64,000 nt of DNA from an uncultured bacterium (GTDB lineage Bacteria > Planctomycetota > UBA1135 > GCA-002686595): the NCBI GenBank assembly GCA_943787795.1, contig CALSNU010000004.1, forward strand, positions 640,001 through 704,000, in the 5' to 3' direction. The notes beneath the pieces are model-generated. The model worked only from the letters and a program-made list of their open reading frames with translations, did not search any database and was not told the origin of the DNA. The translations under genes were made by a program, and so were the position numbers. Below are positions 1 through 64,000 of the stretch, one piece after another (the first letter of the stretch is position 1; each line of letters opens with the position of its first letter).

Positions 1-822
1 GAGGCCCTCTCCGCCTCCGACGAAGGGCCGGTCCCCCGCGCAGGCCACGGCCACCACCCTCCCGTCGGGGGTGACGTCGACCCCCACCGGGTTGGATCCG
101 TACGACGAGACCGCGAGGAGCGGCGAGAGGGTCGCAGGGTCGACGAACTGAACGCGCCCGGGGTACTCCGTGGTCTCTCCCCCCCAGGTGACGACGACCG
201 CCCCCGAAGCGCCGCAATCCACGTCGAGGGGCGGGCCCGGGACGTAACCCAGCGCCGCAGGCGGGGCGAGGATGCTGCCCACCGGGATCGGCTCGGTCGG
301 ATCCGTCAGGTCATAGACGGCGACCTCCCGGAGGATGGGATCGATGATGAAGGCCCGCGCCGTCGCGGCGTGATAGGCCGCCGTCAGCGCCCGCCCGGAG
401 CCGCCCAGGTCGATGGTCGAGAGCAGGGACGGAGTGAGCTCGGCGCCCGGCGCGTCCACGGTGATCGCCACCGAGTCGCTCGCCAGCTTGACGCCGCTTG
501 GCGAGACCCCGCTGGCCTCGAACACGAGCTGGGCGTCTCGATCCGGGGCCAGGAAGCTGATGGCCCCGGCCGCTCCGCCCGGCACGGCGTCGAGGGTCAC
601 CGCGGGGCCCGCCAGTTGGAGCCACTCGAATGAGGCCACACCCTCACCCCCGGTCACGGACGCCACCAGGGTGACCCGTGAACGTGACAGCGCCGACGCG
701 TCCTCACCGGCGAAGATCGCCGCCGAGGATGGCGCACCGCTGCTTCCCCCACCACCGCCGCAGGCGGCGGTGAGGCCTACGAGCCCGGTGAGGAGGATCT
801 GGTTCGTGCGATGGTCCAGCAT
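1..822 (-). CDS. Lipoprotein with PKD/Ig-like domain followed by a beta-propeller (choice-of-anchor I-like); 3' end runs off the window
   Basis: Not in the ORF track. Hand translation from ATG 822 gives MLDHRTNQILLTGLVGLTAAC-GGGGGS (lipobox), then FEWLQLAGPAVTL (PKD-like) and GSNPVGVDVTPDGRVVAVA (propeller blade). Open to position 1. Confidence 0.75.
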   Translation of the reverse strand, partial: MLDHRTNQILLTGLVGLTAACGGGGGSSGAPSSAAIFAGEDASALSRSRVTLVASVTGGEGVASFEWLQLAGPAVTLDAVPGGAAGAISFLAPDRDAQLVFEASGVSPSGVKLASDSVAITVDAPGAELTPSLLSTIDLGGSGRALTAAYHAATARAFIIDPILREVAVYDLTDPTEPIPVGSILAPPAALGYVPGPPLDVDCGASGAVVVTWGGETTEYPGRVQFVDPATLSPLLAVSSYGSNPVGVDVTPDGRVVAVACAGDRPFVGGGEGL

Positions 823-912
823 TCGTTCGTCGTAACCCTATCCCGTCCAGGGCAGCGCGTGTATCCATGGGGGATATCCGCGGGCATCGGCGTCGACTAC
901 GCCCCCGCACCC

Positions 913-2046
913 ATGGCTGCCCCCTTCCCTGCCCCCCTTGATCCCGACCTCGAGGGGCGGATCTTGACCCCGGCCCTGCTCGTCGACCTGGGGGCCGCGC
1001 GGCGCAATATCGAGGCCGTCCTCCGCCTCACAGCGGGACCTGCGCGCTGGCGACCCCATGTGAAGACCGCCAAGATCCCCGAGGTCCTGGCCCTTTACGC
1101 GAGGGCCGGAGTCCGCAGGTTCAAGTGCGCCACGGCCCGTGAGGCCGACGTCCTGGCCGGGGTGCTGGAGGCCGAGTCGACCCCCTCCGGCGATGTCCTC
1201 CTGGCCCACCATCTTCATGGGCGCGGCCTGGACCGCCTCGCCGAGCTCGCCACCAGGTGGCCCGGCGTCACCTTCTCCACGCTGGCAGAGTCCGTGGAAC
1301 AGGTCGCAGAGATCCCCCCCGGCATCGGCGTCTTTGTCGACGTCGACCTGGGGATGGCGCGCACGGGGATTGACGTCAACGCCGGCGACGAGATCCGGGC
1401 GATCGCGCGGGCGGCGGGAGATCGGTTCAGAGGCCTCCACGCCTACGACGGGCACCGATACGAGGCCGACCTCGCGGAACGCGCCCGGCTCATCCACGCC
1501 TCCTACGACGAGCTCGTCTCGCTCGCCGCGGCCCTCCGCCAGGCGGGCCTCTGCCCCGCCGAGGTCATCACCGCGGGCACGCCCGCCTTCCCGGCGGCGC
1601 TCAAGCACATCGGGCTCGCCACGCTGCCAGGCTCCGTTCACCGCGTCTCCCCCGGGACCGTCGTCTACCACGACCTCAGGTCCGTCGAGCAGCTCCCCGA
1701 CCTCGAGGCCGAGTTCGCAGCCACGGTCCTCACGCGTGTTGCGAGCCTCCCTGGCCGGGACCGCGTGACCTGCGATGCCGGGTCCAAGGCCATCGAGGGC
1801 ACCGGCCCCGACAGGATCGCAGAGGTCATCGATCACCCACACCTGAAGGCCGCCGGTCAGAGTGAGGAGCACACCGTCTTCGTGGCCGAGGGCGGGCAGA
1901 GACCCGCGCGCGGCGCCCTGCTCCGCCTGCTCCCAGGGCACGTCTGCCCCACCGTGAACCTCGCCACCCACGCGCTCTTGCTCGAGGACGGTCGGCTCAT
2001 CGGGCGCGCCGAGGTCGCGGCCCGCGGGCACGAGGCGCTCGCCTGA
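913..2046 (+). CDS. PLP-dependent D-threonine aldolase / D-serine dehydratase-like enzyme (alanine racemase fold)
   Basis: Motifs TPALLVD, WRPHVKTAK (PLP Lys), GLHAYDGH, DAGSKA, SEEH, HVCPTVNL. Confidence 0.88.
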   Translation: MAAPFPAPLDPDLEGRILTPALLVDLGAARRNIEAVLRLTAGPARWRPHVKTAKIPEVLALYARAGVRRFKCATAREADVLAGVLEAESTPSGDVLLAHHLHGRGLDRLAELATRWPGVTFSTLAESVEQVAEIPPGIGVFVDVDLGMARTGIDVNAGDEIRAIARAAGDRFRGLHAYDGHRYEADLAERARLIHASYDELVSLAAALRQAGLCPAEVITAGTPAFPAALKHIGLATLPGSVHRVSPGTVVYHDLRSVEQLPDLEAEFAATVLTRVASLPGRDRVTCDAGSKAIEGTGPDRIAEVIDHPHLKAAGQSEEHTVFVAEGGQRPARGALLRLLPGHVCPTVNLATHALLLEDGRLIGRAEVAARGHEALA

Positions 2047-2061
2047 TCCCCGGTCCTCACC

Positions 2062-3000
2062 ATGCCCAACGCCCCCTATCGGGCCGCCGTCATCCAGGCG
2101 GCACCGGCCCCCCTTGACCTCGACGGCACGCTGGAGCGAGTCGATCAGCTGACCGCCCGCGCGGCCTCCGACGGAGCGGCGCTGGCCGTCTTCCCCGAGG
2201 CCTTCGTCGGCGGCTATCCCAAGGGCGTCGACTTCGGGGTCCGGCTCGGCACACGCAGCGAGGCCGGGCGCGCCGCGTTCGAGCGCTATCACTCCGCGGC
2301 CGTGGAGGTCCCCGGACCGGCGGTGGAGCGCCTAGGTGCCATCGCTGCGCGCCACGGGGTCGAGCTCGTCATCGGGGTCGTCGAGCGTGATGGCGGGACG
2401 CTCTACTGCACGGTCCTGTTCGTCGGCCCAGATGGAGGGCTGCGAGGCAAGCACCGCAAGCTCGTCCCCACCGCCCTCGAGCGCTGCATCTGGGGCCGCG
2501 GTGACGCCACCACGCTCACCGTGGTGGACTCGCCCCGCGGCAAGATCGGCGCGGCGATCTGCTGGGAGAACTACATGCCGCTCATGCGCGCCGCGCTCTA
2601 CGAGCGGGGCACCGAGATCTACTGCGCGCCCACGGTGGACGATCGTGAGGTGTGGCAGTCCACGATGCGGCACGTCGCCGTGGAGGGCCGCTGCCATGTC
2701 CTGGCCGCCTGCCAGCATCTCCGCGGGCGCGACGTCCACCCGGACCTGGGCGGCGGCGAGGTGCCGCCCGACGAGATCTTGATTCGAGGTGGCAGCGTCA
2801 TCGTCGACCCCTTCGGAGAGGTGCTCGCGGGCCCCGTCTTTGACGAGGACGCCGTCCTCGTCGCCGAGATCGACCCCGGCGCCGTGATCCGCGGCCGCTT
2901 CGACCTCGACGTCTCCGGGCACTACGCCCGGCCGGATGTGTTCGAGCTGCGCGTCCTCCGCCCCGTCGTTGACGAGACGCCCCCCGTGGCGGGCGAGTGA
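2062..3000 (+). CDS. Nitrilase (carbon-nitrogen hydrolase family)
   Basis: Glu-Lys-Cys triad motifs FPEAFVGGYP, HRKLVPT, ICWENYMP; C-terminal DVSGHYARPDVF. Confidence 0.92.
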   Translation: MPNAPYRAAVIQAAPAPLDLDGTLERVDQLTARAASDGAALAVFPEAFVGGYPKGVDFGVRLGTRSEAGRAAFERYHSAAVEVPGPAVERLGAIAARHGVELVIGVVERDGGTLYCTVLFVGPDGGLRGKHRKLVPTALERCIWGRGDATTLTVVDSPRGKIGAAICWENYMPLMRAALYERGTEIYCAPTVDDREVWQSTMRHVAVEGRCHVLAACQHLRGRDVHPDLGGGEVPPDEILIRGGSVIVDPFGEVLAGPVFDEDAVLVAEIDPGAVIRGRFDLDVSGHYARPDVFELRVLRPVVDETPPVAGE

Positions 3001-3004
3001 TCTA

Positions 3005-3077
3005 GCGGGCGACTGAATTGGCGGGCGACTGAGTTGGCGGGCGACTGAGTTGGCGGGCGACTGAGTTGGCGGGCGAC
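3005..3077. repeat. 16-bp tandem repeat GCGGGCGACTGA(A/G)TTG x4.5
   Basis: Directly visible just after the nitrilase stop; no spacers. Confidence 0.9.
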
Positions 3078-3228
3078 CGGTCTCGGCCCCAGCGCGCTGA
3101 GAAACCGGCCTCATAACCCCGTGCCGGGCGGTCACCTTGCCCTTGTGCGGCGGACTGCCCTAGCATCAGGTGTTCGCCGTCGCCGAGCGGCGAAGCTCAC
3201 CTACAACTCAAACAGCGAGGAGTCCGCC

Positions 3229-3645
3229 ATGCTGCGTTCTGTCGAAGCCGAGGATCACATGACCCGATCACCGGTGACCCTGAAGCCGGAGACCCACATC
3301 TTCGAGGCCATTCGAGCGCTCACCGAGCGCAGCATCTCCGGAGCGACGGTCCTCGACGACGACGGCAATGTCGTCGGGGTGATCTCCGAGATGGACTGCC
3401 TCCAGGCCGTGCTCAGCGGCACCTACCACGGCGAGGTCGGGGGCACGGTGGCGGACATCATGACCACCGAGGTGGAGACGGTGGAGGTGGGCTTGAGCGT
3501 CGTGGACGTGGCCCAGCAGCTCATCGATGGACACCGGCGTCGCTTCCCGATCGTCAAGGAGGGCAAGTTCGTCGGCCAGGTCTCCTGTCGCTCGATCCTG
3601 CGCGCCGTGATGCAGTTCGCGCATACGGACGCGCCTGCAGACTGA
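3229..3645 (+). CDS. CBS-domain pair protein
   Basis: MTRSPVTL...ISGATVLDDDGNVVGVISEMD...TVADIMT...RRFPIVKEGKFVGQVS; GAGGAG RBS before ATG 3229. Confidence 0.88.
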   Translation: MLRSVEAEDHMTRSPVTLKPETHIFEAIRALTERSISGATVLDDDGNVVGVISEMDCLQAVLSGTYHGEVGGTVADIMTTEVETVEVGLSVVDVAQQLIDGHRRRFPIVKEGKFVGQVSCRSILRAVMQFAHTDAPAD

Positions 3646-3728
3646 GCGGAACGGCGGAGTCAGCGGCCCCCGGGGAGCTCGGCCCCACCGCCGCGGGCCA
3701 GGCCGCCCCGGTCCCGGGCCCGGGGTGA

Positions 3729-3771
3729 CCTGATTGCAGGCCTGATTGCAGGCCTGATCGCAGGCCTGATT
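3729..3771. repeat. 12-bp tandem repeat CCTGAT(T/C)GCAGG x3.5
   Basis: Directly visible between convergent genes. Confidence 0.8.
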
Positions 3772-3787
3772 CTCGGCGGACCCTTGC

Positions 3788-6616
3788 TCAGGCCGGGGCG
3801 TCGACGCCGTAGAAGGTCCCCGGATAGAGGCCCTCGCCGACCGCACCGTCCTCGACCTTGCGAACCTCCGCGGCGCAGACCTTGTACTCCGCGGTGTCCG
3901 TCACGGGGTCCCCCGCGTCGTTGGTGATCACGTTGGCTCGCGCCTCGAAGAAGTGCAGGGGCATCCAGATGCAGCGCGGCTGGACCTGGCGCGAGTAGAG
4001 CGCCCTGACCCGCACCGAGCCGCGCCGGGTCGAGATCTCGACAAGGTCCCGGTCCTCGATGCCGCGCTTCTTCGCATCGCGGGGGTGGATCTCAACCCAG
4101 GCCTCGGACTGCTTCGCGTCGAGCCCCGACTCGCGTCGGGTCTGGGTCGCACAGTTGTAGTGGTACAGCGTCCGCCCGGTCGAGAGGAGCAGGCCGTAGG
4201 TCTCGTCAGGGAGCTCCGCCGGCGGGCGATAGTCCACCGCCTGGAACAGCCCCTTGCCCCGCAGGATTCCCTCCTCGTGGAGGAAGGTCGTCCCCGGGTG
4301 GTCCGGGGTCGGGCAGGGCCACTGGAGGCCCGTCTTGGGGAGCTCGACCGTGGCGTCGAGCCGGGCGTGGCTGATCCCGGAGAACTTGTCCGCGTCACGC
4401 ACCAGCTCGTCGTAGACGTCGGCAGCGGTGTCGAACGACCAGTCCGCGCCGCTCGCGTTGGCGAGCGCGATCAGGATGCGCCAGTCCTCGCGCGCCTCGC
4501 CCGGCGGCTCGACGGCCTTGCGCACGCGCTGAACGCGCCGCTCGGAGTTGGTGAAGACGCCCTCCTTCTCGGCGAAGACCGACGCGGGGAAGACCACGTC
4601 CGCGAAGCGGCAGGTCTCGTTGAGGAAGGCGTCCTGCACGACCACGAACTCGGCGGCGTTCATGCCCTTCTCGAGCTCCATGCAGTTCGGCTCGGAGAGG
4701 ACCACGTCCTCCCCCATGACGAAGAGGCCTCTGATGCTCTTGCCCACCTCCTTCATCATCACGTTCAGGTTCAGTCCCGGCTCGGAGGGGAACGTCGTCC
4801 CCCACGCCTCCTCGTACCTGGCGTGGGCCTCGGGGTCGTCGACCCGCTGGTAGCCCGGGAGGAAGATCGGGGTCGCGCCGGCGTCGTTGGCGCCCTGGAC
4901 GTTGTTCTGTCCGCGCAGCGGGTTCATCCCTGAAGAGGGCTTGCCCAGGTGCCCGGTCATGAGCACGAGGTTCGCGAGGGCGTAGACGTTGTCCGTGCCG
5001 TGCGTGTGCTCGGTGATCCCGAGGGTGTAGTAGATCCCGGCCTTCTCCGTGGTCGCGTACTTGCGCGCGACCCAGCGGATGTCCTCGGCGGAGATCCCCG
5101 TGTGCTCCTCCGCCGCCTCGGGCGAGTAGCGCTTCACGGTCTCCCGCACCGCCTCGAAGCCCTCGGTGTTCTCGGCCACGAAGGTCTCGTCCACGAGGCC
5201 CTCCTCGCAGATCACGTGGGCCATGGCGTTCAGCAGCCAGACGTCGCAGCCCGGCTTCAGCTGGAGGTGCTTCTCCGCGATGGTCGACATCCAGATCTTG
5301 CGCGGGTCCGCGACCACCATGGTCGCGCCGCGCCGCACCGCCCGCTTCATCTCCATGGCGATGATCGGGTGCGCCTCGCTCGTGTTGCTCCCGATCACGA
5401 ACAGGAAGTCCGCGTTACGGATCTCCCCGATCGAGTTCGTCATCGCGCCCGCTCCGAAGGTGGTGACCAGACCGGCCACCGTCGGAGCGTGTCATGTCGC
5501 TGCACACTGATGGATGTTGTTCGTCTTGAACACCGCCCGCGATAGCTTCTGCACGAGGTAGTTCTCCTCCATCGTGCAGCGCGACGAGCTGACGAAGCCC
5601 AGCCCGTTGGGCCCGTGCCGCTCGCTGACGCCGTGGAGGCCCGCGGCCGCCACAGAGAGCGCGTTCTCCCAGCTGGTCGGCACCAGCTCGCCCGCGTCGT
5701 TGCGGACCAGCGGGCTCGTGATGCGCTCCTCGTGGTGGATGAAGTCGTAGGCGAAGCGCCCCTTCACGCACAGGTTGCCGTCGTTCGTGGTCGTGCCCGC
5801 GGGCGGGCTGGTGACCTTCACCACCTGACCGCGGCCGTCGTTGGCGTCCGGGTCCACGTTGAGGTCGAGCTGGCACCCGACGCCGCAGAAGTTGCACGTG
5901 CTGCGCACCTTGGTCAGCTCGCGCTCGGGCTTGGCCTCGCGCGTCAGGGGCATCTTCTCCCCCATGGCGCCCGTGGGGCAGACGTCCACGCACCCGCCGC
6001 ACATCTCGCAGGTGGTGTCCATCAAGGACAGCCCGTCCACCGTCGCGATGGTGGTCTCCGCGCCGCGGCCCGCGAGGGTGATGGCGCTGACGCCCTCGAC
6101 CTCCTCGCAGTAGCGCGTGCAGCGCGCGCAGGAGATGCAGGTGTCGGCGTTGAAGTGGATGTAGGGGTTGCGGTCCGCGTCGCGGTTGTCCCGCAGGGAC
6201 TCCATGAAGCCCCAGTCCCGCGGCGCCTCGTAGCGCGCCGCCATCTCCAGCAGCTCGTTGGGCGCGCCGCGCTCCGCGACCTCGATGTCCTGGGGGTGGT
6301 CCGTGAGGTAGAGGGCGAAGAGGGTCTTGCGGTGGCGGTCGATCCGCTCCGTCTCCGTCCGCACCTCCGCGCCGTCCTGGGCGGGGGTCTTGCAGGCGGG
6401 GAGCAGTCGGCGCTGCCCCTCGACCTCCACCAGGCAGGTCCGGCAGGCGCCCGCCGGCTCCAGGCGCGGGTCATGGCACAGGGTCGGGATCTCCGCCCCC
6501 GCGCGCTGGGCGACCTCGAGGATCGTCTCGCCCGCCTGGAAGGGCATCTGTCGTCCGTCCACCTGGATGGACCTGGCCGGCCGCTTGGGCGGGTCCGGTT
6601 CGCTTCGCTCGATCAT
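3788..6616 (-). CDS. fdhF: Selenocysteine-containing formate dehydrogenase alpha subunit (Mo/W-bisPGD) with N-terminal 2Fe-2S/4Fe-4S modules, ~942 aa
   Basis: ORFs 5492..6616 and 3788..5479 are in frame, joined by TGA at 5492-5494 in NNIHQCAAT-U-HAPTVAGL (E. coli FdhF CARVUHGPSVAGL). Also CNFCGVGC and PLRGQNNVQGA. A SECIS hairpin follows the UGA. Confidence 0.93.
5450..5491 (-). promoter_or_regulatory. Bacterial SECIS element
   Basis: Immediately 3' of the UGA: lower stem CGCUCCGA/UCGGAGCG, upper stem GGUGGCC/GGUCACC, loop GGUCU, similar to the E. coli fdhF SECIS apical region. Confidence 0.85.
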
Positions 6617-6619
6617 CTC

Positions 6620-8230
6620 TCAGCCCTCCTTGGAGGTCTCCTCTTCGAACGCCTCGGGGAAGTACTTGAGCGCACTCGTCAGCGGCAGCGGCGCCGCCTG
6701 ACCCAGTCCACAGATCGAGCCCTCGTTCATCTGCCAGGCCGCGTCGGCGGCGTTGGCCAGGGGGCCGTCCACGTCGTCGCCGCGCGCCTGCCGCTCCACG
6801 GACTCGCGCAGGTAGCGCGTCCCGATCCGGCACGGGGCGCACTGGCCGCAGCTCTCCGCCTCGAAGAACCGCAGCTGCTGGGCGGCCGCCCAGCGCATAT
6901 CCACGGTGTCGTTCAGGACCACCACGCCGGCGGAGCCGAGCATGGAGCCGAGGCCGCCGAGGTGGGCGAAGTCCAGGGGGTCGCCCCGCCGCTCCGCGGG
7001 CAGGAACCCCGAGCTGGCCCCGCCGGGGCTGAAGGCCTTCAGCTCGCCGACGTAGCCGCCGGCCGCCGCCACGAGTTCGTCCAGCGAGACGCCGAGCGGG
7101 AGCTCGTAGGTCCCGGGCTGGCCCACGTGACCGCTCACGCAGTAGAGCTTGGTCCCGGCCTCGGTTCGACCGAGCCCGCGGAACCACTCACCGCCGCGCT
7201 CAACGATCCCCGGGACGCAGGCGATGGTCTCCACGTTGTGGATCAGCGTGGGCTTGCCCCACAGCCCGACCTCCACCGGGAAGGGCGGCTTGATCCGCGG
7301 CATGCCGCGCTTGCCCTCGAGCGCCTCGAGCAGGGCCGTCTCCTCCCCGCAGATGTAGGCGCCGTTGCCCTCGTGGGTGTGGAAGTGAATGTCGCCGTAG
7401 ATCCCCGACGCGTGAGCCTCGTCGATCATCCGCCGGATGATCCCGAGGGGCACCTCGAACTCGCCGCGCAGGTACAGGTAGCAGTCCTTCGCGCCGATGG
7501 CGTGCGCCGCGATGGCGAGCCCCTCGAGCACGAGGTCGGGGCGGCGCAGCATGCACTCGCGATCCTTGAACGTGCCCGGCTCTCCCTCGTCCGCGTTCAG
7601 GACAACAAAGCGCTCTTGCTCGGCCTGGCCGGCGACGCCGCGCCACTTGATGTGCGCGGGGAACCCAGCGCCCCCTCGTCCCTGGAGACCCGCGGCCTCG
7701 AGGAGGTCGATGACGCCCTCGGGGCCAAGCTCCGACGCCGCCTTGAAGGCCGCGCCCAGGGGCGCAGCGGGCTTGCAGAGGTCGATGGCGAGCTCCCCGT
7801 CCGCCGCTCCCTCCGGCCCGACCGCTCCGGTCCACTCGGTCTCGCCGGGGGCCGCGGCGCTGTCGAGCTTGGACCAGTCGCTGCCGGCGGCCTTCACATC
7901 CTCCACCGTCACGTGGGGCATGGTCCGCCGATCGCGGAGCACCGCCGGAGGCACGTCGCAGCCGGCGAGGCACGAGGCCTCCTCCACGGGCAGGCCCTGG
8001 GCCTTGGCGGCGTCGAGGACCTCCTGCGCGCCGCCGAGCAGGCAGCTGAGCCCCGTGCACACGCGGACCTTCGCCTCGGAGCGCGAGAGCATGTGATAGA
8101 AGCTCCCGATCCCCCACACGTGCGCCTCGGGGACCCCCGTCTCCCTCGCGATGTCACGGGCGACGCCCTCGAGCAGTCCGCCCGCTTCTCGCAGTCGATC
8201 GGGTACAGAGGCAGCGTCGTGTCGGCTCAT
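6620..8230 (-). CDS. NADH/FMN-binding FDH beta subunit (NuoF/FdsB-like) with N-terminal NuoE-like 2Fe-2S domain
   Basis: GLQGRGGAGFP, NADEGEPGTFKDR, GAYICGEETALLEALEG, ESCGQCAPCRIG, ICGLG; N-terminal VCTGLSC...SCLAGC. Confidence 0.92.
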   Translation of the reverse strand: MSRHDAASVPDRLREAGGLLEGVARDIARETGVPEAHVWGIGSFYHMLSRSEAKVRVCTGLSCLLGGAQEVLDAAKAQGLPVEEASCLAGCDVPPAVLRDRRTMPHVTVEDVKAAGSDWSKLDSAAAPGETEWTGAVGPEGAADGELAIDLCKPAAPLGAAFKAASELGPEGVIDLLEAAGLQGRGGAGFPAHIKWRGVAGQAEQERFVVLNADEGEPGTFKDRECMLRRPDLVLEGLAIAAHAIGAKDCYLYLRGEFEVPLGIIRRMIDEAHASGIYGDIHFHTHEGNGAYICGEETALLEALEGKRGMPRIKPPFPVEVGLWGKPTLIHNVETIACVPGIVERGGEWFRGLGRTEAGTKLYCVSGHVGQPGTYELPLGVSLDELVAAAGGYVGELKAFSPGGASSGFLPAERRGDPLDFAHLGGLGSMLGSAGVVVLNDTVDMRWAAAQQLRFFEAESCGQCAPCRIGTRYLRESVERQARGDDVDGPLANAADAAWQMNEGSICGLGQAAPLPLTSALKYFPEAFEEETSKEG

Positions 8231-8344
8231 GATGGGTCTGATGGGCGCGCCGCGTGGCGCCCCGACATTATGCGTCGGACCGCCCTCCAGCGCTGGCCGA
8301 GTCTCGCTGCGGGAGTCGATTCCCGCGGAGATCCGCTCGCCGCC

Positions 8345-10486
8345 TCAGCGGCCGCCCCGTGACGTACCCCCGCCGGGCTCTGGAAACAGCTCCAGAAGGG
8401 GCACTCGCTGGAAGGTCATGTGCGCCCGGCTGCCCTCGTAGAGGATCCCCACAGTGTCCGCGTCGATCATCGTCAGGCAGGAATAGCCCGCCGACTGGCC
8501 CTCATCAAGGAGCAGCCAGCGGTCCGCTGCCCAGGACTCCCCCCCGTCGCTCGAGGCACGGATCGTCATCCGCCGCCTGGGCGCCGACGGGACAGCGGGG
8601 TTTGAGAAGAGCAGGCGACCGTCCGGCTCGCCGTCCAGCTCCCTCCCCACATGGATCAAGCTCGCCATGCAGACCGGCTCCGTCAGGCCGGAGCGGGAGC
8701 TCGGGTGAGGCACCCACGTCCCCCCCTCGTCCCGCGTGGTGAAGATGGCGCGCGACCCACCGCGGTTGTCGCGCATGTTCAGCATCAGTTCCCCGTCCGC
8801 CAGCTCGACCACGGCCGCCTCGGTGGTGTCAGGCCGCGCACCGGTGCCGATCCCCCACGTGGCTCCTCCGTCCGCGCTGACCAGCACCGTCGAGTGCGGG
8901 GTTCGGCCCTGGTCCGGGCTCAGCTGAAACTGGGCCGGAAAGACGAGGCGGCCGTCGCCCATGGTGATCCCCCGGCCGGGCCCCTGCAGCAGGTAGGACC
9001 ACGCCGGGTCCTTCACCATCTCGGTCAGGTTCCGCAGCGGTCCAAAGGTCCGCCCATCGTCGGTGCTCGTGGTGAGCATCAGCTGCCCGGTCTCCTCGGG
9101 CGCGAGCCCGGGCCCGCTGCCCCGCCACGCTCGGTCTCCGTGGCTCCAGGCCGCCAGCACGTGGACGTGACCCCGCTCGCGGTCCACCAGCACGGCCGGG
9201 TCGCCGACGCCGTCGCCTCGCCATCCATCGCCTGGCCCCTGGGTCATGATCACCTCCATCGGAGACCATGACCTCCCCCCGTCCACGCTCCGAGAGCAGC
9301 CCACGTCAATACGGCCAGGGAGATCGCCCCACCCCTTCCAACGAATGTCGTAGACCGCGATCAAGGTCCCCTTGGGCGTCGTGACGAGGCCCGGAATTCG
9401 GTAGGCGCGAGAGCCCCCGGAGCCCGCGCTGCGGAGCGCGAGCCCCAGGCGCTGCACGGTGGCCGGGCTCGGATCCTCCACCTGGATCTCCTCTCCACCG
9501 ATCACCACCGACCGGACCCTGGCGTCGACCCGGCCGTCGAGGTCCGCCCCGGCAGCAGGCGTCACCGAGATCCAGAACACATTGCGACCGGGCGTCAGCG
9601 CCCGCGGACCTCGAACCGTATGAAGCCGGGTCGCGTCTCGCCCGGGACGACGCGACGCGCCGAAGCGGTCCGCATCCTTGAAGACGCTGTCCGGTTGGTC
9701 GTAGGAGAGCTCGATGCTCGCGCCACCGTGGAAGACCTCCACGCGCTCCAGCTCACCAGGTTGGGTGGTCCCGGCGAGGTCGAAGCTGATGGACTCGAGT
9801 TCGAGCGCATCGAGGAGGCCGCTTGTGACGACCTCGAGCGCGAGGACCGGGTTCAATCGGTTGCCGACGAGCACCGGGAGGACCGGCTGGAGGGCCCGGC
9901 ACCCCACGATCGCCATGGGGCGCGCGGGCTCGAGCGTCACGTCGTCGATCAGGACCCCCTTTCCAGCGGGAGAGACACACCGAACCCGAAGCCCGTCCGC
10001 CCCAGGCGGCAAGGTCGCGGCGACCTCGGCGCGGAAGCCCCCGATGATCACGTCTCCCGAGGCGTCGACGAGCTCCGTCCAGCGCCCCGACACCCGGACG
10101 GCCACGGTGAGTTCGAAGGGGTCCGTCCGCGTCCAGCGCTCAGCCCAGAAGCTGAACCGCCCCGCGCCGCCAAGCTCATCGAAGTCCAGCTGGATCTCGC
10201 AGCGGCGTCCTCCGGTCAGGTGCAGACTGCGGGAACCCGAGCGGACGTGCTCTCCGTTGATCGCAGCCGCTCCCTGCGTCACTTCCCAGACCCCGATCTT
10301 CGACTCGAGCCTGGTGAACGCCCCGACCGCGGCGCCCTCGAACCCTTCGCCGCCCAGGTCGCCCAGCGCCCGCAGCGAGGCGGAAGGCTCAACCTTGGCG
10401 GGGACCTTCGAGGGGCTCGGCCCCCCGGGCCACAGGGACGAGGCGGCCGAGAGCGCCAACAGAGAGGTCGAGAGGAGGAGGACCAT
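8345..10486 (-). CDS. Secreted exo-alpha-sialidase (GH33) with N-terminal accessory domains
   Basis: YRIPGL motif, five Asp-boxes (SVDGGRSW, STDDGRTF, SADGGATW, TRDEGGTW, SSDGGESW), GYSCL; signal peptide from ATG 10486. Confidence 0.9.
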   Translation of the reverse strand: MVLLLSTSLLALSAASSLWPGGPSPSKVPAKVEPSASLRALGDLGGEGFEGAAVGAFTRLESKIGVWEVTQGAAAINGEHVRSGSRSLHLTGGRRCEIQLDFDELGGAGRFSFWAERWTRTDPFELTVAVRVSGRWTELVDASGDVIIGGFRAEVAATLPPGADGLRVRCVSPAGKGVLIDDVTLEPARPMAIVGCRALQPVLPVLVGNRLNPVLALEVVTSGLLDALELESISFDLAGTTQPGELERVEVFHGGASIELSYDQPDSVFKDADRFGASRRPGRDATRLHTVRGPRALTPGRNVFWISVTPAAGADLDGRVDARVRSVVIGGEEIQVEDPSPATVQRLGLALRSAGSGGSRAYRIPGLVTTPKGTLIAVYDIRWKGWGDLPGRIDVGCSRSVDGGRSWSPMEVIMTQGPGDGWRGDGVGDPAVLVDRERGHVHVLAAWSHGDRAWRGSGPGLAPEETGQLMLTTSTDDGRTFGPLRNLTEMVKDPAWSYLLQGPGRGITMGDGRLVFPAQFQLSPDQGRTPHSTVLVSADGGATWGIGTGARPDTTEAAVVELADGELMLNMRDNRGGSRAIFTTRDEGGTWVPHPSSRSGLTEPVCMASLIHVGRELDGEPDGRLLFSNPAVPSAPRRRMTIRASSDGGESWAADRWLLLDEGQSAGYSCLTMIDADTVGILYEGSRAHMTFQRVPLLELFPEPGGGTSRGGR

Positions 10487-10825
10487 GCCGCCAAGGATGC
10501 ACCTGGAGGGCGCCTCGTCGGGCCCGCTCGATCCGGTCTCCCGGTGAGAATTCCGTGAGACCCGCGCCGGGCGCCGCCGGGCCAGCCCCAGCGCTCTCGG
10601 CGGGTGAACCGCCGCCCGAACCGCTCTGCGGCGCCCAGGAGGCCGCCTCTGCCGCTTGTATGAGCCGCGGGGAACCTCCTCCCATGAAGGTGCGTCTATC
10701 TGAGATGGCCGCGGAGGCTCGCGCCCCTTGGCGCGTGGACCGCGTACTTTTTGACGGCGAACATCCGCTCGCGCCTCCGCGAGCCGGCCCGCCTGGCTCC
10801 TGTCCGTCCTTCCAGATCTTCCTCC

Positions 10826-12790
10826 ATGCTGTCGATCCTCACGACCCTCGCTCTCGCCGCCGCCCCCCAAGCGGTCGATCCCATCGGCAGCCTCCAGCGC
10901 CTCGCCGTCCCCACCGACCCCGAGGGCACCGTTGTGATCTCGGTGGAGCTGGACGGCCAGCCCGCTGACCTCCTCCTTGAGCGCTACTCGCTGCGCGCCG
11001 GCGACTTCCAGCTGCTCGTCTCTCGCCCTGACGGTTCCCTGGCCCCGATGCCCGCTCCCCGCCCGAACACCTGGCGAGGCGAGGTCCCCGGATGGCCCGA
11101 CACCATCGTGACGGCGACCATCAACCACGAGGGCCTCTCGGCGGTCGTCGCCGACTACGCCACCGATCGCGAGTGGCAGATCCAGCCGGCGGCCGGACTC
11201 CCGGCCGGGACCTACTCGGTGGCGCGCGCCAGCGACCTCCCGGCCACCGGCGGCGTCTGCGGCGTCGGGAACCAGGTCGGCTCCCAAGGCACCAACAACG
11301 GGCCCGCGACGAGCAATCTAGGGACGGGCCTCCAGCTCTGCGAGATCGCCTTCGACGCGGACTTCGAGTTCTACCAGCGCAATGGCAACAGCGTTCAGGC
11401 CACGATCGACGACATCGAACGGATCATGAACCGGGTCGACACGATCTACGTACGCGACGTGGACGTCACGATTCAGCTGACGGGCATCGTGGTGCGGAGC
11501 ACCTCCGCCGACCCGTACACGACCAGCGACGCAGGCCAGCTCCTCGACCAGTTCCGTAACCACTGGAACCAGAACTTCACCGGCATTCGGCGCGACCTCG
11601 CGCACCTGTTCACCGGCCGTAACGTCAACGGCGGCACGATCGGCATCGCCTACCTCGGCGTCGTCTGCAGCCAGAGCGTCGGCTACGGCCTCTCCGAGTC
11701 GCGCTTCACCAACAACCTGGTGAACCGCACGGGCCTGACCGCCCACGAGATGGGTCACAACTTCAACTCCAATCACTGCGACGGCAACGGTGACTGTCGG
11801 ATCATGTGCTCCGGCCTTGGGGGCTGTAACAACGACGTCACGCGCTTCGGGACGGCCAGCGCCAACGGGATCCGCAGCTACGCCATCAACCGCCCCTGCC
11901 TGCTCGACCTCTCGCCCCCTCTCGCCCTGCCGGTCACCGACACCTTCCCCGCCACCCAGCTGAACCGCGACATCTGGATCACGTTCCAGGGCACGGACAT
12001 CACCAACGCGGCGGTCAACGAGCCCTCCCCGCCGTACTCGATCCGCCTCAACGCTCAGAGCTCAACGACGCTCAAGGACGACCGGCTGATCTCCAACAAG
12101 CTGCTTCTCGACGGCCTCAACAACGCGTCCGTCAGCTTCTACTCGCAGCACCGCGGTGTGCCCGCCGGCGGCGCGATTGACGTGGAGATCCTCGACTCGA
12201 GCAACGACTGGATCCTCCTCGAGCGGGTCGTCTCCAACGGCGTCGACGAGTCCAACTTCACCTTCCATCAGATCGCGGTGCCTGCTGGCGCCTACTTCGA
12301 TGAGGCGCAGGTCCGCATCACCGCCGACGTGGATAGCGGCAGCCAGAACTGGTACATCGACGACTTCGAGGTGACGGACAACACCTGCGGCGGCGTCACC
12401 AACTTCTGCTTCGGCAACCCCAACTCGGCCAGCATCAATGGGGCGAATATCACCACCCTCGGCTCCACCAACCTGGCCGCCAACGACCTCACGTTGCTGA
12501 CAACGAGCTGCCCGGTCGGGAGCTTCGGCATCTACATCTTCGGCGACCAGCAGACCCAGGTCTTCCTCGGGAACGGGTTCCTCTGCGTCACCGGGAACCC
12601 GCTCTATCGCCTCGGGATCGCCCAGGCCGACATCTTCGGCACGAGCTTCCTGTCGATCGATAACCAGAACCTCCCCGGCGGGCTGATGATCAGCCCAGGC
12701 GACACCTACAACGCGCAGCTGTGGTACCGCGACTCTGTCGGGGCCGGCTTCAACCTGAGCAACGGCGTCGAGATCAACTTCTGCCCCTGA
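10826..12790 (+). CDS. Secreted M12B/reprolysin-like zinc metallopeptidase with shared C-terminal domain
   Basis: Signal peptide MLSILTTLALAAA; HEMGHNFNSNH zinc motif and IMC Met-turn; C-terminus ...YNAQLWYRD...FNLSNGVEINFCP. Confidence 0.88.
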   Translation: MLSILTTLALAAAPQAVDPIGSLQRLAVPTDPEGTVVISVELDGQPADLLLERYSLRAGDFQLLVSRPDGSLAPMPAPRPNTWRGEVPGWPDTIVTATINHEGLSAVVADYATDREWQIQPAAGLPAGTYSVARASDLPATGGVCGVGNQVGSQGTNNGPATSNLGTGLQLCEIAFDADFEFYQRNGNSVQATIDDIERIMNRVDTIYVRDVDVTIQLTGIVVRSTSADPYTTSDAGQLLDQFRNHWNQNFTGIRRDLAHLFTGRNVNGGTIGIAYLGVVCSQSVGYGLSESRFTNNLVNRTGLTAHEMGHNFNSNHCDGNGDCRIMCSGLGGCNNDVTRFGTASANGIRSYAINRPCLLDLSPPLALPVTDTFPATQLNRDIWITFQGTDITNAAVNEPSPPYSIRLNAQSSTTLKDDRLISNKLLLDGLNNASVSFYSQHRGVPAGGAIDVEILDSSNDWILLERVVSNGVDESNFTFHQIAVPAGAYFDEAQVRITADVDSGSQNWYIDDFEVTDNTCGGVTNFCFGNPNSASINGANITTLGSTNLAANDLTLLTTSCPVGSFGIYIFGDQQTQVFLGNGFLCVTGNPLYRLGIAQADIFGTSFLSIDNQNLPGGLMISPGDTYNAQLWYRDSVGAGFNLSNGVEINFCP

Positions 12791-12812
12791 GCCCAGCGCC
12801 CCACCTCGCTTG

Positions 12813-12846
12813 AGAGCCCCCGCCGGACCGATCCGGCGGGGGCTCT
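12813..12846 (+). terminator. GC-rich hairpin, probable terminator
   Basis: Perfect 15-bp stem AGAGCCCCCGCCGGA/TCCGGCGGGGGCTCT with 4-nt loop after the protease stop; short U-tract. Confidence 0.7.
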
Positions 12847-12935
12847 TGTCGTCCGTGGCGATCCTCCCGCAGAGGGCACGCCGGATGTGCTACATCTCTG
12901 CGGCGGTGCCATGACGGGCAGCGCGCCCCTCCCCC

Positions 12936-13553
12936 ATGAAGAAGCTCTCCCTGCTCCTCCTCTCCCTGGCCATCGTGGCCGTCGTCGCGACCTCCCTCGG
13001 CGGCTGCTCCTCGACCATCGAGAACCGCGACCCCTCGGGCGAGCCCTTCCCCTCGGTCGAGGCCACCTCCCTCGCGGGCGAGGCGGTCAAGATCCCCGAG
13101 GACTTCGCTGGCGCCCCGGTCCTGCTCCTCGTGGGGTACGTCCAGGGGACGCAGTTCGACATCGATCGCTGGCTCTACGGCGCCATCGACGCCGAGCTCG
13201 AGATCGCGCTCCGGGAGGTCCCCGCAGCCCGCGGCGCGGCGGCGAGCCTCGCCAAGGGCTTCATCGACTCAGGGATGCAGCGCGGCATCCCCAGGGATGA
13301 ATGGGGCGCGGTCACGACGACCTACGGCGACGCGGCGGAGGCCATCGGGCGGTTCACCGGAACCGAGAGGCCCCGTAACGCCCGTGTCCTGCTGCTCGAT
13401 TCGAACGGCATGGTCCGGTGGTTCTACGACCAGGGCTACTCAGCGATGAAGCTCAAGGCGCTGGAAGCCGCCGTGAAAGACGTCGCCGCACCGGCTCCCG
13501 ATGCCGATGCCGATGCCGATGCCAATATTGACGCGGACACCGACGCCGAGTGA
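12936..13553 (+). CDS. Lipoprotein with thioredoxin-like fold (no CxxC)
   Basis: Lipobox LGGC; FPSVEATSLAGEAVKIPED, VLLLDSNGMVRW. Confidence 0.7.
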   Translation: MKKLSLLLLSLAIVAVVATSLGGCSSTIENRDPSGEPFPSVEATSLAGEAVKIPEDFAGAPVLLLVGYVQGTQFDIDRWLYGAIDAELEIALREVPAARGAAASLAKGFIDSGMQRGIPRDEWGAVTTTYGDAAEAIGRFTGTERPRNARVLLLDSNGMVRWFYDQGYSAMKLKALEAAVKDVAAPAPDADADADANIDADTDAE

Positions 13554-13578
13554 GGGCCTGCGACCCACCCCACCCACC

Positions 13579-14481
13579 ATGGAACGCCCCTCTATCCGAC
13601 AGCTTGAGTATCTGGTCGCCGTCGCGGACCACCTGAACTTCCGCGAGGCTGCAGCGTCCTGCCACGTCACCCAGCCGGCGCTCAGCACCCAGCTCCAGCA
13701 GCTCGAGGCGCTCCTCGGTGTGCAGCTATTCGAGCGCGATACGCGGCGCGTGGTCGCCACGGCAGCGGGCGTCCAGCTGGCCCAGGAGGCACGGGGGATC
13801 CTCTCAGCCACAGACCACCTGCTCGACTCGGCCCGGGCGGCTGGCGAGCCGCTCGCCGGCAGGTTGCGGCTCGGCGTGATCCCCACGGTGGCCCCCTACC
13901 TCCTGCCGGCCGTGGTCCGGGCCGCGCGCGACGCTCACCCCGACCTGGTCCTCCTGCTCCAGGAAGACCAGACCGACCGTATCGTCCAGCGCCTCCATTC
14001 AGGAGAGCTCGACATGCTGCTGCTCGCTCTCGACGTGGACCTGCGCGGCGCTTCGGAGCTGCCCCTCTTCAGCGATCCGTTTGTCCTCGCATGCCCCGAC
14101 GGGCACCCCCTGGCCTCAGGCGGCGTCTTGACGGAAGGCGACCTCGATGGCGAGTCCGTGCTCCTGCTGGAGGAGGGTCATTGCCTGCGCGACCACGCCC
14201 TGCCCATCTGCAAGTCGGCGGGCATGACCGAGTACGCCGACTTCCGCGCCACGAGCCTGGGGACCCTGCTCCAGATGGTGGGTGCCGGGATCGGCGTCAC
14301 CCTCGTACCTGAGATGGCCATCGCCGGAGAGCGCAACTGCAACCCCGGCGTGACCTTCCGCCCCTTCGACGAGGGCGGGCCGTCACGCTCTATCGGCGTG
14401 GCGTGGCGAAAGAGCTCCGCTCGCAAGGAGGAGTTCAACGCTCTGGCCGAGACGATCCGCTCCGCGCACCTCGCGGACTGA
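13579..14481 (+). CDS. oxyR: LysR-family regulator, OxyR-like (hydrogen peroxide-inducible activator)
   Basis: HTH RQLEYLVAVADHLNFREAA...QPALSTQ; LRLGVIPTVAPYLLP; LLEEGHCLRDHALPIC with both redox Cys; ATSLGTL. Confidence 0.85.
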   Translation: MERPSIRQLEYLVAVADHLNFREAAASCHVTQPALSTQLQQLEALLGVQLFERDTRRVVATAAGVQLAQEARGILSATDHLLDSARAAGEPLAGRLRLGVIPTVAPYLLPAVVRAARDAHPDLVLLLQEDQTDRIVQRLHSGELDMLLLALDVDLRGASELPLFSDPFVLACPDGHPLASGGVLTEGDLDGESVLLLEEGHCLRDHALPICKSAGMTEYADFRATSLGTLLQMVGAGIGVTLVPEMAIAGERNCNPGVTFRPFDEGGPSRSIGVAWRKSSARKEEFNALAETIRSAHLAD

Positions 14482-14501
14482 GCGCGAGCTCCACGCTCCC
14501 G

Positions 14502-15546
14502 TCAGGGGGAGACGGCGCCCGCGAGGTGGTAGTTGAGCCAGATGAACTGGGGCATCCAGTGCGACACCACGGCGAAGTCCCCGTCCCAGAGCTCGCGCCG
14601 CTCGAGGAGCTCTGCGAGCGCCTGATCCAGCTCCGCCGCGGCAGCAGAGTCCCGCGCTGCACGCAGCGACAGCGGCCAGAGCCGCGAGGCGTGCACCCCG
14701 AGCAGGTGCGTCGTCCTCATCGTCACCTCCTGGGGGAGCACGACCCGCTGATCCAGCGCGTAGGGCTCCAGCGGCGGGTCAAACGGCACGACAGAGCCCA
14801 CGAGGTAGCCCAGCGTGGGGACCCAGAGGAACTCGAAGGACCGCGGATCCACCGGGGTGACCAGCTGGGCGCGCCAGGGTGCGAGCCGCTCCTCGCGCAT
14901 CTGAAGGAGCCGCGCTCGGCCGCCCTCCGTGACGCTCCCTGCCGCCATGACCTGGTACCAGGTGAAGGCCCAGGAAGAGTAGTAGCCGATCACTCCCCGC
15001 CCCTCGATGCGGCCATCTCCCTCGAGCTCAGGGAAGGGAGCGGTCTCGAGGAAGTCGAGCAGTTGAAGCTCGGTCTCCTCCCGGAACGCGCGCGTCGTGG
15101 GCGCGACCTCTCGGTGCTGCTCAAGCTCCGCGAGCAGGCGTAGGAGCCAGCACTGCCCGTAGCTGTAGGTCAGCCGCCCCTCGAGCTCCGCCGCCATCAG
15201 GCGTTCTCGCTCCTCGGCCAGCGCCTCGGCAGGTAGCCGCCCGAGGATGCGCTCGGCGCGCAGGCTGTCGCCGTCCCGCCGCGCCTGCGCGAGGAGCGCC
15301 CAGTGCGCGAAGATGCAGGAGTGCCAGTCGTAGGAGCCGTCGAAGAGCGACCCTTGGCCGCCAACGCGCGCGACGAGGTTGGCGCTCGGCTCGGCCCGGT
15401 CGAGGCCGGCCTCCATCACGTCGAGGAGGCCAGGGATGTAGGGCGCGGAGGCCGGGAGCGCCGGGGGGGGGCATGGCAGGCGGCGCGCTACACACGAGGG
15501 ACCCCCAGAGCAGAGCGGCCCCAGCCAGGTGTCGAATCGCGCTCAC
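14502..15546 (-). CDS. DUF2891-like protein; N-terminal signal-like segment separated by an apparent +1 frameshift at G9 (15463-15471)
   Basis: FDGSYDWHSCIFAHW, YGQCWLLRL, SHWMPQF. GTG 15546 overlaps the RND stop and encodes a hydrophobic leader one base out of frame with ORF 14502..15419. Confidence 0.6.
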
Positions 15547-18500
15547 TGCTCCGCAGCGACACCGCTCTCCCCGCCGTCGGTGCTCGCGGCCCCGTCGGTC
15601 ACCGCGGGCGTGACAGCGCCGCCGCCGAAGCGCTCGGCGAGTCCCTGGATCATCCTGTAGAGCGACGGCGTGAGGACGAGCCCCAGGATCGTGGCGAGGA
15701 TCATCCCGAAGAACACCGTCACGCCGAGGGCGACACGTGAGCCGGCGCCCGCGCCCGTGGCGAGGACCAGCGGCGCCGTGCCGAAGACGAACGAGACCAC
15801 GGTCATGAGGATCGGCCGGAAGCGCAGGCGCGAGGCCTCGATCGCGGCGTCCACCACGCCGAGGCCCGACTCGCGCTGCTCCTTCGCGAACTCGACGATC
15901 AGGATCGCGTTCTTGGAGATGAGCGCGATCAGCAGGACGATGCCGATCTGGGTGTAGACGTTGTTGCCGAAGGGCGTGAGCATCGTCCCCAGCGCCGCAC
16001 CCAGCAGGCCCAGCGGCACCGCCAGGATGATCGCCAGGGGGAGCATCCAGGACTCGTACTGCGCAGCGAGCACCAGGAAGACCAGGAAGATCGCGAGGAG
16101 GAAGATCGCGCCGGCCCCGCCGGTCGCCTCCTTCTCCTGATACGACAGGCCGTTCCACGCGATCCCGAAGTTAGGGCCCGGGAGCACCTGATTCTTGACC
16201 CCTTCGATGATGTCCAGCGACTGGCCAGAGCTGGTCCCCGGCGCGGCGCTGCCCTTGATCGAGGCGCTCGGGTAGAGGTTGAAGCGGACGATCGAGGCGG
16301 GCCCGACGCGGTCCTCCACCTTGGCCACGGAGGCCATCGGGATGATTCGCCCGTCGCTCGTTCCCATGCGGAGCTTGCCGATATCCGAGGGGACCGAGCG
16401 GGTGTCGGCCTCCCCCTGCAGGTTGACCTGGTAGGTCCGCCCGAACTCGTTGAAGTCGTTGGCGTAGGCCGAGCCCAGGTAGGTCTGCAGCGTGCTGAAG
16501 ACCGTCTGCAGGGAGATCCCCATCTGCTTGACCTTGTCCCGATCCACGTCGACGTAGAGCTGGGGCACCGAGGCGCGCAGGCTCGAGTTGACCCGCATCA
16601 GGGTCGGCTGCTGGTTGCCGCCGTCGACCAGCGCGTCAGCCGCCTTGGACAGGTTGGCGATGCCGCCGCCCGAGCGATCCTGGAGCTGCATGTCGAAGCC
16701 GCCGACCAGGCCCACGCCCGGAATCGAGGGCACCGGGAAGGCGAAGATCTGGGCGTCCGGGATCTGGTGGAAGCGGGCCATGAGGCCGGTGATGATCCCG
16801 CGCAGGCCGGTCTCCGGCGTCGTGCGCTCGTCCCATGGGTCCAGCGTCACGATGAAGCTCACCGTGGACGCGCTCGCGGCGCCGTCGATCAGCGAGTAGC
16901 CGATCAGCGCCACGCTCGCGTCGACGCCGGGCGTCTTGCTCAGCACGGCGTCCACCTTCTGGCCGACCGCGCGGGTCCGCTCCTTCGACGCCGCGTCGGG
17001 CAGCTGCGCGGAGACGATCAGGTAGCCCATGTCCTCCTGGGGCACGAAGCCCGTGGGGAGCTGCGAGAAGGTGTAGCCCCCTGCGAAGACGACGCTCAGG
17101 AAGACGACGAGGCTGATGGCGAACTTGCGCACCGCCATGCCGACCACCCCGACGTAGCCCTTGGTCGTGAGGCCGAGGAGCCAGTTGAACCCGCGGTAGA
17201 AGAAGTTCTTCTTCTGCTTCGCCGGCCGCATCAGGATCGCGCACAGGGCGGGGCTCAGGCTCAGCGCGTTGATCGAGCTGAAGACCGTGGCCGCGGAGAT
17301 CGTCAGGCCGAACTGCTTGAACATCACCCCGACAAGGCCGGGCATGAAGGAGGTCGGGACGAACACCGCGAGCAGGACCAGCGTCGTCGCGACGATCGGC
17401 CCGGTGACCTCCTCCATCGCCTTCAGCGCCGCGTCCTTGGACGAGAGCCCGCTGTCGATGTTCCGCGCCACGTTCTCCACCACCACGATCGCATCGTCCA
17501 CGACGATGCCGATCGCTAGCACGATACCGAACAGCGACAGCGTGTTCAGGGAGAAGCCCAGCGCGGACATGACCGCGAAGGTGCCGATCAGCGAGACGGG
17601 GATCGTCACGGCCGGAATCAGGGTCGCCCGGAAGTCCTGCAGGAAGACGAGGACCGTCAGGATGACCAGCACCGCCGCGATGAAGAGCGTGCTGATGATC
17701 TCCGCGATGGACGCGCGGACGACGTCCGCCGCGTCGTAGGTCACCTGGGCGCTGAGGTCGTTCGGGAAGCTGGCCCGGGTCGTCTCGATGAGCTCAGCCA
17801 CCTGGTCCGAGATCTGGATGAGGTTGGCGCCCGGGAGCTGGTAGATCGCGATGTTCGCCGCGGGGCGTCCGTTCAGGGACGAGCCCATCACGTAGTTCTT
17901 CGCTCCAAGCTCCACCCGCGCGATCTCTCCCACGCGCAGCACACGGCCGTCCTTGCCCGTTCGGACGACGATGTTCTCGAACTCCTTGACCGTCTTGAGG
18001 CGGCCCTTGGTCGACACCGTGTACTCGAACTCCGTCCCGGCCGGCGCCGGGTCCTCGCCGATCTTGCCGGCCGCCACCTGTACGTTCTGCTCCTGGATCG
18101 CCGACAGAACATCACTGGGCGTCAGGCTCCGAGCCTCGAGCTCGAAGGGGTCAAGCCACAGGCGCATGGAGTAGTCCGACGCGCCGAAGATCTGCGCGTC
18201 CCCCACCCCGTAGATGCGCTTCAGCTCATCGCGCAGGTTGAGCGAGGCCCAGTTCGCCAGGTAGACGTCGTCCAGGCTCCCGCCAGGCGAGTACACCGAG
18301 ATCATCTGGGCGAAGTCCGGCATCTTCTTGTTCGTCGTGATGCCGAGCCGGCGAACATCCTCCGGGAGGCTGGGCTCCGCCGAGGAGACGCGGTTCTGCA
18401 CCTGGACGGACGCGATGTCGAGGTCGGTCCCCGGCTCGAAGGTGATGGTCAGCGTGTAGCTGCCGTCCGACGCGGAGATGCTCGACATGTAGAGCATCTT

Positions 18501-18722
18501 CTCGACACCGTTGACCTCCTGCTCGATGGGCGCAGCCACGGTGTCGGCGACGACCTTGGCATCCGCACCGGGGTAGTTCGCCTTCACCGCGATCGTCGGC
18601 GGCGCGAGCTCGGGGTACTGCGCGATCGGGAGCTTGACCAGCGCCGTGACCCCCATCGTGATCACGATGATGGAGACCACCGTCGCGAAGATCGGACGGA
18701 GAATGAAGAACTTGGAGAGCAT
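15543..18722 (-). CDS. RND efflux permease, HAE1 family (AcrB/MexF-like)
   Basis: FFILRPIFA, LPIAQYPELAPP, GIVVDDAIVVVENV, KNAILIVEFA, RFRPILMT. Confidence 0.95.
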   Translation of the reverse strand: MLSKFFILRPIFATVVSIIVITMGVTALVKLPIAQYPELAPPTIAVKANYPGADAKVVADTVAAPIEQEVNGVEKMLYMSSISASDGSYTLTITFEPGTDLDIASVQVQNRVSSAEPSLPEDVRRLGITTNKKMPDFAQMISVYSPGGSLDDVYLANWASLNLRDELKRIYGVGDAQIFGASDYSMRLWLDPFELEARSLTPSDVLSAIQEQNVQVAAGKIGEDPAPAGTEFEYTVSTKGRLKTVKEFENIVVRTGKDGRVLRVGEIARVELGAKNYVMGSSLNGRPAANIAIYQLPGANLIQISDQVAELIETTRASFPNDLSAQVTYDAADVVRASIAEIISTLFIAAVLVILTVLVFLQDFRATLIPAVTIPVSLIGTFAVMSALGFSLNTLSLFGIVLAIGIVVDDAIVVVENVARNIDSGLSSKDAALKAMEEVTGPIVATTLVLLAVFVPTSFMPGLVGVMFKQFGLTISAATVFSSINALSLSPALCAILMRPAKQKKNFFYRGFNWLLGLTTKGYVGVVGMAVRKFAISLVVFLSVVFAGGYTFSQLPTGFVPQEDMGYLIVSAQLPDAASKERTRAVGQKVDAVLSKTPGVDASVALIGYSLIDGAASASTVSFIVTLDPWDERTTPETGLRGIITGLMARFHQIPDAQIFAFPVPSIPGVGLVGGFDMQLQDRSGGGIANLSKAADALVDGGNQQPTLMRVNSSLRASVPQLYVDVDRDKVKQMGISLQTVFSTLQTYLGSAYANDFNEFGRTYQVNLQGEADTRSVPSDIGKLRMGTSDGRIIPMASVAKVEDRVGPASIVRFNLYPSASIKGSAAPGTSSGQSLDIIEGVKNQVLPGPNFGIAWNGLSYQEKEATGGAGAIFLLAIFLVFLVLAAQYESWMLPLAIILAVPLGLLGAALGTMLTPFGNNVYTQIGIVLLIALISKNAILIVEFAKEQRESGLGVVDAAIEASRLRFRPILMTVVSFVFGTAPLVLATGAGAGSRVALGVTVFFGMILATILGLVLTPSLYRMIQGLAERFGGGAVTPAVTDGAASTDGGESGVAAEQ

Positions 18723-18735
18723 CTAGATGGCCCCG

Positions 18736-19857
18736 TCAGCTGTCCTGCTTGATCTGGACCGGGGCCCCTGGCCGCGCCGACATCATGCCGTTGACGATGA
18801 CGCTGTCCGTCCCGTCCACGCCGGACAGGATCACGAGCCCGTCTTCCGTCTGGGGCCCGACCTTCACCGAGCGGCGCTCCACGACGTCGTCCTTGCCGAC
18901 GACGAACAGATAGGGCCCCTGCTGGTCCCGGCCGAGGGCCACCTCGGGGACGATGATCGCGTCCTTGATCGTGCCCGCCTGGAGCCGGATGAGGACGAAG
19001 AGCCCGCCCTTCAGCTTGCCCTCCGAGTTGTCGAACTTGGCGCGAATACGCAGCGTCCCGGTCTCGAGGTCCACCTCGGGGTCCACGTAGTCGACCCGAC
19101 CCTGGAAGGGGAAGCCCTCGTCGATCTCACGGGCCAGCTCGATCGGCGGCAGCTTGTCGAGCGCCTCGCGCACGCGGCCCTCCTTCTCGTCCTTCGCCGA
19201 GTACTCAAGCATGACCCGGTCCGACAGCGTGAACCACGCGTCGATCTTGGAGTCGTCGTAGATCTTCGTCAGCGCCGAGGTCCCCAGGCCGCCGACGAGG
19301 CTGCCGACGAAGTACTTGCTCTGCTCAGCGCGGCCGTCGATCGGGGCGTAGATCTCGGTGTACGAGACATCCAGCTGCTTGATCGCCAGGTTCTTGGTGG
19401 CGACCTTGACGTTCTCCACCGCCACCTTGTGCTTGGCCCGCGCCTCGAGCGCCTGCAGCTCGGAGACCGCACGATCCTTGTAGGCCTTCTCGAGCCGCGT
19501 CGCGGTGACGTCGGCGAGCTCGGCCTGGGCCTTCATGCTCAGGAGCTGCGCAGCGGCGGCGTCCCTGGCGGCGGCGAAGGGCGCTGGATCGATGCGGAAC
19601 ATCAGATCGCCGGTCTTCACCGGTTGGCCCTCCTCATGCGCGATCTCCTCCAGGACGCCGTCGACCCGCGCGCGGATCTCGACCGTCTGGACCGCCTCCG
19701 TCTGACCGCTCACCACCTCGTACCTGGTGATGTCCTTCACGAGAGGTTTCTGGACCTCTACGACGGGGGGCTTGGGAGTGATCGGCGCCGGCTTGTCGCG
19801 GCAGCCAGCGAGGCCGCCGAGCAGCCCGGCAGAGAGGAGTAGGGTGGCCGTCTTCAT
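18736..19857 (-). CDS. RND periplasmic adaptor (membrane fusion) lipoprotein
   Basis: Lipobox LAGC; VEIRARVDG, YTEIYAPIDG, TGTLRIRA. Confidence 0.93.
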   Translation of the reverse strand: MKTATLLLSAGLLGGLAGCRDKPAPITPKPPVVEVQKPLVKDITRYEVVSGQTEAVQTVEIRARVDGVLEEIAHEEGQPVKTGDLMFRIDPAPFAAARDAAAAQLLSMKAQAELADVTATRLEKAYKDRAVSELQALEARAKHKVAVENVKVATKNLAIKQLDVSYTEIYAPIDGRAEQSKYFVGSLVGGLGTSALTKIYDDSKIDAWFTLSDRVMLEYSAKDEKEGRVREALDKLPPIELAREIDEGFPFQGRVDYVDPEVDLETGTLRIRAKFDNSEGKLKGGLFVLIRLQAGTIKDAIIVPEVALGRDQQGPYLFVVGKDDVVERRSVKVGPQTEDGLVILSGVDGTDSVIVNGMMSARPGAPVQIKQDS

Positions 19858-19929
19858 TACCCTGAGAGGGTAGGTGTATTGGCGAGCCAGCCACAGAGTA
19901 GGGACACATTTCTGCTACCGTTCCCAGCG

Positions 19930-21486
19930 ATGACGTTCCAACTCCAGCCGCTCAGAAGCAGCTTTGTCCCGATGGCGCTCGCCGCCGCGCTCCTGCTGCC
20001 GTCCTGCAAGGTCGGGCCCGACTATGAGGAGCCCGTTCTAGAGGAAGGCGTGATCGAGGAGTCGTTCGCCGCGATCGACGACGACCCTGCCTACACCCCA
20101 GGGCAGACGGATATCACCGAATGGTGGGCGGTCTTCAACGACCCGGTGCTGACCTCGCTCATCGAGCGAGCCCAGGCGGGCAACAAGGACCTGAAGGTGG
20201 CGCTCGCGCGAGTCGAGGAGGCCAGAACCAGGGTCGACTATGCCAAGGGTGCCAGGTGGCCCGCGCTCACCCTCGGCGGCGGCGCCGGGATCTCGAGCAA
20301 CCAGTTCACCGGCTTCAAGTCTGAGACCGTCTCATCGTTGAAGGCAGAGGCCGCCTGGGAGCTCGATGTCTTCGGGCGTATCGCGCGTCAGATCGAGTCG
20401 GACGAGGCCAACTTCGAGGCCAGCGAGGAGGACCTCCGTGACGTCCAGGTCAGCCTGCTGGCCGAGGTCGCCGGTGCGTACATCTCCGTCCGCGCGCTCC
20501 AGATGCAGCTGCAGAGCGCGGAGAAGAACCTGGCGAGCCAGAAGAACATCCTGGAGCTGACGCGCTCCCGCGCGGCGAACGGGATCTCCTCGGACCTTGA
20601 CCTCGCCCGATCCGAGAGCCTCTACGCCGCCTCCGAGGCGGCCCTGCCTCCGCTCAGGGTGAGCCTCAGCCAGGCGATCTACACCCTTGGCGTGCTCATC
20701 GGTAAGAACCCCACCACCCTCCAGGCGGAGCTCACGGCCCCCGGCCCGATCCCCGTCCCCCCCAGCGAGGTCACGGTGGGCGTCCCCGCCGACCTGCTCC
20801 GGCAGCGCCCGGACATCCGCGCGGCCGAGCGCCGCCTCGCGGCCCAGACCGCCCGCGTCGGCGTCGCCACCGCCGACCTGTACCCGACCTTCGGGATCGG
20901 GGGCTCCTTCGGCGTCGGGAACGCCGCGGGCGGCAGCCTCCTGGGCGCAGGCAACACCGCCTACACCGTGGGCCCCGGGATCGGCAACTGGACGCTCTTC
21001 AGCGGCGGCCGGATCAGGAACCTCATCAAGGCCGAGGACATTCGAGTGGAGCAGGCCCTCCTCCGCTACGAGGACACGGTCCTCAACGCGCTGCTCGAGG
21101 TCGAGACCGCGCTGACCTCCTTCAGCCAGCAGGGTGACCGCGTCGGCGCCCTCGGCCGCGCCTCAGCCGCGTCCACCCAGGCCCTCCAGCTCGCCACGGG
21201 TCTCTACGAGCAAGGGCTGATCGACTACGAGCAGCTCCTCGACGTACAGCGAGATCTCCTCAACCAGGACATCGAGCTCTTCAGCGCCCGGGGCGAGGCC
21301 GCCAGCTCCCTCGTTCAGCTCTACCGCGCCATGGGCGGCGGCTGGAACCCGGAGGAGGTCGAGGCGGAGCCCGGGGCCGAGGAGGAGCTCCCCACCGAGG
21401 AGGAGCCGACCGAGGGGGATGAGTCGTCGACGCCCGCAGCCGCTGCCCCCTCACAGGGCAGCGAGGGCGACGCGGACAAGGGCTGA
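19930..21486 (+). CDS. Outer-membrane efflux factor (NodT/OprN-like lipoprotein)
   Basis: SCKVGPDY, WWAVFNDPVL, WELDVFGR, LLRQRPDIRAAERRLAA, LYRAMGGGW. Confidence 0.92.
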   Translation: MTFQLQPLRSSFVPMALAAALLLPSCKVGPDYEEPVLEEGVIEESFAAIDDDPAYTPGQTDITEWWAVFNDPVLTSLIERAQAGNKDLKVALARVEEARTRVDYAKGARWPALTLGGGAGISSNQFTGFKSETVSSLKAEAAWELDVFGRIARQIESDEANFEASEEDLRDVQVSLLAEVAGAYISVRALQMQLQSAEKNLASQKNILELTRSRAANGISSDLDLARSESLYAASEAALPPLRVSLSQAIYTLGVLIGKNPTTLQAELTAPGPIPVPPSEVTVGVPADLLRQRPDIRAAERRLAAQTARVGVATADLYPTFGIGGSFGVGNAAGGSLLGAGNTAYTVGPGIGNWTLFSGGRIRNLIKAEDIRVEQALLRYEDTVLNALLEVETALTSFSQQGDRVGALGRASAASTQALQLATGLYEQGLIDYEQLLDVQRDLLNQDIELFSARGEAASSLVQLYRAMGGGWNPEEVEAEPGAEEELPTEEEPTEGDESSTPAAAAPSQGSEGDADKG

Positions 21487-21664
21487 GAGAGCAGCTCGGA
21501 CCCGAACGGGCTCGATCAAGGGGGGCGACGCGCCCGATCCCGACGACACGCCCGACGACTCCCGGAAGCGAGTGAGGGGCCGATCCCCTCCGCCGCCCGG
21601 ACGGGAGCCCTCGAGGCTCCGTGCGGATGGACGAGCGAGAGGTGATCGACGCCCCCGCCTCACC

Positions 21665-23524
21665 TCAAGGGCAGGTCTGAATCGCGAGGGCGTTCGACAG
21701 GCTCGGAGACAGGCCCTGGCTCAGCGCCTGCACCGCGAACTGACCGCTGGAGAGCGCCGTCCATCCAGCGGCGCCGGGGTGCCACGGGAGGAGAGCCGCG
21801 CCCCCCGGCCCGGCCTGCCCGTGCGCGATCACGCGCCGACCGCCGCCGAGGCAGAGGCTCCCCGCAGGCACGCCCATCGGCAGGCCGCGCTGGCCGCCCA
21901 CGAGGGCGACGGTGGCGCCGGGCGCCGCGTCGGTCAGCACGAAGTGCAGGCTGCTCGCTGCCTGCGGCGGCATCAGCTCGAGCTGCGGCGCGCCGGCTCC
22001 CTGGTCGCAGAAGGACACCACGTCGAAGCAAGGACCGGTGCCGTCCAGCGGCACCCGGGTGTAGGGAGCGCTGATCGGGAGCGTATGGCCATCGACGGTC
22101 GCGGTGTGGGTGGTGACCAGGTCGATGGACGTGCGCCCCGGCTCCAGCAGAATCGAGACGGTCCAGGTGCTGCCGCTCCCCACCATCTCGGCCCAGTTCT
22201 CCGCAGGGAAGAGGTCGTAGAGATACCAGGACGATCCGTCCGGGCCGCGGTCGTACATCCAGAAGACGCGGCTCTCCTCGGGCTCGCCGCCCTCGGGGAA
22301 GGTCACCGTGACGTCGAGCTCGGCGCCGTTGACCACCGCGGAGATCTCGGGCGTCTCGAGCCCGCCCTCGGCGCCGAACAGCTGCTCGGCGAAGAAGGCG
22401 CGGTTCACGCTGCTCCTGGGCGCCTCGGGGTGACCTCCGCGTGCGTGCCCGCCGTTGGGGACGATGTAGGTCCGCAGGCCGGGCAGGACCGTGCTCGTGT
22501 CGTGCACGTCGTGCACGACCCAGTCGTGGGAGCCCGGGAGGCTGAAGATCTCGACACCCCGGTCCGTGAGCTGCTCCCAGTTCTCGCTCACGTAGAGGTC
22601 GTCGGCGACGCCGTCGAAAGCCGCCCGCATCTCCGCCTCGGTCCACCCGTAGGCACGGACGGCCGCGCGGAACTCGGCCCCGGACCGAAAGCCCTTCAAG
22701 TAGTGGTCCCATGGCTGATCGCCGGCCGGGAGGCCCGCGGCCACGGCCAGGTCGAACTCCTCGTCCGCCGCGACGACCTCGGCGACGGCGTCGGGGTCCC
22801 CGGCTCGAACGGGAGTGAGCGCCGTGAACGCGTGTGTGCTCCGGACCGCCGTGATGCGCACGTCGTGGATGGACGAGATCAGGGGCGCGATGCCGTTCTT
22901 GGAGTTGCCGTGCGCGATGACCGGGCCAGGCTCGAACAGCGAATCGTCGAAGGCCGCGGTGATCGAGCGCATCATGATGGAGCTCCACAGGAAGAACTCC
23001 GTGTAGCGGTAGTCGAGGGTCTCGATGAAGCGACCCCTCAGCACGAACTCTGAGGGGAGATCGGGGTAGTTGCCGAGCCCGGTGATCATCGGGGTGACGA
23101 CCCCGACGCCGCCGTCGATGGCCAGCGCGGTCCCGTCGCTCACGAAGAGCTGCTGGTCCCCCACGGTATCCCCCCCCCCGATCACGAAGCCGCTGACGGT
23201 GCCCGTGAGGGGGACCACGAGCCTGACGGGCACTCGGATCTCCACGCCGGCCCACCAGTCGTCGACGTGGATGTCGATGAGCTTCTGGCGGGTGGTGCCG
23301 CCGACGCTGTCGACGTGCCAGTCCTCCAAGACGACGACGTCCAACGTGCTCACGTCGGTCATGGTCGGCATGTGGAAGGGCTCGTCGAGGGTGGGGCCGC
23401 TGAGCTGAACCGAGCCCGTGGCGTCGGAGAACACCGTGTTCTGCGAGAGCGCCGCGGGCGTCAACAGGAGGGCCAGGGCGACGATGCTCCTGGCAGGGAG
23501 CGCGATCAGGATCGTGTTGGTCAT
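21665..23524 (-). CDS. Secreted PqaA-like alpha/beta-hydrolase-fold protein with degenerate shared C-terminal domain
   Basis: Signal peptide; HGNSKNG resembles the PqaA GASKRG motif; C-terminal GSLCLGG...FAVQA...SLSNALAIQTCP. Confidence 0.6.
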   Translation of the reverse strand: MTNTILIALPARSIVALALLLTPAALSQNTVFSDATGSVQLSGPTLDEPFHMPTMTDVSTLDVVVLEDWHVDSVGGTTRQKLIDIHVDDWWAGVEIRVPVRLVVPLTGTVSGFVIGGGDTVGDQQLFVSDGTALAIDGGVGVVTPMITGLGNYPDLPSEFVLRGRFIETLDYRYTEFFLWSSIMMRSITAAFDDSLFEPGPVIAHGNSKNGIAPLISSIHDVRITAVRSTHAFTALTPVRAGDPDAVAEVVAADEEFDLAVAAGLPAGDQPWDHYLKGFRSGAEFRAAVRAYGWTEAEMRAAFDGVADDLYVSENWEQLTDRGVEIFSLPGSHDWVVHDVHDTSTVLPGLRTYIVPNGGHARGGHPEAPRSSVNRAFFAEQLFGAEGGLETPEISAVVNGAELDVTVTFPEGGEPEESRVFWMYDRGPDGSSWYLYDLFPAENWAEMVGSGSTWTVSILLEPGRTSIDLVTTHTATVDGHTLPISAPYTRVPLDGTGPCFDVVSFCDQGAGAPQLELMPPQAASSLHFVLTDAAPGATVALVGGQRGLPMGVPAGSLCLGGGRRVIAHGQAGPGGAALLPWHPGAAGWTALSSGQFAVQALSQGLSPSLSNALAIQTCP

Positions 23525-23748
23525 GGGCTCTTCTCCCTTGGTGCCAAGGGCGATGCAGGCAGAGTCGGCGGGTTCGCTGGGGTGCCCGTGTGGGCGGTGC
23601 TTTGAACCCAGGCACGGAGCGCCGGTTCCGATCGAACCGGGGATCCTCAGGGGTCCCTGTGGCCGCGTCGGCCGCGGACGCGAGACGCGGCCGCGGGACG
23701 GGAGCGCCGGGGCGCCCCGGGACAGCGAGGACCGAACCGGGCGGGGGC

Positions 23749-24939
23749 TCAGCCCAGGGCCGCGAGCCGCTCCACGAGGCGATCCACGTCGGCCTCGACC
23801 TGGTACAGCCCGAAGCCGAAGCGCAGCCGGTCGCCCCGCGCGTCCGTGATGACCCGCGCCTCGAGGAGGCGCCGCTGGAGGTCGCGCGCGTCACCTCGTC
23901 GGAAGGTCAGGAAGTGGCCGCGGCGCGCGCCCGGGACCTCATGGCGGCCGGGGATCAGCTCGGACAGGTCGAGGGGCCCCGCGTCGCCCGCGCCGACCCG
24001 GTCGAGGAACCGCTCCTGAAGCGCCACGACGTGATCGTGGATGGCGGCCACGGTGACCCCCTCGGCCTCGAGGAGCTCGAAGACCGCCTGAAGCCGATGG
24101 AACGGGGTCGGCTCGAAGGTCGCCCCCAGCATCCGGGAGGCGCCGGGGTCGTAGCCCACCTGCCCCCCCTGCTCCCCATCGAGCGACCCGAAGCCGGCGA
24201 ACCAGCCCGTGAACTCCGGCCGCTCCTCGCGCCCATCCGGCGCCACGATGAACGAGACCCCCTCGCCCGCCATGGCGTACTTGTAGCCGCCGCTCATGTA
24301 GTAGAGCCGGTCGGCGTGGGGCGCCAGGTCGGTCGGCAGGGCGAAGAAGCCGTGGTAACCGTCCACCACACAGGCGGTCTCCTCGGGCAGCGCAGAGAGC
24401 AGCTCAAACACCTCGTCGAAAGCGTGGCCCGAGGAGAAGAACACGTGGCTCGCGAAGGCGAGGTCCCAGGGGCCGTCCGCCGCGGCCGCCTCGAAGCGCT
24501 CGGGCAGGGTGTCGAAGGGCTCGGCGGCGACCTGGGTCCAATGGACCCGCCCGCTCTCCTCGAAGCGCTTCATCTGGCGCGTGAAGCTGTGGAACTCGGC
24601 GTCGGTGGAGAGCACGCGCAGGGGCCGGTGCTCGTTCCACGCGGGCAGCGCGCTCATGAGGCGCAGGATCAGATCGTGGGTGTTCGCCGAGAAGGCCACG
24701 CGATTCGGGTCCGCCACCCCGAGGGTCTTCGCCACGCCGGCCTGGCAGGCGGGATAGACCTCGGAGAAGAAGCGCCCCCACTTCTCGTCCGCGAGAGTGA
24801 CCGCGTCCTCGAAGGCCCGCAGGTGCGCCGCGCGCGCCGCGTCGGGCCACAGGTGGTGGCTGTGGGCCGCGAAGTGCAGCCGCTCGGGCTCGGCGGCGAG
24901 GGCGGTGCGAAAGAGGTGGGTGACGTCGAGGGTGCTCAC
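23749..24939 (-). CDS. PLP-dependent aminotransferase class V, kynureninase-like
   Basis: HFAAHSHH, VDGYHG, SGGYKYAMAGEG (PLP Lys), DARGDRLRFGFG; GTG start 24939. Confidence 0.85.
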   Translation of the reverse strand: MSTLDVTHLFRTALAAEPERLHFAAHSHHLWPDAARAAHLRAFEDAVTLADEKWGRFFSEVYPACQAGVAKTLGVADPNRVAFSANTHDLILRLMSALPAWNEHRPLRVLSTDAEFHSFTRQMKRFEESGRVHWTQVAAEPFDTLPERFEAAAADGPWDLAFASHVFFSSGHAFDEVFELLSALPEETACVVDGYHGFFALPTDLAPHADRLYYMSGGYKYAMAGEGVSFIVAPDGREERPEFTGWFAGFGSLDGEQGGQVGYDPGASRMLGATFEPTPFHRLQAVFELLEAEGVTVAAIHDHVVALQERFLDRVGAGDAGPLDLSELIPGRHEVPGARRGHFLTFRRGDARDLQRRLLEARVITDARGDRLRFGFGLYQVEADVDRLVERLAALG

Positions 24940-25041
24940 GCCGCGAGGGTAACCGGGAGGCGGTGGAGCGAGTATCCCGGCTGCGGATAGACTCGGGAAC
25001 GCCACGAAGCCCATCCCTCTCCAAAGCCCCATCCCCCCGCG

Positions 25042-26403
25042 ATGAGCCAGACCTTCGACCGCCGCTCCCTCCTCGTCACCGCCGGTGCCGCCACCGCCAC
25101 CCTCCTCGGCGCGTGCGCCACCCAGACCCAGCGACAGGTCGCCCCCCGCGCCGCAGGGAGGAAGCTGCGGCACGGCGCCATCGCCTGCGGGGGCATGGGC
25201 TTCAGCGACCTGCGTGCGCTGGCCAGCCACCCCGAGATCGAGGTCGTGGCGCTCTGCGACGTGGACACCGCCCGCATCGAGGGCGCACGCAAGTTCGGGA
25301 CGAACGCCCGCGAGTTCCAGGACTGGCGGGTGATGCTCGACGAGATGGCCGGGGAGATGGACTCGGTCCACGTCTCGACCCCCGACCACATGCACGCGGC
25401 CATCGCCATGGCCGCCATGGCCCGGGGCCTGCACGTGTACTGCCAGAAGCCCCTGACGAAGACCGTCGCCGAGGCGCGCGCCATGCGGCGCATGGCGGCC
25501 GAGACCGGCGTGGTCACCCAGATGGGCATCCAGAACCACTCCAACCAGAACTACGCCCGCGCGCTGGCGCTCTTCCGCCAGGACCTCATCGGCAAGATCC
25601 ACGAGGTGCACGTGTGGTCCGACCGCCCCGCGGGGTGGTGGCCCCAGGGCGTCGAGCGGCCCGAGGGGTCTGACCCGATCCCCGAGACCCTGGACTGGGA
25701 CGCCTGGCTCGGCGTCGCGCCGGAGCGCCCCTTCAAGGCCGGTGAGTACCACCCCTTCAAGTGGCGCGGCCGGGAGGACTTCGGCACCGGCGCCCAGGGC
25801 GACATGGCGTGCCACCTCATGGACCCGGTCCCGTGGTTCCTCGGCCTCGACTCGCCGCTGACGATTCGCTCGGACGGCCCGGCTCCGAACGGCGAGAGCT
25901 TCCCGCTCTGGTCCCGGGTGCACTACACCTTCGCGCCCAACAGGCTCACGACCCGCGGCCCGCTCCCGGTGACCTGGCACGACGGAGGGATGCTGCCCCC
26001 CGAGGACCTGCTCGCGTCCCTCGGCACCGACCGCGCCTCGCTCCCGAAGAACGCCTGCCTGTTCGTGGGCACCAAGGGCGCCCTGATCGCCAACCCCTAC
26101 GGCGAGCCGCAGCTCCTGCCCGCGGAGGGCTACGCCGAGGTCGGGCTGCCCGACGTGAAGGGCACGAACCACTGGCACCAGTGGATCGACGCCTGCCGCG
26201 GAGAGGGCGAGGCCTCCGCGCCCTTCGACTACGCGGCCAAGCTGACCGAGGTCGCGCTGCTGGGGAACATCGCCCTGCGCTTCCCCCACGAGACCCTGAC
26301 CTACGACGGAGACGCCATGCGCTTCACGGACCGACCCGAGGCCGACCCCTTCCTCTACCCGAACGAGCGCGCGGGCTGGAAGATCGAGGGACTGGGAGCC
26401 TGA
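25042..26403 (+). CDS. Tat-exported Gfo/Idh/MocA oxidoreductase
   Basis: RRSLL twin-arginine leader; STPDHMHA, HVYCQKPL, GDMACH. Confidence 0.92.
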   Translation: MSQTFDRRSLLVTAGAATATLLGACATQTQRQVAPRAAGRKLRHGAIACGGMGFSDLRALASHPEIEVVALCDVDTARIEGARKFGTNAREFQDWRVMLDEMAGEMDSVHVSTPDHMHAAIAMAAMARGLHVYCQKPLTKTVAEARAMRRMAAETGVVTQMGIQNHSNQNYARALALFRQDLIGKIHEVHVWSDRPAGWWPQGVERPEGSDPIPETLDWDAWLGVAPERPFKAGEYHPFKWRGREDFGTGAQGDMACHLMDPVPWFLGLDSPLTIRSDGPAPNGESFPLWSRVHYTFAPNRLTTRGPLPVTWHDGGMLPPEDLLASLGTDRASLPKNACLFVGTKGALIANPYGEPQLLPAEGYAEVGLPDVKGTNHWHQWIDACRGEGEASAPFDYAAKLTEVALLGNIALRFPHETLTYDGDAMRFTDRPEADPFLYPNERAGWKIEGLGA

Positions 26404-26459
26404 TCCCCGCCGCACCGCGCGGCGGCTGACCGTTGGCCGCCGCCGTCTCGACCGCCATG

Positions 26460-26502
26460 AATCGCCGCGAGGGGGCCCTGAGAGGGGCCCTCTGCGGCGA
26501 TT
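26460..26502. terminator. Long GC hairpin between genes
   Basis: AATCGCCGC-GAGGGGGCCC / GGGCCCTC-T-GCGGCGATT imperfect inverted repeat. Confidence 0.5.
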
Positions 26503-26592
26503 TGTCATGGGGCATGGAATATGGGGCGGGTCCAGAGGTACAGAAGCATCTCGCCGACCTCTTCCCCGCCGCACCCGGACCACCCGCACAAG

Positions 26593-27489
26593 ATGACCCC
26601 GAGCCGATCCTCCATCGAGAGCCCCATGGCGCCAGCCTCCGGCTGGCCCGTCCTGATCGCCGTACTCCTGACCCCGCCTCTCCTGCTGCTCGGCGGGGCC
26701 GGCCTCAACGCAGCGGACGTCCCCGAGGGCGTGATCGGACTCGGCGTCGCCATCGTCGGGGTGGCGTGGTTCATCTGCCTCTGCGGCTTCTACATCGTCA
26801 ACCCGAACATGAGCCGGGTGATGGTGCTCTTCGGCAACTACCGGGGCACGGTGCGCAGGCCCGGCTTCTGGTGGACGAATCCCTTCACGGTGAAGAACAA
26901 GCTCTCGCTCCGCGCGCACAACGTGTCCAGCGAGAAGATCAAGGTGAACGACTCGGTGGGCAACCCCATCGAGATCGGCGCCGTGGTCGTCTGGAAGATC
27001 CACGACACCGCCCAGGCGAGCTTCGACGTGGAGGACTACGTGGAGTACGTGGACATCCAGGTCGAGGCCGCGGTCCGCACCCTCGCCAGCGCTCACCCCT
27101 ACGACGAGCCCGGGGGCGACGAGTCGGTCGTCTCCCTGCGCGGCGACCGCGATGAGGTCACGGCCGAGCTGCAGGTCGCCCTCTCCGAGCGCCTCGAGCG
27201 CGCCGGGGTCGAGGTGGTCGAGGCGCGCCTGAGCCACCTGGCCTATGCGCCAGAGATCGCCTCTGTGATGCTTCAGCGCCAGCAGGCCCAGGCCATCATC
27301 GCCGCCCGGCGCCAGATCGTCGAGGGCGCCGTCGGCATGGTCCACGAGGCCCTCGAGATGCTGAAGGAGGGTGACGTGGTCACCCTGGACGACGAGCGCA
27401 AGGCGGCGCTGGTGGGCAACCTGCTCGTGGTCCTCTGCGGCCAGGAGAGCGCCCAGCCGATCCTCAACACCGGCTCGCTCTCCAGCTGA
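26593..27489 (+). CDS. SPFH/band 7 domain membrane protein
   Basis: Two TM segments; [43 protein letters not shown]. Confidence 0.9.
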
Positions 27490-27591
27490 TCGGGCGACGC
27501 GGCGAGGAGAAGTCAGGGCGCGGGAGCGATGCTCTCGCTAGGGTCTCCGCTCCCGCCGGCGCTGCTCCGGCCCAGCTCCCCCCGTTCCCCA

Positions 27592-28821
27592 ATGGCTCCC
27601 ACCCTCCACCTCGAGTGGCTCGCCGACGGCGACCTCCTCTCCGTCCCCGGCTGGCGCGGGGCGGGCATCAAGACCGGCGTCAAGGAGAGCGGCGCCCCGG
27701 ACCTGGCCCTGTTCCAGGCCGACAGCCCCCGGCCGGCCGCGGCGGTGTTCACACGCAACGAGCTGCCCGCCGCATGCGTCCTGCTCGGCCGCCAGGCCAT
27801 GGCCCGCCGCCCGGAGCTCCGCACCCTGTGCGTGAACTCGGGGAACGCGAACGCCATGACCGGCGCCCAGGGCCGCGCGGACGCCGAGCGCATCGCGGAG
27901 CTGGTCGAGCGTCACGCCGGCGGTCCCGCCCTCGCGGTCTCCACCGGCATCATCGGCGTGCCGCTCCCCATGGGGCTGGTGGAGCCCGGCATCGAGGAGG
28001 CCGCGCGCTCGCTCACTGCGCCCTGCCCCCAGCTCGCGGACGCGATCCTCACCACCGACACGTGCCGCAAGACCTGCGCCGTGGAAGCGGAGCTGCCCGC
28101 CCACGGGGATCAGCCCGCTCGCGTGGTGCGCGTGGGCGGCATGGCCAAGGGGTCGGGGATGATCCACCCCAACATGGCCACCATGCTCGCCTTCGTGGCC
28201 ACCGACGCCCCGGTCGAGACGGGGGCCCTCGACGGGCTCCTCCGGCGGGCCACCGACGCCTCCTTCCACGAGATCAGCGTGGACGGAGACACCAGCACCA
28301 ATGACACGGTGGTCCTCCTCGGCGGCCCCTCTGGAGCGCAGGACATCACCGATGGCGACCCGCGCCTCCCGGCCCTGGAGGCCGCCGTCACCGCGGTCAT
28401 GCAGCGCCTCGCGAGGGCGATCGTGCTCGACGGTGAGGGGCGCACCCGGCTCATGGAGCTCCACGTGACCGGAGCGAGGGACACGGCCAGCGCGCGGCGC
28501 GTGGCGGAGAGCGTGGCGTGCTCCTCCCTGGTCAAGACCGCGCTCGCTGGCGGGGATCCCAACTGGGGTCGCATCCTGGCCGCAGCCGCCAACGCGGGCG
28601 TGTCGCTGGAGGGCGCAGCGCCGTCGCTTGAGGTCTGCGGCCACCGGGTCTTCGAGGACGGCGCTCCCACCGACTACGACCGCGGGGAGGTGGACACCGC
28701 GTTCTCCGCCGAGGAGGTCCAGGTGGTCCTCCATCTCGGCCTCGGCGACGCGATCGCGCGGCGCTGGACCACGGACCTCTCCACCGAGTACGTGCGGCTC
28801 AACGCCGAGTACACCACCTGA
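27592..28821 (+). CDS. argJ: Ornithine acetyltransferase / N-acetylglutamate synthase
   Basis: NSGNANA, STGIIG, KGSGMIHPNMATML, DGDTSTND, DPNWGR, C-terminal NAEYTT. Confidence 0.95.
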   Translation: MAPTLHLEWLADGDLLSVPGWRGAGIKTGVKESGAPDLALFQADSPRPAAAVFTRNELPAACVLLGRQAMARRPELRTLCVNSGNANAMTGAQGRADAERIAELVERHAGGPALAVSTGIIGVPLPMGLVEPGIEEAARSLTAPCPQLADAILTTDTCRKTCAVEAELPAHGDQPARVVRVGGMAKGSGMIHPNMATMLAFVATDAPVETGALDGLLRRATDASFHEISVDGDTSTNDTVVLLGGPSGAQDITDGDPRLPALEAAVTAVMQRLARAIVLDGEGRTRLMELHVTGARDTASARRVAESVACSSLVKTALAGGDPNWGRILAAAANAGVSLEGAAPSLEVCGHRVFEDGAPTDYDRGEVDTAFSAEEVQVVLHLGLGDAIARRWTTDLSTEYVRLNAEYTT

Positions 28822-28860
28822 CCACCGCGCGCCGAAGCGCGCGGCGATCGGCCGGCCTCC

Positions 28861-30942
28861 TCAGAGGTAGACGTTCCTCACGTAGTCGCCCACCATCCGG
28901 TGCGTATTGAATTGCCCGGGGATCGTCATCAGGGAGTGGCGAGCCCGCTCCATCCAGCGGCGAGGCAGACCCGTCTTGTCGCGATCGAAGAACTCAGGGA
29001 CGAGCTCACGCTCGAGCAGATCAACGAGGGCATCCGCGTCATAGGCGTCCTGCTTGCGGCGGCTCTTGAACTCGCTGCCGTCGCCGATGGCCCAGCCGTT
29101 CTCGCCATCGAAGCCCTCGGGCCACCAGCCGTCGAGGATCGACGCGTTCAGGCCCCCGTGCAGGGGCGGCTTCATGCCGCTGGTTCCGCTGGCCTCGTTG
29201 GGTCGGATCGGGTTGTTGAGCCACACGTCGCAGCCGCTGGTGAGCACGCGCCCCACCTGCATGTCGTACTCCTCGAGCAGGGCGACCCTGCCCTTGAAGC
29301 CCGCCTTGCGAGCCTGGGTGTGGATGATCTGCGCGAGCTCCTGCCCGCCCTCGTCGCGGGGATGCGCCTTGCCTGCGAACACCAGCTGCACCGGCCGGTC
29401 GGGATCACCGAGCAGCGCCGCGAGGCGCTTGGCCTCCTTGAAAATGAGCGGGGCCCGCTTGTAGGTGGCGAAGCGCCGCGCGAAGCCGAGGGTCAGCGCG
29501 TCCTCGTCGAAGGCGCGGTACGCCTCGGCCACGGCCGCGGCCCCCTCGCCGCGCCGCGCCGCCTGACGCGCGAGGCGGGTCCGAACGAAGTGCACCAGTC
29601 GGCTGCGGAGCGTCTTGCGGAGCTCCCAGAGGGCCTCGAGGGGGATCTTGGACGCCCTCTTCCAGGGGTCGTCGTCCGGCCCCATGCCGTTCCACTTGAC
29701 CTTGAGGTAGCGGCGATAGAGCTCGTCCGCCTCCGGCGCGAGCCAGGTCCGCGCGTGAATGCCGTTGGTCACGTGCCCGATGGGCACGTCCGCGACCTCT
29801 TCCACGTCAAAGACCCCCTTCCACATCTCCCGGCTCACGTGACCGTGCAGCTCCGCCACGCCGTTCACGTTTCGCGCCGTGTTGAGGCCAAGCACCGTCA
29901 TGCAGACCGGCTCGAGACGATCTCCGGGGTTCTCGCGGCCCAGGTCAGCGAACGCCTCCGCGCTGAGGCCCAACTCCTTGAGGATCGGGCGCAGGTACTT
30001 GCCCACGTCCTTCGCGCCGTAGCGGTCATGCCCCGCGGGCACGGGCGTGTGGGTCGTGAAGACCGTGCTCTCGCGGACCGCCGCGAACGCCGCGTCATAG
30101 CTCTTGCCGCGGGCCATCATCGCACGCATGCGCTCCACCGCGGCGAAGGCCGCGTGGCCCTCGTTGAGGTGGACGACCGTGGGCTTGAAGCGCATGGCCT
30201 CGAGGGCCCGGGCGCCCCCCACTCCCAGCAGGACCTGCTGGCGAAGGCGCAGGTCCGGCTCTCCCTTGTAGAGACCCTCGGTCAGCTGGCGGTGGGCCTT
30301 GGGCTCACCCTCGATGTCCGCGTCCAGCAGGTACAGGGAGACCCGCCCCACCTGCTGCTTCCAGATCTTGGCCCGGACCATCTTCCCACCGATGGGGCAT
30401 TGGACCTCCTTGCCCGTGTCGACGATCGGCAGGTCGCCGAACTCCACCGTCGGGTAGAGCACGCGGGTCGAGCCGTCGCCGCGCAGCTCCTGGATGTAGT
30501 AGCCGTGGCGGTAAAGGAGCCCGACGCCCACGAAGGGGATGCCGAGGTCCGAGGCGGACTTCACGTGGTCCCCGGCGAGGACGCCCAGGCCACCGGAGTA
30601 CTGCTGGAGGCTCTCGTGGATCGCGAACTCGCTGCAGAAGTACGCGACCTTGAGGTCGGGGTTACGCGGGGCGACCTTGCGCTCGAACCAGGTCTGCGCC
30701 GCGTAGTAGTCCCTCCCGGCGGCCTCCGCGTCCTCGAGCAGGCGGACGAACCGCTCGTCCGCCGCGCAGGCGTCGAGGCGCGCGCTGGGGACGCGGCGCA
30801 GGGTCTCCAGCGGCGCGTGCTGCGTCGCCTCCCATTGCATGGGATCGAGCGCGCCGAACACGGCCTGGGTGGTCGGGCACCAGGACCAGCGGAGATCGAG
30901 GGCGAGGGCGGAGAGGCGCTTGGCGAGGGCTTTTGTCTTCAT
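28861..30942 (-). CDS. glgP: Alpha-glucan phosphorylase (GT35)
   Basis: YSGGLGVLAGDH, HLNEGH, FTTHTPVPAGHD, ARRFATYKR, EASGTSGMK. Confidence 0.95.
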   Translation of the reverse strand: MKTKALAKRLSALALDLRWSWCPTTQAVFGALDPMQWEATQHAPLETLRRVPSARLDACAADERFVRLLEDAEAAGRDYYAAQTWFERKVAPRNPDLKVAYFCSEFAIHESLQQYSGGLGVLAGDHVKSASDLGIPFVGVGLLYRHGYYIQELRGDGSTRVLYPTVEFGDLPIVDTGKEVQCPIGGKMVRAKIWKQQVGRVSLYLLDADIEGEPKAHRQLTEGLYKGEPDLRLRQQVLLGVGGARALEAMRFKPTVVHLNEGHAAFAAVERMRAMMARGKSYDAAFAAVRESTVFTTHTPVPAGHDRYGAKDVGKYLRPILKELGLSAEAFADLGRENPGDRLEPVCMTVLGLNTARNVNGVAELHGHVSREMWKGVFDVEEVADVPIGHVTNGIHARTWLAPEADELYRRYLKVKWNGMGPDDDPWKRASKIPLEALWELRKTLRSRLVHFVRTRLARQAARRGEGAAAVAEAYRAFDEDALTLGFARRFATYKRAPLIFKEAKRLAALLGDPDRPVQLVFAGKAHPRDEGGQELAQIIHTQARKAGFKGRVALLEEYDMQVGRVLTSGCDVWLNNPIRPNEASGTSGMKPPLHGGLNASILDGWWPEGFDGENGWAIGDGSEFKSRRKQDAYDADALVDLLERELVPEFFDRDKTGLPRRWMERARHSLMTIPGQFNTHRMVGDYVRNVYL

Positions 30943-32354
30943 CGATCCGCCAACCGGTCGGTGGCGTCAAGGAGTTCATGGAGTCGGCGTGCACGTGCCG
31001 CGGTGAGGTCGCGGCGCGACACGCGCCAGGCCCAGTTACCGGAGGGCGTGCCGGGTGTGTTCATGCGGGCCGCGCGGCCCAGCCCGAGGACATCCTGGAG
31101 CTGGAAGAGCGCAGTGTGCGCGCTCGTCGCGCAGGCGGAGCGGATCATATCCGTCGCGACGGTCGGTCCGTCGCCCCCGGTCGCGGCTCGGAACCGCCGC
31201 CTCGTCACGGGGTCGGCGCTCCGCCACCAGCCAGCGCAGGTGTCGTTGTCGTGGGTCGCGGGGTAGACGACCGCGTCCGCGCCGATCGCGTGGGGCGCGT
31301 GGAAGGAGCCCGGGCCGAACCCCCACTGGAGAACCCGCATCCCAGGGAGCTCGAACCGGTCGCGCAGCTCATGGACCTCGGGCGTCACCGATCCGAGGTC
31401 CTCAGCGATGAGCGGGAGGCCGCCGAGCTCCCCTCGAATCGCCTCAAGGAGCTCCTCTCCCGGCGTCTCCATCCAGACTCCGTCGCGCGCGTTCGCGGCG
31501 CCGGCGGGGACCTCCCAGGCGTTCCGGAAGCCGATGAAGTGATCGATCCTGATGGCCTCGAAGAGGTCCATCTGCCGGCGCATACGCGCCCTCCACCACG
31601 CGAAGCCCTCGGCCCGGTGGGCGTCCCAGTCGTAGTGCGGGTGGCCCCAGAGCTGACCGTCCTCGTTCATGGAGTCCGGCGGGCATCCGGTCAGGACAAG
31701 GGGCTGGCCCTCTGCATCAAGACGGAAGAGCTCGGGCCGAGAGCTCACGTCCACCGAGTCCAGCGCCACGAAGATCGGGGCGTCCCCCATGAGGAGCACG
31801 CCGCGCTCGCGGGCGTAGTCCCGCAGGGCGGTCCACTGGCGATCCAGCTGGAACTGGAGGAAGCGAGCGAGCTCGGCATCCTTGGGGCTGGCTCCGTTGG
31901 CCGCGCAGAAGGCGTCCAGCCAGCCGGCCTCGCGCGCGCAGTAGCGATCGAAGGTCGCGCGCTGACGACGGCGGCGCTGCCAGGCCCCGAAGGCCTTCGC
32001 CAGCCGCGCCTGCTTGAACGGCCGGGCCTTCGCGTAGCGCACCTTGCCCTCGCGCAGCTCGCTGGGCCCCGAGAGATCGGAGCGGTCGAGGAGGCCTTGC
32101 TCGGCGAGGATCTCCAGGGAGAGGTAGATGGGCTCGGAGGCAAAGGCCGAGCTGGATGCGTAGGGCGAGTGGCCGGGTCCGAGGGGGACGACGGGCAGCA
32201 TCTGCCACCAGGTCACCCCGGCGCGGGCGAGCCAGTCCACGAAGCGGTACGCCTCGGGGCCGAGGTCGCCGATGCCGTGCCGCCCCGGCAGGGAAGCAAG
32301 CGGCATGAGCACCCCCGCAGCGCGGGGGAACAAGTCGGTGAAGGACCCGGTCAT
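30939..32354 (-). CDS. malQ: 4-alpha-glucanotransferase (GH77)
   Basis: GIGDLG, WQMLP, GQLWGHP, RIDHFIGF, AEDLG, THDNDT, RMNTPG. Confidence 0.95.
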   Translation of the reverse strand: MTGSFTDLFPRAAGVLMPLASLPGRHGIGDLGPEAYRFVDWLARAGVTWWQMLPVVPLGPGHSPYASSSAFASEPIYLSLEILAEQGLLDRSDLSGPSELREGKVRYAKARPFKQARLAKAFGAWQRRRRQRATFDRYCAREAGWLDAFCAANGASPKDAELARFLQFQLDRQWTALRDYARERGVLLMGDAPIFVALDSVDVSSRPELFRLDAEGQPLVLTGCPPDSMNEDGQLWGHPHYDWDAHRAEGFAWWRARMRRQMDLFEAIRIDHFIGFRNAWEVPAGAANARDGVWMETPGEELLEAIRGELGGLPLIAEDLGSVTPEVHELRDRFELPGMRVLQWGFGPGSFHAPHAIGADAVVYPATHDNDTCAGWWRSADPVTRRRFRAATGGDGPTVATDMIRSACATSAHTALFQLQDVLGLGRAARMNTPGTPSGNWAWRVSRRDLTAARARRLHELLDATDRLADR

Positions 32355-32361
32355 GGGAGTG

Positions 32362-34830
32362 TCAGCTGCCCGAGACCGTCCGGCGCCAGACCCGACCGGC
32401 GATCGGGCCGACCATCATTCGAGCGGCGCCTTGCCCGTCGCCCTCCCCCTCTGGCTCAGGCTCCTCACCAAAGACCGGGGACCACTGATCGTCGCCCTCG
32501 GGAGGCACGAAGCTCGAGACCCCATTGCCGGCGTTGAGCGCCACCATGAGGACCTCGTCCCCGAGGATCCTCAGGAAGACCCAGAGGTCCTGAGCATCAT
32601 CCGCCACGTGCGTCTCGAAGGCGCCGACACGCAGCGCCTCGTGCTCCCGGCGGAGGGCGATCGCCCCGCGATAGAACGCGTGGTGATCCTCCATGATGAA
32701 GTTCTGATCGGCGTTCTCGTAGGGCCCGAGGTCCGCCCAGAGCATCGGCTTGCGGTTGGTGGGGTCATCCGCACCCCACATGCCGACCTCGTCCCCGTAG
32801 TAGATCATCGGGGCGCCGACGTAGGTCATCTGCGCCAGGGCCACCAGCCTCTGACGCTTGAAGTGCAGCTCGTCGGGCCGACCGCTGTTGTAGTCGTCAC
32901 GCCGCTGCACCTGGTTGCTCCGGTCATAGGGCCGGTCGCGGTTGAGGAGCATCGAGGCGATCCTGTCCGTGTCGTGGCTCCCGACGAGGTTCATCAGGGC
33001 GTAGGTCGCCTCATCCGGGTAGGCGAGGCGCAGCTCTGCGAGGCGCGCGTCCAGCGCCGAGGCCGAGACCTTGCGCTCGACGTTGCCCACCCAAGCCACC
33101 ACCGGGTCCGCGAAGCGGTAGTTCATGACCGCGTCGAAGTGCTTGCCGCCCAGCCACTCGTCAGCCCGGTGCCAGATCTCGCCGGAGATGAAGGCGTCCG
33201 GGTTGATGGACTTCACGAGCGTGCGCCACTCCTCCCAAAAGTCCGCCGGGAGCTCCATCGGGACGTCGAGGCGCCAGCCGTCGATGCCGTCGGACGGATC
33301 GCCGTCTCCGTTCGGGTCCATCCACCGACGCGTCACGGCGAACAGGTGCTCCTTGACCGCCTCCGAGGCGAGCCCGCCCCCTTCCTTGGCGAAGACGGGA
33401 AGGTCCCCGAAGCCGGCCCAGCCGACGTACTCGAAGGGCTCCCAGGAGCGGACCTGGAACCAGTCCGCGAAGCGTGAGCTCTCGCGGTTCTCCTGGACAT
33501 CCAGGAATGCGGGGTGGGCGACGCCCACGTGGTTGAAGACGGCATCGAGCACGACCCGAAGGCCTCGCCCCTTGCACGTCGCGAGGAAGTCGAGGAACAG
33601 GCGGTCCGACGGCGTCCAGATCCAGGAGGACGGGTCCAACATGTCCTCGCCGGCGGTGGCCTCCTGGTAGTCCTCCCCCGCGCCGAGTCCCGTATCCACG
33701 TGACGGAAGTCCGTCGCGTTGTACTTGTGCGGCCCCGCGGCCTGGAAGATCGGGTTCAGGTAGATCGCGGTGACGCCGAGCTCGACCAGGTGGTCGAGCT
33801 GCTCCTCGATCCCGGCGAGATCGCCCCCGTACATGCGCTGGTAGACGTAGTACTCCCAGAAGGTCTGGCCATCCTCCCCCTCCCACTCCGCGGGCTCCGT
33901 CCACTCGCTGGTCCAGCCGCGCACGGGCTCTGGATCATTCGAGACGTCGCCGTTACGGAAGCGCTCAGGGAAGATCTGGTACCAGATCGCGTGCTTGGCC
34001 CAGTCAGGCGTCTCCAGCGTCGAGTAGGCCGCGGGGTCGTAAGCGTGGACCCGCGGGTCTGCCACGCACAGGGACTCCGTCTCCAGCCCGAAGGTGTAGC
34101 GGGCGGGCTGGTCCGCTCCATCGAGGTCGACCTGCCAGAACTGGAAGGGCTCGGGGGAAGGCACGCGCTCCATCGGATGCGTCGCGCCTCCCTCGTGGAG
34201 CAGCAGGACCCCCGCGACATCGCCCTCAAGGGTGCGGTAGCGGATGCGCCAGCGCCCGCCGGGGACGCGGTGCAGGTACAGGGGCTCCTCGGGATCATGG
34301 GCGAGCCCTTCGGTCCGGATGCCTCCCACCGAGGGGCCGAGGTCAAGTCCATCCGGCTGCCCCAGGGACCCGAGCCTGAGGATCGAGTTGCAGGACTCGA
34401 AGCCGTCGTCCTCGGCGTCGGAGTTGGTCGGGTCCGGGACCCACTCCCTCCCGTCGAGGCAGAACTTGTAGCGATAGGCACCACTCCGGAGGCTGACCTC
34501 GGCGCGCCAGCGCCCGTCGGCGGCACGCTCCATCGGGGAGGCCTCGAGGTTCCAGCCGTTGAAGTCGCCCGCGAGGGAGACCCTCTCCGCGTCACGATCA
34601 GAGGCGAGCGTGAAGACCACCCGCCAGCGACCGGCGCCTGGCTCCTCGTCGACCTCGACCGACTCGGGGAGGCGGCCGGCCTGTCCGAGACCGATGTCAA
34701 TCTGCTCGAGACCGGGCCACGATTCGACCCCGGCGGCGTGCGCCTCGCGGGTCACGCCCGACTCACCCTCGAAGCGCAGGAGGAGCACCGCGAGGAGCAG
34801 GACGCAGAGAATGAGAGGAAGCAGAAGCAA
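32362..34830 (-). CDS. GH13 neopullulanase/cyclomaltodextrinase-like enzyme with CBM48/AMPK-type domain and hydrophobic N-terminus (start uncertain)
   Basis: WYQIFPERF, GGDLAG, LDAVFNH, DGWRLDV, GEIW, GSHD, YYGDEVGM. Confidence 0.88.
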   Translation of the reverse strand: MLLLPLILCVLLLAVLLLRFEGESGVTREAHAAGVESWPGLEQIDIGLGQAGRLPESVEVDEEPGAGRWRVVFTLASDRDAERVSLAGDFNGWNLEASPMERAADGRWRAEVSLRSGAYRYKFCLDGREWVPDPTNSDAEDDGFESCNSILRLGSLGQPDGLDLGPSVGGIRTEGLAHDPEEPLYLHRVPGGRWRIRYRTLEGDVAGVLLLHEGGATHPMERVPSPEPFQFWQVDLDGADQPARYTFGLETESLCVADPRVHAYDPAAYSTLETPDWAKHAIWYQIFPERFRNGDVSNDPEPVRGWTSEWTEPAEWEGEDGQTFWEYYVYQRMYGGDLAGIEEQLDHLVELGVTAIYLNPIFQAAGPHKYNATDFRHVDTGLGAGEDYQEATAGEDMLDPSSWIWTPSDRLFLDFLATCKGRGLRVVLDAVFNHVGVAHPAFLDVQENRESSRFADWFQVRSWEPFEYVGWAGFGDLPVFAKEGGGLASEAVKEHLFAVTRRWMDPNGDGDPSDGIDGWRLDVPMELPADFWEEWRTLVKSINPDAFISGEIWHRADEWLGGKHFDAVMNYRFADPVVAWVGNVERKVSASALDARLAELRLAYPDEATYALMNLVGSHDTDRIASMLLNRDRPYDRSNQVQRRDDYNSGRPDELHFKRQRLVALAQMTYVGAPMIYYGDEVGMWGADDPTNRKPMLWADLGPYENADQNFIMEDHHAFYRGAIALRREHEALRVGAFETHVADDAQDLWVFLRILGDEVLMVALNAGNGVSSFVPPEGDDQWSPVFGEEPEPEGEGDGQGAARMMVGPIAGRVWRRTVSGS

Positions 34831-35145
34831 CGGCAGCGGGCAGTCGGGGAGGAGGGGACGCGACTTGAGGTGGTCAGAACCTGCCCGGGGGGATGCCGAG
34901 ATGGAGAGTGACCTCCTCGAACCATCGGCTGGAATGGCCCATCAGCGGCACTCTGGGCCCCAAGAACTTCTTTTCTCTGCTCCAGAGCCGCTCCTCCCCC
35001 CTCCTCGCCCTTCGTGCTGGGGCCGGATCCCGCGAACCCTCTTGTTCCCTTCCCAGGGCCGGATCCATGGGTCCGGGGCCCGCGAACCGACCTCCGTGAA
35101 AGGAGAACTCGCGGAGAGCCCTGGGGGGCGACCAGACCCTGACAG

Positions 35146-35560
35146 CGTGAGGAGCCACGCGCTTCGCGGGGTGTGGCAATGGAGCGCAGGCCTGTCGGTC
35201 TTCCTTGGCCTCCTGGCCTCTCAGGCAGCCTCGTGGACCGGGGACGCCCGCGCCGCCCTCCTCCCCGGCGCGCCGGCGGCGGCGCTCGCCGTTCTGTTCC
35301 TCGCGGGCCGACGCCCACAGCTTCGGCGAGGCGCCATGGTCCTCGCGACCTCGGCGGCAGGGTTCCTCTCGCTCGCGACGATCCCGAGCCTCGGGTCGAT
35401 CTCACTCCTTGGGACCTCGAAGGGCCCGGCCATCGCCTTCCAGCTCGCCTGCCTGGGGGCCTCGGCGGCGTTCCTGGCTCGATCGGCGCCCGCGTGGAGA
35501 ACGGTCAACACCGACGGCGACCGGGCTGATCGGCTCCTGCGCATGTACGACGAGCTCTGA
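35146..35560 (+). CDS. Small hypothetical membrane protein (start uncertain)
   Basis: Four hydrophobic segments in the 3' part of ORF 34559..35560; no recognised family. Confidence 0.4.
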
Positions 35561-35571
35561 GCGACCGCCGG

Positions 35572-35648
35572 GACCCCCAGATGCGCCCAAGGGACCCAGA
35601 TGCGCCCAAGGGCCCAGATGCACCCAAGGACCCAGATGAGCCCAAGGA
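35572..35648. repeat. ~18-bp imperfect tandem repeat CCCAGATG(C/A)(G/A)CCCAAGG x4
   Basis: Directly visible just after the 35560 stop. Confidence 0.75.
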
Positions 35649-35849
35649 CGCGCCGCCGCCCGCCGCGTGGGGCCCCGGAAGCACCCCCAGCCACGGCACC
35701 CCCAGCCACTGGTCGAGCCCCTGCCCAGGCTGCCGAGCCGTTTCTTCGAGGGAGGCCTGTTTCCCACGGATGGGGCAGAAGCTGAGTGGCTAGGACGTCC
35801 GAAATGAGAGGAGGGCCGATGGCCCGGAGAAACCCCCTTGGCTGACTTC

Positions 35850-36479
35850 ATGTCCAGATCCGTGGTCCGTCCGACGGTCCACGCCCCCGATGCGCCCCGT
35901 CACGTGGTCGACGTGATGGAGGCGTGGCTCGAGCGCACCGCGTCGCACGGACAGGCGTTCGTGGACGGCGACGAGTTCCGGCTCGGCTTCATCTGGTTTC
36001 GGATAGCGGAGGACCACAAGGGGCTCCGGGTCACCTCACCGCGCGTCGGCGACCCAGCGCTGATCTACGTCGACGACTGCTCGGAGGCCCTCCGGCTCGT
36101 CGCCATGCAGCGCAAGATGCTCGAGCGCTTCGAGCTCGAGGCGGAGCTCTGCAACTGCAAACAGACGGCACTCGTCGTCCGCGATCTAGACCACTGTCAG
36201 ACCACGTTCATTGACCGCCTCGCCAGCGAGGTCGGTGATCGCTCGGGATGGTACGTGGGCGCTCACGATTCGAAGCTCGACGTGACCGCGCCTGAGAACT
36301 TGAAGCTAGTGAGCCTGTGGACCCTCATGAGCAGGCGCCCGGAGATCGTGCCCTACCTGCTGTTCCCCGCCGGTTGGCAGGTGTCCTTTGCGGGCAGTTC
36401 CGTCGTGATGCGGGGCCGTGAGGTGGTCAAGCCCCTCGCGAGCACCGAGGGAGCCAAGACGCTCCCCCGCAGCGCATGA
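35850..36479 (+). CDS. Hypothetical protein, Imm33-like immunity-domain resemblance
   Basis: SGWYVG...VSLWTLMSRRPEIVPYLLFPAGW pattern recalls Imm33-type proteins (unverified). Confidence 0.5.
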   Translation: MSRSVVRPTVHAPDAPRHVVDVMEAWLERTASHGQAFVDGDEFRLGFIWFRIAEDHKGLRVTSPRVGDPALIYVDDCSEALRLVAMQRKMLERFELEAELCNCKQTALVVRDLDHCQTTFIDRLASEVGDRSGWYVGAHDSKLDVTAPENLKLVSLWTLMSRRPEIVPYLLFPAGWQVSFAGSSVVMRGREVVKPLASTEGAKTLPRSA

Positions 36480-36527
36480 AGAGGACCGATCGGCCTCTTC
36501 TGTGGTCAGCTCGGGTCCGGCCGCCCC

Positions 36528-37181
36528 TCACTCCTCGGTGAGCCTCCACAAGACCCAGGCGGCCACCGAGCGCAGGGGCGCCCAGCGCTCGCCCCGCGTC
36601 TGTAGTTCACGCGGTCCAGGACGTTCTTCGAGGCCATCAAGCCGCCTCATCCCCTCCTGAAGCCCGAGGTCGCCCGGCGCCAGAACGTCGAGGCGTCCGA
36701 GGCGGAACATGAGGAACATCTGGGCGGTCCACGGCCCGATCCCGCGCACCTCCACCAGGCGCTCGATCACCCCTTCATCGGGCAGCCGCGAGATCGCGGT
36801 CAGCGGCAGCAACCGCGTGAGGACTCGGTCGCTCAGGTCACGGAGCGACGCCAGCTTCGCTGCGGAGAGCCCTGCCCCCCGCAGCCGCGCGTCTGAGATC
36901 GCCGCGACTTCCTCAGGCCGTGGGAACCGCCTCCCGGGGGTCAGATTCCTGACGCGATCATGGATCGTCTTGGCGGCAGCTCCCGCGAGCTGCTGATAGA
37001 TGATCGAGCGTGCGAGCGCATGAAAGTGAGAGCCGGCCTGACCCGGAACCGGAAAGCCGGGGAAGGCAGCGACCCTCCTCCGAGCCCTCGCCAGCGCGGG
37101 ATCCCTCCGGTCGAGGGCCCGGAGTGCAGCGGCCGAGGGGACCCCGCTCGGCGACGGTGCCGGCTGAACTGGATGGCGCAT
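36528..37181 (-). CDS. alkA: DNA-3-methyladenine glycosylase II (HhH-GPD)
   Basis: LARSIIYQQLA, GLSAAK, VRGIGPWTAQMFL, DLGL, WAPLRSVAAW. Confidence 0.9.
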   Translation of the reverse strand: MRHPVQPAPSPSGVPSAAALRALDRRDPALARARRRVAAFPGFPVPGQAGSHFHALARSIIYQQLAGAAAKTIHDRVRNLTPGRRFPRPEEVAAISDARLRGAGLSAAKLASLRDLSDRVLTRLLPLTAISRLPDEGVIERLVEVRGIGPWTAQMFLMFRLGRLDVLAPGDLGLQEGMRRLDGLEERPGPRELQTRGERWAPLRSVAAWVLWRLTEE

Positions 37182-37360
37182 CGTCCCATTCTGCCGACAG
37201 CGAATGACCTGATTGGAGATCTTGCGAGATCGGCCTTAGTGGAGCCTCAAGACCTCCTCCTCGCCGGTTCGACCAGTCCATAACCGACTTCCAAGCGGTG
37301 TCCTGCCCGAGCCTTCTCGGCACGTCATGGCACACCCCGGATCGGCGAGGAGATCGAGCG

Positions 37361-38002
37361 ATGCGCGCCAAAGTACGAACCACAAGGGGCCTCGCAGCCC
37401 TCACCGCAGCCGCCCTGGCCGCTGCCTTTGGCACCGGGTGTGCCGGGCTGGGAGCCAGCAGCGACGCCGTGAAGAGCGTGCACCTGGTGAACCAGATGAA
37501 CCGCATCAACGTGGAGGCCGACCGCTCCGAGGAGAAGGTCGAGCAGATGCTCGCCAGGCTCCAGCCCGCGCTGATCCGTCAGGGACACAGCGACGCGGCG
37601 CAGGCACGTGAGCTCCTGGGCGCTGCCACCGAGGCGTGTCAGCAACAGGCCCGACAGCTGGAGCGTCACCTGCCGGGCCTGGACCAGGAGGGCTCCTCGT
37701 TCTTCGAACAGCGCCGGCTGGCGCTCGGAGGCATCGAGGACCCCGACCTGCGTCGCGCAGCTGCGGCTGAGCTGGAGGTCGACCTCGAGCGGTTCCTCGA
37801 GTACCAGGCCTCCGCGGTGGCCGCCCTCGACGCCTACGACGAACTGAACCTCGAGCTGGGTGAGATCCTCGCGGCGCTACCTGAGCAGCCGCAACCTGAC
37901 GCCCTGACCGACGACGCCGTCGACCTGCGCAACCAGGCCTGGTCCCTGCGCATGATCCTCGAGGACTGCAAGCGCGCCGCAGGGGCGTTCGATGTTCGGT
38001 AG
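37361..38002 (+). CDS. Helical lipoprotein, hypothetical
   Basis: Lipobox-like FGTGC after a hydrophobic leader; coiled-coil composition. Confidence 0.65.
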   Translation: MRAKVRTTRGLAALTAAALAAAFGTGCAGLGASSDAVKSVHLVNQMNRINVEADRSEEKVEQMLARLQPALIRQGHSDAAQARELLGAATEACQQQARQLERHLPGLDQEGSSFFEQRRLALGGIEDPDLRRAAAAELEVDLERFLEYQASAVAALDAYDELNLELGEILAALPEQPQPDALTDDAVDLRNQAWSLRMILEDCKRAAGAFDVR

Positions 38003-38287
38003 CCCGTCCCTCCAGGTCTTCAGAGCTGCGGAACACCGTGCTCGGTTCACCGGTCCGGCCATCTCTTCTTCGCTCCCTCGGTCACCTCGAAGCGACCGGA
38101 CCAACCGACTGGCCCAACTGCACGTCGGTTTCTCGAGACGCGCGCCTGGACCGTCATCGCGGTAGCCCGTTGGCGCTTCGCCCTTCATTCGGACGAGCGG
38201 GGCGCCTCACGACCACACCCCGGCGGCAACTGGCGCCTTCGCCCATCCTTCCCAGCTAGAGGGTCCGTTTCAGGCCCCCATCCAAAC

Positions 38288-39111
38288 ATGCTCCGTTCCC
38301 TGCTCACCTGGTTCACCGTCGTCGCGATCGCCCTCGCGGTACCCCTCTTCCTTGGCCCCAACGCCAGCGCCAAGTCTGTGGCGCCCTGGGTCCTGGTCTC
38401 GGACGATGACGATAGCGGCGGTTCCGGGAAGTCCGGCAAGTCCGGCAAGTCAGGCAAGTCCAGGCAAGTCCGGGCAAGTCCGGCAAGTCAGGCAAGTCAG
38501 GCAAGTCAGGCAAGTCAGGTAAGTCCGGCAAGTCAGGGAAGTCGGGGAAGTCCGGCAAGTCAGGGAAGTCGGGCAAGTCCGGCAAGTCGGACGACGACGA
38601 CAGCGGCGGGTGCGGCGCCCACTGCGACCCGACAACGCCCTTCTGCTTCGCCGACTCGAGCGACTGCCCGTGCGGTAACGACGACCCGAACGGCGGCTGC
38701 ATCAACGGCTCGGGGCAGGGCGCGTTCATCACGGGCGCCGGCAGCACGAGCGTCGCCGAAGACGACCTGGTTCTCACCGCCTTCAGCCTCCCGCCCGGGA
38801 CCTTCGGTCAGTTCCTCATGGCGAGGAGCACCACGCGGCTGCCCCTGTCCAACAGTGGAGGCCTGCTGTGCGTCGCGCCTCCGGCAGGGGAGAAGATCTT
38901 CCGCATGATGCCCGGCGCTGTCAGCAGCATGGGCACGTTCGACGAGGGGCCCGGGATCGTCGCCTTCTCGAAGGCCTTCAACATGCCCCCGATCGGTCAG
39001 ATCGCCGCAGGCGAGACGTGGTACTTCCAGTTCTGGTTCCGCGATCTCGGGGGGCCGTGCCAGGAGCTGTCCGGGTCCTCGAGCGCCGTCGGGGTCACGT
39101 TCACCCCCTGA
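38288..39111 (+). CDS. Secreted protein with (SGK)18 tract, Cys-rich linker and shared C-terminal domain; frameshifted inside the repeat
   Basis: Signal peptide nearly identical to that of 39832. Two of the 9-bp SGK units have one extra base (~38460-38475). The downstream frame gives CDPTTPFC...CPCGNDD...TWYFQFWFRD...VTFTP. Confidence 0.75.
38423..38586 (+). repeat. 9-bp coding tandem repeat TCNGGNAAG (Ser-Gly-Lys) x18
   Basis: Counted directly; two units are 10 bp. Confidence 0.9.
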
Positions 39112-39831
39112 GGGAAGCCTGAGGGGAACACAGACAAGGGCGGGCCCATCCGGGCCTCGCGCTCACGGGCCGTTTGCTTCCAGGATGAAGCGGACGGCCC
39201 GACGCCGTGGGTGCGTGCCTCGGCGCGGGCCGCGATCACCGGTCCACCCAAGCGCCGCCGACCGCCGGGGCTCCCAACCGACCACCCGCGAGAGCGCTGG
39301 AGGCCTCCGCTTCGCGGACGCCCGTCCCCCCAGCCTCGACCCAAAGCTGGCGCACCGCTGGCATCGTCTTCATTCGGGCTGAGCCGATCCTGATCGCGCC
39401 AGCGGAACCGTCGCGACCTGGGCTCTCACCGCCCAGGCCTGTCAGCTCCCACTTTGTTGACCAACCTGCGCACGAGTCCGCTTCAACGCCGCCGCGGAGG
39501 TCGCCGCCCAGGTCACGCGAGGTCGAGGAAGCCGCGTCGTGGCGGGCCGGCAACGGCCGAGATTTGAGAGTTAGGGCATGTAGCTATGCCGCACAGCGAG
39601 TTCCCCAGTAGACCTGAGCTCGGTCCACAGCGAGGGGGATTCCAAGACTGAGAAGGCTCCCGAGATCGTGGACCGGCGCGGATGAACCAGACGCCCATTC
39701 GACGCCGAGTGAGCGGAGAGCAGGTAACCTCAGATGGGCAGTCCTATCGCTCGCGCTCGCCACTGCGACTCGCTTGGGACCACGACTCCTCCATCTTCAT
39801 TCCCTGGAAGCCTCTCCGGCCTCGATCTCCA

Positions 39832-40641
39832 ATGATCCGTTCAATCCTCACCTGGCTGACCGTCCTCACGGTTGCGCTCTCCGTCCCGCTCTTCCTCGGT
39901 CCCGATGCCAGCGCCACCCCGGTGGCGCCGTGGATGCTCGTCTCCGACGACGACGACAGCGGTGGTTCCGGTAGCTCCGGCAAGTCCGGCGGCAGCGGCG
40001 CCTCTGACGACGATGACAGCGGCGGCTCCGGTAGCTCCGGCAAGTCCGGCGGCAGCGGCGCCTCTGACGACGACGACAGCGGCGGTTCCGGTAGCTCTGG
40101 CAAGTCCGGCGGCTCCGGTGGCTCCGACGACGATGACAGTGGAGGCTGCGGTGGCCACTGTGACCCCACGACCCCCTACTGCTTGGCCGACCAAAACGAC
40201 TGCCCCTGCGGCAACGACGACCCCGCCGCCGGTTGCATCAACGGCTCCGGACAGGGCGCGATCATCACTGGAGAGGGCAGCGCCAGCGTGACCGCCGACG
40301 ACCTCCAGCTGACGGCGAGCGGGCTCCCCGCGAACACCACGGTTCTCTTCCTCGCGGCGGATGCCGCCCGGCGCGCCCCGTTCCTCGACGGACTCCTCTG
40401 CGTCGGCGGCCCGACCTCGAAGATCTATCGTCTTCCGCCCGCACTCAACTCCGGATCGAGTGGCGCGGCGACATTCGGCCCGGGGCTCATCGCCCTCTCG
40501 AACACCCCCGCCGTTCCCATCGTCGGCGGGATCGTCCCCGGCGACACCTGGTACTTCCAGACCTTCTTCCGCGACATGGGCGGCAGCTGCGGCACCGGCG
40601 GCAATGTCTCGAGCGCCGTGTCGATCACCTTCACCCCCTGA
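39832..40641 (+). CDS. Secreted paralog with (SDDDDSGGSGSSGKSGGSG[A/G])x3 tract and shared C-terminal domain
   Basis: 60-bp coding repeats at ~39943-40140; CPCGNDD, GLLCVGG, TWYFQTFFRD, VSITFTP. Confidence 0.85.
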   Translation: MIRSILTWLTVLTVALSVPLFLGPDASATPVAPWMLVSDDDDSGGSGSSGKSGGSGASDDDDSGGSGSSGKSGGSGASDDDDSGGSGSSGKSGGSGGSDDDDSGGCGGHCDPTTPYCLADQNDCPCGNDDPAAGCINGSGQGAIITGEGSASVTADDLQLTASGLPANTTVLFLAADAARRAPFLDGLLCVGGPTSKIYRLPPALNSGSSGAATFGPGLIALSNTPAVPIVGGIVPGDTWYFQTFFRDMGGSCGTGGNVSSAVSITFTP

Positions 40642-40682
40642 GGTAGAGGCACGAGAGGTCAACCGGACTCGATCCGGACCAC

Positions 40683-40715
40683 GGGCCGCCGCTCCTCCTC
40701 GAGGGGCGGCGGCCC
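40683..40715. terminator. Hairpin between convergent genes
   Basis: GGGCCGCCGC...GCGGCGGCCC stem. Confidence 0.55.
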
Positions 40716-40779
40716 CCGCCATATGGGCCCGTCCCGTCTGTGCCCGCCACCCTGCGAGGCCGCGCAGGCGCCCCGCGGC

Positions 40780-42285
40780 TCACTCCGTCGGGAGCGGCGT
40801 GGTGAGATGCGTGATCCAGTCGTTGTGAGCCATGTACAGCATGTCGACCTCCGCGAGATCAGCGTTTGGATCGATCATCACCTGGGACTTGCGGCCGTTG
40901 AGCCGCACCCTTGAGCGGGCGAAGACCTCAGGCCGCGGCCAGCCCTCAGCCTCCGCCTCGCTCGCCAGGAAGCGAGCGTATTGACGGATCATGTAGGGCC
41001 GCGTCGACATCTTGCGCAGCTGCCAGTCCTCGAGCCGGTCGCCCGGTTTGACCGCTCGAACGGCCCCGTCCTCGGGGTTCCGCACGATGTAGGTCAGCTG
41101 CCCGTCCTTGCCCCGGAGCTTCATGTGCCAGGAGAAGCGGTGGCCCTCCTCCGTCCAGTGCACCACGCCTGGGATGAGGTAGTGCCGCAGGGGAATGAGC
41201 GTCTGTGATCCCATCCAGAGGACGACACAGAGCGTGATCAGTCGCGTCCCGCGCGCGCGCGTCACGCCCTCGGGCGCGGGCCCGCCGGGGTCCCGCTCGT
41301 CGTGCATCGCCGGGAACAGGCTCCATGCGATGACCATGCCTGCGAGCGCCCCGACGCTGGACGGGACGAAGGTCCAGTCCCCCCTGAAGGCCGCGGCCAT
41401 CACGGCGCCCAGGGCGGCGCCAAGGAAGGCAGCGATGCTCCGGCCCGAGAGCTTCCGCAGGTCTCCCACGAGCCGCCGGGGCCAGTCAGGCGGGAAGAAG
41501 ATCGTCGTGGCCGCCATCATCGTCCAGGGGAAGATCCCGATGTTGAAGAGGCGAGTGTTCGTGAAGTGGAAGGTCACCAGGACCACGAACATCGCCAGCC
41601 GAGTCCTGCGCCAGAGCAGGAGCGGGACGGCCAGCAGGTCGATGAGGAGCCCGGAGTAGCTAAAGAAGTAGGCGGTGAAGGGGTGATGAAACGTCTGCCC
41701 GATGATCGGGAAGTCATCCCGAGAAGCGAGCCAGTAGCGCATCGGCGAACCGTGCAGCCAGTCGCTGTTCAGCTTCGCGAGCCCGCCGAAGAAGTACGGG
41801 ACGCCCACCTGGAAGCGCATCAGCCAGAGCGCCCAGGCCGGCACCGTCTTGCTGCGGAGCGAGGGCTCGAACCGCGCGTCCACGGAGAGGCTCCGGTGGG
41901 CGGGGACGATCGCCATCAAGAACGTGAGGAGGCAGACCAGGTAGAAGTGATTCAGGTACCGCGCCTCCTCGAGGAGGAAGACGTAGGTGAACGCCAGGCA
42001 CAGCAGCGCCGCGCTCAGCCGGTACATCAGCCCGATCATGACGCAGAACGCCATCGCCCCCAGGAAGATGAAGTGGTAGTACATCCCAAACCCTGGCCAG
42101 GGCTTGACCCACTCGAAGAGCGGGTAAGGGAAGTTGTAAGTCGGCTCCACGAAGTAGCGCTGGACCCACCCGTACCCGTAGTAGCGGGTCACCTCCCACA
42201 CCATGATCGCGCCGAAGGCGATGCGGAAGAACACCAGGCTGCTGATGTCCACGCGCCGGTGGAGGCCGCGGTGGACGCGGCTCAT
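40780..42285 (-). CDS. HTTM-domain protein, vitamin K-dependent gamma-carboxylase-like
   Basis: FRIAFG, YLNHFYL, YFFGGLAKLNSDWLHG, FNIGIFPW, WTEEGHRFSWHMKLR. Confidence 0.9.
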   Translation of the reverse strand: MSRVHRGLHRRVDISSLVFFRIAFGAIMVWEVTRYYGYGWVQRYFVEPTYNFPYPLFEWVKPWPGFGMYYHFIFLGAMAFCVMIGLMYRLSAALLCLAFTYVFLLEEARYLNHFYLVCLLTFLMAIVPAHRSLSVDARFEPSLRSKTVPAWALWLMRFQVGVPYFFGGLAKLNSDWLHGSPMRYWLASRDDFPIIGQTFHHPFTAYFFSYSGLLIDLLAVPLLLWRRTRLAMFVVLVTFHFTNTRLFNIGIFPWTMMAATTIFFPPDWPRRLVGDLRKLSGRSIAAFLGAALGAVMAAAFRGDWTFVPSSVGALAGMVIAWSLFPAMHDERDPGGPAPEGVTRARGTRLITLCVVLWMGSQTLIPLRHYLIPGVVHWTEEGHRFSWHMKLRGKDGQLTYIVRNPEDGAVRAVKPGDRLEDWQLRKMSTRPYMIRQYARFLASEAEAEGWPRPEVFARSRVRLNGRKSQVMIDPNADLAEVDMLYMAHNDWITHLTTPLPTE

Positions 42286-42572
42286 GAGGCTTTCCTCAGC
42301 TCCAGTGGAGCCTCCGGGGGCGGTCGAACCGGGGTGATCTTGGCCGTCGTTGCTGGGCATGCGGGGACCTCGCCAGGGGCCAGACTTGGATCGGGAGAGT
42401 CCTCGTGGAAGGTAGCACCTGCAGGGTCGCCGAAGAAACGAGCCCGACGAGCCTCTTCCGGCCTCTCCTGGCCGAGGCTTCATCGGCGCACGCAGGCGGG
42501 AGCATTAGTCTTACGGTCGAACCCCGGGTTTGAGCACGCAGGAGTCGCCGCCAATACCGAGAATTATCGGTC

Positions 42573-43055
42573 ATGACTGCTTTCCGCTTCGGAGCCCACC
42601 AGGGACTGCCCTTCCCGCACGTGACGGGCTACTGGGTCAACCGACTCGGCGCCGCCTTCCGGACCGAGGTCGACCGGGAGCTGAGGGAGTTCGATCTGAC
42701 CCGTCGCCAGGTCGGCATGCTGCACTTCATCGCCCGGTCGGACCGACCCACCGCCTCGGAGCTCACGCGCCAGATGGGCGTGGACAGCACCGCCGTGACG
42801 CGGATGATTGATCGACTCAGCGACAAGGGCCTCGTGACCCGGGCCCTGGACCCCGAGGATCGTCGCCGCCACCTGATCGCCCTCACTCCCGAGGCCCGGG
42901 CGCTCCTGCCTCGCCTCTCCAAGAAGGCCCAAGAGGTCGAGGGGCTCTTCGAGAACGGGATCTCTGGCGAGCGCCTGGCGGTCTTCCACGAGGTGCTGAT
43001 GAACATGCTGGAGAACGTGGATGCGGATCACTTCGCGGTGGACATCGATGAGTAG
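42573..43055 (+). CDS. MarR-family regulator
   Basis: TASELTRQMGVDSTAVTRMIDRLSDKGLV...DPEDRR...LTPEA. Confidence 0.92.
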   Translation: MTAFRFGAHQGLPFPHVTGYWVNRLGAAFRTEVDRELREFDLTRRQVGMLHFIARSDRPTASELTRQMGVDSTAVTRMIDRLSDKGLVTRALDPEDRRRHLIALTPEARALLPRLSKKAQEVEGLFENGISGERLAVFHEVLMNMLENVDADHFAVDIDE

Positions 43056-44572
43056 CTCGTCCTCTCCCGCCCAGGCCTTCCCCCGGCTCGGCGCCCCCAT
43101 CCATGCCCTGCATGGTCTCGCCCTCGCAGGCCTCTGCCTCGCCCTGACCGCTGGCTGCCGCTCCACCCCGGAGCCCGCCGCCGAGTCGGTCGAGATCGAG
43201 CTCCCCGAGACCTTCAGCGCGCTGACCGGCGAGGACGTCGAGATCGGGGCGGAGCCCTGGTGGACGACCTTTGAGGACGAAAGCCTCGACCGGGCCGTGG
43301 GCGAAGTACTCGGCGGCAACTTCGAGCTCCGGCAGGCCTGGTCACGGCTGCGCCAGAGCGAAGCCAGCGCGCGCGCCGCCGGCGCGCCGCGGATCCCCTC
43401 CCTGGACGGCACCGCGTCGGCCCGCTATCAGGAGATCGACCAGAGCGGCAGCGGCGGCTTCAACATCCCGATTCGTACCGGCGAGACCTACTCCCTGGGG
43501 CTCTCGCTGGGCTACGAGGTCGACCTCTTCGGCCGCATCGACAGCACCCTGAAGGCCGCGCGGCTGGAGGAGGCAGCCACCGCCGCCGACGTCCGCGCCA
43601 CCGGGCTCGCACTCAGCGGACGCGCGGTGGACGCGTGGCTCACCATCGTGGAGCGCAACGCCCTGACGGACCTGGTGGGCGCGCAGGTCCTCGCCGGCGA
43701 GCAACTCCTCGAGCTCACCGAGGCCCGCTTCGCCACCTCGGGCACGGGGTCAGCCCTCGACGTCCTCCAGCAGCGCCGCCAGCTGGAGGGCACCCGCGCG
43801 GAGCTCCCCCTGCTCGCAGGTGAGGTGGAGCGCGCGCGCTATCAGCTCGCGGTGCTCACCGGGGAGGCGCCCGGGGAGCAGGCCACAGACGCGCCCCGGG
43901 CGCTCCCCGCCCTACCCCCCGCTCCCGATCCTCGATGTCCCCTCGGCGCTGCTCACCCGCAGACCAGACGTCATCGCCGCCGGGCTCCGCGTCGAGAGCG
44001 CGGACGCGAACGTCGCGGCCGCCATCGCTGCGCGCTACCCCCGGCTCGACCTCTCAGCCGCCTACAACTTCGACGCCACCGAGCTGGCCGACATCTTCGA
44101 CCGGACGATCTCATCGATCGCCGCCAACGTGGTCGGCCCCATCATCGACGGCGGCGCCCGCCGTGCCGAGGTCGACCGACAGCGCGCCGTGCTCGAGGGT
44201 GCGATCGACGGGTTCAACCAGGCCATCCTGGCCGCCCTGCAGGAGGTCGAGGACGCCCTCTCCCTGGAGCGCCGCGGGCTGGAGCGAATCGCCGTGCTCG
44301 AGCTCCAGGAGACGCTCGCCGCTGAAGAGCTCATTCAGGCTCGGCTGCGCTACGCCGGCGGCGTCGAGAGCTACCTCGAGGTGCTCGCCGCGGTCCAGAC
44401 CGAGCAGGCCCTCCAGCGCCTCCTGATCACGGAACGAGCGGGCATCCTCCGTGCCCGCGCGCAGCTCCTGCGCGCCCTGGGTGGATCCTGGACCGAAGAG
44501 CTCCAGGACCCCATGGCCGCCGCCGCGCCGACCAATCCCCCCCAGACCGCTCCCGCCCTCGGCCCCCGCTGA
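43048..44572 (+). CDS. Outer-membrane efflux factor lipoprotein with apparent +1 frameshift at C6 (43915-43920)
   Basis: Lipobox TAGC, WWTTFED, YEVDLFGR in one frame; VPSALLTRRPDV...LLRALGGSW in the next. Removing one C restores LPPLPILDVPS. Confidence 0.85.
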
Positions 44573-44595
44573 GCCCCCGCCCCGCACCTCACCCC

Positions 44596-45810
44596 ATGGC
44601 TTCTCCCATCAAGGTCGTCGGCGTCCTGCTCCGCTGGACCGCGCCCATCATCGTCATCGCCGGAGGCGCGCTCGTCGCCCGACAGCTGATCGCCCAGCGC
44701 CAGGCTCCGCCCAAGGTCGAACCGCCGCCGCGCGTGCTCCCCGTGGACGTGATCACCGTCGAGCAGCGGGACCACCCGGCGAGCCTCCAGGTCTTCGGTA
44801 CCGTCCGCCCCCTGCGCACCCTCGTCCTCCGCCCCACCGTCGGTGGCCCGATCCAGGAGATCCACCCCGAGCTCCTCGAGGGCGGCCTCATCGGCCGAGG
44901 CGAGACCATCCTGCGCGTGGACCGGCGCGACTACCTGCTGGCCCTGGACGTGGCCCGCTCGAGCCTCGTCGCCGCCGAAGCCGACCTCGACATCGAGCTC
45001 GGGAGCGCGGCGGTCGCGGCGCGCGAGTGGAAGCTCCTGGAGGGTTCGATCGAGGTGACCGAGGCCGGCCGAAAGCTGGCGCTCCGTGAGCCCTACCTGG
45101 CCCGGCGGCGTTCGGAGGTGGAGAGCGCGCGGACGCGCGTGGCCCAAGCCGAGCTCGACCTGGAGCGCACGGAGATCAAGGCGCCGTTCGACGCGCTCGT
45201 CCTGAGCGAGACCGCCGAGGTCGGCGGCCAGGCCGTGATCGGCGCGGAGCTCGCCCGGATGGTGGATCGCTCGCGATTCGCCGTGGAGGTCAGCGTGCCC
45301 GCTGAGCGGCTTGCGCTCCTCCAGCGCGAGGACGCAACCGCGCAGATCCTGCTCCCGGATGGGGAGCGAGAGGGAACCCTCGAGCGAGTCCTGGGCGAGG
45401 TGGACGCCGAGGGACGCATGACGCGGCTCCAGGTCACGATCAATGACCCGCTCGGCTCCACGGCCCTCGGGGGCGCCACGGAGCAGCGCGCTCCCGCCGT
45501 GCTCCTCGGCGCCTACGCCGAGGTGCTCCTCCCTTGCCGCCCCATCGAAGGCTCCATCTCCGTCCCCCGCGCGGCGCTTCGAGAGGGCGACTCGGTCTGG
45601 GTGGCCGATGCGAACGACGAGCTGCAGATCCGTCAGGTGGACGTGGTCATGCGCCGCCCCGACGACGTGCTGGTCGTCGCGGGACTCAAGGCCGGCGAGC
45701 GGGTCATCACGAGCGCCGTGGCGGTCCCCCTCCCCGGACTCAAGCTCGCGCCGCGGACACAAGGCGCCGGGCGCGTGAGCTCCGGCTCACGCCTGGAGGC
45801 GGGCCGATGA
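44596..45810 (+). CDS. RND periplasmic adaptor subunit
   Basis: N-terminal anchor; LERTEIKAPFD, VPRAALR, GLKAGERVI. Confidence 0.9.
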   Translation: MASPIKVVGVLLRWTAPIIVIAGGALVARQLIAQRQAPPKVEPPPRVLPVDVITVEQRDHPASLQVFGTVRPLRTLVLRPTVGGPIQEIHPELLEGGLIGRGETILRVDRRDYLLALDVARSSLVAAEADLDIELGSAAVAAREWKLLEGSIEVTEAGRKLALREPYLARRRSEVESARTRVAQAELDLERTEIKAPFDALVLSETAEVGGQAVIGAELARMVDRSRFAVEVSVPAERLALLQREDATAQILLPDGEREGTLERVLGEVDAEGRMTRLQVTINDPLGSTALGGATEQRAPAVLLGAYAEVLLPCRPIEGSISVPRAALREGDSVWVADANDELQIRQVDVVMRRPDDVLVVAGLKAGERVITSAVAVPLPGLKLAPRTQGAGRVSSGSRLEAGR

Positions 45811-48800
45811 GCGGGCAAGAGGAGCGCCCGCGCGGGGCCATCGCCTGGATGGCGAGCAATAGCATCGCCGCCAACCTCTCGATGCTCATCCTCCTCGTCG
45901 GCGGGCTGATCTTCAGCACCCGGGTGACCCAGGAGACCTTCCCTGAGTTCAACCTCGACAGCATCACCGTGCGCGTGCCCTACCCCGGGGCCAGCCCCGA
46001 GGAGGTGGAGCAGGGCATCCTCCTGGCGATCGAGGACCGCACCGCGGGGATCCTCGACGTCAAGAAGGTCTCGAGCCAGGCCCTCGAGGGTGTGGGGACT
46101 GTGACCCTCGAGCTCGTGACCGGTTCGGACCGCGGCCGCGTCCTGCAGGACGTGAAGAACGAGGTCGACCGGATCATCACGTTCCCGGCCGAGGCGGAGG
46201 AGCCGGTGGTCTCCATCGCCAACGCGGAGCGCACGGTGCTGAGCGTCATCGTGCACGGGGACCTCTCGCCGGCCTCCCTGCGCCTGCTGGCAGAGCGCGT
46301 GCGCGACCGGCTCATCGAGCACCCGGAGATCACCCTCGCCGAGCTGGGCGCGAGCCGCGAGCACGAGATCGCCGTCGAGGTCCCCCAGGAGCGGCTGCGG
46401 GCCTACGACCTGTCCCTGCCGGGCGTGGCCAACCGCATCCGCCAGGCGGCGCTGGAGCTGCCCGGCGGCGAGGTCAACACCGACGCGGGGGAGGTGCTGC
46501 TGCGGACCCAGGAGCGGCGAGAGCTCGCCAGCCAGTTCGCCGACCTCCCGCTGGTCACGACCACCTCGGGCACCGTGCTGCGCCTGCGGGACATCGCGGA
46601 GGTGCACGACGGCTTCAGCGAGGCCGACGTCGAGGCGACCTTCAACGGGCTCCCCGCCCTGGAGATCTTCGTCCGCCGGGTCGGCGACGAGACCCCCATC
46701 GCGATCTCCTCGGCGACCCGGGAGGTCATCGCGGAGATCAACCGCGAGCTGCCCACAGGCATCGGCCTGGAGCCCTGGAACGACCAGTCGGTCTCCTACA
46801 GCGAGCGCCTCGACCTGCTCGGCCGCAACGCCCTGCTCGGGCTCGGGCTCGTCCTGCTCCTGCTGGGCCTCTTCCTCCAGCCCCGCGTGGCCTTCTGGGT
46901 GACGGTGGGGATCCTCATCTCGGTGGTCGGCTCGTTCCTGGTGTTCCCGGCCACGAACGCCTCCATCAACATGGTGTCGCTCTTCGCGTTCATCGTGACC
47001 CTCGGCATCGTCGTGGACGACGCCATCATCGTCGGGGAGAACATCTTCGAGCGGCAGCAGGCCGGCGAGCCACCGCTCCAGGCCGCCATCAACGGAGCGA
47101 AGGAGATGGCGACGCCGGTCGTCTTCGCGGTCCTGACGAACATCGCGGCGTTCATGCCGCTGTTCTTCGTCCCGGGCGCCAGCGGGAACATCTTCCGCCA
47201 GATCCCCGCGGTGGTCGTCTCGGTCTTCGCGATCTCCCTCGTGGAGTCCCTGTTCATCCTCCCCGCTCACCTCGCCCACGCGCGCGAGCCGGGGCGCCTC
47301 ATGCAGCTCCTCGGGACTCCCAACCGAGCGGTGGCGTGGCTCTTCGACCGCTTCAGCGAGCGCGTCTACGCGCCGTTCGTGCACTTCGCCCTGCACCAGC
47401 GCTACTTCATCCCCGCCGCGGGGGTCGCGATGCTGCTGATCACCGCCGGGGTCCTGGGCGGCGGCCTGATCCGGACGAGCTTCCTCCCCCGCGTGGACTC
47501 CGACCTGGCCCAGGCCACCGCGCGGCTCCCCGTGGGCGTCCCCATCGAGTCCACCCGCGAGGTCCAGCGCATCCTCGAGGCCGCCGCGCGGGAGACCGAG
47601 GAGGCCCTGGGCGGCGACGTGATCAGCGGCATCTTCACCAAGATCGGCGGCATGGGCGGCTCGGCGAGCGAGCTCTCCATCCAGGCCGCGCTGCGCCCCC
47701 CCGAGGACCGGGCCGTGGGCGGGATCGAGTTCAACAAGCGCTGGCGGAAGGTCGCCGGTGACGTCGTCGGCGTGGACGCGCTCTCCTTCAGCGGGCGCTC
47801 GTTCGGCCCGTCGGGCAAGGCCGTGGACATCCAGCTGGCCGGCGAGGACCAGGCGGCGCTGGAGGCCGCGGCCCGGGAGATCGCCACCACCCTGCGCGGC
47901 TACTCCGGGGTGAGCGACGTGGACGACGGCACCGCGAGCGGCAAGCGCCAGCTGAGCTTCACCCTGACCGAGGCGGGACGGAGCACGGGCCTCACCTCCA
48001 ACGAGGTGGCCAGCCAGGTGCGCGCCGCCTTCTACGGCGCCGAGGCCCTCCGCCAGCAGCGCGGCCGCAACGAGGTCAAGGTGCTGGTCCGGCTCCCCAG
48101 GGAGGAGCGTGAGCGACTCAGCACCGTCGAGAACCTGATCCTGCGCACACCGAGCGGCGGCGAGGTCCCCCTCTCCGTGGCGGCCCTCGTCGAGGAGGGC
48201 CGCAGCTACACGAGCATCGACCGCCGCAGCGGCCAGCGGATCGTCGCCGTGTCCGGCGACGTGGACACCGAGATCACCGACGCGGAGTCGATCCTCACGG
48301 CCCTGCAGGCGAACGAGCTCCCGGAGATCCTCGCCCGTCACGGAGGCCTCGAGTACTCCCTCGAGGGCGAGCAGGAGAGCCAGCGCGAGTCCATCGCCGC
48401 CCTGGGCATCGGCCTGACCCTGGCCGTCTTCGCCATCTTCGCCATGCTCGCCATCCCCCTGAAGAGCTACACCCTGCCGCTGGTGGTCCTCTCCGGGGCG
48501 CCGTTCGGCATCATCGGCGCGCTGCTCGGGCACTTCGCGCTCGGCTACGGCTTCTCGCTGATGTCCCTGTTCGGAATGATCGCGCTGACCGGCGTGGTGG
48601 TGAACGACAGCCTGATCCTCGTGGTGACCGCGAACCGCTACCGCGAGAAGGGCATGGCCGCCTTCGAGGCCGTCAGGGACGCCTCGGTCCGCCGCCTGCG
48701 ACCGATCCTGCTCACCTCGCTCACGACCTCCATGGGCCTGCTGCCCATCATGCTGGAGACCTCGACCCAGGCGCGCTTCCTGGTGCCCATGGCCATCTCC

Positions 48801-48962
48801 CTGGGCTTCGGCGTGCTCTTCTCGACCCTGGTGATCCTGCTGCTGGTGCCGAGCCTCTACCTGATCCGGGAGGACACCATCGCCATCCTGCGCGTGGCCC
48901 TGGGGCGCAAGGCCGCGGACTCAGCGGGCTCCGACCTGGAGGCCGCGAAGGGCCCCGCCTGA
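45807..48962 (+). CDS. RND efflux permease (AcrB/AcrD/AcrF family)
   Basis: YPGASPEEVE, GIVVDDAIIVGENI, GVVVNDS, RLRPILLTSLTT; ATG 45807 overlaps the adaptor stop. Confidence 0.93.
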   Translation: MSGQEERPRGAIAWMASNSIAANLSMLILLVGGLIFSTRVTQETFPEFNLDSITVRVPYPGASPEEVEQGILLAIEDRTAGILDVKKVSSQALEGVGTVTLELVTGSDRGRVLQDVKNEVDRIITFPAEAEEPVVSIANAERTVLSVIVHGDLSPASLRLLAERVRDRLIEHPEITLAELGASREHEIAVEVPQERLRAYDLSLPGVANRIRQAALELPGGEVNTDAGEVLLRTQERRELASQFADLPLVTTTSGTVLRLRDIAEVHDGFSEADVEATFNGLPALEIFVRRVGDETPIAISSATREVIAEINRELPTGIGLEPWNDQSVSYSERLDLLGRNALLGLGLVLLLLGLFLQPRVAFWVTVGILISVVGSFLVFPATNASINMVSLFAFIVTLGIVVDDAIIVGENIFERQQAGEPPLQAAINGAKEMATPVVFAVLTNIAAFMPLFFVPGASGNIFRQIPAVVVSVFAISLVESLFILPAHLAHAREPGRLMQLLGTPNRAVAWLFDRFSERVYAPFVHFALHQRYFIPAAGVAMLLITAGVLGGGLIRTSFLPRVDSDLAQATARLPVGVPIESTREVQRILEAAARETEEALGGDVISGIFTKIGGMGGSASELSIQAALRPPEDRAVGGIEFNKRWRKVAGDVVGVDALSFSGRSFGPSGKAVDIQLAGEDQAALEAAAREIATTLRGYSGVSDVDDGTASGKRQLSFTLTEAGRSTGLTSNEVASQVRAAFYGAEALRQQRGRNEVKVLVRLPREERERLSTVENLILRTPSGGEVPLSVAALVEEGRSYTSIDRRSGQRIVAVSGDVDTEITDAESILTALQANELPEILARHGGLEYSLEGEQESQRESIAALGIGLTLAVFAIFAMLAIPLKSYTLPLVVLSGAPFGIIGALLGHFALGYGFSLMSLFGMIALTGVVVNDSLILVVTANRYREKGMAAFEAVRDASVRRLRPILLTSLTTSMGLLPIMLETSTQARFLVPMAISLGFGVLFSTLVILLLVPSLYLIREDTIAILRVALGRKAADSAGSDLEAAKGPA

Positions 48963-48966
48963 TCCC

Positions 48967-50214
48967 TCAGCGACGGCGCTTCTTTTTCGCCTTGGCCGAG
49001 GACTCCCAGCCCGCGAAGGCGCCCCGCTCGGGGGCCTTGAGCGCCTGAAGGATCATGGCGGTGGAGTAGGACGCCGTGCGCGGGAAGACCCGGTCGTTCC
49101 AGGACCCGTCGTCGTTGCGGGTGCTCCAGATCAGACGGCGCAGCTCGGCGCGGTGGGCGTCACGCTCCGCCTCGGGCAGCTCCTCGATGGCGAGCGCCAC
49201 GTAGGTGTGCCCGAAGAAGAAGTAGTAGGGCGCGATGCCGTACTTGCCCACGTGGGTGCCCTGCTGGCTCTTGCGCACGAGCAGGTCGTCGTAGCCCTCG
49301 AAGAAGCCCACCACCGCCTTGCGCAGCTCGTCCGCGTCGCTGCGCCCGGCCTTGTAGAGGGCGAGCTCCGCGCAGGCCGAGCGGGCGGAAGAGCCGGGCA
49401 TGAGGACCTCGCCCCGGGCCTTGCCCGAGTAGGCGTAGCTCACCGCCTCGGTGCGGCAGGCCTCCAGGGCATCGAGGGCGCGCTCGACCATGTCCTCGTC
49501 CACGTCGTGGCCCGCCTCCTTCGCGTCGAACAGGATCAGCAGGGTGGAGCCCGTCATGAACGGGCTCACCGCGCGGTCGTTGGCGTAGTTCCACCCCCCC
49601 ATGGCGGTCTGGTTCGCCTCGAGGCGCTTGATGAGCTCCTTGATGGAGCCCTTGATCTTGCTGCTCTTCTTGAGCTTCGACGGCCCGACCTCGCGCAGGG
49701 TGAGGAAGAACTGCAGGGCGTACGCGTGGCCCCAGCCGCGCACGTCGTAGCCGCGCTTGGGCCCGATCGCCATGCCCTTGTCGCGCTTGATCATGTCGAG
49801 CACGAAGTCCGCCGAGCGCTCGACGGCCTCCTCGAGCGCCTCCGCGTCCTCGCCGCCCGCGCCCGCTCGCAGGAGCGTGTCGCAGACGATCGACGTGCCG
49901 CCGACCCGATAGCCCGACGGGATGATGCCGCCCCGGACGCGGTACACGCCCTCGTAGGGCCACTCGGCCGCGTCCTTGTCCCCGTAGAGCTCCGAGAGCC
50001 GCTCGCGCTCTCCCTCCTGCCACGACTCCAGCTCATCGTCGGGGAGCGTGCCCACGGGCCGGTCCGCCTCGTAGCTCTCCTGGCGCTCGAGGAGCAGCGC
50101 GACCGCCGCTTCGATGGCCTCGCTCAGCTGCTCATCGGTCGGCCCCTTCCGCTCGGGCTCCTGGGCGGGAGCGATGGCGAGGGTCATTGCAGAGAGGGTG
50201 GCGAGGAGGAGCAT
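48967..50214 (-). CDS. Secreted prenyltransferase/squalene-cyclase-like alpha-barrel protein
   Basis: Signal peptide from ATG 50214; QW-like repeats NQTAMGGWNY and RNDDGSW; PYYFFFGHTY. Confidence 0.65.
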   Translation of the reverse strand: MLLLATLSAMTLAIAPAQEPERKGPTDEQLSEAIEAAVALLLERQESYEADRPVGTLPDDELESWQEGERERLSELYGDKDAAEWPYEGVYRVRGGIIPSGYRVGGTSIVCDTLLRAGAGGEDAEALEEAVERSADFVLDMIKRDKGMAIGPKRGYDVRGWGHAYALQFFLTLREVGPSKLKKSSKIKGSIKELIKRLEANQTAMGGWNYANDRAVSPFMTGSTLLILFDAKEAGHDVDEDMVERALDALEACRTEAVSYAYSGKARGEVLMPGSSARSACAELALYKAGRSDADELRKAVVGFFEGYDDLLVRKSQQGTHVGKYGIAPYYFFFGHTYVALAIEELPEAERDAHRAELRRLIWSTRNDDGSWNDRVFPRTASYSTAMILQALKAPERGAFAGWESSAKAKKKRRR

Positions 50215-50257
50215 GGGAGCGTGGATGGGAAGGGCCCGCGGAGAGTAGGCTCCGTCG

Positions 50258-51169
50258 ATGGGATCGACGACCGGAGGGGGCGTGGACGCGGTGAAGGTCG
50301 CGCTCCTGACCATAGCGTCCGTGACCGCGTTCGCCGGGAACTCCGTCCTGTGCCGCCTGGCGCTGCTCGCGCCGGGGGAGGGGGCCGCTCCCATCGATCC
50401 CCTCTCGTTCACCGCGGTGCGCCTCGCCGCCGGCGCGCTCGTCCTCTCCCCCGTCCTCGTCGCCACCCGGGGCAAGTGGCGGGACGCGGGTGCGAGCTGG
50501 GGTGGCGTGGCGGCCCTCACGGTGTACGCCGTCGCCTTCAGCCTCAGCTACGTGACCCTGCCCGCCGGCGTCGGGGCCCTGCTGCTGTTCGGACTGGTGC
50601 AGATCACGATGGTGAGCGCCGGCCTCCTCACGGGCGAGCGCTTCGGCCTGGTCCGCGGCGCGGGCATGCTCGCCGCTGCGGCCGGGGTGGTGCTCCTGGT
50701 GGCCCCCACCGGCGGCCTCCTCGCCGGGGCCGACGTGGACCCGCGCGGGGCCGCCCTGATGGCCGCCGCCGGCGTCGCCTGGGGCGCCTACAGCCTCGCG
50801 GGCCGCGGCCAGCCGCGCCCCGTGCGGTTGACCGCCGTCAACTTCGCCCTCTGCCTCCCCCTGGCCACCCTCCTGCTCGTCCTCTCGAGCCGCGAGTGGA
50901 GCACCGAGGGGCTCCTGCTGGCCGCGGCCTCCGGCGCCATCACCTCGGGCGCAGGCTACGCCATCTGGTACGCGGCGCTCTCCGGGCACACCGCGACCTC
51001 CGCCGCCGTCGTCCAGCTCACCGTCCCCGTGCTGGCAGCGGCGGGGGGTGTGGTGTGGCTGGACGAGGCGGTCACCCCGCGGAGCGTCGCCGCCACGGCA
51101 CTCGTCCTCGGCGGCGTGGCCGTCGCGCTCCTCGCCGGCGCCCGCCACCGCGCCACCGCGCGACGCTGA
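50258..51169 (+). CDS. DMT/EamA family transporter
   Basis: AFAGNSVLCRLAL, GALLLFGLVQITM, SGAGYAIWY; ~10 TM segments. Confidence 0.9.
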   Translation: MGSTTGGGVDAVKVALLTIASVTAFAGNSVLCRLALLAPGEGAAPIDPLSFTAVRLAAGALVLSPVLVATRGKWRDAGASWGGVAALTVYAVAFSLSYVTLPAGVGALLLFGLVQITMVSAGLLTGERFGLVRGAGMLAAAAGVVLLVAPTGGLLAGADVDPRGAALMAAAGVAWGAYSLAGRGQPRPVRLTAVNFALCLPLATLLLVLSSREWSTEGLLLAAASGAITSGAGYAIWYAALSGHTATSAAVVQLTVPVLAAAGGVVWLDEAVTPRSVAATALVLGGVAVALLAGARHRATARR

Positions 51170-51194
51170 TCGGCCCGCGCGGCGGCCGCAGCCA

Positions 51195-53387
51195 TCACGC
51201 CGCCGGGCTCGTCCCGTCCATGGCCTCCACCCCCGAGCGATCCTCCACGGGAGCCCGAAGGGTGGCGAAGAGCGCGAGGAAGGAGAGCAGCAGGACGGAG
51301 AGGGCGAGCGGCATGCGGCCGAGCACGTCAAGGGGCCCGTCCGAGGCCCGGTGGGCCTCGAGCTGCTGCCGGAACTCGGGCAGGGTCCGGAGCACCGAGA
51401 GCGCGCCAACCGCTCGGACGCTGTAGCTGGAGCAGCCCTCGCCCATGAAGGTATGGGCGGTCTCCACGAGATAGCGCTCGAGGGCGAGGAGGTCGATCCC
51501 CGGCCGGGAGCCCTCCGCGGGCGCCTCGGGGACGCCCCACCGCGCCATGGCCTCGACCGCACTCGCCGTGGTGTCGACCCACCCGAAGAAGTTGGAGTCC
51601 TCCCACGCCACGCCGTCGGCGTCCCGCTCGTCGGCGTCGACGCTCCCCTTGAAGGCGCCGCTACGCCCGCCCTTGGTCCGCACCCAGGTGTCGAGCAAGG
51701 CCCGGTGAACGGGGTCCGCCAGGGATGGGACGCGCTCGGGGTCCTCCAAGAACTCGAGGGCGTCCGCGGCGTTGAGGTAGTCCGAGACGGCCTCGTGGCG
51801 ATCCGGCGTTGGCAGGTCCTTCAGGACGCGAGCGGCGAGCTCCGAACGACCCGCCTCCGCGATGCCGGCGAAGTCGGGGGTCTCGGCCACGAGCAGCGGC
51901 CGCCAGGTGCGCTCGAAGGGCTCCGGCCAGAACTCGATGCCGATCCTCCGGACCTCGTCCTCGCTACCCGGGCCGATCCAGTGCACGGGGTTCGGCGCCA
52001 TCCGCTCCGCGAGCTGTTGCCGGTGGTACAGCATCCTCGCGACGACGGACTCGTCGAAGCGCACCAGCTCCCGGAACCCGAGCAGCCCGATCAGGTCGTG
52101 GTCGTCCGAGTCGAAGCGGTCGCGGCCCGGGATCTCGATGCGGTCCGAGTACTCCTCCAGCTCGACGCGCAGCGCCACGGGGAGCGCCTGGTCCGAGGCG
52201 AAGCCGGTCCCCAGCGCGCGGTCGAGGCGCAGCAGCGGGAGCAGGTAGAGGGGATTGAGGTCCGCGCCCTCCCGGGCGAGCTCCTCGTGCACCACCGCCT
52301 CGAAGGCCGAGAGGTCCGGCATGGGCTCCCCTGCCGCGTCCATCATCCGGAGGGCCTGCCCGAAGGCGTCCCAGCGACCTGACTCCGAGAGTTCCTCCTC
52401 CGTGGCCTCGGAGACCCAGCCCCGGACGTCCTCCGCGTCCGCCTCGACGTGGCCGAAGGTCGCCCACAGGGAACCGAGCCCCCCGATCACGAGCACCCAG
52501 ATGGCCACGGCCCAGGCCACCGTCTTCCGGGACCCGCCGCCCGCCGCCTTGCCAAGGCCGAAGCAGAGGAGGGCGCTCAAGGAGAGCGCGGGGACTACCA
52601 GGAACGGGGCGACCCGCTCCAAGGCCCCCGCGGAACTGGCGCTCCCGGCCATGTCCATGAACTGTTGCGCCTGAAGCGCAAAGCCGAATACGAACAGCAG
52701 GAAGCCGCCCATCAGCTTGCCGACCTGCTCGCGCGAGGCGAGCCCCTCCGCGGAGAGGCCGCGGAGCTGGGCGACGGCGGCCACCGACGAGGCCAGGACG
52801 ATGAGGACGAGGCCGTGCTCGAAGAAGCCGCTCGGGTTCAGCACGAAGACCGTGACCAGCAGCGCCGCCGTGATCAGCGTCGGCACGAGGTTCCGCCCCC
52901 ACCAGGCGCGAACCGCCGACGCCGCCTCGAGCTCGTCCGTGCGCTGCGCCCCGTCCCCGGAAAGCCCAAGCTGCCCGCGAATAGCGTAGACGAAGGTCGC
53001 GGCGATCATCAGCAGCGTGAAGAGCGGCATGGCCGCCAGCGCCGGCACCGCCTTGAGGGTGAGCTTGGTGCCCGCCTTGGTCGCCGCCGCCGTGCCTGCG
53101 CCGAGGACCGCCTTGCTCGCGCCCTTCGACAGCAGCATCGGCGGCAGGAGCCCCGCCGCCCAGCCGAGCCCGCCGGCGACCGCCGGCTCCGGCAGACGCT
53201 CCATGCGCAGGGGCTCGGCGCCGCCCCCTGCGCCTTCTGCGCCTTCCGCGCGACGGATCCGCTCCCGGACCCCGGCGCCGAAGGCCTCCGGGTCCGACCG
53301 GCGCGGCGCGAGCGCCGCCTCGAGCTCGTCCGTGAGCCCATCGCGCTCACCCTCCAGCCAGTCGTCGATCTTCATTCCGTCGCTCAT
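51195..53387 (-). CDS. Multi-pass membrane protein, probable anti-sigma/partner of the adjacent ECF sigma
   Basis: ATGA overlap with the sigma gene; N-terminal soluble segment, several TMs, large soluble domain, C-terminal TM. Confidence 0.6.
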   Translation of the reverse strand: MSDGMKIDDWLEGERDGLTDELEAALAPRRSDPEAFGAGVRERIRRAEGAEGAGGGAEPLRMERLPEPAVAGGLGWAAGLLPPMLLSKGASKAVLGAGTAAATKAGTKLTLKAVPALAAMPLFTLLMIAATFVYAIRGQLGLSGDGAQRTDELEAASAVRAWWGRNLVPTLITAALLVTVFVLNPSGFFEHGLVLIVLASSVAAVAQLRGLSAEGLASREQVGKLMGGFLLFVFGFALQAQQFMDMAGSASSAGALERVAPFLVVPALSLSALLCFGLGKAAGGGSRKTVAWAVAIWVLVIGGLGSLWATFGHVEADAEDVRGWVSEATEEELSESGRWDAFGQALRMMDAAGEPMPDLSAFEAVVHEELAREGADLNPLYLLPLLRLDRALGTGFASDQALPVALRVELEEYSDRIEIPGRDRFDSDDHDLIGLLGFRELVRFDESVVARMLYHRQQLAERMAPNPVHWIGPGSEDEVRRIGIEFWPEPFERTWRPLLVAETPDFAGIAEAGRSELAARVLKDLPTPDRHEAVSDYLNAADALEFLEDPERVPSLADPVHRALLDTWVRTKGGRSGAFKGSVDADERDADGVAWEDSNFFGWVDTTASAVEAMARWGVPEAPAEGSRPGIDLLALERYLVETAHTFMGEGCSSYSVRAVGALSVLRTLPEFRQQLEAHRASDGPLDVLGRMPLALSVLLLSFLALFATLRAPVEDRSGVEAMDGTSPAA

Positions 53388-53896
53388 GACCTCACCTCCA
53401 TGGCCCCGTCCGACTCCAGGAGCCGCCGGAGCTCCGTCCTCGCTCGCCGCAGCCGCCCCTCGACGGCGCGCTCCCCGATCCCCAGGAGGGCGCCAATCTC
53501 GGCCAGCCCGCTGCCCTCCACGTAGCGCATCATCAGGACCTCCCGCCAGGACTCCTGGAGCCGCCCCACCGCCGCGAGGACCGGCCCCGCCTCGGCCTCG
53601 GGCCGGGCGTCGACCGCCTCCCGATCCAGGGCGTCCCGGTCCTCCACGAGGATGAGCCGGTGGCCCCCGGAGCGGCGGCGCGCCCCGGCGCGCAGGAGGT
53701 TCAGGGCGATGCCCCGCAGCCAGGCGCCGACCGCGCCGTCGTCCTCCCAGCTCCCCTCGAACCGCTCCCGGCCCAGGTAGGCCTCCGAGAAGGCGTCCTG
53801 GGCCAACTCCACAGCGTCCGCCGGGCTCGCGCCCCGCGCACCGAGCAGCCCTACCAGGGGCCCGCGCCAGCGGTCGATGATCCGATCGAGGTCCAT
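53384..53896 (-). CDS. ECF RNA polymerase sigma-70 factor
   Basis: DAVELAQDAF, AWLRGIALN, REVLMMRYVEG..LAEIG..LG...VEGRLRRAR. Confidence 0.9.
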   Translation of the reverse strand: MDLDRIIDRWRGPLVGLLGARGASPADAVELAQDAFSEAYLGRERFEGSWEDDGAVGAWLRGIALNLLRAGARRRSGGHRLILVEDRDALDREAVDARPEAEAGPVLAAVGRLQESWREVLMMRYVEGSGLAEIGALLGIGERAVEGRLRRARTELRRLLESDGAMEVRS

Positions 53897-54025
53897 GTCA
53901 CCCCCATTGTCGCGGCGCCCCCCCGAACCCACGCGGATCTTCCGAAGAACCGCAGATCCCGCTCGAAGGACCCCCAGGGCTGCCCGAGCGCGCCGCAGCG
54001 CGTCGGGCGAGCTCGCGCTAGGGAC

Positions 54026-54165
54026 CGCTTCAGCGGCCCATCCCTTGGCCGGGCCCTGGGCCGAGGCCTAGGCCGGGGCGGTCATCGCCCCTCCCTTCTG
54101 TTCCCCTTCAACCACCCCCCACGATCCGCTGCTCCGCCAAGTGGCAGCTTGGATCGCTTATCCAC
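54026..54165 (+). mobile_element. IS91/ISCR-like ori-end remnant, copy A (~140 bp)
   Basis: Matches the region 3' of the transposase fragment in copies B and C; ends CTGCTCCGCCAAGTGGCAGCTTGGATCGCTTATCCAC. Confidence 0.8.
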
Positions 54166-54275
54166 CGGCAAGCCGCAGAGCACGCGCGGCCTGAGCCGGC
54201 GCCCGAGACGGCGCCTGATTCGGAGCCTCGGATGGCGCCTGAGATGGCGACCGAGGCGATGCTCGGCCGCGGCCC

Positions 54276-54711
54276 TCAGCCGTTCGGGGCGACGTCCTCG
54301 AGGTAGCCCGCGACCCACTCGCGGGCCGTGGCAGAGCGCTCCCCCGCGGGTGACCCGGACCGTGGAGCCCGCGCTGACGGGGAGCCCGGAGCCGAAGTCG
54401 ATGTGGTTGTCCCCGGCGCGCCCGGCGAGGTCCAGGTGGACGCCGTCGATGGTCAGCTGGGTAGAGCTAAAGGTCTCCTCGTGCCAGTCGCAGCCGCCGA
54501 GGCCCGTCAGGACGAGGATGCGCCCCTCGGGGACGACGAAGGGCGGGGACGAGCCGTCGATCCAGACGAGGTCCGCCGCGGCGGGGCGCCCGCTCCCGTG
54601 GGGCGTGCCGTATCCGCTGCCGGCCTGCGGGGCGAAGGCGGTCAGTCCGCCGAGGGTGAGGGCGAAGGCGGCGCCGAGGGCCGCGCTGCCGAGGTCGAGG
54701 GTGAGCTTCAT
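54276..54711 (-). CDS. Small secreted hypothetical protein with apparent +1 frameshift at 54341-54345
   Basis: MKLTLDLGSAALGAAFALTLGGLTAFA leader; removing one base gives ...TRGERSATAREWVAGYLEDVAPNG*. Confidence 0.5.
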
Positions 54712-54889
54712 GGATCCAGGGTACCGAAGGACGTGGCCAGCGAGCGGGCCGCGGGCGGGAGGGGCCCGACCGGTGCCACCGGCACTCAGCACCGCGAGGC
54801 CTCCGCACGGCCAGACCTCAGTTCCGGCAGACCTCGGTAGCGCTGGGTCTCAGCACCGCTTTACCTCAGTACCCGCCCCGCCCAGCCCT

Positions 54890-55687
54890 CGCCCCCCCCC
54901 ACCCTCGCCAGGGGCCGCCTCGAGGTCCGCGGGGACGGCCGGGTCAAGTGGACCCTCCGCCGCCCCTGGCGCGACGGCACGCGGGCCTTCGTCTTCGACC
55001 CCCTCACCTTCCTCGAGCGCCTCGTCGCCCTGGTCCCCCACCCGCGCGAGCACCAGTGGACCTACTTCGGCGTCCTCGCCCCCGCCTCGCCCCTGCGCGA
55101 TGCCGTCGTCCCCCGCCGCACCGTCCCCTCCCCCGCGCCAGGCATCGGCGAGGCCGAGCCCGAAGCTGAGCCCTGCGCCAAGGCACAGCGCCAGAGCTGG
55201 GCCGAACTCCTCCAGCGGACCTTCGCGGTGGACGTGCTGCGCTGCCCCACGTGCGGCGGCCGCCGCCACCGCGTCGCCACCCTCACCGACCCGCTCGTCG
55301 CGCGCCGGATCCTCAAGCACCTGCGTCTCCGCGCCGAGCCCCCACCCCTCGCGCCCGCCCGACCCGAGCCCCAGCTGCGCTTCGCCTGATCCGCCGCCCC
55401 AGGGCCACCGCAGCGCGCCCCCATCAACGCCGACGCCCCTCCCCTGAGGGCGCCGGCTGAATTTCATGCCCCGACAGGCCGGCGGCGAGGCGCATGGCGG
55501 GGGTTTCCCCGCATTGCCCGTTGCGAGGCTAGCCATTCTCCCCCACCGTCGATCATAGATCGCTTCAGCGGCCCCTCCCTGGGCCGGGCCCTCGGCCGGG
55601 GCGGTCCACGCCCCTCCCTTCTGTTCCCCTTCAACCACCCCCACGATCCGCTGCTCCGCCAAGTGGCAGCTTGGATCGCTTATCCAC
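54890..55687 (+). mobile_element. IS91/ISCR-like element 3' remnant, copy B: transposase C-terminal fragment (stop 55389) plus ori end
   Basis: Hand translation LARGRLEVRGDGRVKWTLRRPWRDGTRAFVFDPLTFLERLVALVPHPREHQWTYFGVLAPAS...SWAELLQRTFAVDVLRCPTCGGR...ILKHL matches the ISCR/IS91 transposase C-terminus; no start codon or N-terminal half. Confidence 0.88.
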
Positions 55688-55815
55688 CGAGCACGTCGAC
55701 CTTCTCCATGGAGCTGTCGTCGTCGCGGTCCTCCCACTTGTCGGAGAGGGAGTACATGGCCCTTGGCGCTGGCGCCCTGGATCTCCTTGGCGAGCTCCTG
55801 ATGGTCCATCTCCAG

Positions 55816-56214
55816 CTATCCACTGTTCAGCTCGTCGAGCTGGAGCTCAACGAGGGCATGGCCGCGCAAGTGCATCGCGTTGAAGCGGCGCGCAAGAGCA
55901 GCGGCCCGCTCGAGCCAGCGTGCAACCGTGTTCCAGGAGAGTCCCTCGAGACGCGCGATGGCTGACTTGTTGACGCCCTCGACGCTCAGGGCGGCGACGC
56001 GGTCGAACCGGGCCATGGAGTGCTGGATGCGTCCGTACGGCGTTCCAGTCCTGGCGCCGAAGGTCGTGTCGCACGCGGTGCAGCGGTACCGGCGTCGTCG
56101 TCCGCCCTTGACCTTGGAGTAGCCATGCAGGACGACGTTGCCCTCGTCGAGCCTGCCGTGCTGCTCGCACTCGTCGTTCGGGCAGGCCACTTGGGCCAGG
56201 GCCGCATTGCTCAT
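55816..56214 (-). pseudogene. Truncated IS1-family transposase (zinc ribbon + HTH, ends at the first DDE motif)
   Basis: CPNDEC...RYRCTACDTTF, GVNKSAIARLEGLSWNTVARWL, ELQLDEL then stop. Confidence 0.75.
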
Positions 56215-56508
56215 CTGGTCTCGCTCATGACGGCGCGAGTCTAGATCGGGCGCAACACAGGAGCCGCGTGGAGGTTACGCTCGATCTGCCACAGACGATG
56301 ACGGAAGCACCGCCTTGGCGGCAGAGAGCCTCGGCGGCCTGCGTGACGTGAAACGCGCCAGAAATTCGAGGGGGAAATTCTAGCTGGCGGGGCTGCAGCA
56401 CGAAGGCCTAGCGTGAAGACGCGGCGTGAATGTAGCCGCCCAAGTCCTGTCGCCCGACGGCCTCGCGCGTCGTTGTTCACGAAGAACAAACTGCCCTCAT
56501 CGCTCTCC

Positions 56509-59500
56509 ATGAAGCTGCCCCTCGTACTGCTAACACTCGCTGCCCTCCAGAGCACACTCGCCGCCTCCCCTCAGCGTCCAACGCTGCTCCCTGGCCAATC
56601 GAACTGGACGCCTTCACTCGAGGATGGGCCGCTGGCGACCTCTGACATGTCTGCGAACTCGGCCCAGAGCCTCGTGGACTTCCTGACGGCGCCCGGTGTC
56701 GTCACGGCGAACGCGAGCTTCCAGGGGGCGACCGTCGCAGGCGGAGTGTTCAACGGTGGCCTCGCGGCTTTCGGCATCGATAGCGGCGTCGTGCTCAGCT
56801 CCGGCAACGTCGCCACGATCGCTGGACCTCAGAATCAAGTGGATCTGGCCTCGACGTTCAACAACACGCCCGGCCTTCCTGGCACAGGCACCAACGACGC
56901 GGCCATCCTCGAGTTCACGGTCCAGAGTCCCACGGCAGATGTCATCTCGCTCCAGTTCATCTTCGCCTCGGAGGAGTACAGTGAGTTTGCGAATAGAGGC
57001 ATCAACGATGCGTTCTTGTGCCTTGTCAACGGCGTCAACTACGCGAAAGTACCCGGGACCAACTCGCCAATCTCGATCGATAACGTCAACTGCGGCTGCT
57101 CCACTGAATGCTTTGTCGGCCCGACATCGGGCGTCAACTGCCAGTATTTCATCGAGAACGACTGTGACGAGCTGGGGCTACCCTTCCCATGCTCCAACTT
57201 CCCCACCGAGATGGATGGGTTCACCACTCTCCTGACCATGACGGCTCCGATCGCCGCGGGGAGCAACTCTATTCAGCTCAGCGTGGCCGACGGCGTGGAC
57301 TTCATCGGCGACTCGGTGGTCCTGCTCCGGGAGGGGAGCCTGATGCTAGGCACTCCTGTCCCCGAGTTCACGCAGTCAACCCCGTGCGGCCAGGTGCTCT
57401 CCGTTCGCGAGGGCGAACTCCTTGAATTCGGGGTCTCAGCGGTCGCCCGAAACGGGCAGGTCAACCAGGACGTACGCATCGACCTTGTGTCGCCGCCCGG
57501 CGCTCTCAGTGGAGCGACCTTCGATCCGCCCCTGGGGACTCCCGGCCAACCGGCAGTGACTCAAGTTAGCTGGACACCATCCGCGGCGGACGTTGGACTT
57601 CAACTCGTGCGCTTCCGCGCCACGGATCAGCTCGGCGTTACCAGTGACTGCGAATTCCAGATCCTGGTCGAACCCACACCGCCCTTCGTCCCTTGTGAGG
57701 AGCGCCTGGCTGCGTCTTCAGAGCAGGCGCTGGACCGCCAGGGCACACAGGTTGACTACTCCGATGGTCGATCGATCCTCGGGTCCCCCGAGCGATCGGG
57801 CGCCGGGATGGTGACCATCCACGAGGAGATAGATAGCGTCTGGACCGAGGTGGCCGACATCCCCCACCCGGCACCCTCCGGTACCAACGATGTATTCGGA
57901 TGGTCCGTCGCCATTGATGGAGATTGGGCGGTCGTCGGCGCTCCGTTCGAGGGGACCGCGCAGGCGTTCAACGGGCCAGGAGCCACTTATGTATTCCGCC
58001 GGGACGCCAACGGAACCTGGGCGCTCTGGCAGCAACTCCTGCGCTCGGGGACGCAAACCCAGGACGACCGGTTTGGCTTCAGCGTGGACGTCACGGGCGA
58101 CTTCCTCGCGGTCGGCGCCTTCGGCGACAGCCAGGGAGGCGCGAACAACGGAGCCGTGTACGTCTATCGGCTCGTCAACGGGAGCACCTGGGTCTTCGAG
58201 GACAAGCTCCTCGCCACGCCGCTCCAGAACCAGCAGACCATCCGACTCGGAACCGGGGTCGCGATCGATGGCGGGACGGTGATCTCGGGGGCCCCATACG
58301 AGGACATCAACGGGCTCCAGAGCGCAGGTGCGGCCTACGTGTTCGAACGACAGACCAACTCGACGTGGGTCCAGTCCGCTCGCCTGACCACGCCGACGCT
58401 CGCCAGCGGCACCTTCTTCGGGGTGACGGTGGACGCGTTCGGGTCGCGGGTCATCGTCGGTGCCGAAGGGGTGGGCGGAGTCGGCGCCGCGTTCATCCAC
58501 GAACGCGCGCTCGGCGGCGGCTGGGGGCTGGAGGGGACCCTGACCCCCCAGGTTCCCTCACAGAACCTCACCTTCGGACAGGGCGTCCGGCTCTACGGCG
58601 GCCGCGCCGCCGTGAACGCGCGCAACGCGAGCGTTCAAGGGCAGCCCGTGGCCGGCGCGGTCGAGATCTTCGAGCTCGACGCCTCACTGAACTGGACCTA
58701 CGTTCGCACCCTCGCGAAGACCATGCCGGCAGCCTTCGATGCCTTCGGAGCAGGCATCGGCCTCGGAGATGGGGTCGCAATCGTTGGCTGCCCCGGCGAC
58801 GACGCCTCCGGCCTCATCGACGCTGGCGCGGCTTACCTGTTCGACCTGGGCATCGCCGACTGCAACTCGAACGGCACGGCGGACTCCTGCGACCTGGCCC
58901 TCGGCACGAGCCTGGACTGCAACGGGAACCTGGTGCCCGACGAGTGCGACCTCGCGGCGGGCCTGGCCGACTGCAACGCCAACGGCGTCCTCGACTCCTG
59001 CGAGATCCAGTCCGGAAGCGCCTCGGATTGCAACGGCAACGGCATCCCCGACAGCTGTGACATCGCATCCGGCTTCGCGACGGACTGTGACGGCAACGGG
59101 GTCCCGGACGCCTGCGACATCGCGAGCGACCCGTCCCTCGACTGCAACGGGGACTCCGTGATCGACTCCTGCCAGCTCGCGACGCTGGACTGCAACGGCA
59201 ACGGCCAGCTGGATCCCTGCGAGACGGCCGCGGACCCGAGCATCGACCTGAACTCGAACTCGGTCCCGGACTCGTGCGAGGCCGTTGGCATTCTCTACTG
59301 CACCCCGAATGCACCGAACTCGGAGTTCACCGGAGGAGGAAAGATGAGCGCGATCGGTACCGCCAACGTGGTCGCCAACGACGTTCGGATCTTCGCTTCC
59401 GACCTTCCGACGAACGCCTTCGGATTCTTCATCGCCTCGCGTTCGCCAGGATTTGTGCCGTTCGCTGGCGGGTCTCAGGGCATCCTGTGCCTGGGTGGGA

Positions 59501-59712
59501 CGGTTGGCCGGTACCAGGGGCAGATTCAAAGCTCTGGGTCGCTCAACGCCTTCTCGATCCAGATCGACAATCGATCGATTCCGTTCCCGAACGGGCTCGG
59601 TTTCACGAGCGTCGCGCCCGGTGAGCGTTGGCACTTCCAGGCTTGGTACCGAGATAGCCTCGGTGGCGTCGCCACGAGCAACCTGACCGAGGGCCTCTTC
59701 ATTCAGTATTGA
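56509..59712 (+). CDS. Large secreted protein: choice-of-anchor L-like domain, Ig-like domain, FG-GAP repeats, DCNxNGxPDxCD repeats, shared C-terminal domain
   Basis: Signal peptide; FIFASEEYSEF..INDAF; FGWSVAIDG..VVGAP repeats; seven-plus DCNGNG repeats; WHFQAWYRD...SNLTEGLFIQY. Confidence 0.88.
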   Translation: MKLPLVLLTLAALQSTLAASPQRPTLLPGQSNWTPSLEDGPLATSDMSANSAQSLVDFLTAPGVVTANASFQGATVAGGVFNGGLAAFGIDSGVVLSSGNVATIAGPQNQVDLASTFNNTPGLPGTGTNDAAILEFTVQSPTADVISLQFIFASEEYSEFANRGINDAFLCLVNGVNYAKVPGTNSPISIDNVNCGCSTECFVGPTSGVNCQYFIENDCDELGLPFPCSNFPTEMDGFTTLLTMTAPIAAGSNSIQLSVADGVDFIGDSVVLLREGSLMLGTPVPEFTQSTPCGQVLSVREGELLEFGVSAVARNGQVNQDVRIDLVSPPGALSGATFDPPLGTPGQPAVTQVSWTPSAADVGLQLVRFRATDQLGVTSDCEFQILVEPTPPFVPCEERLAASSEQALDRQGTQVDYSDGRSILGSPERSGAGMVTIHEEIDSVWTEVADIPHPAPSGTNDVFGWSVAIDGDWAVVGAPFEGTAQAFNGPGATYVFRRDANGTWALWQQLLRSGTQTQDDRFGFSVDVTGDFLAVGAFGDSQGGANNGAVYVYRLVNGSTWVFEDKLLATPLQNQQTIRLGTGVAIDGGTVISGAPYEDINGLQSAGAAYVFERQTNSTWVQSARLTTPTLASGTFFGVTVDAFGSRVIVGAEGVGGVGAAFIHERALGGGWGLEGTLTPQVPSQNLTFGQGVRLYGGRAAVNARNASVQGQPVAGAVEIFELDASLNWTYVRTLAKTMPAAFDAFGAGIGLGDGVAIVGCPGDDASGLIDAGAAYLFDLGIADCNSNGTADSCDLALGTSLDCNGNLVPDECDLAAGLADCNANGVLDSCEIQSGSASDCNGNGIPDSCDIASGFATDCDGNGVPDACDIASDPSLDCNGDSVIDSCQLATLDCNGNGQLDPCETAADPSIDLNSNSVPDSCEAVGILYCTPNAPNSEFTGGGKMSAIGTANVVANDVRIFASDLPTNAFGFFIASRSPGFVPFAGGSQGILCLGGTVGRYQGQIQSSGSLNAFSIQIDNRSIPFPNGLGFTSVAPGERWHFQAWYRDSLGGVATSNLTEGLFIQY

Positions 59713-59800
59713 AACGGGTCTCCCCCGCCATGCGGCGCGCGCGTCCTTGTCACGCTCCGCAGCTGCGAGGAAGCCTCGACACGGCCGTGGACGATGGGGG

Positions 59801-59998
59801 GGCCCCGGCCAGCTGGTGAACTCCGGCTCCACGGGCACGGCCGCCCTCCCCATCGACCTCGGCGCCATGCCCACCCCCACCGGCCTGGTCGCCGCCACCC
59901 TCTTCTCCACCTGGCACTTCCAGCTCTGGCACCGCGACGGCGTCAACGGCCAGAGCACCTCCAACTTCGCGGACGCCGTCGCGGTAACGTTCCAGTAG
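59801..59998 (+). pseudogene. Orphan 3' half of the shared C-terminal domain
   Basis: GPGQLVNSGSTG...IDLGAMPTPTG...TWHFQLWHRD...SNFADAVAVTFQ*, with no upstream gene body. Confidence 0.8.
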
Positions 59999-60048
59999 GC
60001 GGAGGCCGGACGGAAGAGAAGAGGAGCGACGAGCAGCCGTCGGGGAGA

Positions 60049-60753
60049 GTACGGAGTCGTAGCAACTATCGCGCACAACTCCGCCCTCGTCGCCCTGGTC
60101 CCCCACCCGCGCGAGCACCAGTGGACCTACTTCGGCGTCCTCGCCCCCGCCTCGCCCCTGCGCGATGCCGTCGTCCCCCGCCGCACCGTCCCCTCCCCCG
60201 GGCCAGGCATCGGCGAGGCCGAGCCCGAAGCTGAGCCCTGCGCCAAACCACAGCGCCAGAGCTGGGCCGAGCTCCTCCAGCGGACCTTCGCGGTGGACGT
60301 GCTGCGCTGCCCCACGTGCGGCGGCCGCCGCCACCGCGTCGCCACCCTCACCGACCCGCTCGTCGCGCGCCGGATCCTCAAGCACCTGCGTCTCCGCGCC
60401 GAGCCCCCACCCCTCGCGCCCGCCCGACCCGAGCCCCAGCTGCGCTTCGCCTGATCCGCCGCCCCAGGCCCACCGCAGCGCGCCCCGATCGACGCCGACG
60501 TCCCTCCCCTGAGGGCGCCGGCTCAACTTCGTGGCCCGCCAGGCCGGCGGCGAGGCCCAGGGTGGGGAGTTTTCCCGCATTGCCCGTTGCGAGGCTAGCT
60601 ATTCTCCCCCACAGTCGGTCATAGATCGCTTCAGCGGCCCCTCCCTGGGCCGGGCCCTCGGCCGGGGCGGGCATCGCCCCTCCCTCCTGTTCTCCTTCAA
60701 CCACCCCCACGATCCGCTGCTCCGCCAAGTGGCAGCTTGGATCGCTTATCCAC
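60049..60753 (+). mobile_element. Internally deleted IS91/ISCR-like element, copy C (putative ter end + transposase 3' fragment + ori end)
   Basis: Starts with 31-bp GTACGGAGTCGTAGCAACTATCGCGCACAAC (also in copy D), joined after 5 bp to sequence near-identical to 55020-55687. Confidence 0.85.
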
Positions 60754-60803
60754 TTCTGAGTGTGGCTAAATTGAACTACCAAAATGCGCCGGGCAGGCGT
60801 TCT

Positions 60804-61244
60804 ATGGCTACGGCGTACGTGATGTTCGCTTTGGCGTCGGGAACAGTGGCGTTCCAAAGCACAATGGCATCCTCCAGCGTCTCGGAGAAAGTATCCGCCA
60901 GAACTTTTGAAGTGCTCAACGCTGACGGGAATGTAGCGGCACGCATCGGTGCGAACGAGTTTGGGGGGACTTTCGAACTATTTAGAACAGACAAGGGAGA
61001 AGAACCGCGAGCTATCATCTGGGCCGGTTCGATGCTACCTGGTGGAGCGGAGATCATGGTCACTGCACCGGATGAGAGCGAGTCCAGCGTCTATCTCTCA
61101 GTGAGCGGCGAGCCTGCGACCCCATCTATCTCGGGTACGTTTGGGAAGACAACACCGAGTTTCAAAATAGGCTCTCGGAATGATGATTACCCCGTTCTTA
61201 AGCTGTGGAATGCCGACGGAAAAACAGTTCGCTTCGAGAAGTGA
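60804..61244 (+). CDS. Low-GC hypothetical exported protein (possibly 5'-truncated)
   Basis: Hydrophobic N-terminus, then KVSARTFEVLNADGNVAARIG beta-rich region; GC content visibly lower than the host. Confidence 0.55.
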   Translation: MATAYVMFALASGTVAFQSTMASSSVSEKVSARTFEVLNADGNVAARIGANEFGGTFELFRTDKGEEPRAIIWAGSMLPGGAEIMVTAPDESESSVYLSVSGEPATPSISGTFGKTTPSFKIGSRNDDYPVLKLWNADGKTVRFEK

Positions 61245-61505
61245 CCGTACGTAGTGGTTTCGGTGGTGTTTTTTTCTAGGCCGAGCGTACCAGCTCCATT
61301 CCTGTAGGATTAGGATTAATTCTTCTGCTGCTAGCCAAAAACATCAGCACGACAAACTCTACTAACAATCGTCTGGTCTCTACTACTTTTGCATGATGGA
61401 CGATGCTGCTAATCAGAACCTCTGGATATCTGTAGGCGGTGAGGCAACCCCAGGATAGTGGTCCAGCAGTTCTTGAAGATCTCGACTAGTACGAGACCTT
61501 GAACG

Positions 61506-61654
61506 GTGGATAAGCGATCCAAGCTGCCACTTGGCGGAGCAGGGGGTCGTGGGGGTGGTTGAAGGAGAACAGAAGGGAGGGGCGATGACCGCCCCGGGCC
61601 GACGGGATAGACCGGCACCGGGCGTTGTGCGCGATAGTTGCTACGACTCCGTAC
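61506..61654 (-). mobile_element. 149-bp non-autonomous mini IS91-like element, copy D (ter + ori ends only), inverted
   Basis: Reverse complement starts with the 31-bp end of copy C and finishes with the 37-bp ori terminus. Confidence 0.82.
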
Positions 61655-61658
61655 GTCC

Positions 61659-61874
61659 CTGACCAGCGTCACCAAGACGTGCGTACGCGCCGGCCTCCGT
61701 TACCCAACTCGACTCAAGATGTAGAGCAAATCACGACAACACGAACGCGCCCCCGCATCGACCATCGAAGTTGAAGGCCCGAAGCGGGGGCGCTCAAGGC
61801 AGCAGTTACGAGCGAACGTTCAACAGTGCCAAGGTATGTCCGTCAACGAGGGTTGACAGGTCCATCCACATCAG
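61659..61874 (+). repeat. 216-bp structured non-coding element, copy 1 (IS110/IS1111 end-like)
   Basis: Reverse complement of 63301-63515 except one extra C; ends TTGACAGGTCCATCCACATCAG; 10-bp stem GCGCCCCCGC/GCGGGGGCGC. Confidence 0.9.
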
Positions 61875-61909
61875 TGAAACGTCACCGCCAGACCGTTCGA
61901 GAAATTGCC
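61871..61909 (-). pseudogene. 13-codon remnant resembling the terminus of the shared C-terminal domain
   Basis: Minus strand reads GNFSNGLAVTFH*; the TGA lies within the first bases of the 216-bp element. Confidence 0.6.
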
Positions 61910-62071
61910 ATCGAGGAATTCCCCCCCCGACATATTTGGAGACTGGTAACCTCGAGCCAACGCTTCGGCTCGCAGGTTCTGGGCACTTCAGCATCTCGCG
62001 GCAGCCGAAACGTCCCTCTCTCGGCCACTCTTCAGTAGAGAGGCTGCCTCCGTACCTGCTCTGAGAACACT

Positions 62072-63088
62072 ATGAAGCTCTCCCTTCTCGCCATCGCGTT
62101 CGCGACCCTGCCCTCCCTGGCCCAGGCTCAGCTGATCCCCGACCGCGCGACGCTAAACGCGATCCTCGGCGGCGGCCAGACCCTCGAGGACTTCGAGGCG
62201 TTCAACGTCGCGGCCACCCAGGCAATGGGCATCGGGGTGATTATTCTCGACGATAGCACTCTCGCAGCTGGCCAAGGTCCCGGCCTCGTGGCACCCGGAG
62301 TCAGCTATGAGTGCGCCAACAACCAGCTGCAGTGGAACGGTGACATGTACTTTGGAATGGGTACCAAGACGTTCCTTGCCTTCGCCAGCGCCGGCGGGCA
62401 ACTCGACTTCCGGTACACGGCCCCCGTCACTGCCATGGGCGTGGACGTGACCAACTTCGAGGGGTTCGGGTTCACCGGACAGGCAACCATCAGGGACGTT
62501 GCCGGTGCGGTGGTGGGTACCGTGCCCTTCACCTTGAACGGCGGTCCCAACGAGCGGGTATTCGTCGGCTGGCAGCATGCCGGCGGGATCGGCCGCGTCG
62601 AGATCCAGAGCCCCGACTTCCCATGGAGCCCCGTGGTGGACGACCACGGCTACGGCGGCGGCGTGGGCCTTGGCACGAACTACTGCGGACCCGCCGCTCC
62701 GAATAGCACTGGCTCGCCTGCAACGATCACCGCGAGCGGTTCGAATAGCGCCGCAGCGAACGACCTCACTCTCACCGCAGGTTCTCTGCCGGCCAACTCG
62801 TTCGGCTACTTCCTGAACTCTCAGACCCAAGACCACGTCGTCAACGCCGGGGGAAGCCAAGGCACCTTGTGCCTGGGCGGCACGGTCGGCCGGCACAACG
62901 TGTCCGTGCTGAATTCGGGGGCGGTCGGAACCTATGCGTTGGCCCTGAACCTCACGGCTTTGCCGCAGCCGACGGCGACGGTAGCCGTCATGGCAGGCGA
63001 GACCTGGAATTTTCAGTCGTGGTACCGCGACGCGAACCCGGGGGTGACGAGCAACTTCACGGACGCCGTGAGCGTGACGTTCCAGTGA
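62072..63088 (+). CDS. Secreted protein with shared C-terminal domain
   Basis: MKLSLLAIAFATLPSLAQA leader; GTNYCGPAAPNSTG...GGSQGTLCLGG...WNFQSWYRD...SNFTDAVSVTFQ*. Confidence 0.88.
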   Translation: MKLSLLAIAFATLPSLAQAQLIPDRATLNAILGGGQTLEDFEAFNVAATQAMGIGVIILDDSTLAAGQGPGLVAPGVSYECANNQLQWNGDMYFGMGTKTFLAFASAGGQLDFRYTAPVTAMGVDVTNFEGFGFTGQATIRDVAGAVVGTVPFTLNGGPNERVFVGWQHAGGIGRVEIQSPDFPWSPVVDDHGYGGGVGLGTNYCGPAAPNSTGSPATITASGSNSAAANDLTLTAGSLPANSFGYFLNSQTQDHVVNAGGSQGTLCLGGTVGRHNVSVLNSGAVGTYALALNLTALPQPTATVAVMAGETWNFQSWYRDANPGVTSNFTDAVSVTFQ

Positions 63089-63523
63089 TGTGGATGGACC
63101 TGTCAACCCTCGTTGACGGACATACCTTGGCACTGTTGAACGTTCGCTCGTAACTGCTGCCTTGAGCGCCCCCGCTTCGGCCTTCAACTTCGATGGTCGA
63201 TGCGGGGGCGCGTTCGTGTTGTCGTGATTTGCTCTACATCTTGAGTCGAGTTGGGTAACGGAGGCCGGCGCGTACGCACGTCTTGGTGACGCTGGTCAGA
63301 CTGATGTGGATGGACCTGTCAACCCTCGTTGACGGACATACCTTGGCACTGTTGAACGTTCGCTCGTAACTGCTGCCTTGAGCGCCCCCGCTTCGGCCTT
63401 CAACTTCGATGGTCGATGCGGGGGCGCGTTCGTGTTGTCGTGATTTGCTCTACATCTTGAGTCGAGTTGGGTAACGGAGGCCGGCGCGTACGCACGTCTT
63501 GGTGACGCTGGTCAGACTGATGT
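63086..63523 (-). repeat. Tandem dimer of the 216-bp element (63086-63300, 63301-63516) followed by a terminal CTGATGT
   Basis: Exact 216-bp period; TGATGT occurs at 63086, 63302 and 63518. Confidence 0.9.
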
Positions 63524-63563
63524 TCGCGCGTCGGGGCGCAGTGCGGGGTTCGCCGTGGAGGGT

Positions 63564-63919
63564 CCGAGCCCCCACCCCTCGCGCCCGCCCGACCCGAGCC
63601 CCAGCTGCGCTTCGCCTGATCCGCCGCCCCAGGGCCACCGCAGCGCGCCCCGATCGACGCCGACGTCCCTCCCCTGAGAGCGCCGGCTGAACTTCGTGGC
63701 CCGACAGGCCGGCGGCGAGGCCCAGGGTGGGGAGTTTCCCCGCATTACCCGTTGCGAGGCTAGCCATTCTCCCCCACCGTCGATCATAGATCGCTTCAGC
63801 GGCCCCTCCCTGGGCCGGGCCCTCGGCCGGGGCGGGCCATCGCCCCTCCCTCCTGTTCTCCTTCAACCACCCCCACGATCCGCTGCTCCGCCAAGTGGCA
63901 GCTTGGATCGCTTATCCAC
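63564..63919 (+). mobile_element. IS91/ISCR-like 3' remnant, copy E (last transposase codons + ori end)
   Basis: Matches 55334-55687 and ends ...GGATCGCTTATCCAC. Confidence 0.85.
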
Positions 63920-63934
63920 CTCCACCGTCGAACG

Positions 63935-64000
63935 ATGAGAGGAAACTCGTCGAGGAATCTCGTGCTCGCGATCGCTGCCGTCCTCGTGGCGGCGGTGATC
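63935..64000 (+). CDS. 5' end of an exported/membrane protein (runs off the window)
   Basis: MRGNSSRNLVLAIAAVLVAAVI..., starting 15 bp after the copy E terminus. Confidence 0.5.
   Translation, partial: MRGNSSRNLVLAIAAVLVAAVI

Follow-up and report, generated by a model that had tools for sequence, protein, structure and literature searches.

Three near-identical, non-coding repeat units of 216 nt in the genome of an uncultured planctomycete are probably relics, lacking any transposase, of the non-coding region at the right end of an insertion sequence (IS), an IS1111-type member of the IS110 family. They lie in a 64,000-nt stretch of contig CALSNU010000004.1 (the window; positions are counted from its first letter), next to genes of a family sharing a C-terminal domain (CTD). 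Full-length copies of the IS are found in related genomes.

Results

Repeat search, blastn and alignment recover three units, two in tandem and one inverted, all within one 1.9-kb locus, and both blastn and an nhmmer profile detect these three copies and no others in the whole 4.71-Mb assembly. Unit B (63086..63301, minus strand), identified by repeat search and blastn as the last 216 nt of the IS at its right end, is followed by its tandem copy, unit C (63302..63517, minus strand), which is 100% identical to it. Unit A (61659..61873, plus strand) shows 99.5% blastn identity over unit positions 1-214, confirmed by alignment A3 and a match to the nhmmer profile; it consists of these positions plus one extra G, diverges 2 nt short of the unit's inner boundary and reads in the IS's own (transposase-sense) direction, ending in ...GTTGACAGGTCCATCCACATCA. 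By alignment, unit A corresponds to the 214 nt of the IS non-coding region nearest the right end, with a 1-nt insertion. Unit B begins with the terminal extension TGATGT (63086-63091), followed by the subterminal repeat GGATGGACC (63092-63100) and a -35-like TTGACA (63101-63106, minus strand), from which 15 nt remain to the unit end; further inside, GCGCCCCCGC (63166-63175) can pair with GCGGGGGCGC (63202-63211) in a GC hairpin, and inspection also places GTCAAC-n4-GTTGAC at the outer end of the units. The junction between units B and C lies at the 6-nt repeat TGATGT. The ORF list holds no credible ORF across the units, only overlapping high-GC ORFs, and simple consensus scans of 61400-63700 found no promoter or terminator. 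A preliminary description of this DNA had already reported three near-identical 216-nt copies without a credible ORF, both hairpins and a TTGACA near one end, and all of these hold under repeat search, blastn and the ORF list; the inverted copy, at 61659-61873, is one base off the coordinates that it implied. It had also named many copies as support for its reading, which BLASTN of the assembly does not bear out, giving three at this single locus in an assembly without an IS110-family transposase.

The CTD gene at 62072..63088 (plus strand; 338 aa in the ORF list, ending in ...SNFTDAVSVTFQ) has a product that matches no Pfam or NCBIfam family. Its stop TGA (63086-63088) forms the first three bases of unit B, so that the junction reads GTGACGTTCCAG|TGATGTGG after VTFQ. 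Unit A is adjoined by a remnant at 61874..61909 (minus strand), in which the final 12 codons (GNFSNGLAVTFH) of another CTD paralog are preserved, with no CTD-like sequence further upstream and with the junction GTGACGTTTCAC|TGATGTGG on the minus strand. At both junctions the element's TGA is the stop codon, exactly as first described. On its inner side unit A is truncated by the short repeat X (GACGTACGGAGTCGTAGCAACTATCGCGCAC...; 61616..61657, minus strand), of which the genome has four copies.

Beyond unit C, the IS non-coding region continues for 46 nt at positions 63518..63563 (minus strand), which correspond to IS coordinates 217-263; blastn against the full-length IS of locus L014 in a relative extends the similarity beside unit C to IS position 263, and an nhmmer profile of the guide region matched here only with its positions 87-142, at 63508-63560. 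This piece starts with TGATGT (63518-63523), an internal copy of the right-end hexamer, and also holds the 3' hairpin of the guide-like RNA considered below, the 5' half with the target-matching segments being absent. The IS relic is then truncated by the third copy of a locus-specific repeat (63564..63931, plus strand), whose other copies (55334-55699 and 60399-60765) lie downstream of an ISCR/IS91-like transposase fragment. An IS91-type origin of the unit was rejected, as the ISCR/IS91-like element is the neighbouring repeat only.

No IS110-family transposase was found in the assembly by PF01548 search and tblastn; a copy could be unassembled, because the assembly is only 85% complete (84.9% by marker genes). 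A GGTCCATCC-type left-end arm was likewise found neither beside the units nor elsewhere in the genome, among the motif matches listed or by nhmmer profile, so that this genome holds the right-end arm of the inverted repeat only. Metagenome contigs yielded no closer (parent) copy of this subfamily: a 26-nt unit-specific pattern had 0 matches, and a subfamily pattern had 2, both in truncated relics without a transposase.

Short-read assemblers may mis-count short tandem repeats, and no metagenome contig covers both units B and C, just as none spans the whole locus, which might suggest that a single unit was wrongly doubled during assembly. We regard this as very unlikely: contigs X1 record 4 (63086-63329) and X5 record 26 (63111-63337) both pass, with 0 differences, out of one unit and straight into its neighbour. 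DNA from two studies therefore contains the unit-unit junction; one of the runs may be the source of the assembly. The stretches 61722-61795 and 63350-63497 are uncovered in the DNA runs, which is uninformative because repeats collapse. Contigs from RNA libraries overlie the CTD gene end and the unit, a cover that is no sign of transcription.

How specific is the association with CTD genes? There are 96 CTD-type gene-end loci in this genome by tblastn, and the unit is present at 1/93 intact gene ends. About 92 paralog ends are unoccupied, their stops being TGA in 73, TAG in 14 and TAA in 5 of 92. In a public scan with one genome per species, a degenerate 20-nt pattern of the element's end had 37 exact matches, 31 of them immediately behind the last codon of a CTD-type gene; each of the 31 has TGA as its first bases, and the remaining 6 look unrelated. 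The end shared with relatives after the CTD last codon amounts to 22-24 nt, and 7 of the 31 loci have less than 600 nt of sequence downstream. Several copies occur at different CTD genes within single MAGs (L012/L013/L016/L041; L026/L028/L031/L036). The empty site CAG|TGATGTTCGCG was looked for behind the 92 unoccupied CTD gene ends and found at none. The flanks are thus not random, and these counts bear out the earlier proposal that the element aims at last codons that are conserved across a multicopy family and inserts without breaking the gene, for which it supplies TGA. Nor do the two junctions of the window go back to one duplicated insertion, because the flanks (61874-61909 and 63050-63085) are identical at 24/36 nt, the best other paralog in the genome reaching 27/36, while between the units 214 aligned positions show no difference but a single inserted nucleotide. 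Reading through the TGA, with selenocysteine (UCGWTCQ...), was considered and rejected because the 24-mer variants TGATAT and TGATGTCGATGGATC are non-synonymous while third codon positions are invariant.

In 6 of the 31 CTD-adjoining loci the end runs on into an IS of 1.56-1.63 kb, represented by five full- or near-full-length copies, one of them an internal-deletion derivative, and one truncated copy (full-length L011, L013, L014 and L045; partial L016 and L017). Just past the unit, on the opposite strand, all six carry ORFs matching PF01548 and/or PF02371, and the profile NF033542 ('IS110 family RNA-guided transposase') is matched with 259 bits against a cut-off of 140. The transposase of the relatives is ~370 aa long and in L014 contains GLTPSIYASG, an instance of GL-P----S/TG, which the passages of PMC11187229 on the transposase give as a motif of its C-terminal domain. 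In the relatives the subterminal inverted repeats are GGATGGACC at the right end, set back 6 nt, and GGTCCATCC at the left end, set back 8 nt; both arms change together between subgroups (GGGTGGACC, GGACGGAC). Downstream of the transposase, 14 ISs have a non-coding region of ~350-430 nt and L056 one of 630 nt, and the left end lies <100 nt from the transposase start codon. On the far side of the transposase follow the inverted partner of the subterminal repeat and then the host stop codon, which places the unit inside the IS.

By this comparison, the window's 216-nt unit is the outermost part of the non-coding region of the relatives' IS. The full-length copies therefore support both IS110 parentage and gene-sparing targeting of stop codons, and the layout, repeats and motif of the relatives' copies support the IS1111-type assignment. 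The initial impression of an IS110/IS1111-like end is in this way substantiated by transposase-bearing copies, with the DEDD_Tnp_IS110/Transposase_20 gene present in the longer copies of relatives. IS200/IS605-type elements, integron attC, DGR and tyrosine-recombinase att-sites had also been candidates and were dropped once the transposase and inverted repeats were found. It is hardly credible that the element is a vertically inherited 3'-UTR or terminator of the CTD genes, beside which IS110-type elements merely insert. That would account for an element start always at the stop codon, for the conserved GC-rich hairpin with a downstream side that is T-rich on the gene strand, and for the RNA-library contigs over gene end and unit; against it stand the single occupied CTD end among the 93 intact ones, the use of different paralogs in different genomes, the empty simple terminator scan, the similarity of IS copies that is unbroken from the unit through the transposase gene, and the inverted repeat partner and host stop codon past the latter.

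Decay products of the IS are diverse. In L016 both IS ends are kept around a deleted interior, as in a MITE-like derivative; the units in this genome have no left-end arm and thus do not retain both ends. Relics in the public loci end at ~21-24, 35, 83, 93, 103, 120 and 450 nt. The internal deletion of L032 falls right after TGATGT. A break of L030 at the 216 site was considered and rejected, since IS-like sequence runs on to ~240.

Segments of the non-coding region that covary with the target were found 215-320 nt from the IS end, outside the 216-nt unit. They emerged only after alignment of the non-coding regions from a conserved anchor; exact k-mers of 6 nt or longer between each region and its own target showed no consistent position. 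The fold predicted from alignment A4 (10 ISs) has 27 pairs, with 93.5% paired, and compensatory changes occur in 13/27 pairs against 5.7+-1.5 in shuffles (0/500 reach the observed number) and 2-7 in slid controls; the stability of the single-sequence guide fold is no higher than that of shuffles (z 0.26). Motif 1 agrees with the IS's own target at 69/96 positions against 41.5+-5.4 when shuffled (0/20000), a permutation that overstates the signal because related ISs share targets; with shuffling within subgroups the match is reached in 9/20000, and within the TFQ-type subgroup alone it is not significant (2919/20000). The match is imperfect, typically 5-7 of 8, and poor in L049 (TTCCGA vs TTCCAG). 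The motif 2 triplet equals the triplet flanking the left end in 12/12 ISs with 4 triplet types. The internal hexamer equals the right-end hexamer in 12/14 ISs, with one mismatch in the other two, and the sequence just inside it resembles the right-end repeat (CCATCC / CCAACCC). Subfamilies match gene ends encoding TFQ, TFE, ICP, WLP and similar, and one matches a REP-like palindrome: G027, with 3 identical copies, sits in such a palindrome and has both motifs altered to match. Rfam 15 returned no family for window positions 54000-64000 and four relatives' loci, with one sRNA match at chance level, and no second, complete donor-binding loop was identified in the guide-like RNA.

The idea that the 216-nt unit is itself a guide module is accordingly left unsupported, with the covarying segments outside the unit and only the 3' half of the guide-like region (63508-63560) in this genome. 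The preliminary description had pointed to ACGTTC-aa-CAGTG and CGTCACC inside the unit as resembling the target; these were rejected as a guide because the homologous positions of L014 and L023, the closest relatives, fail to follow the respective targets, and the resemblance looks like chance.

Discussion

What could be the origin of these units? In relatives the intact IS of 1.56-1.63 kb lies convergent to a CTD gene, and its right end, ...TTGACAGGTCCATCCACATCA, abuts the last sense codon; because of this direct joining, the IS-borne TCA (TGA on the gene strand) becomes the stop codon, and the gene's own stop codon is found at the IS left end. Target choice is most likely RNA-guided, as we infer from the covariation in the structured RNA predicted at ~215-320 nt, counted from the right end. 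On the 5' side, the predicted internal loop would repeat the sense strand of the final 5-10 nt of the gene targeted, and on the 3' side the reverse complement of the stop codon together with the first left-end bases; next would come a 3' hairpin and then the six right-end terminal nucleotides once more. On a circular intermediate, TTGACA, a 17-nt spacer and left-end GAGCAT or CAGGAT as a putative weak -10 might conceivably be brought together.

In this genome only the segment from the internal right-end copy to the true right end has survived, once at the CTD gene remnant and twice in tandem at the intact CTD gene. The tandem pair probably arose by duplication between the hexamer TGATGT (gene strand) at the IS end and its 6-nt direct repeat in the internal copy, and the rest of the IS, with its mobility, would have been lost through neighbouring rearrangements involving repeat X and the ISCR-associated repeat.

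Three separate breaks, at unit A, the B/C junction and the L032 deletion, lie exactly at one internal site or no more than 2-6 nt away from it; simple decay would predict fewer, and this recurrence favours another possibility, that the 216-nt segment is a non-autonomous mobile module. A transposase acting in trans would excise it as a minicircle and re-insert it, giving rise to A and B/C before the parent IS was lost. TGATGT does flank the unit on both sides, its internal copy covaries with the true end, and the CCATCC / CCAACCC similarity continues the resemblance inwards; one site is broken repeatedly (unit A at 214, B/C at 216, L032 after TGATGT); the units differ by one inserted nucleotide in 214 positions, yet the host paralog ends are 67% identical; contigs from two studies over the unit-unit junction fit a tandem or a circle alike; and modular minicircles have been published for an IS110-family element (PMC12288879). 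This scenario nevertheless appears improbable. The unit lacks a left-end repeat, with no GGTCCATCC-type partner among the genome matches listed or by profile, and the inner flank of unit A is repeat X and not the expected stop codon and 3' UTR. Solo units with canonical flanks are absent from the 31+2 public loci, in which relic ends vary, and a 6-nt microhomology alone would be enough for a tandem duplication. A pseudo-end could underlie such mobility: guide-segment DNA matching the element's own right end might be taken for an end, so that the recombinase could act on the 216-nt distal segment alone, excising, duplicating and perhaps moving it. We consider this a minor prospect; if true, the unit would be a hitch-hiking mini-element of a stop-codon-targeting, RNA-guided IS, and solo and tandem units would come from that activity and not from random decay. 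Relics of the right-end region remain our preferred reading.

The predicted RNA of the relatives resembles the bridge RNA reportedly described by Durrant et al. in 2024 for IS621-type IS110 elements, which is said to have a stem-flanked internal loop with guide segments for both strands and a separate segment copying the element's own end; the bridge RNA reportedly lies 5' of the transposase, and the RNA predicted here lies 3' of it.

The closest likeness in layout is to the IS1111 elements with seekRNA, ISEc11, ISKpn4 and ISPa11 (Siddiquee et al. 2024, PMC11187229), which according to the passages on their organisation have a downstream non-coding region, subterminal inverted repeats (sTIR), a -35 box in the end sequence, and matches to both target strands, that to the top strand being the more 5' one. 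The relatives share with them a DEDD/PF02371 transposase with GL-P----SG, subterminal inverted repeats with short terminal extensions and a right-end TTGACA, a long downstream non-coding region with strict site and orientation specificity, and two short segments of that region that match opposite target strands, the top-strand segment being 5'. Compared with the elements in those passages, they differ in their target, the last codons and stop of protein-coding paralogs for which the IS gives a replacement stop, in a longer non-coding region (~350-430 nt, with ~210 nt past the guide-like region) and in a transposase of ~370 aa vs 330-350; the units of this genome differ further in lacking a transposase, a left end and target-matching segments. 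ISEc21 (IS110 type), in the same source's remarks on it, targets conserved codons of IS3-family transposase genes and interrupts the coding sequence (PMC11187229). Both would thus be RNA-guided ISs directed at conserved coding sequence common to many paralogs, but here insertion follows the last sense codon and the protein is unchanged.

In the portions of PMC12288879 on ISPpu9 and ssr9 of Pseudomonas putida, ssr9 is a non-coding module downstream of an IS110-family transposase, bounded by copies of the IS end boxes and with solo copies elsewhere in the genome, an arrangement that the present units may recall. Both box types are duplicated in ssr9 (A' and B'), and its minicircles were shown experimentally (PMC12288879); here the right-end hexamer alone is repeated, with no left-end-like box. 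Solo unit A is at a target on its outer side only, with repeat X as its inner flank.

A search of the full-text literature, ISfinder aside, found no description of IS110/IS1111 elements targeting stop codons or CTD genes. Fossil though it is in this genome, the feature indicates that marine Planctomycetota, in the Saltatorellus group and related MAGs, harbour an IS1111-type family whose apparent guide RNA is aimed at the last codons and stop of a ~90-member CTD family. Each insertion would spare the protein by replacing the gene's stop with its own, and the paralog family would thus offer many safe landing sites. The subfamilies, with matching changes in two loop segments, appear to be natural examples of reprogramming and may serve as comparative material for the rules of seekRNA and bridge RNA.

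Repeat units and their junctions

Three near-identical units occur in the window. Units B (63086-63301) and C (63302-63517) stand in tandem, are 216 nt long each and are 100% identical, and unit A (61659-61873) is an inverted copy that holds unit positions 1-214 with an additional G, departing from the unit sequence 2 nt short of the inner boundary (blastn, alignment). As the preliminary description had it, the element supplies a stop codon: the TGA of the 338-aa gene at 62072-63088 (...SNFTDAVSVTFQ) forms the first bases of unit B. Unit A abuts a 36-nt minus-strand remnant encoding GNFSNGLAVTFH. The outer flanks of the two junctions are identical at 24 of 36 positions, whereas the units differ by one 1-nt insertion across 214 aligned positions, so the two do not descend from a single duplicated ancestral insertion. 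The hexamer TGATGT opens both B and C and recurs immediately past C. The ORF listing contains no credible reading frame in the unit, and the unit has no Rfam match; its fold consists mainly of a GC-rich hairpin and somewhat exceeds shuffled sequences in stability (z -2.15).

One DNA contig agrees with 61846-63115 without any difference, and the unit-unit junction is crossed by two DNA contigs from two studies (63086-63329 and 63111-63337), although one of these runs may be the source of the assembly. Parts of the gene and the stretch 63295-63522 are covered by contigs from RNA libraries, though such cover is no proof of transcription.

Host genome and neighbouring repeats

Many copies had been anticipated, yet blastn and an nhmmer profile run over the whole source assembly (4.71 Mb, 8 contigs, ~69.6% G+C, the window being C4:640001-704000) recover three only, at a single locus. 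The C-terminal domain (CTD) of the gene preceding unit B matches no Pfam or NCBIfam family and is highly paralogous, with 96 gene-end loci in the assembly (tblastn). The 92 unoccupied CTD ends stop with TGA (73), TAG (14) or TAA (5), and the element is carried by one CTD gene end only, at 63086. About 93 genes of the assembly share this uncharacterised ~130-aa terminal domain (…W-x-FQ-x-WYRD…SNFT-x-A/G-x-x-V/I-TFQ), which may serve in sorting or anchoring; its neighbours in the Atlas are Planctomycetota clusters without a name. Two CTD-type gene ends (39109 and 40639) lie near a region of 60-nt tandem repeats with a ~1.5 kb duplication (38288-40359); the repeat appears to code for a Ser/Asp/Gly-rich stretch.

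Other repeats surround the units. A ~40-nt repeat X (GACGTACGGAGTCGTAGCAACTATCGCGCACAAYGCCCGGTG...) has four copies in the assembly (window 61616-61657 and 60046-60080; C1:340135-340176; contig C6 near 187351), all starting at the identical base; two neighbour CTD gene fragments and one an ISCR-like transposase fragment. Two pieces from the C-terminus of an ISCR/IS91-family transposase (NCBIfam ISCR clade Ia, E 1.4e-25, partial) lie at 54841-55389 and 59999-60454, the latter being cut at 60085, and a weaker relative is present on contig C2 at ~714.9-715.2 kb. The 83-aa ORF at 59747-59998 is a CTD end alone (…NFADAVAVTFQ-TAG), a broken CTD gene in a junkyard-like stretch; repeat X and the ISCR-like fragment come 50 nt downstream of it. 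A locus-specific repeat of ~360 nt, with no Rfam match, occupies 55334-55699, 60399-60765 and 63564-63931, with shorter copies at 54023-54167 and, inverted, 61504-61605, and one outside the window (C6:194386-194603). Its last ~100 nt (…CCAAGCTGCCACTTGGCGGAGCAG…) recur upstream of several genes in both orientations and may be a shared promoter/5' leader or the end of a mobile element.

The unit end and its parent insertion sequence in relatives

Matches to the unit occur in 9 of 61 related genomes (the source genome included), one of them full-length at 78% identity. Several others span 22-33 nt at 93-100% identity, all within unit positions 1-35, and likewise come right behind the last CTD codon. 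Searched against one genome for each prokaryote species, a degenerate 20-nt end pattern gave 37 hits, 31 of them directly behind a CTD-type last codon (...TFQ, TFE, TFR, VFD, TWLP, TWAP, VFCP...) and six in unrelated contexts, some in other phyla. The hosts include Planctomycetota MAGs and Saltatorellus ferox Poly30, and two single MAGs have four copies apiece, each behind a different CTD gene. The 24-mer varies non-synonymously and its third codon positions are invariant, so the constraint acts on nucleotides rather than on a peptide. At one relative's locus (L029:5000-5100) a pair of truncated right ends, placed back to back (TGATGTGGATGGACC…~50 nt…GGTCCATCCACATCA|CTGGAAC), links two convergent CTD genes in a head-to-head relic that recalls the inverted units A and B.

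The suspected IS110/IS1111 parentage is supported by transposase-bearing copies in these relatives. Six of the 31 loci have, just past the unit and in opposite orientation to the CTD gene, an ORF with PF01548 DEDD_Tnp_IS110 and/or PF02371 Transposase_20, the downstream sequence being shorter than 600 nt in 7 of the 31. The protein of one such copy, L014, contains GLTPSIYASG and reaches 259 bits, where the cut-off is 140, with NF033542 'IS110 family RNA-guided transposase'. PF01548 and tblastn searches found no IS110-family transposase in the source assembly (completeness 84.9%). Of 151 genomes of the family, 29 yielded transposase relatives in a protein search; 17 of the 30 loci returned have a recognisable right end, and a CTD gene end flanks at least 9 of these.

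Similarity among the copies spans the TGA through the transposase gene and stops 1,556-1,633 nt away, at ...GGTCCATCCAT-SYYSTC. Here GGTCCATCC is the inverted partner of GGATGGACC, which lies at the outer end of the unit; the two subterminal repeat arms, whose extensions measure 6 nt on the right and 8 nt on the left, co-vary among subgroups. Immediately outside the left end is TAG, TAA or TGA, with no second stop beyond. In the direction of the transposase, the order reads as the reverse complement of the host stop, left end, transposase gene, a non-coding region of ~350-430 nt, right end (...TTGACAGGTCCAYCCAYATCA) and the last sense codon, reverse-complemented. These layout features match those of IS1111-type elements described in PMC11187229.

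A guide-like region

Aligned from a conserved anchor, the non-coding regions read CTCG, motif 1, TTGGGC, a variable hairpin, GCCCG, motif 2 and (Y)GAG, followed by a spacer, the hairpin CTGCGG...CCGCG, a copy of the right-end hexamer and nnCTGAC. The consensus fold of a 10-sequence alignment has 27 pairs, 93.5% paired, with compensatory changes at 13 pairs against 5.7+-1.5 in shuffled alignments (0/500 reach 13) and 2-7 in slid controls; motifs 1 and 2 form opposite sides of a single internal loop. No Rfam family matches these regions, and RNA production and binding to the transposase are putative.

Motif 1 repeats, in sense orientation, the closing nucleotides of the gene that precedes each insertion sequence: TTCCAA in L050, TGTCCG in L063 and ACCGCCT in L055 recur at the respective gene ends, and the pairs in L014 and L048 are ATTTTCAG with ACTTCCAG and TATTCGAG with CGTTTGAG. 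Over 16 elements, 69 of 96 positions agree with the target, against 41.5+-5.4 for shuffled targets (0/20000), and shuffling within two subgroups only gives 9/20000, both figures being inflated by relatedness; in the TFQ-type subgroup alone the match is not significant (2919/20000). Motif 2 reproduces the triplet that flanks the left end, together with the first left-end bases, the triplet (CTA, TTA, TCA or TGA) agreeing in 12 of 12 elements, with the left-end boundary of L057 and L063 placed by eye. The internal hexamer equals that of the right end in 12 of 14 (ACATCA, ATATCA, ATCTCA) and differs by one base each in L061 and L064. The top-strand match, taking as top the strand in the transposase direction, is 5' of the bottom-strand match, the same order that PMC11187229 reports for IS1111-type seekRNAs.

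The clearest independent support for motif-target matching is an element present in three identical copies in one relative, G027. The two copies whose flanks were inspected (L055, L077) lie in a REP-like palindrome, ACCGCC-TGA|AGGCGGT (context …GGAGTACCGCC-TGA|AGGCGGT…), instead of following a CTD gene, and both motifs are altered to match the palindrome. This looks like a natural retargeting event.

Proposed origin of the present arrangement

The window unit corresponds to the 216 nt at the outer end of the parental non-coding region, and among relatives these distal 216 nt are conserved in three places only: the first ~15 nt, the GC hairpin and the last ~21 nt, which include a -35-like TTGACA and the repeat arm. 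Copy C reaches coordinate 263 of the insertion sequence (63563), where it is cut off by a repeat found elsewhere after an ISCR/IS91-like transposase fragment. The guide-region profile matches the source assembly solely at 63508-63560 (profile positions 87-142), a stretch made up of the 3' hairpin plus the copy of the right end; motifs 1 and 2 are absent. The proposal that the 216-mer is itself a guide module is therefore not supported, and the internal target-like strings once considered as guides are not altered in step with the target in the nearest relatives.

The unit corresponds exactly to the stretch between the internal copy of the right-end hexamer and the true right end, and the B-C pair would be the product of a duplication involving the two 6-nt direct repeats so placed. 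The break in unit A falls 2 nt away from the internal hexamer site, with repeat X coming next, and in the relative's copy L032 an internal deletion begins right behind the same hexamer and finishes at another GATGT. This recurrence of breaks at one site (unit A, the B/C junction, L032) would also suit past mobilisation of the 216-mer as a module, similar to ISPpu9/ssr9, where PMC12288879 describes separate minicircles formed by a non-coding module that lies downstream and has end-box copies at its borders. However, the unit has no left-end-like repeat and unit A no canonical inner flank, and we consider such a history improbable. The 216-mer is most likely a relic, an end fragment devoid of transposase, left end and target guide. 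Other relics vary in length from about 21 to 793 nt; all were found by the right-end pattern, so their retention of the right end reflects ascertainment.

Full-text literature searches retrieved no paper that describes stop codons or CTDs as targets of this insertion sequence family. Targeting that spares the gene, as first proposed, is supported by the relatives, where TGA opens the end sequence in 31 of 31 CTD-associated cases: because the right end joins the last sense codon, the TCA borne by the insertion sequence becomes the TGA of the gene and the protein is unchanged.
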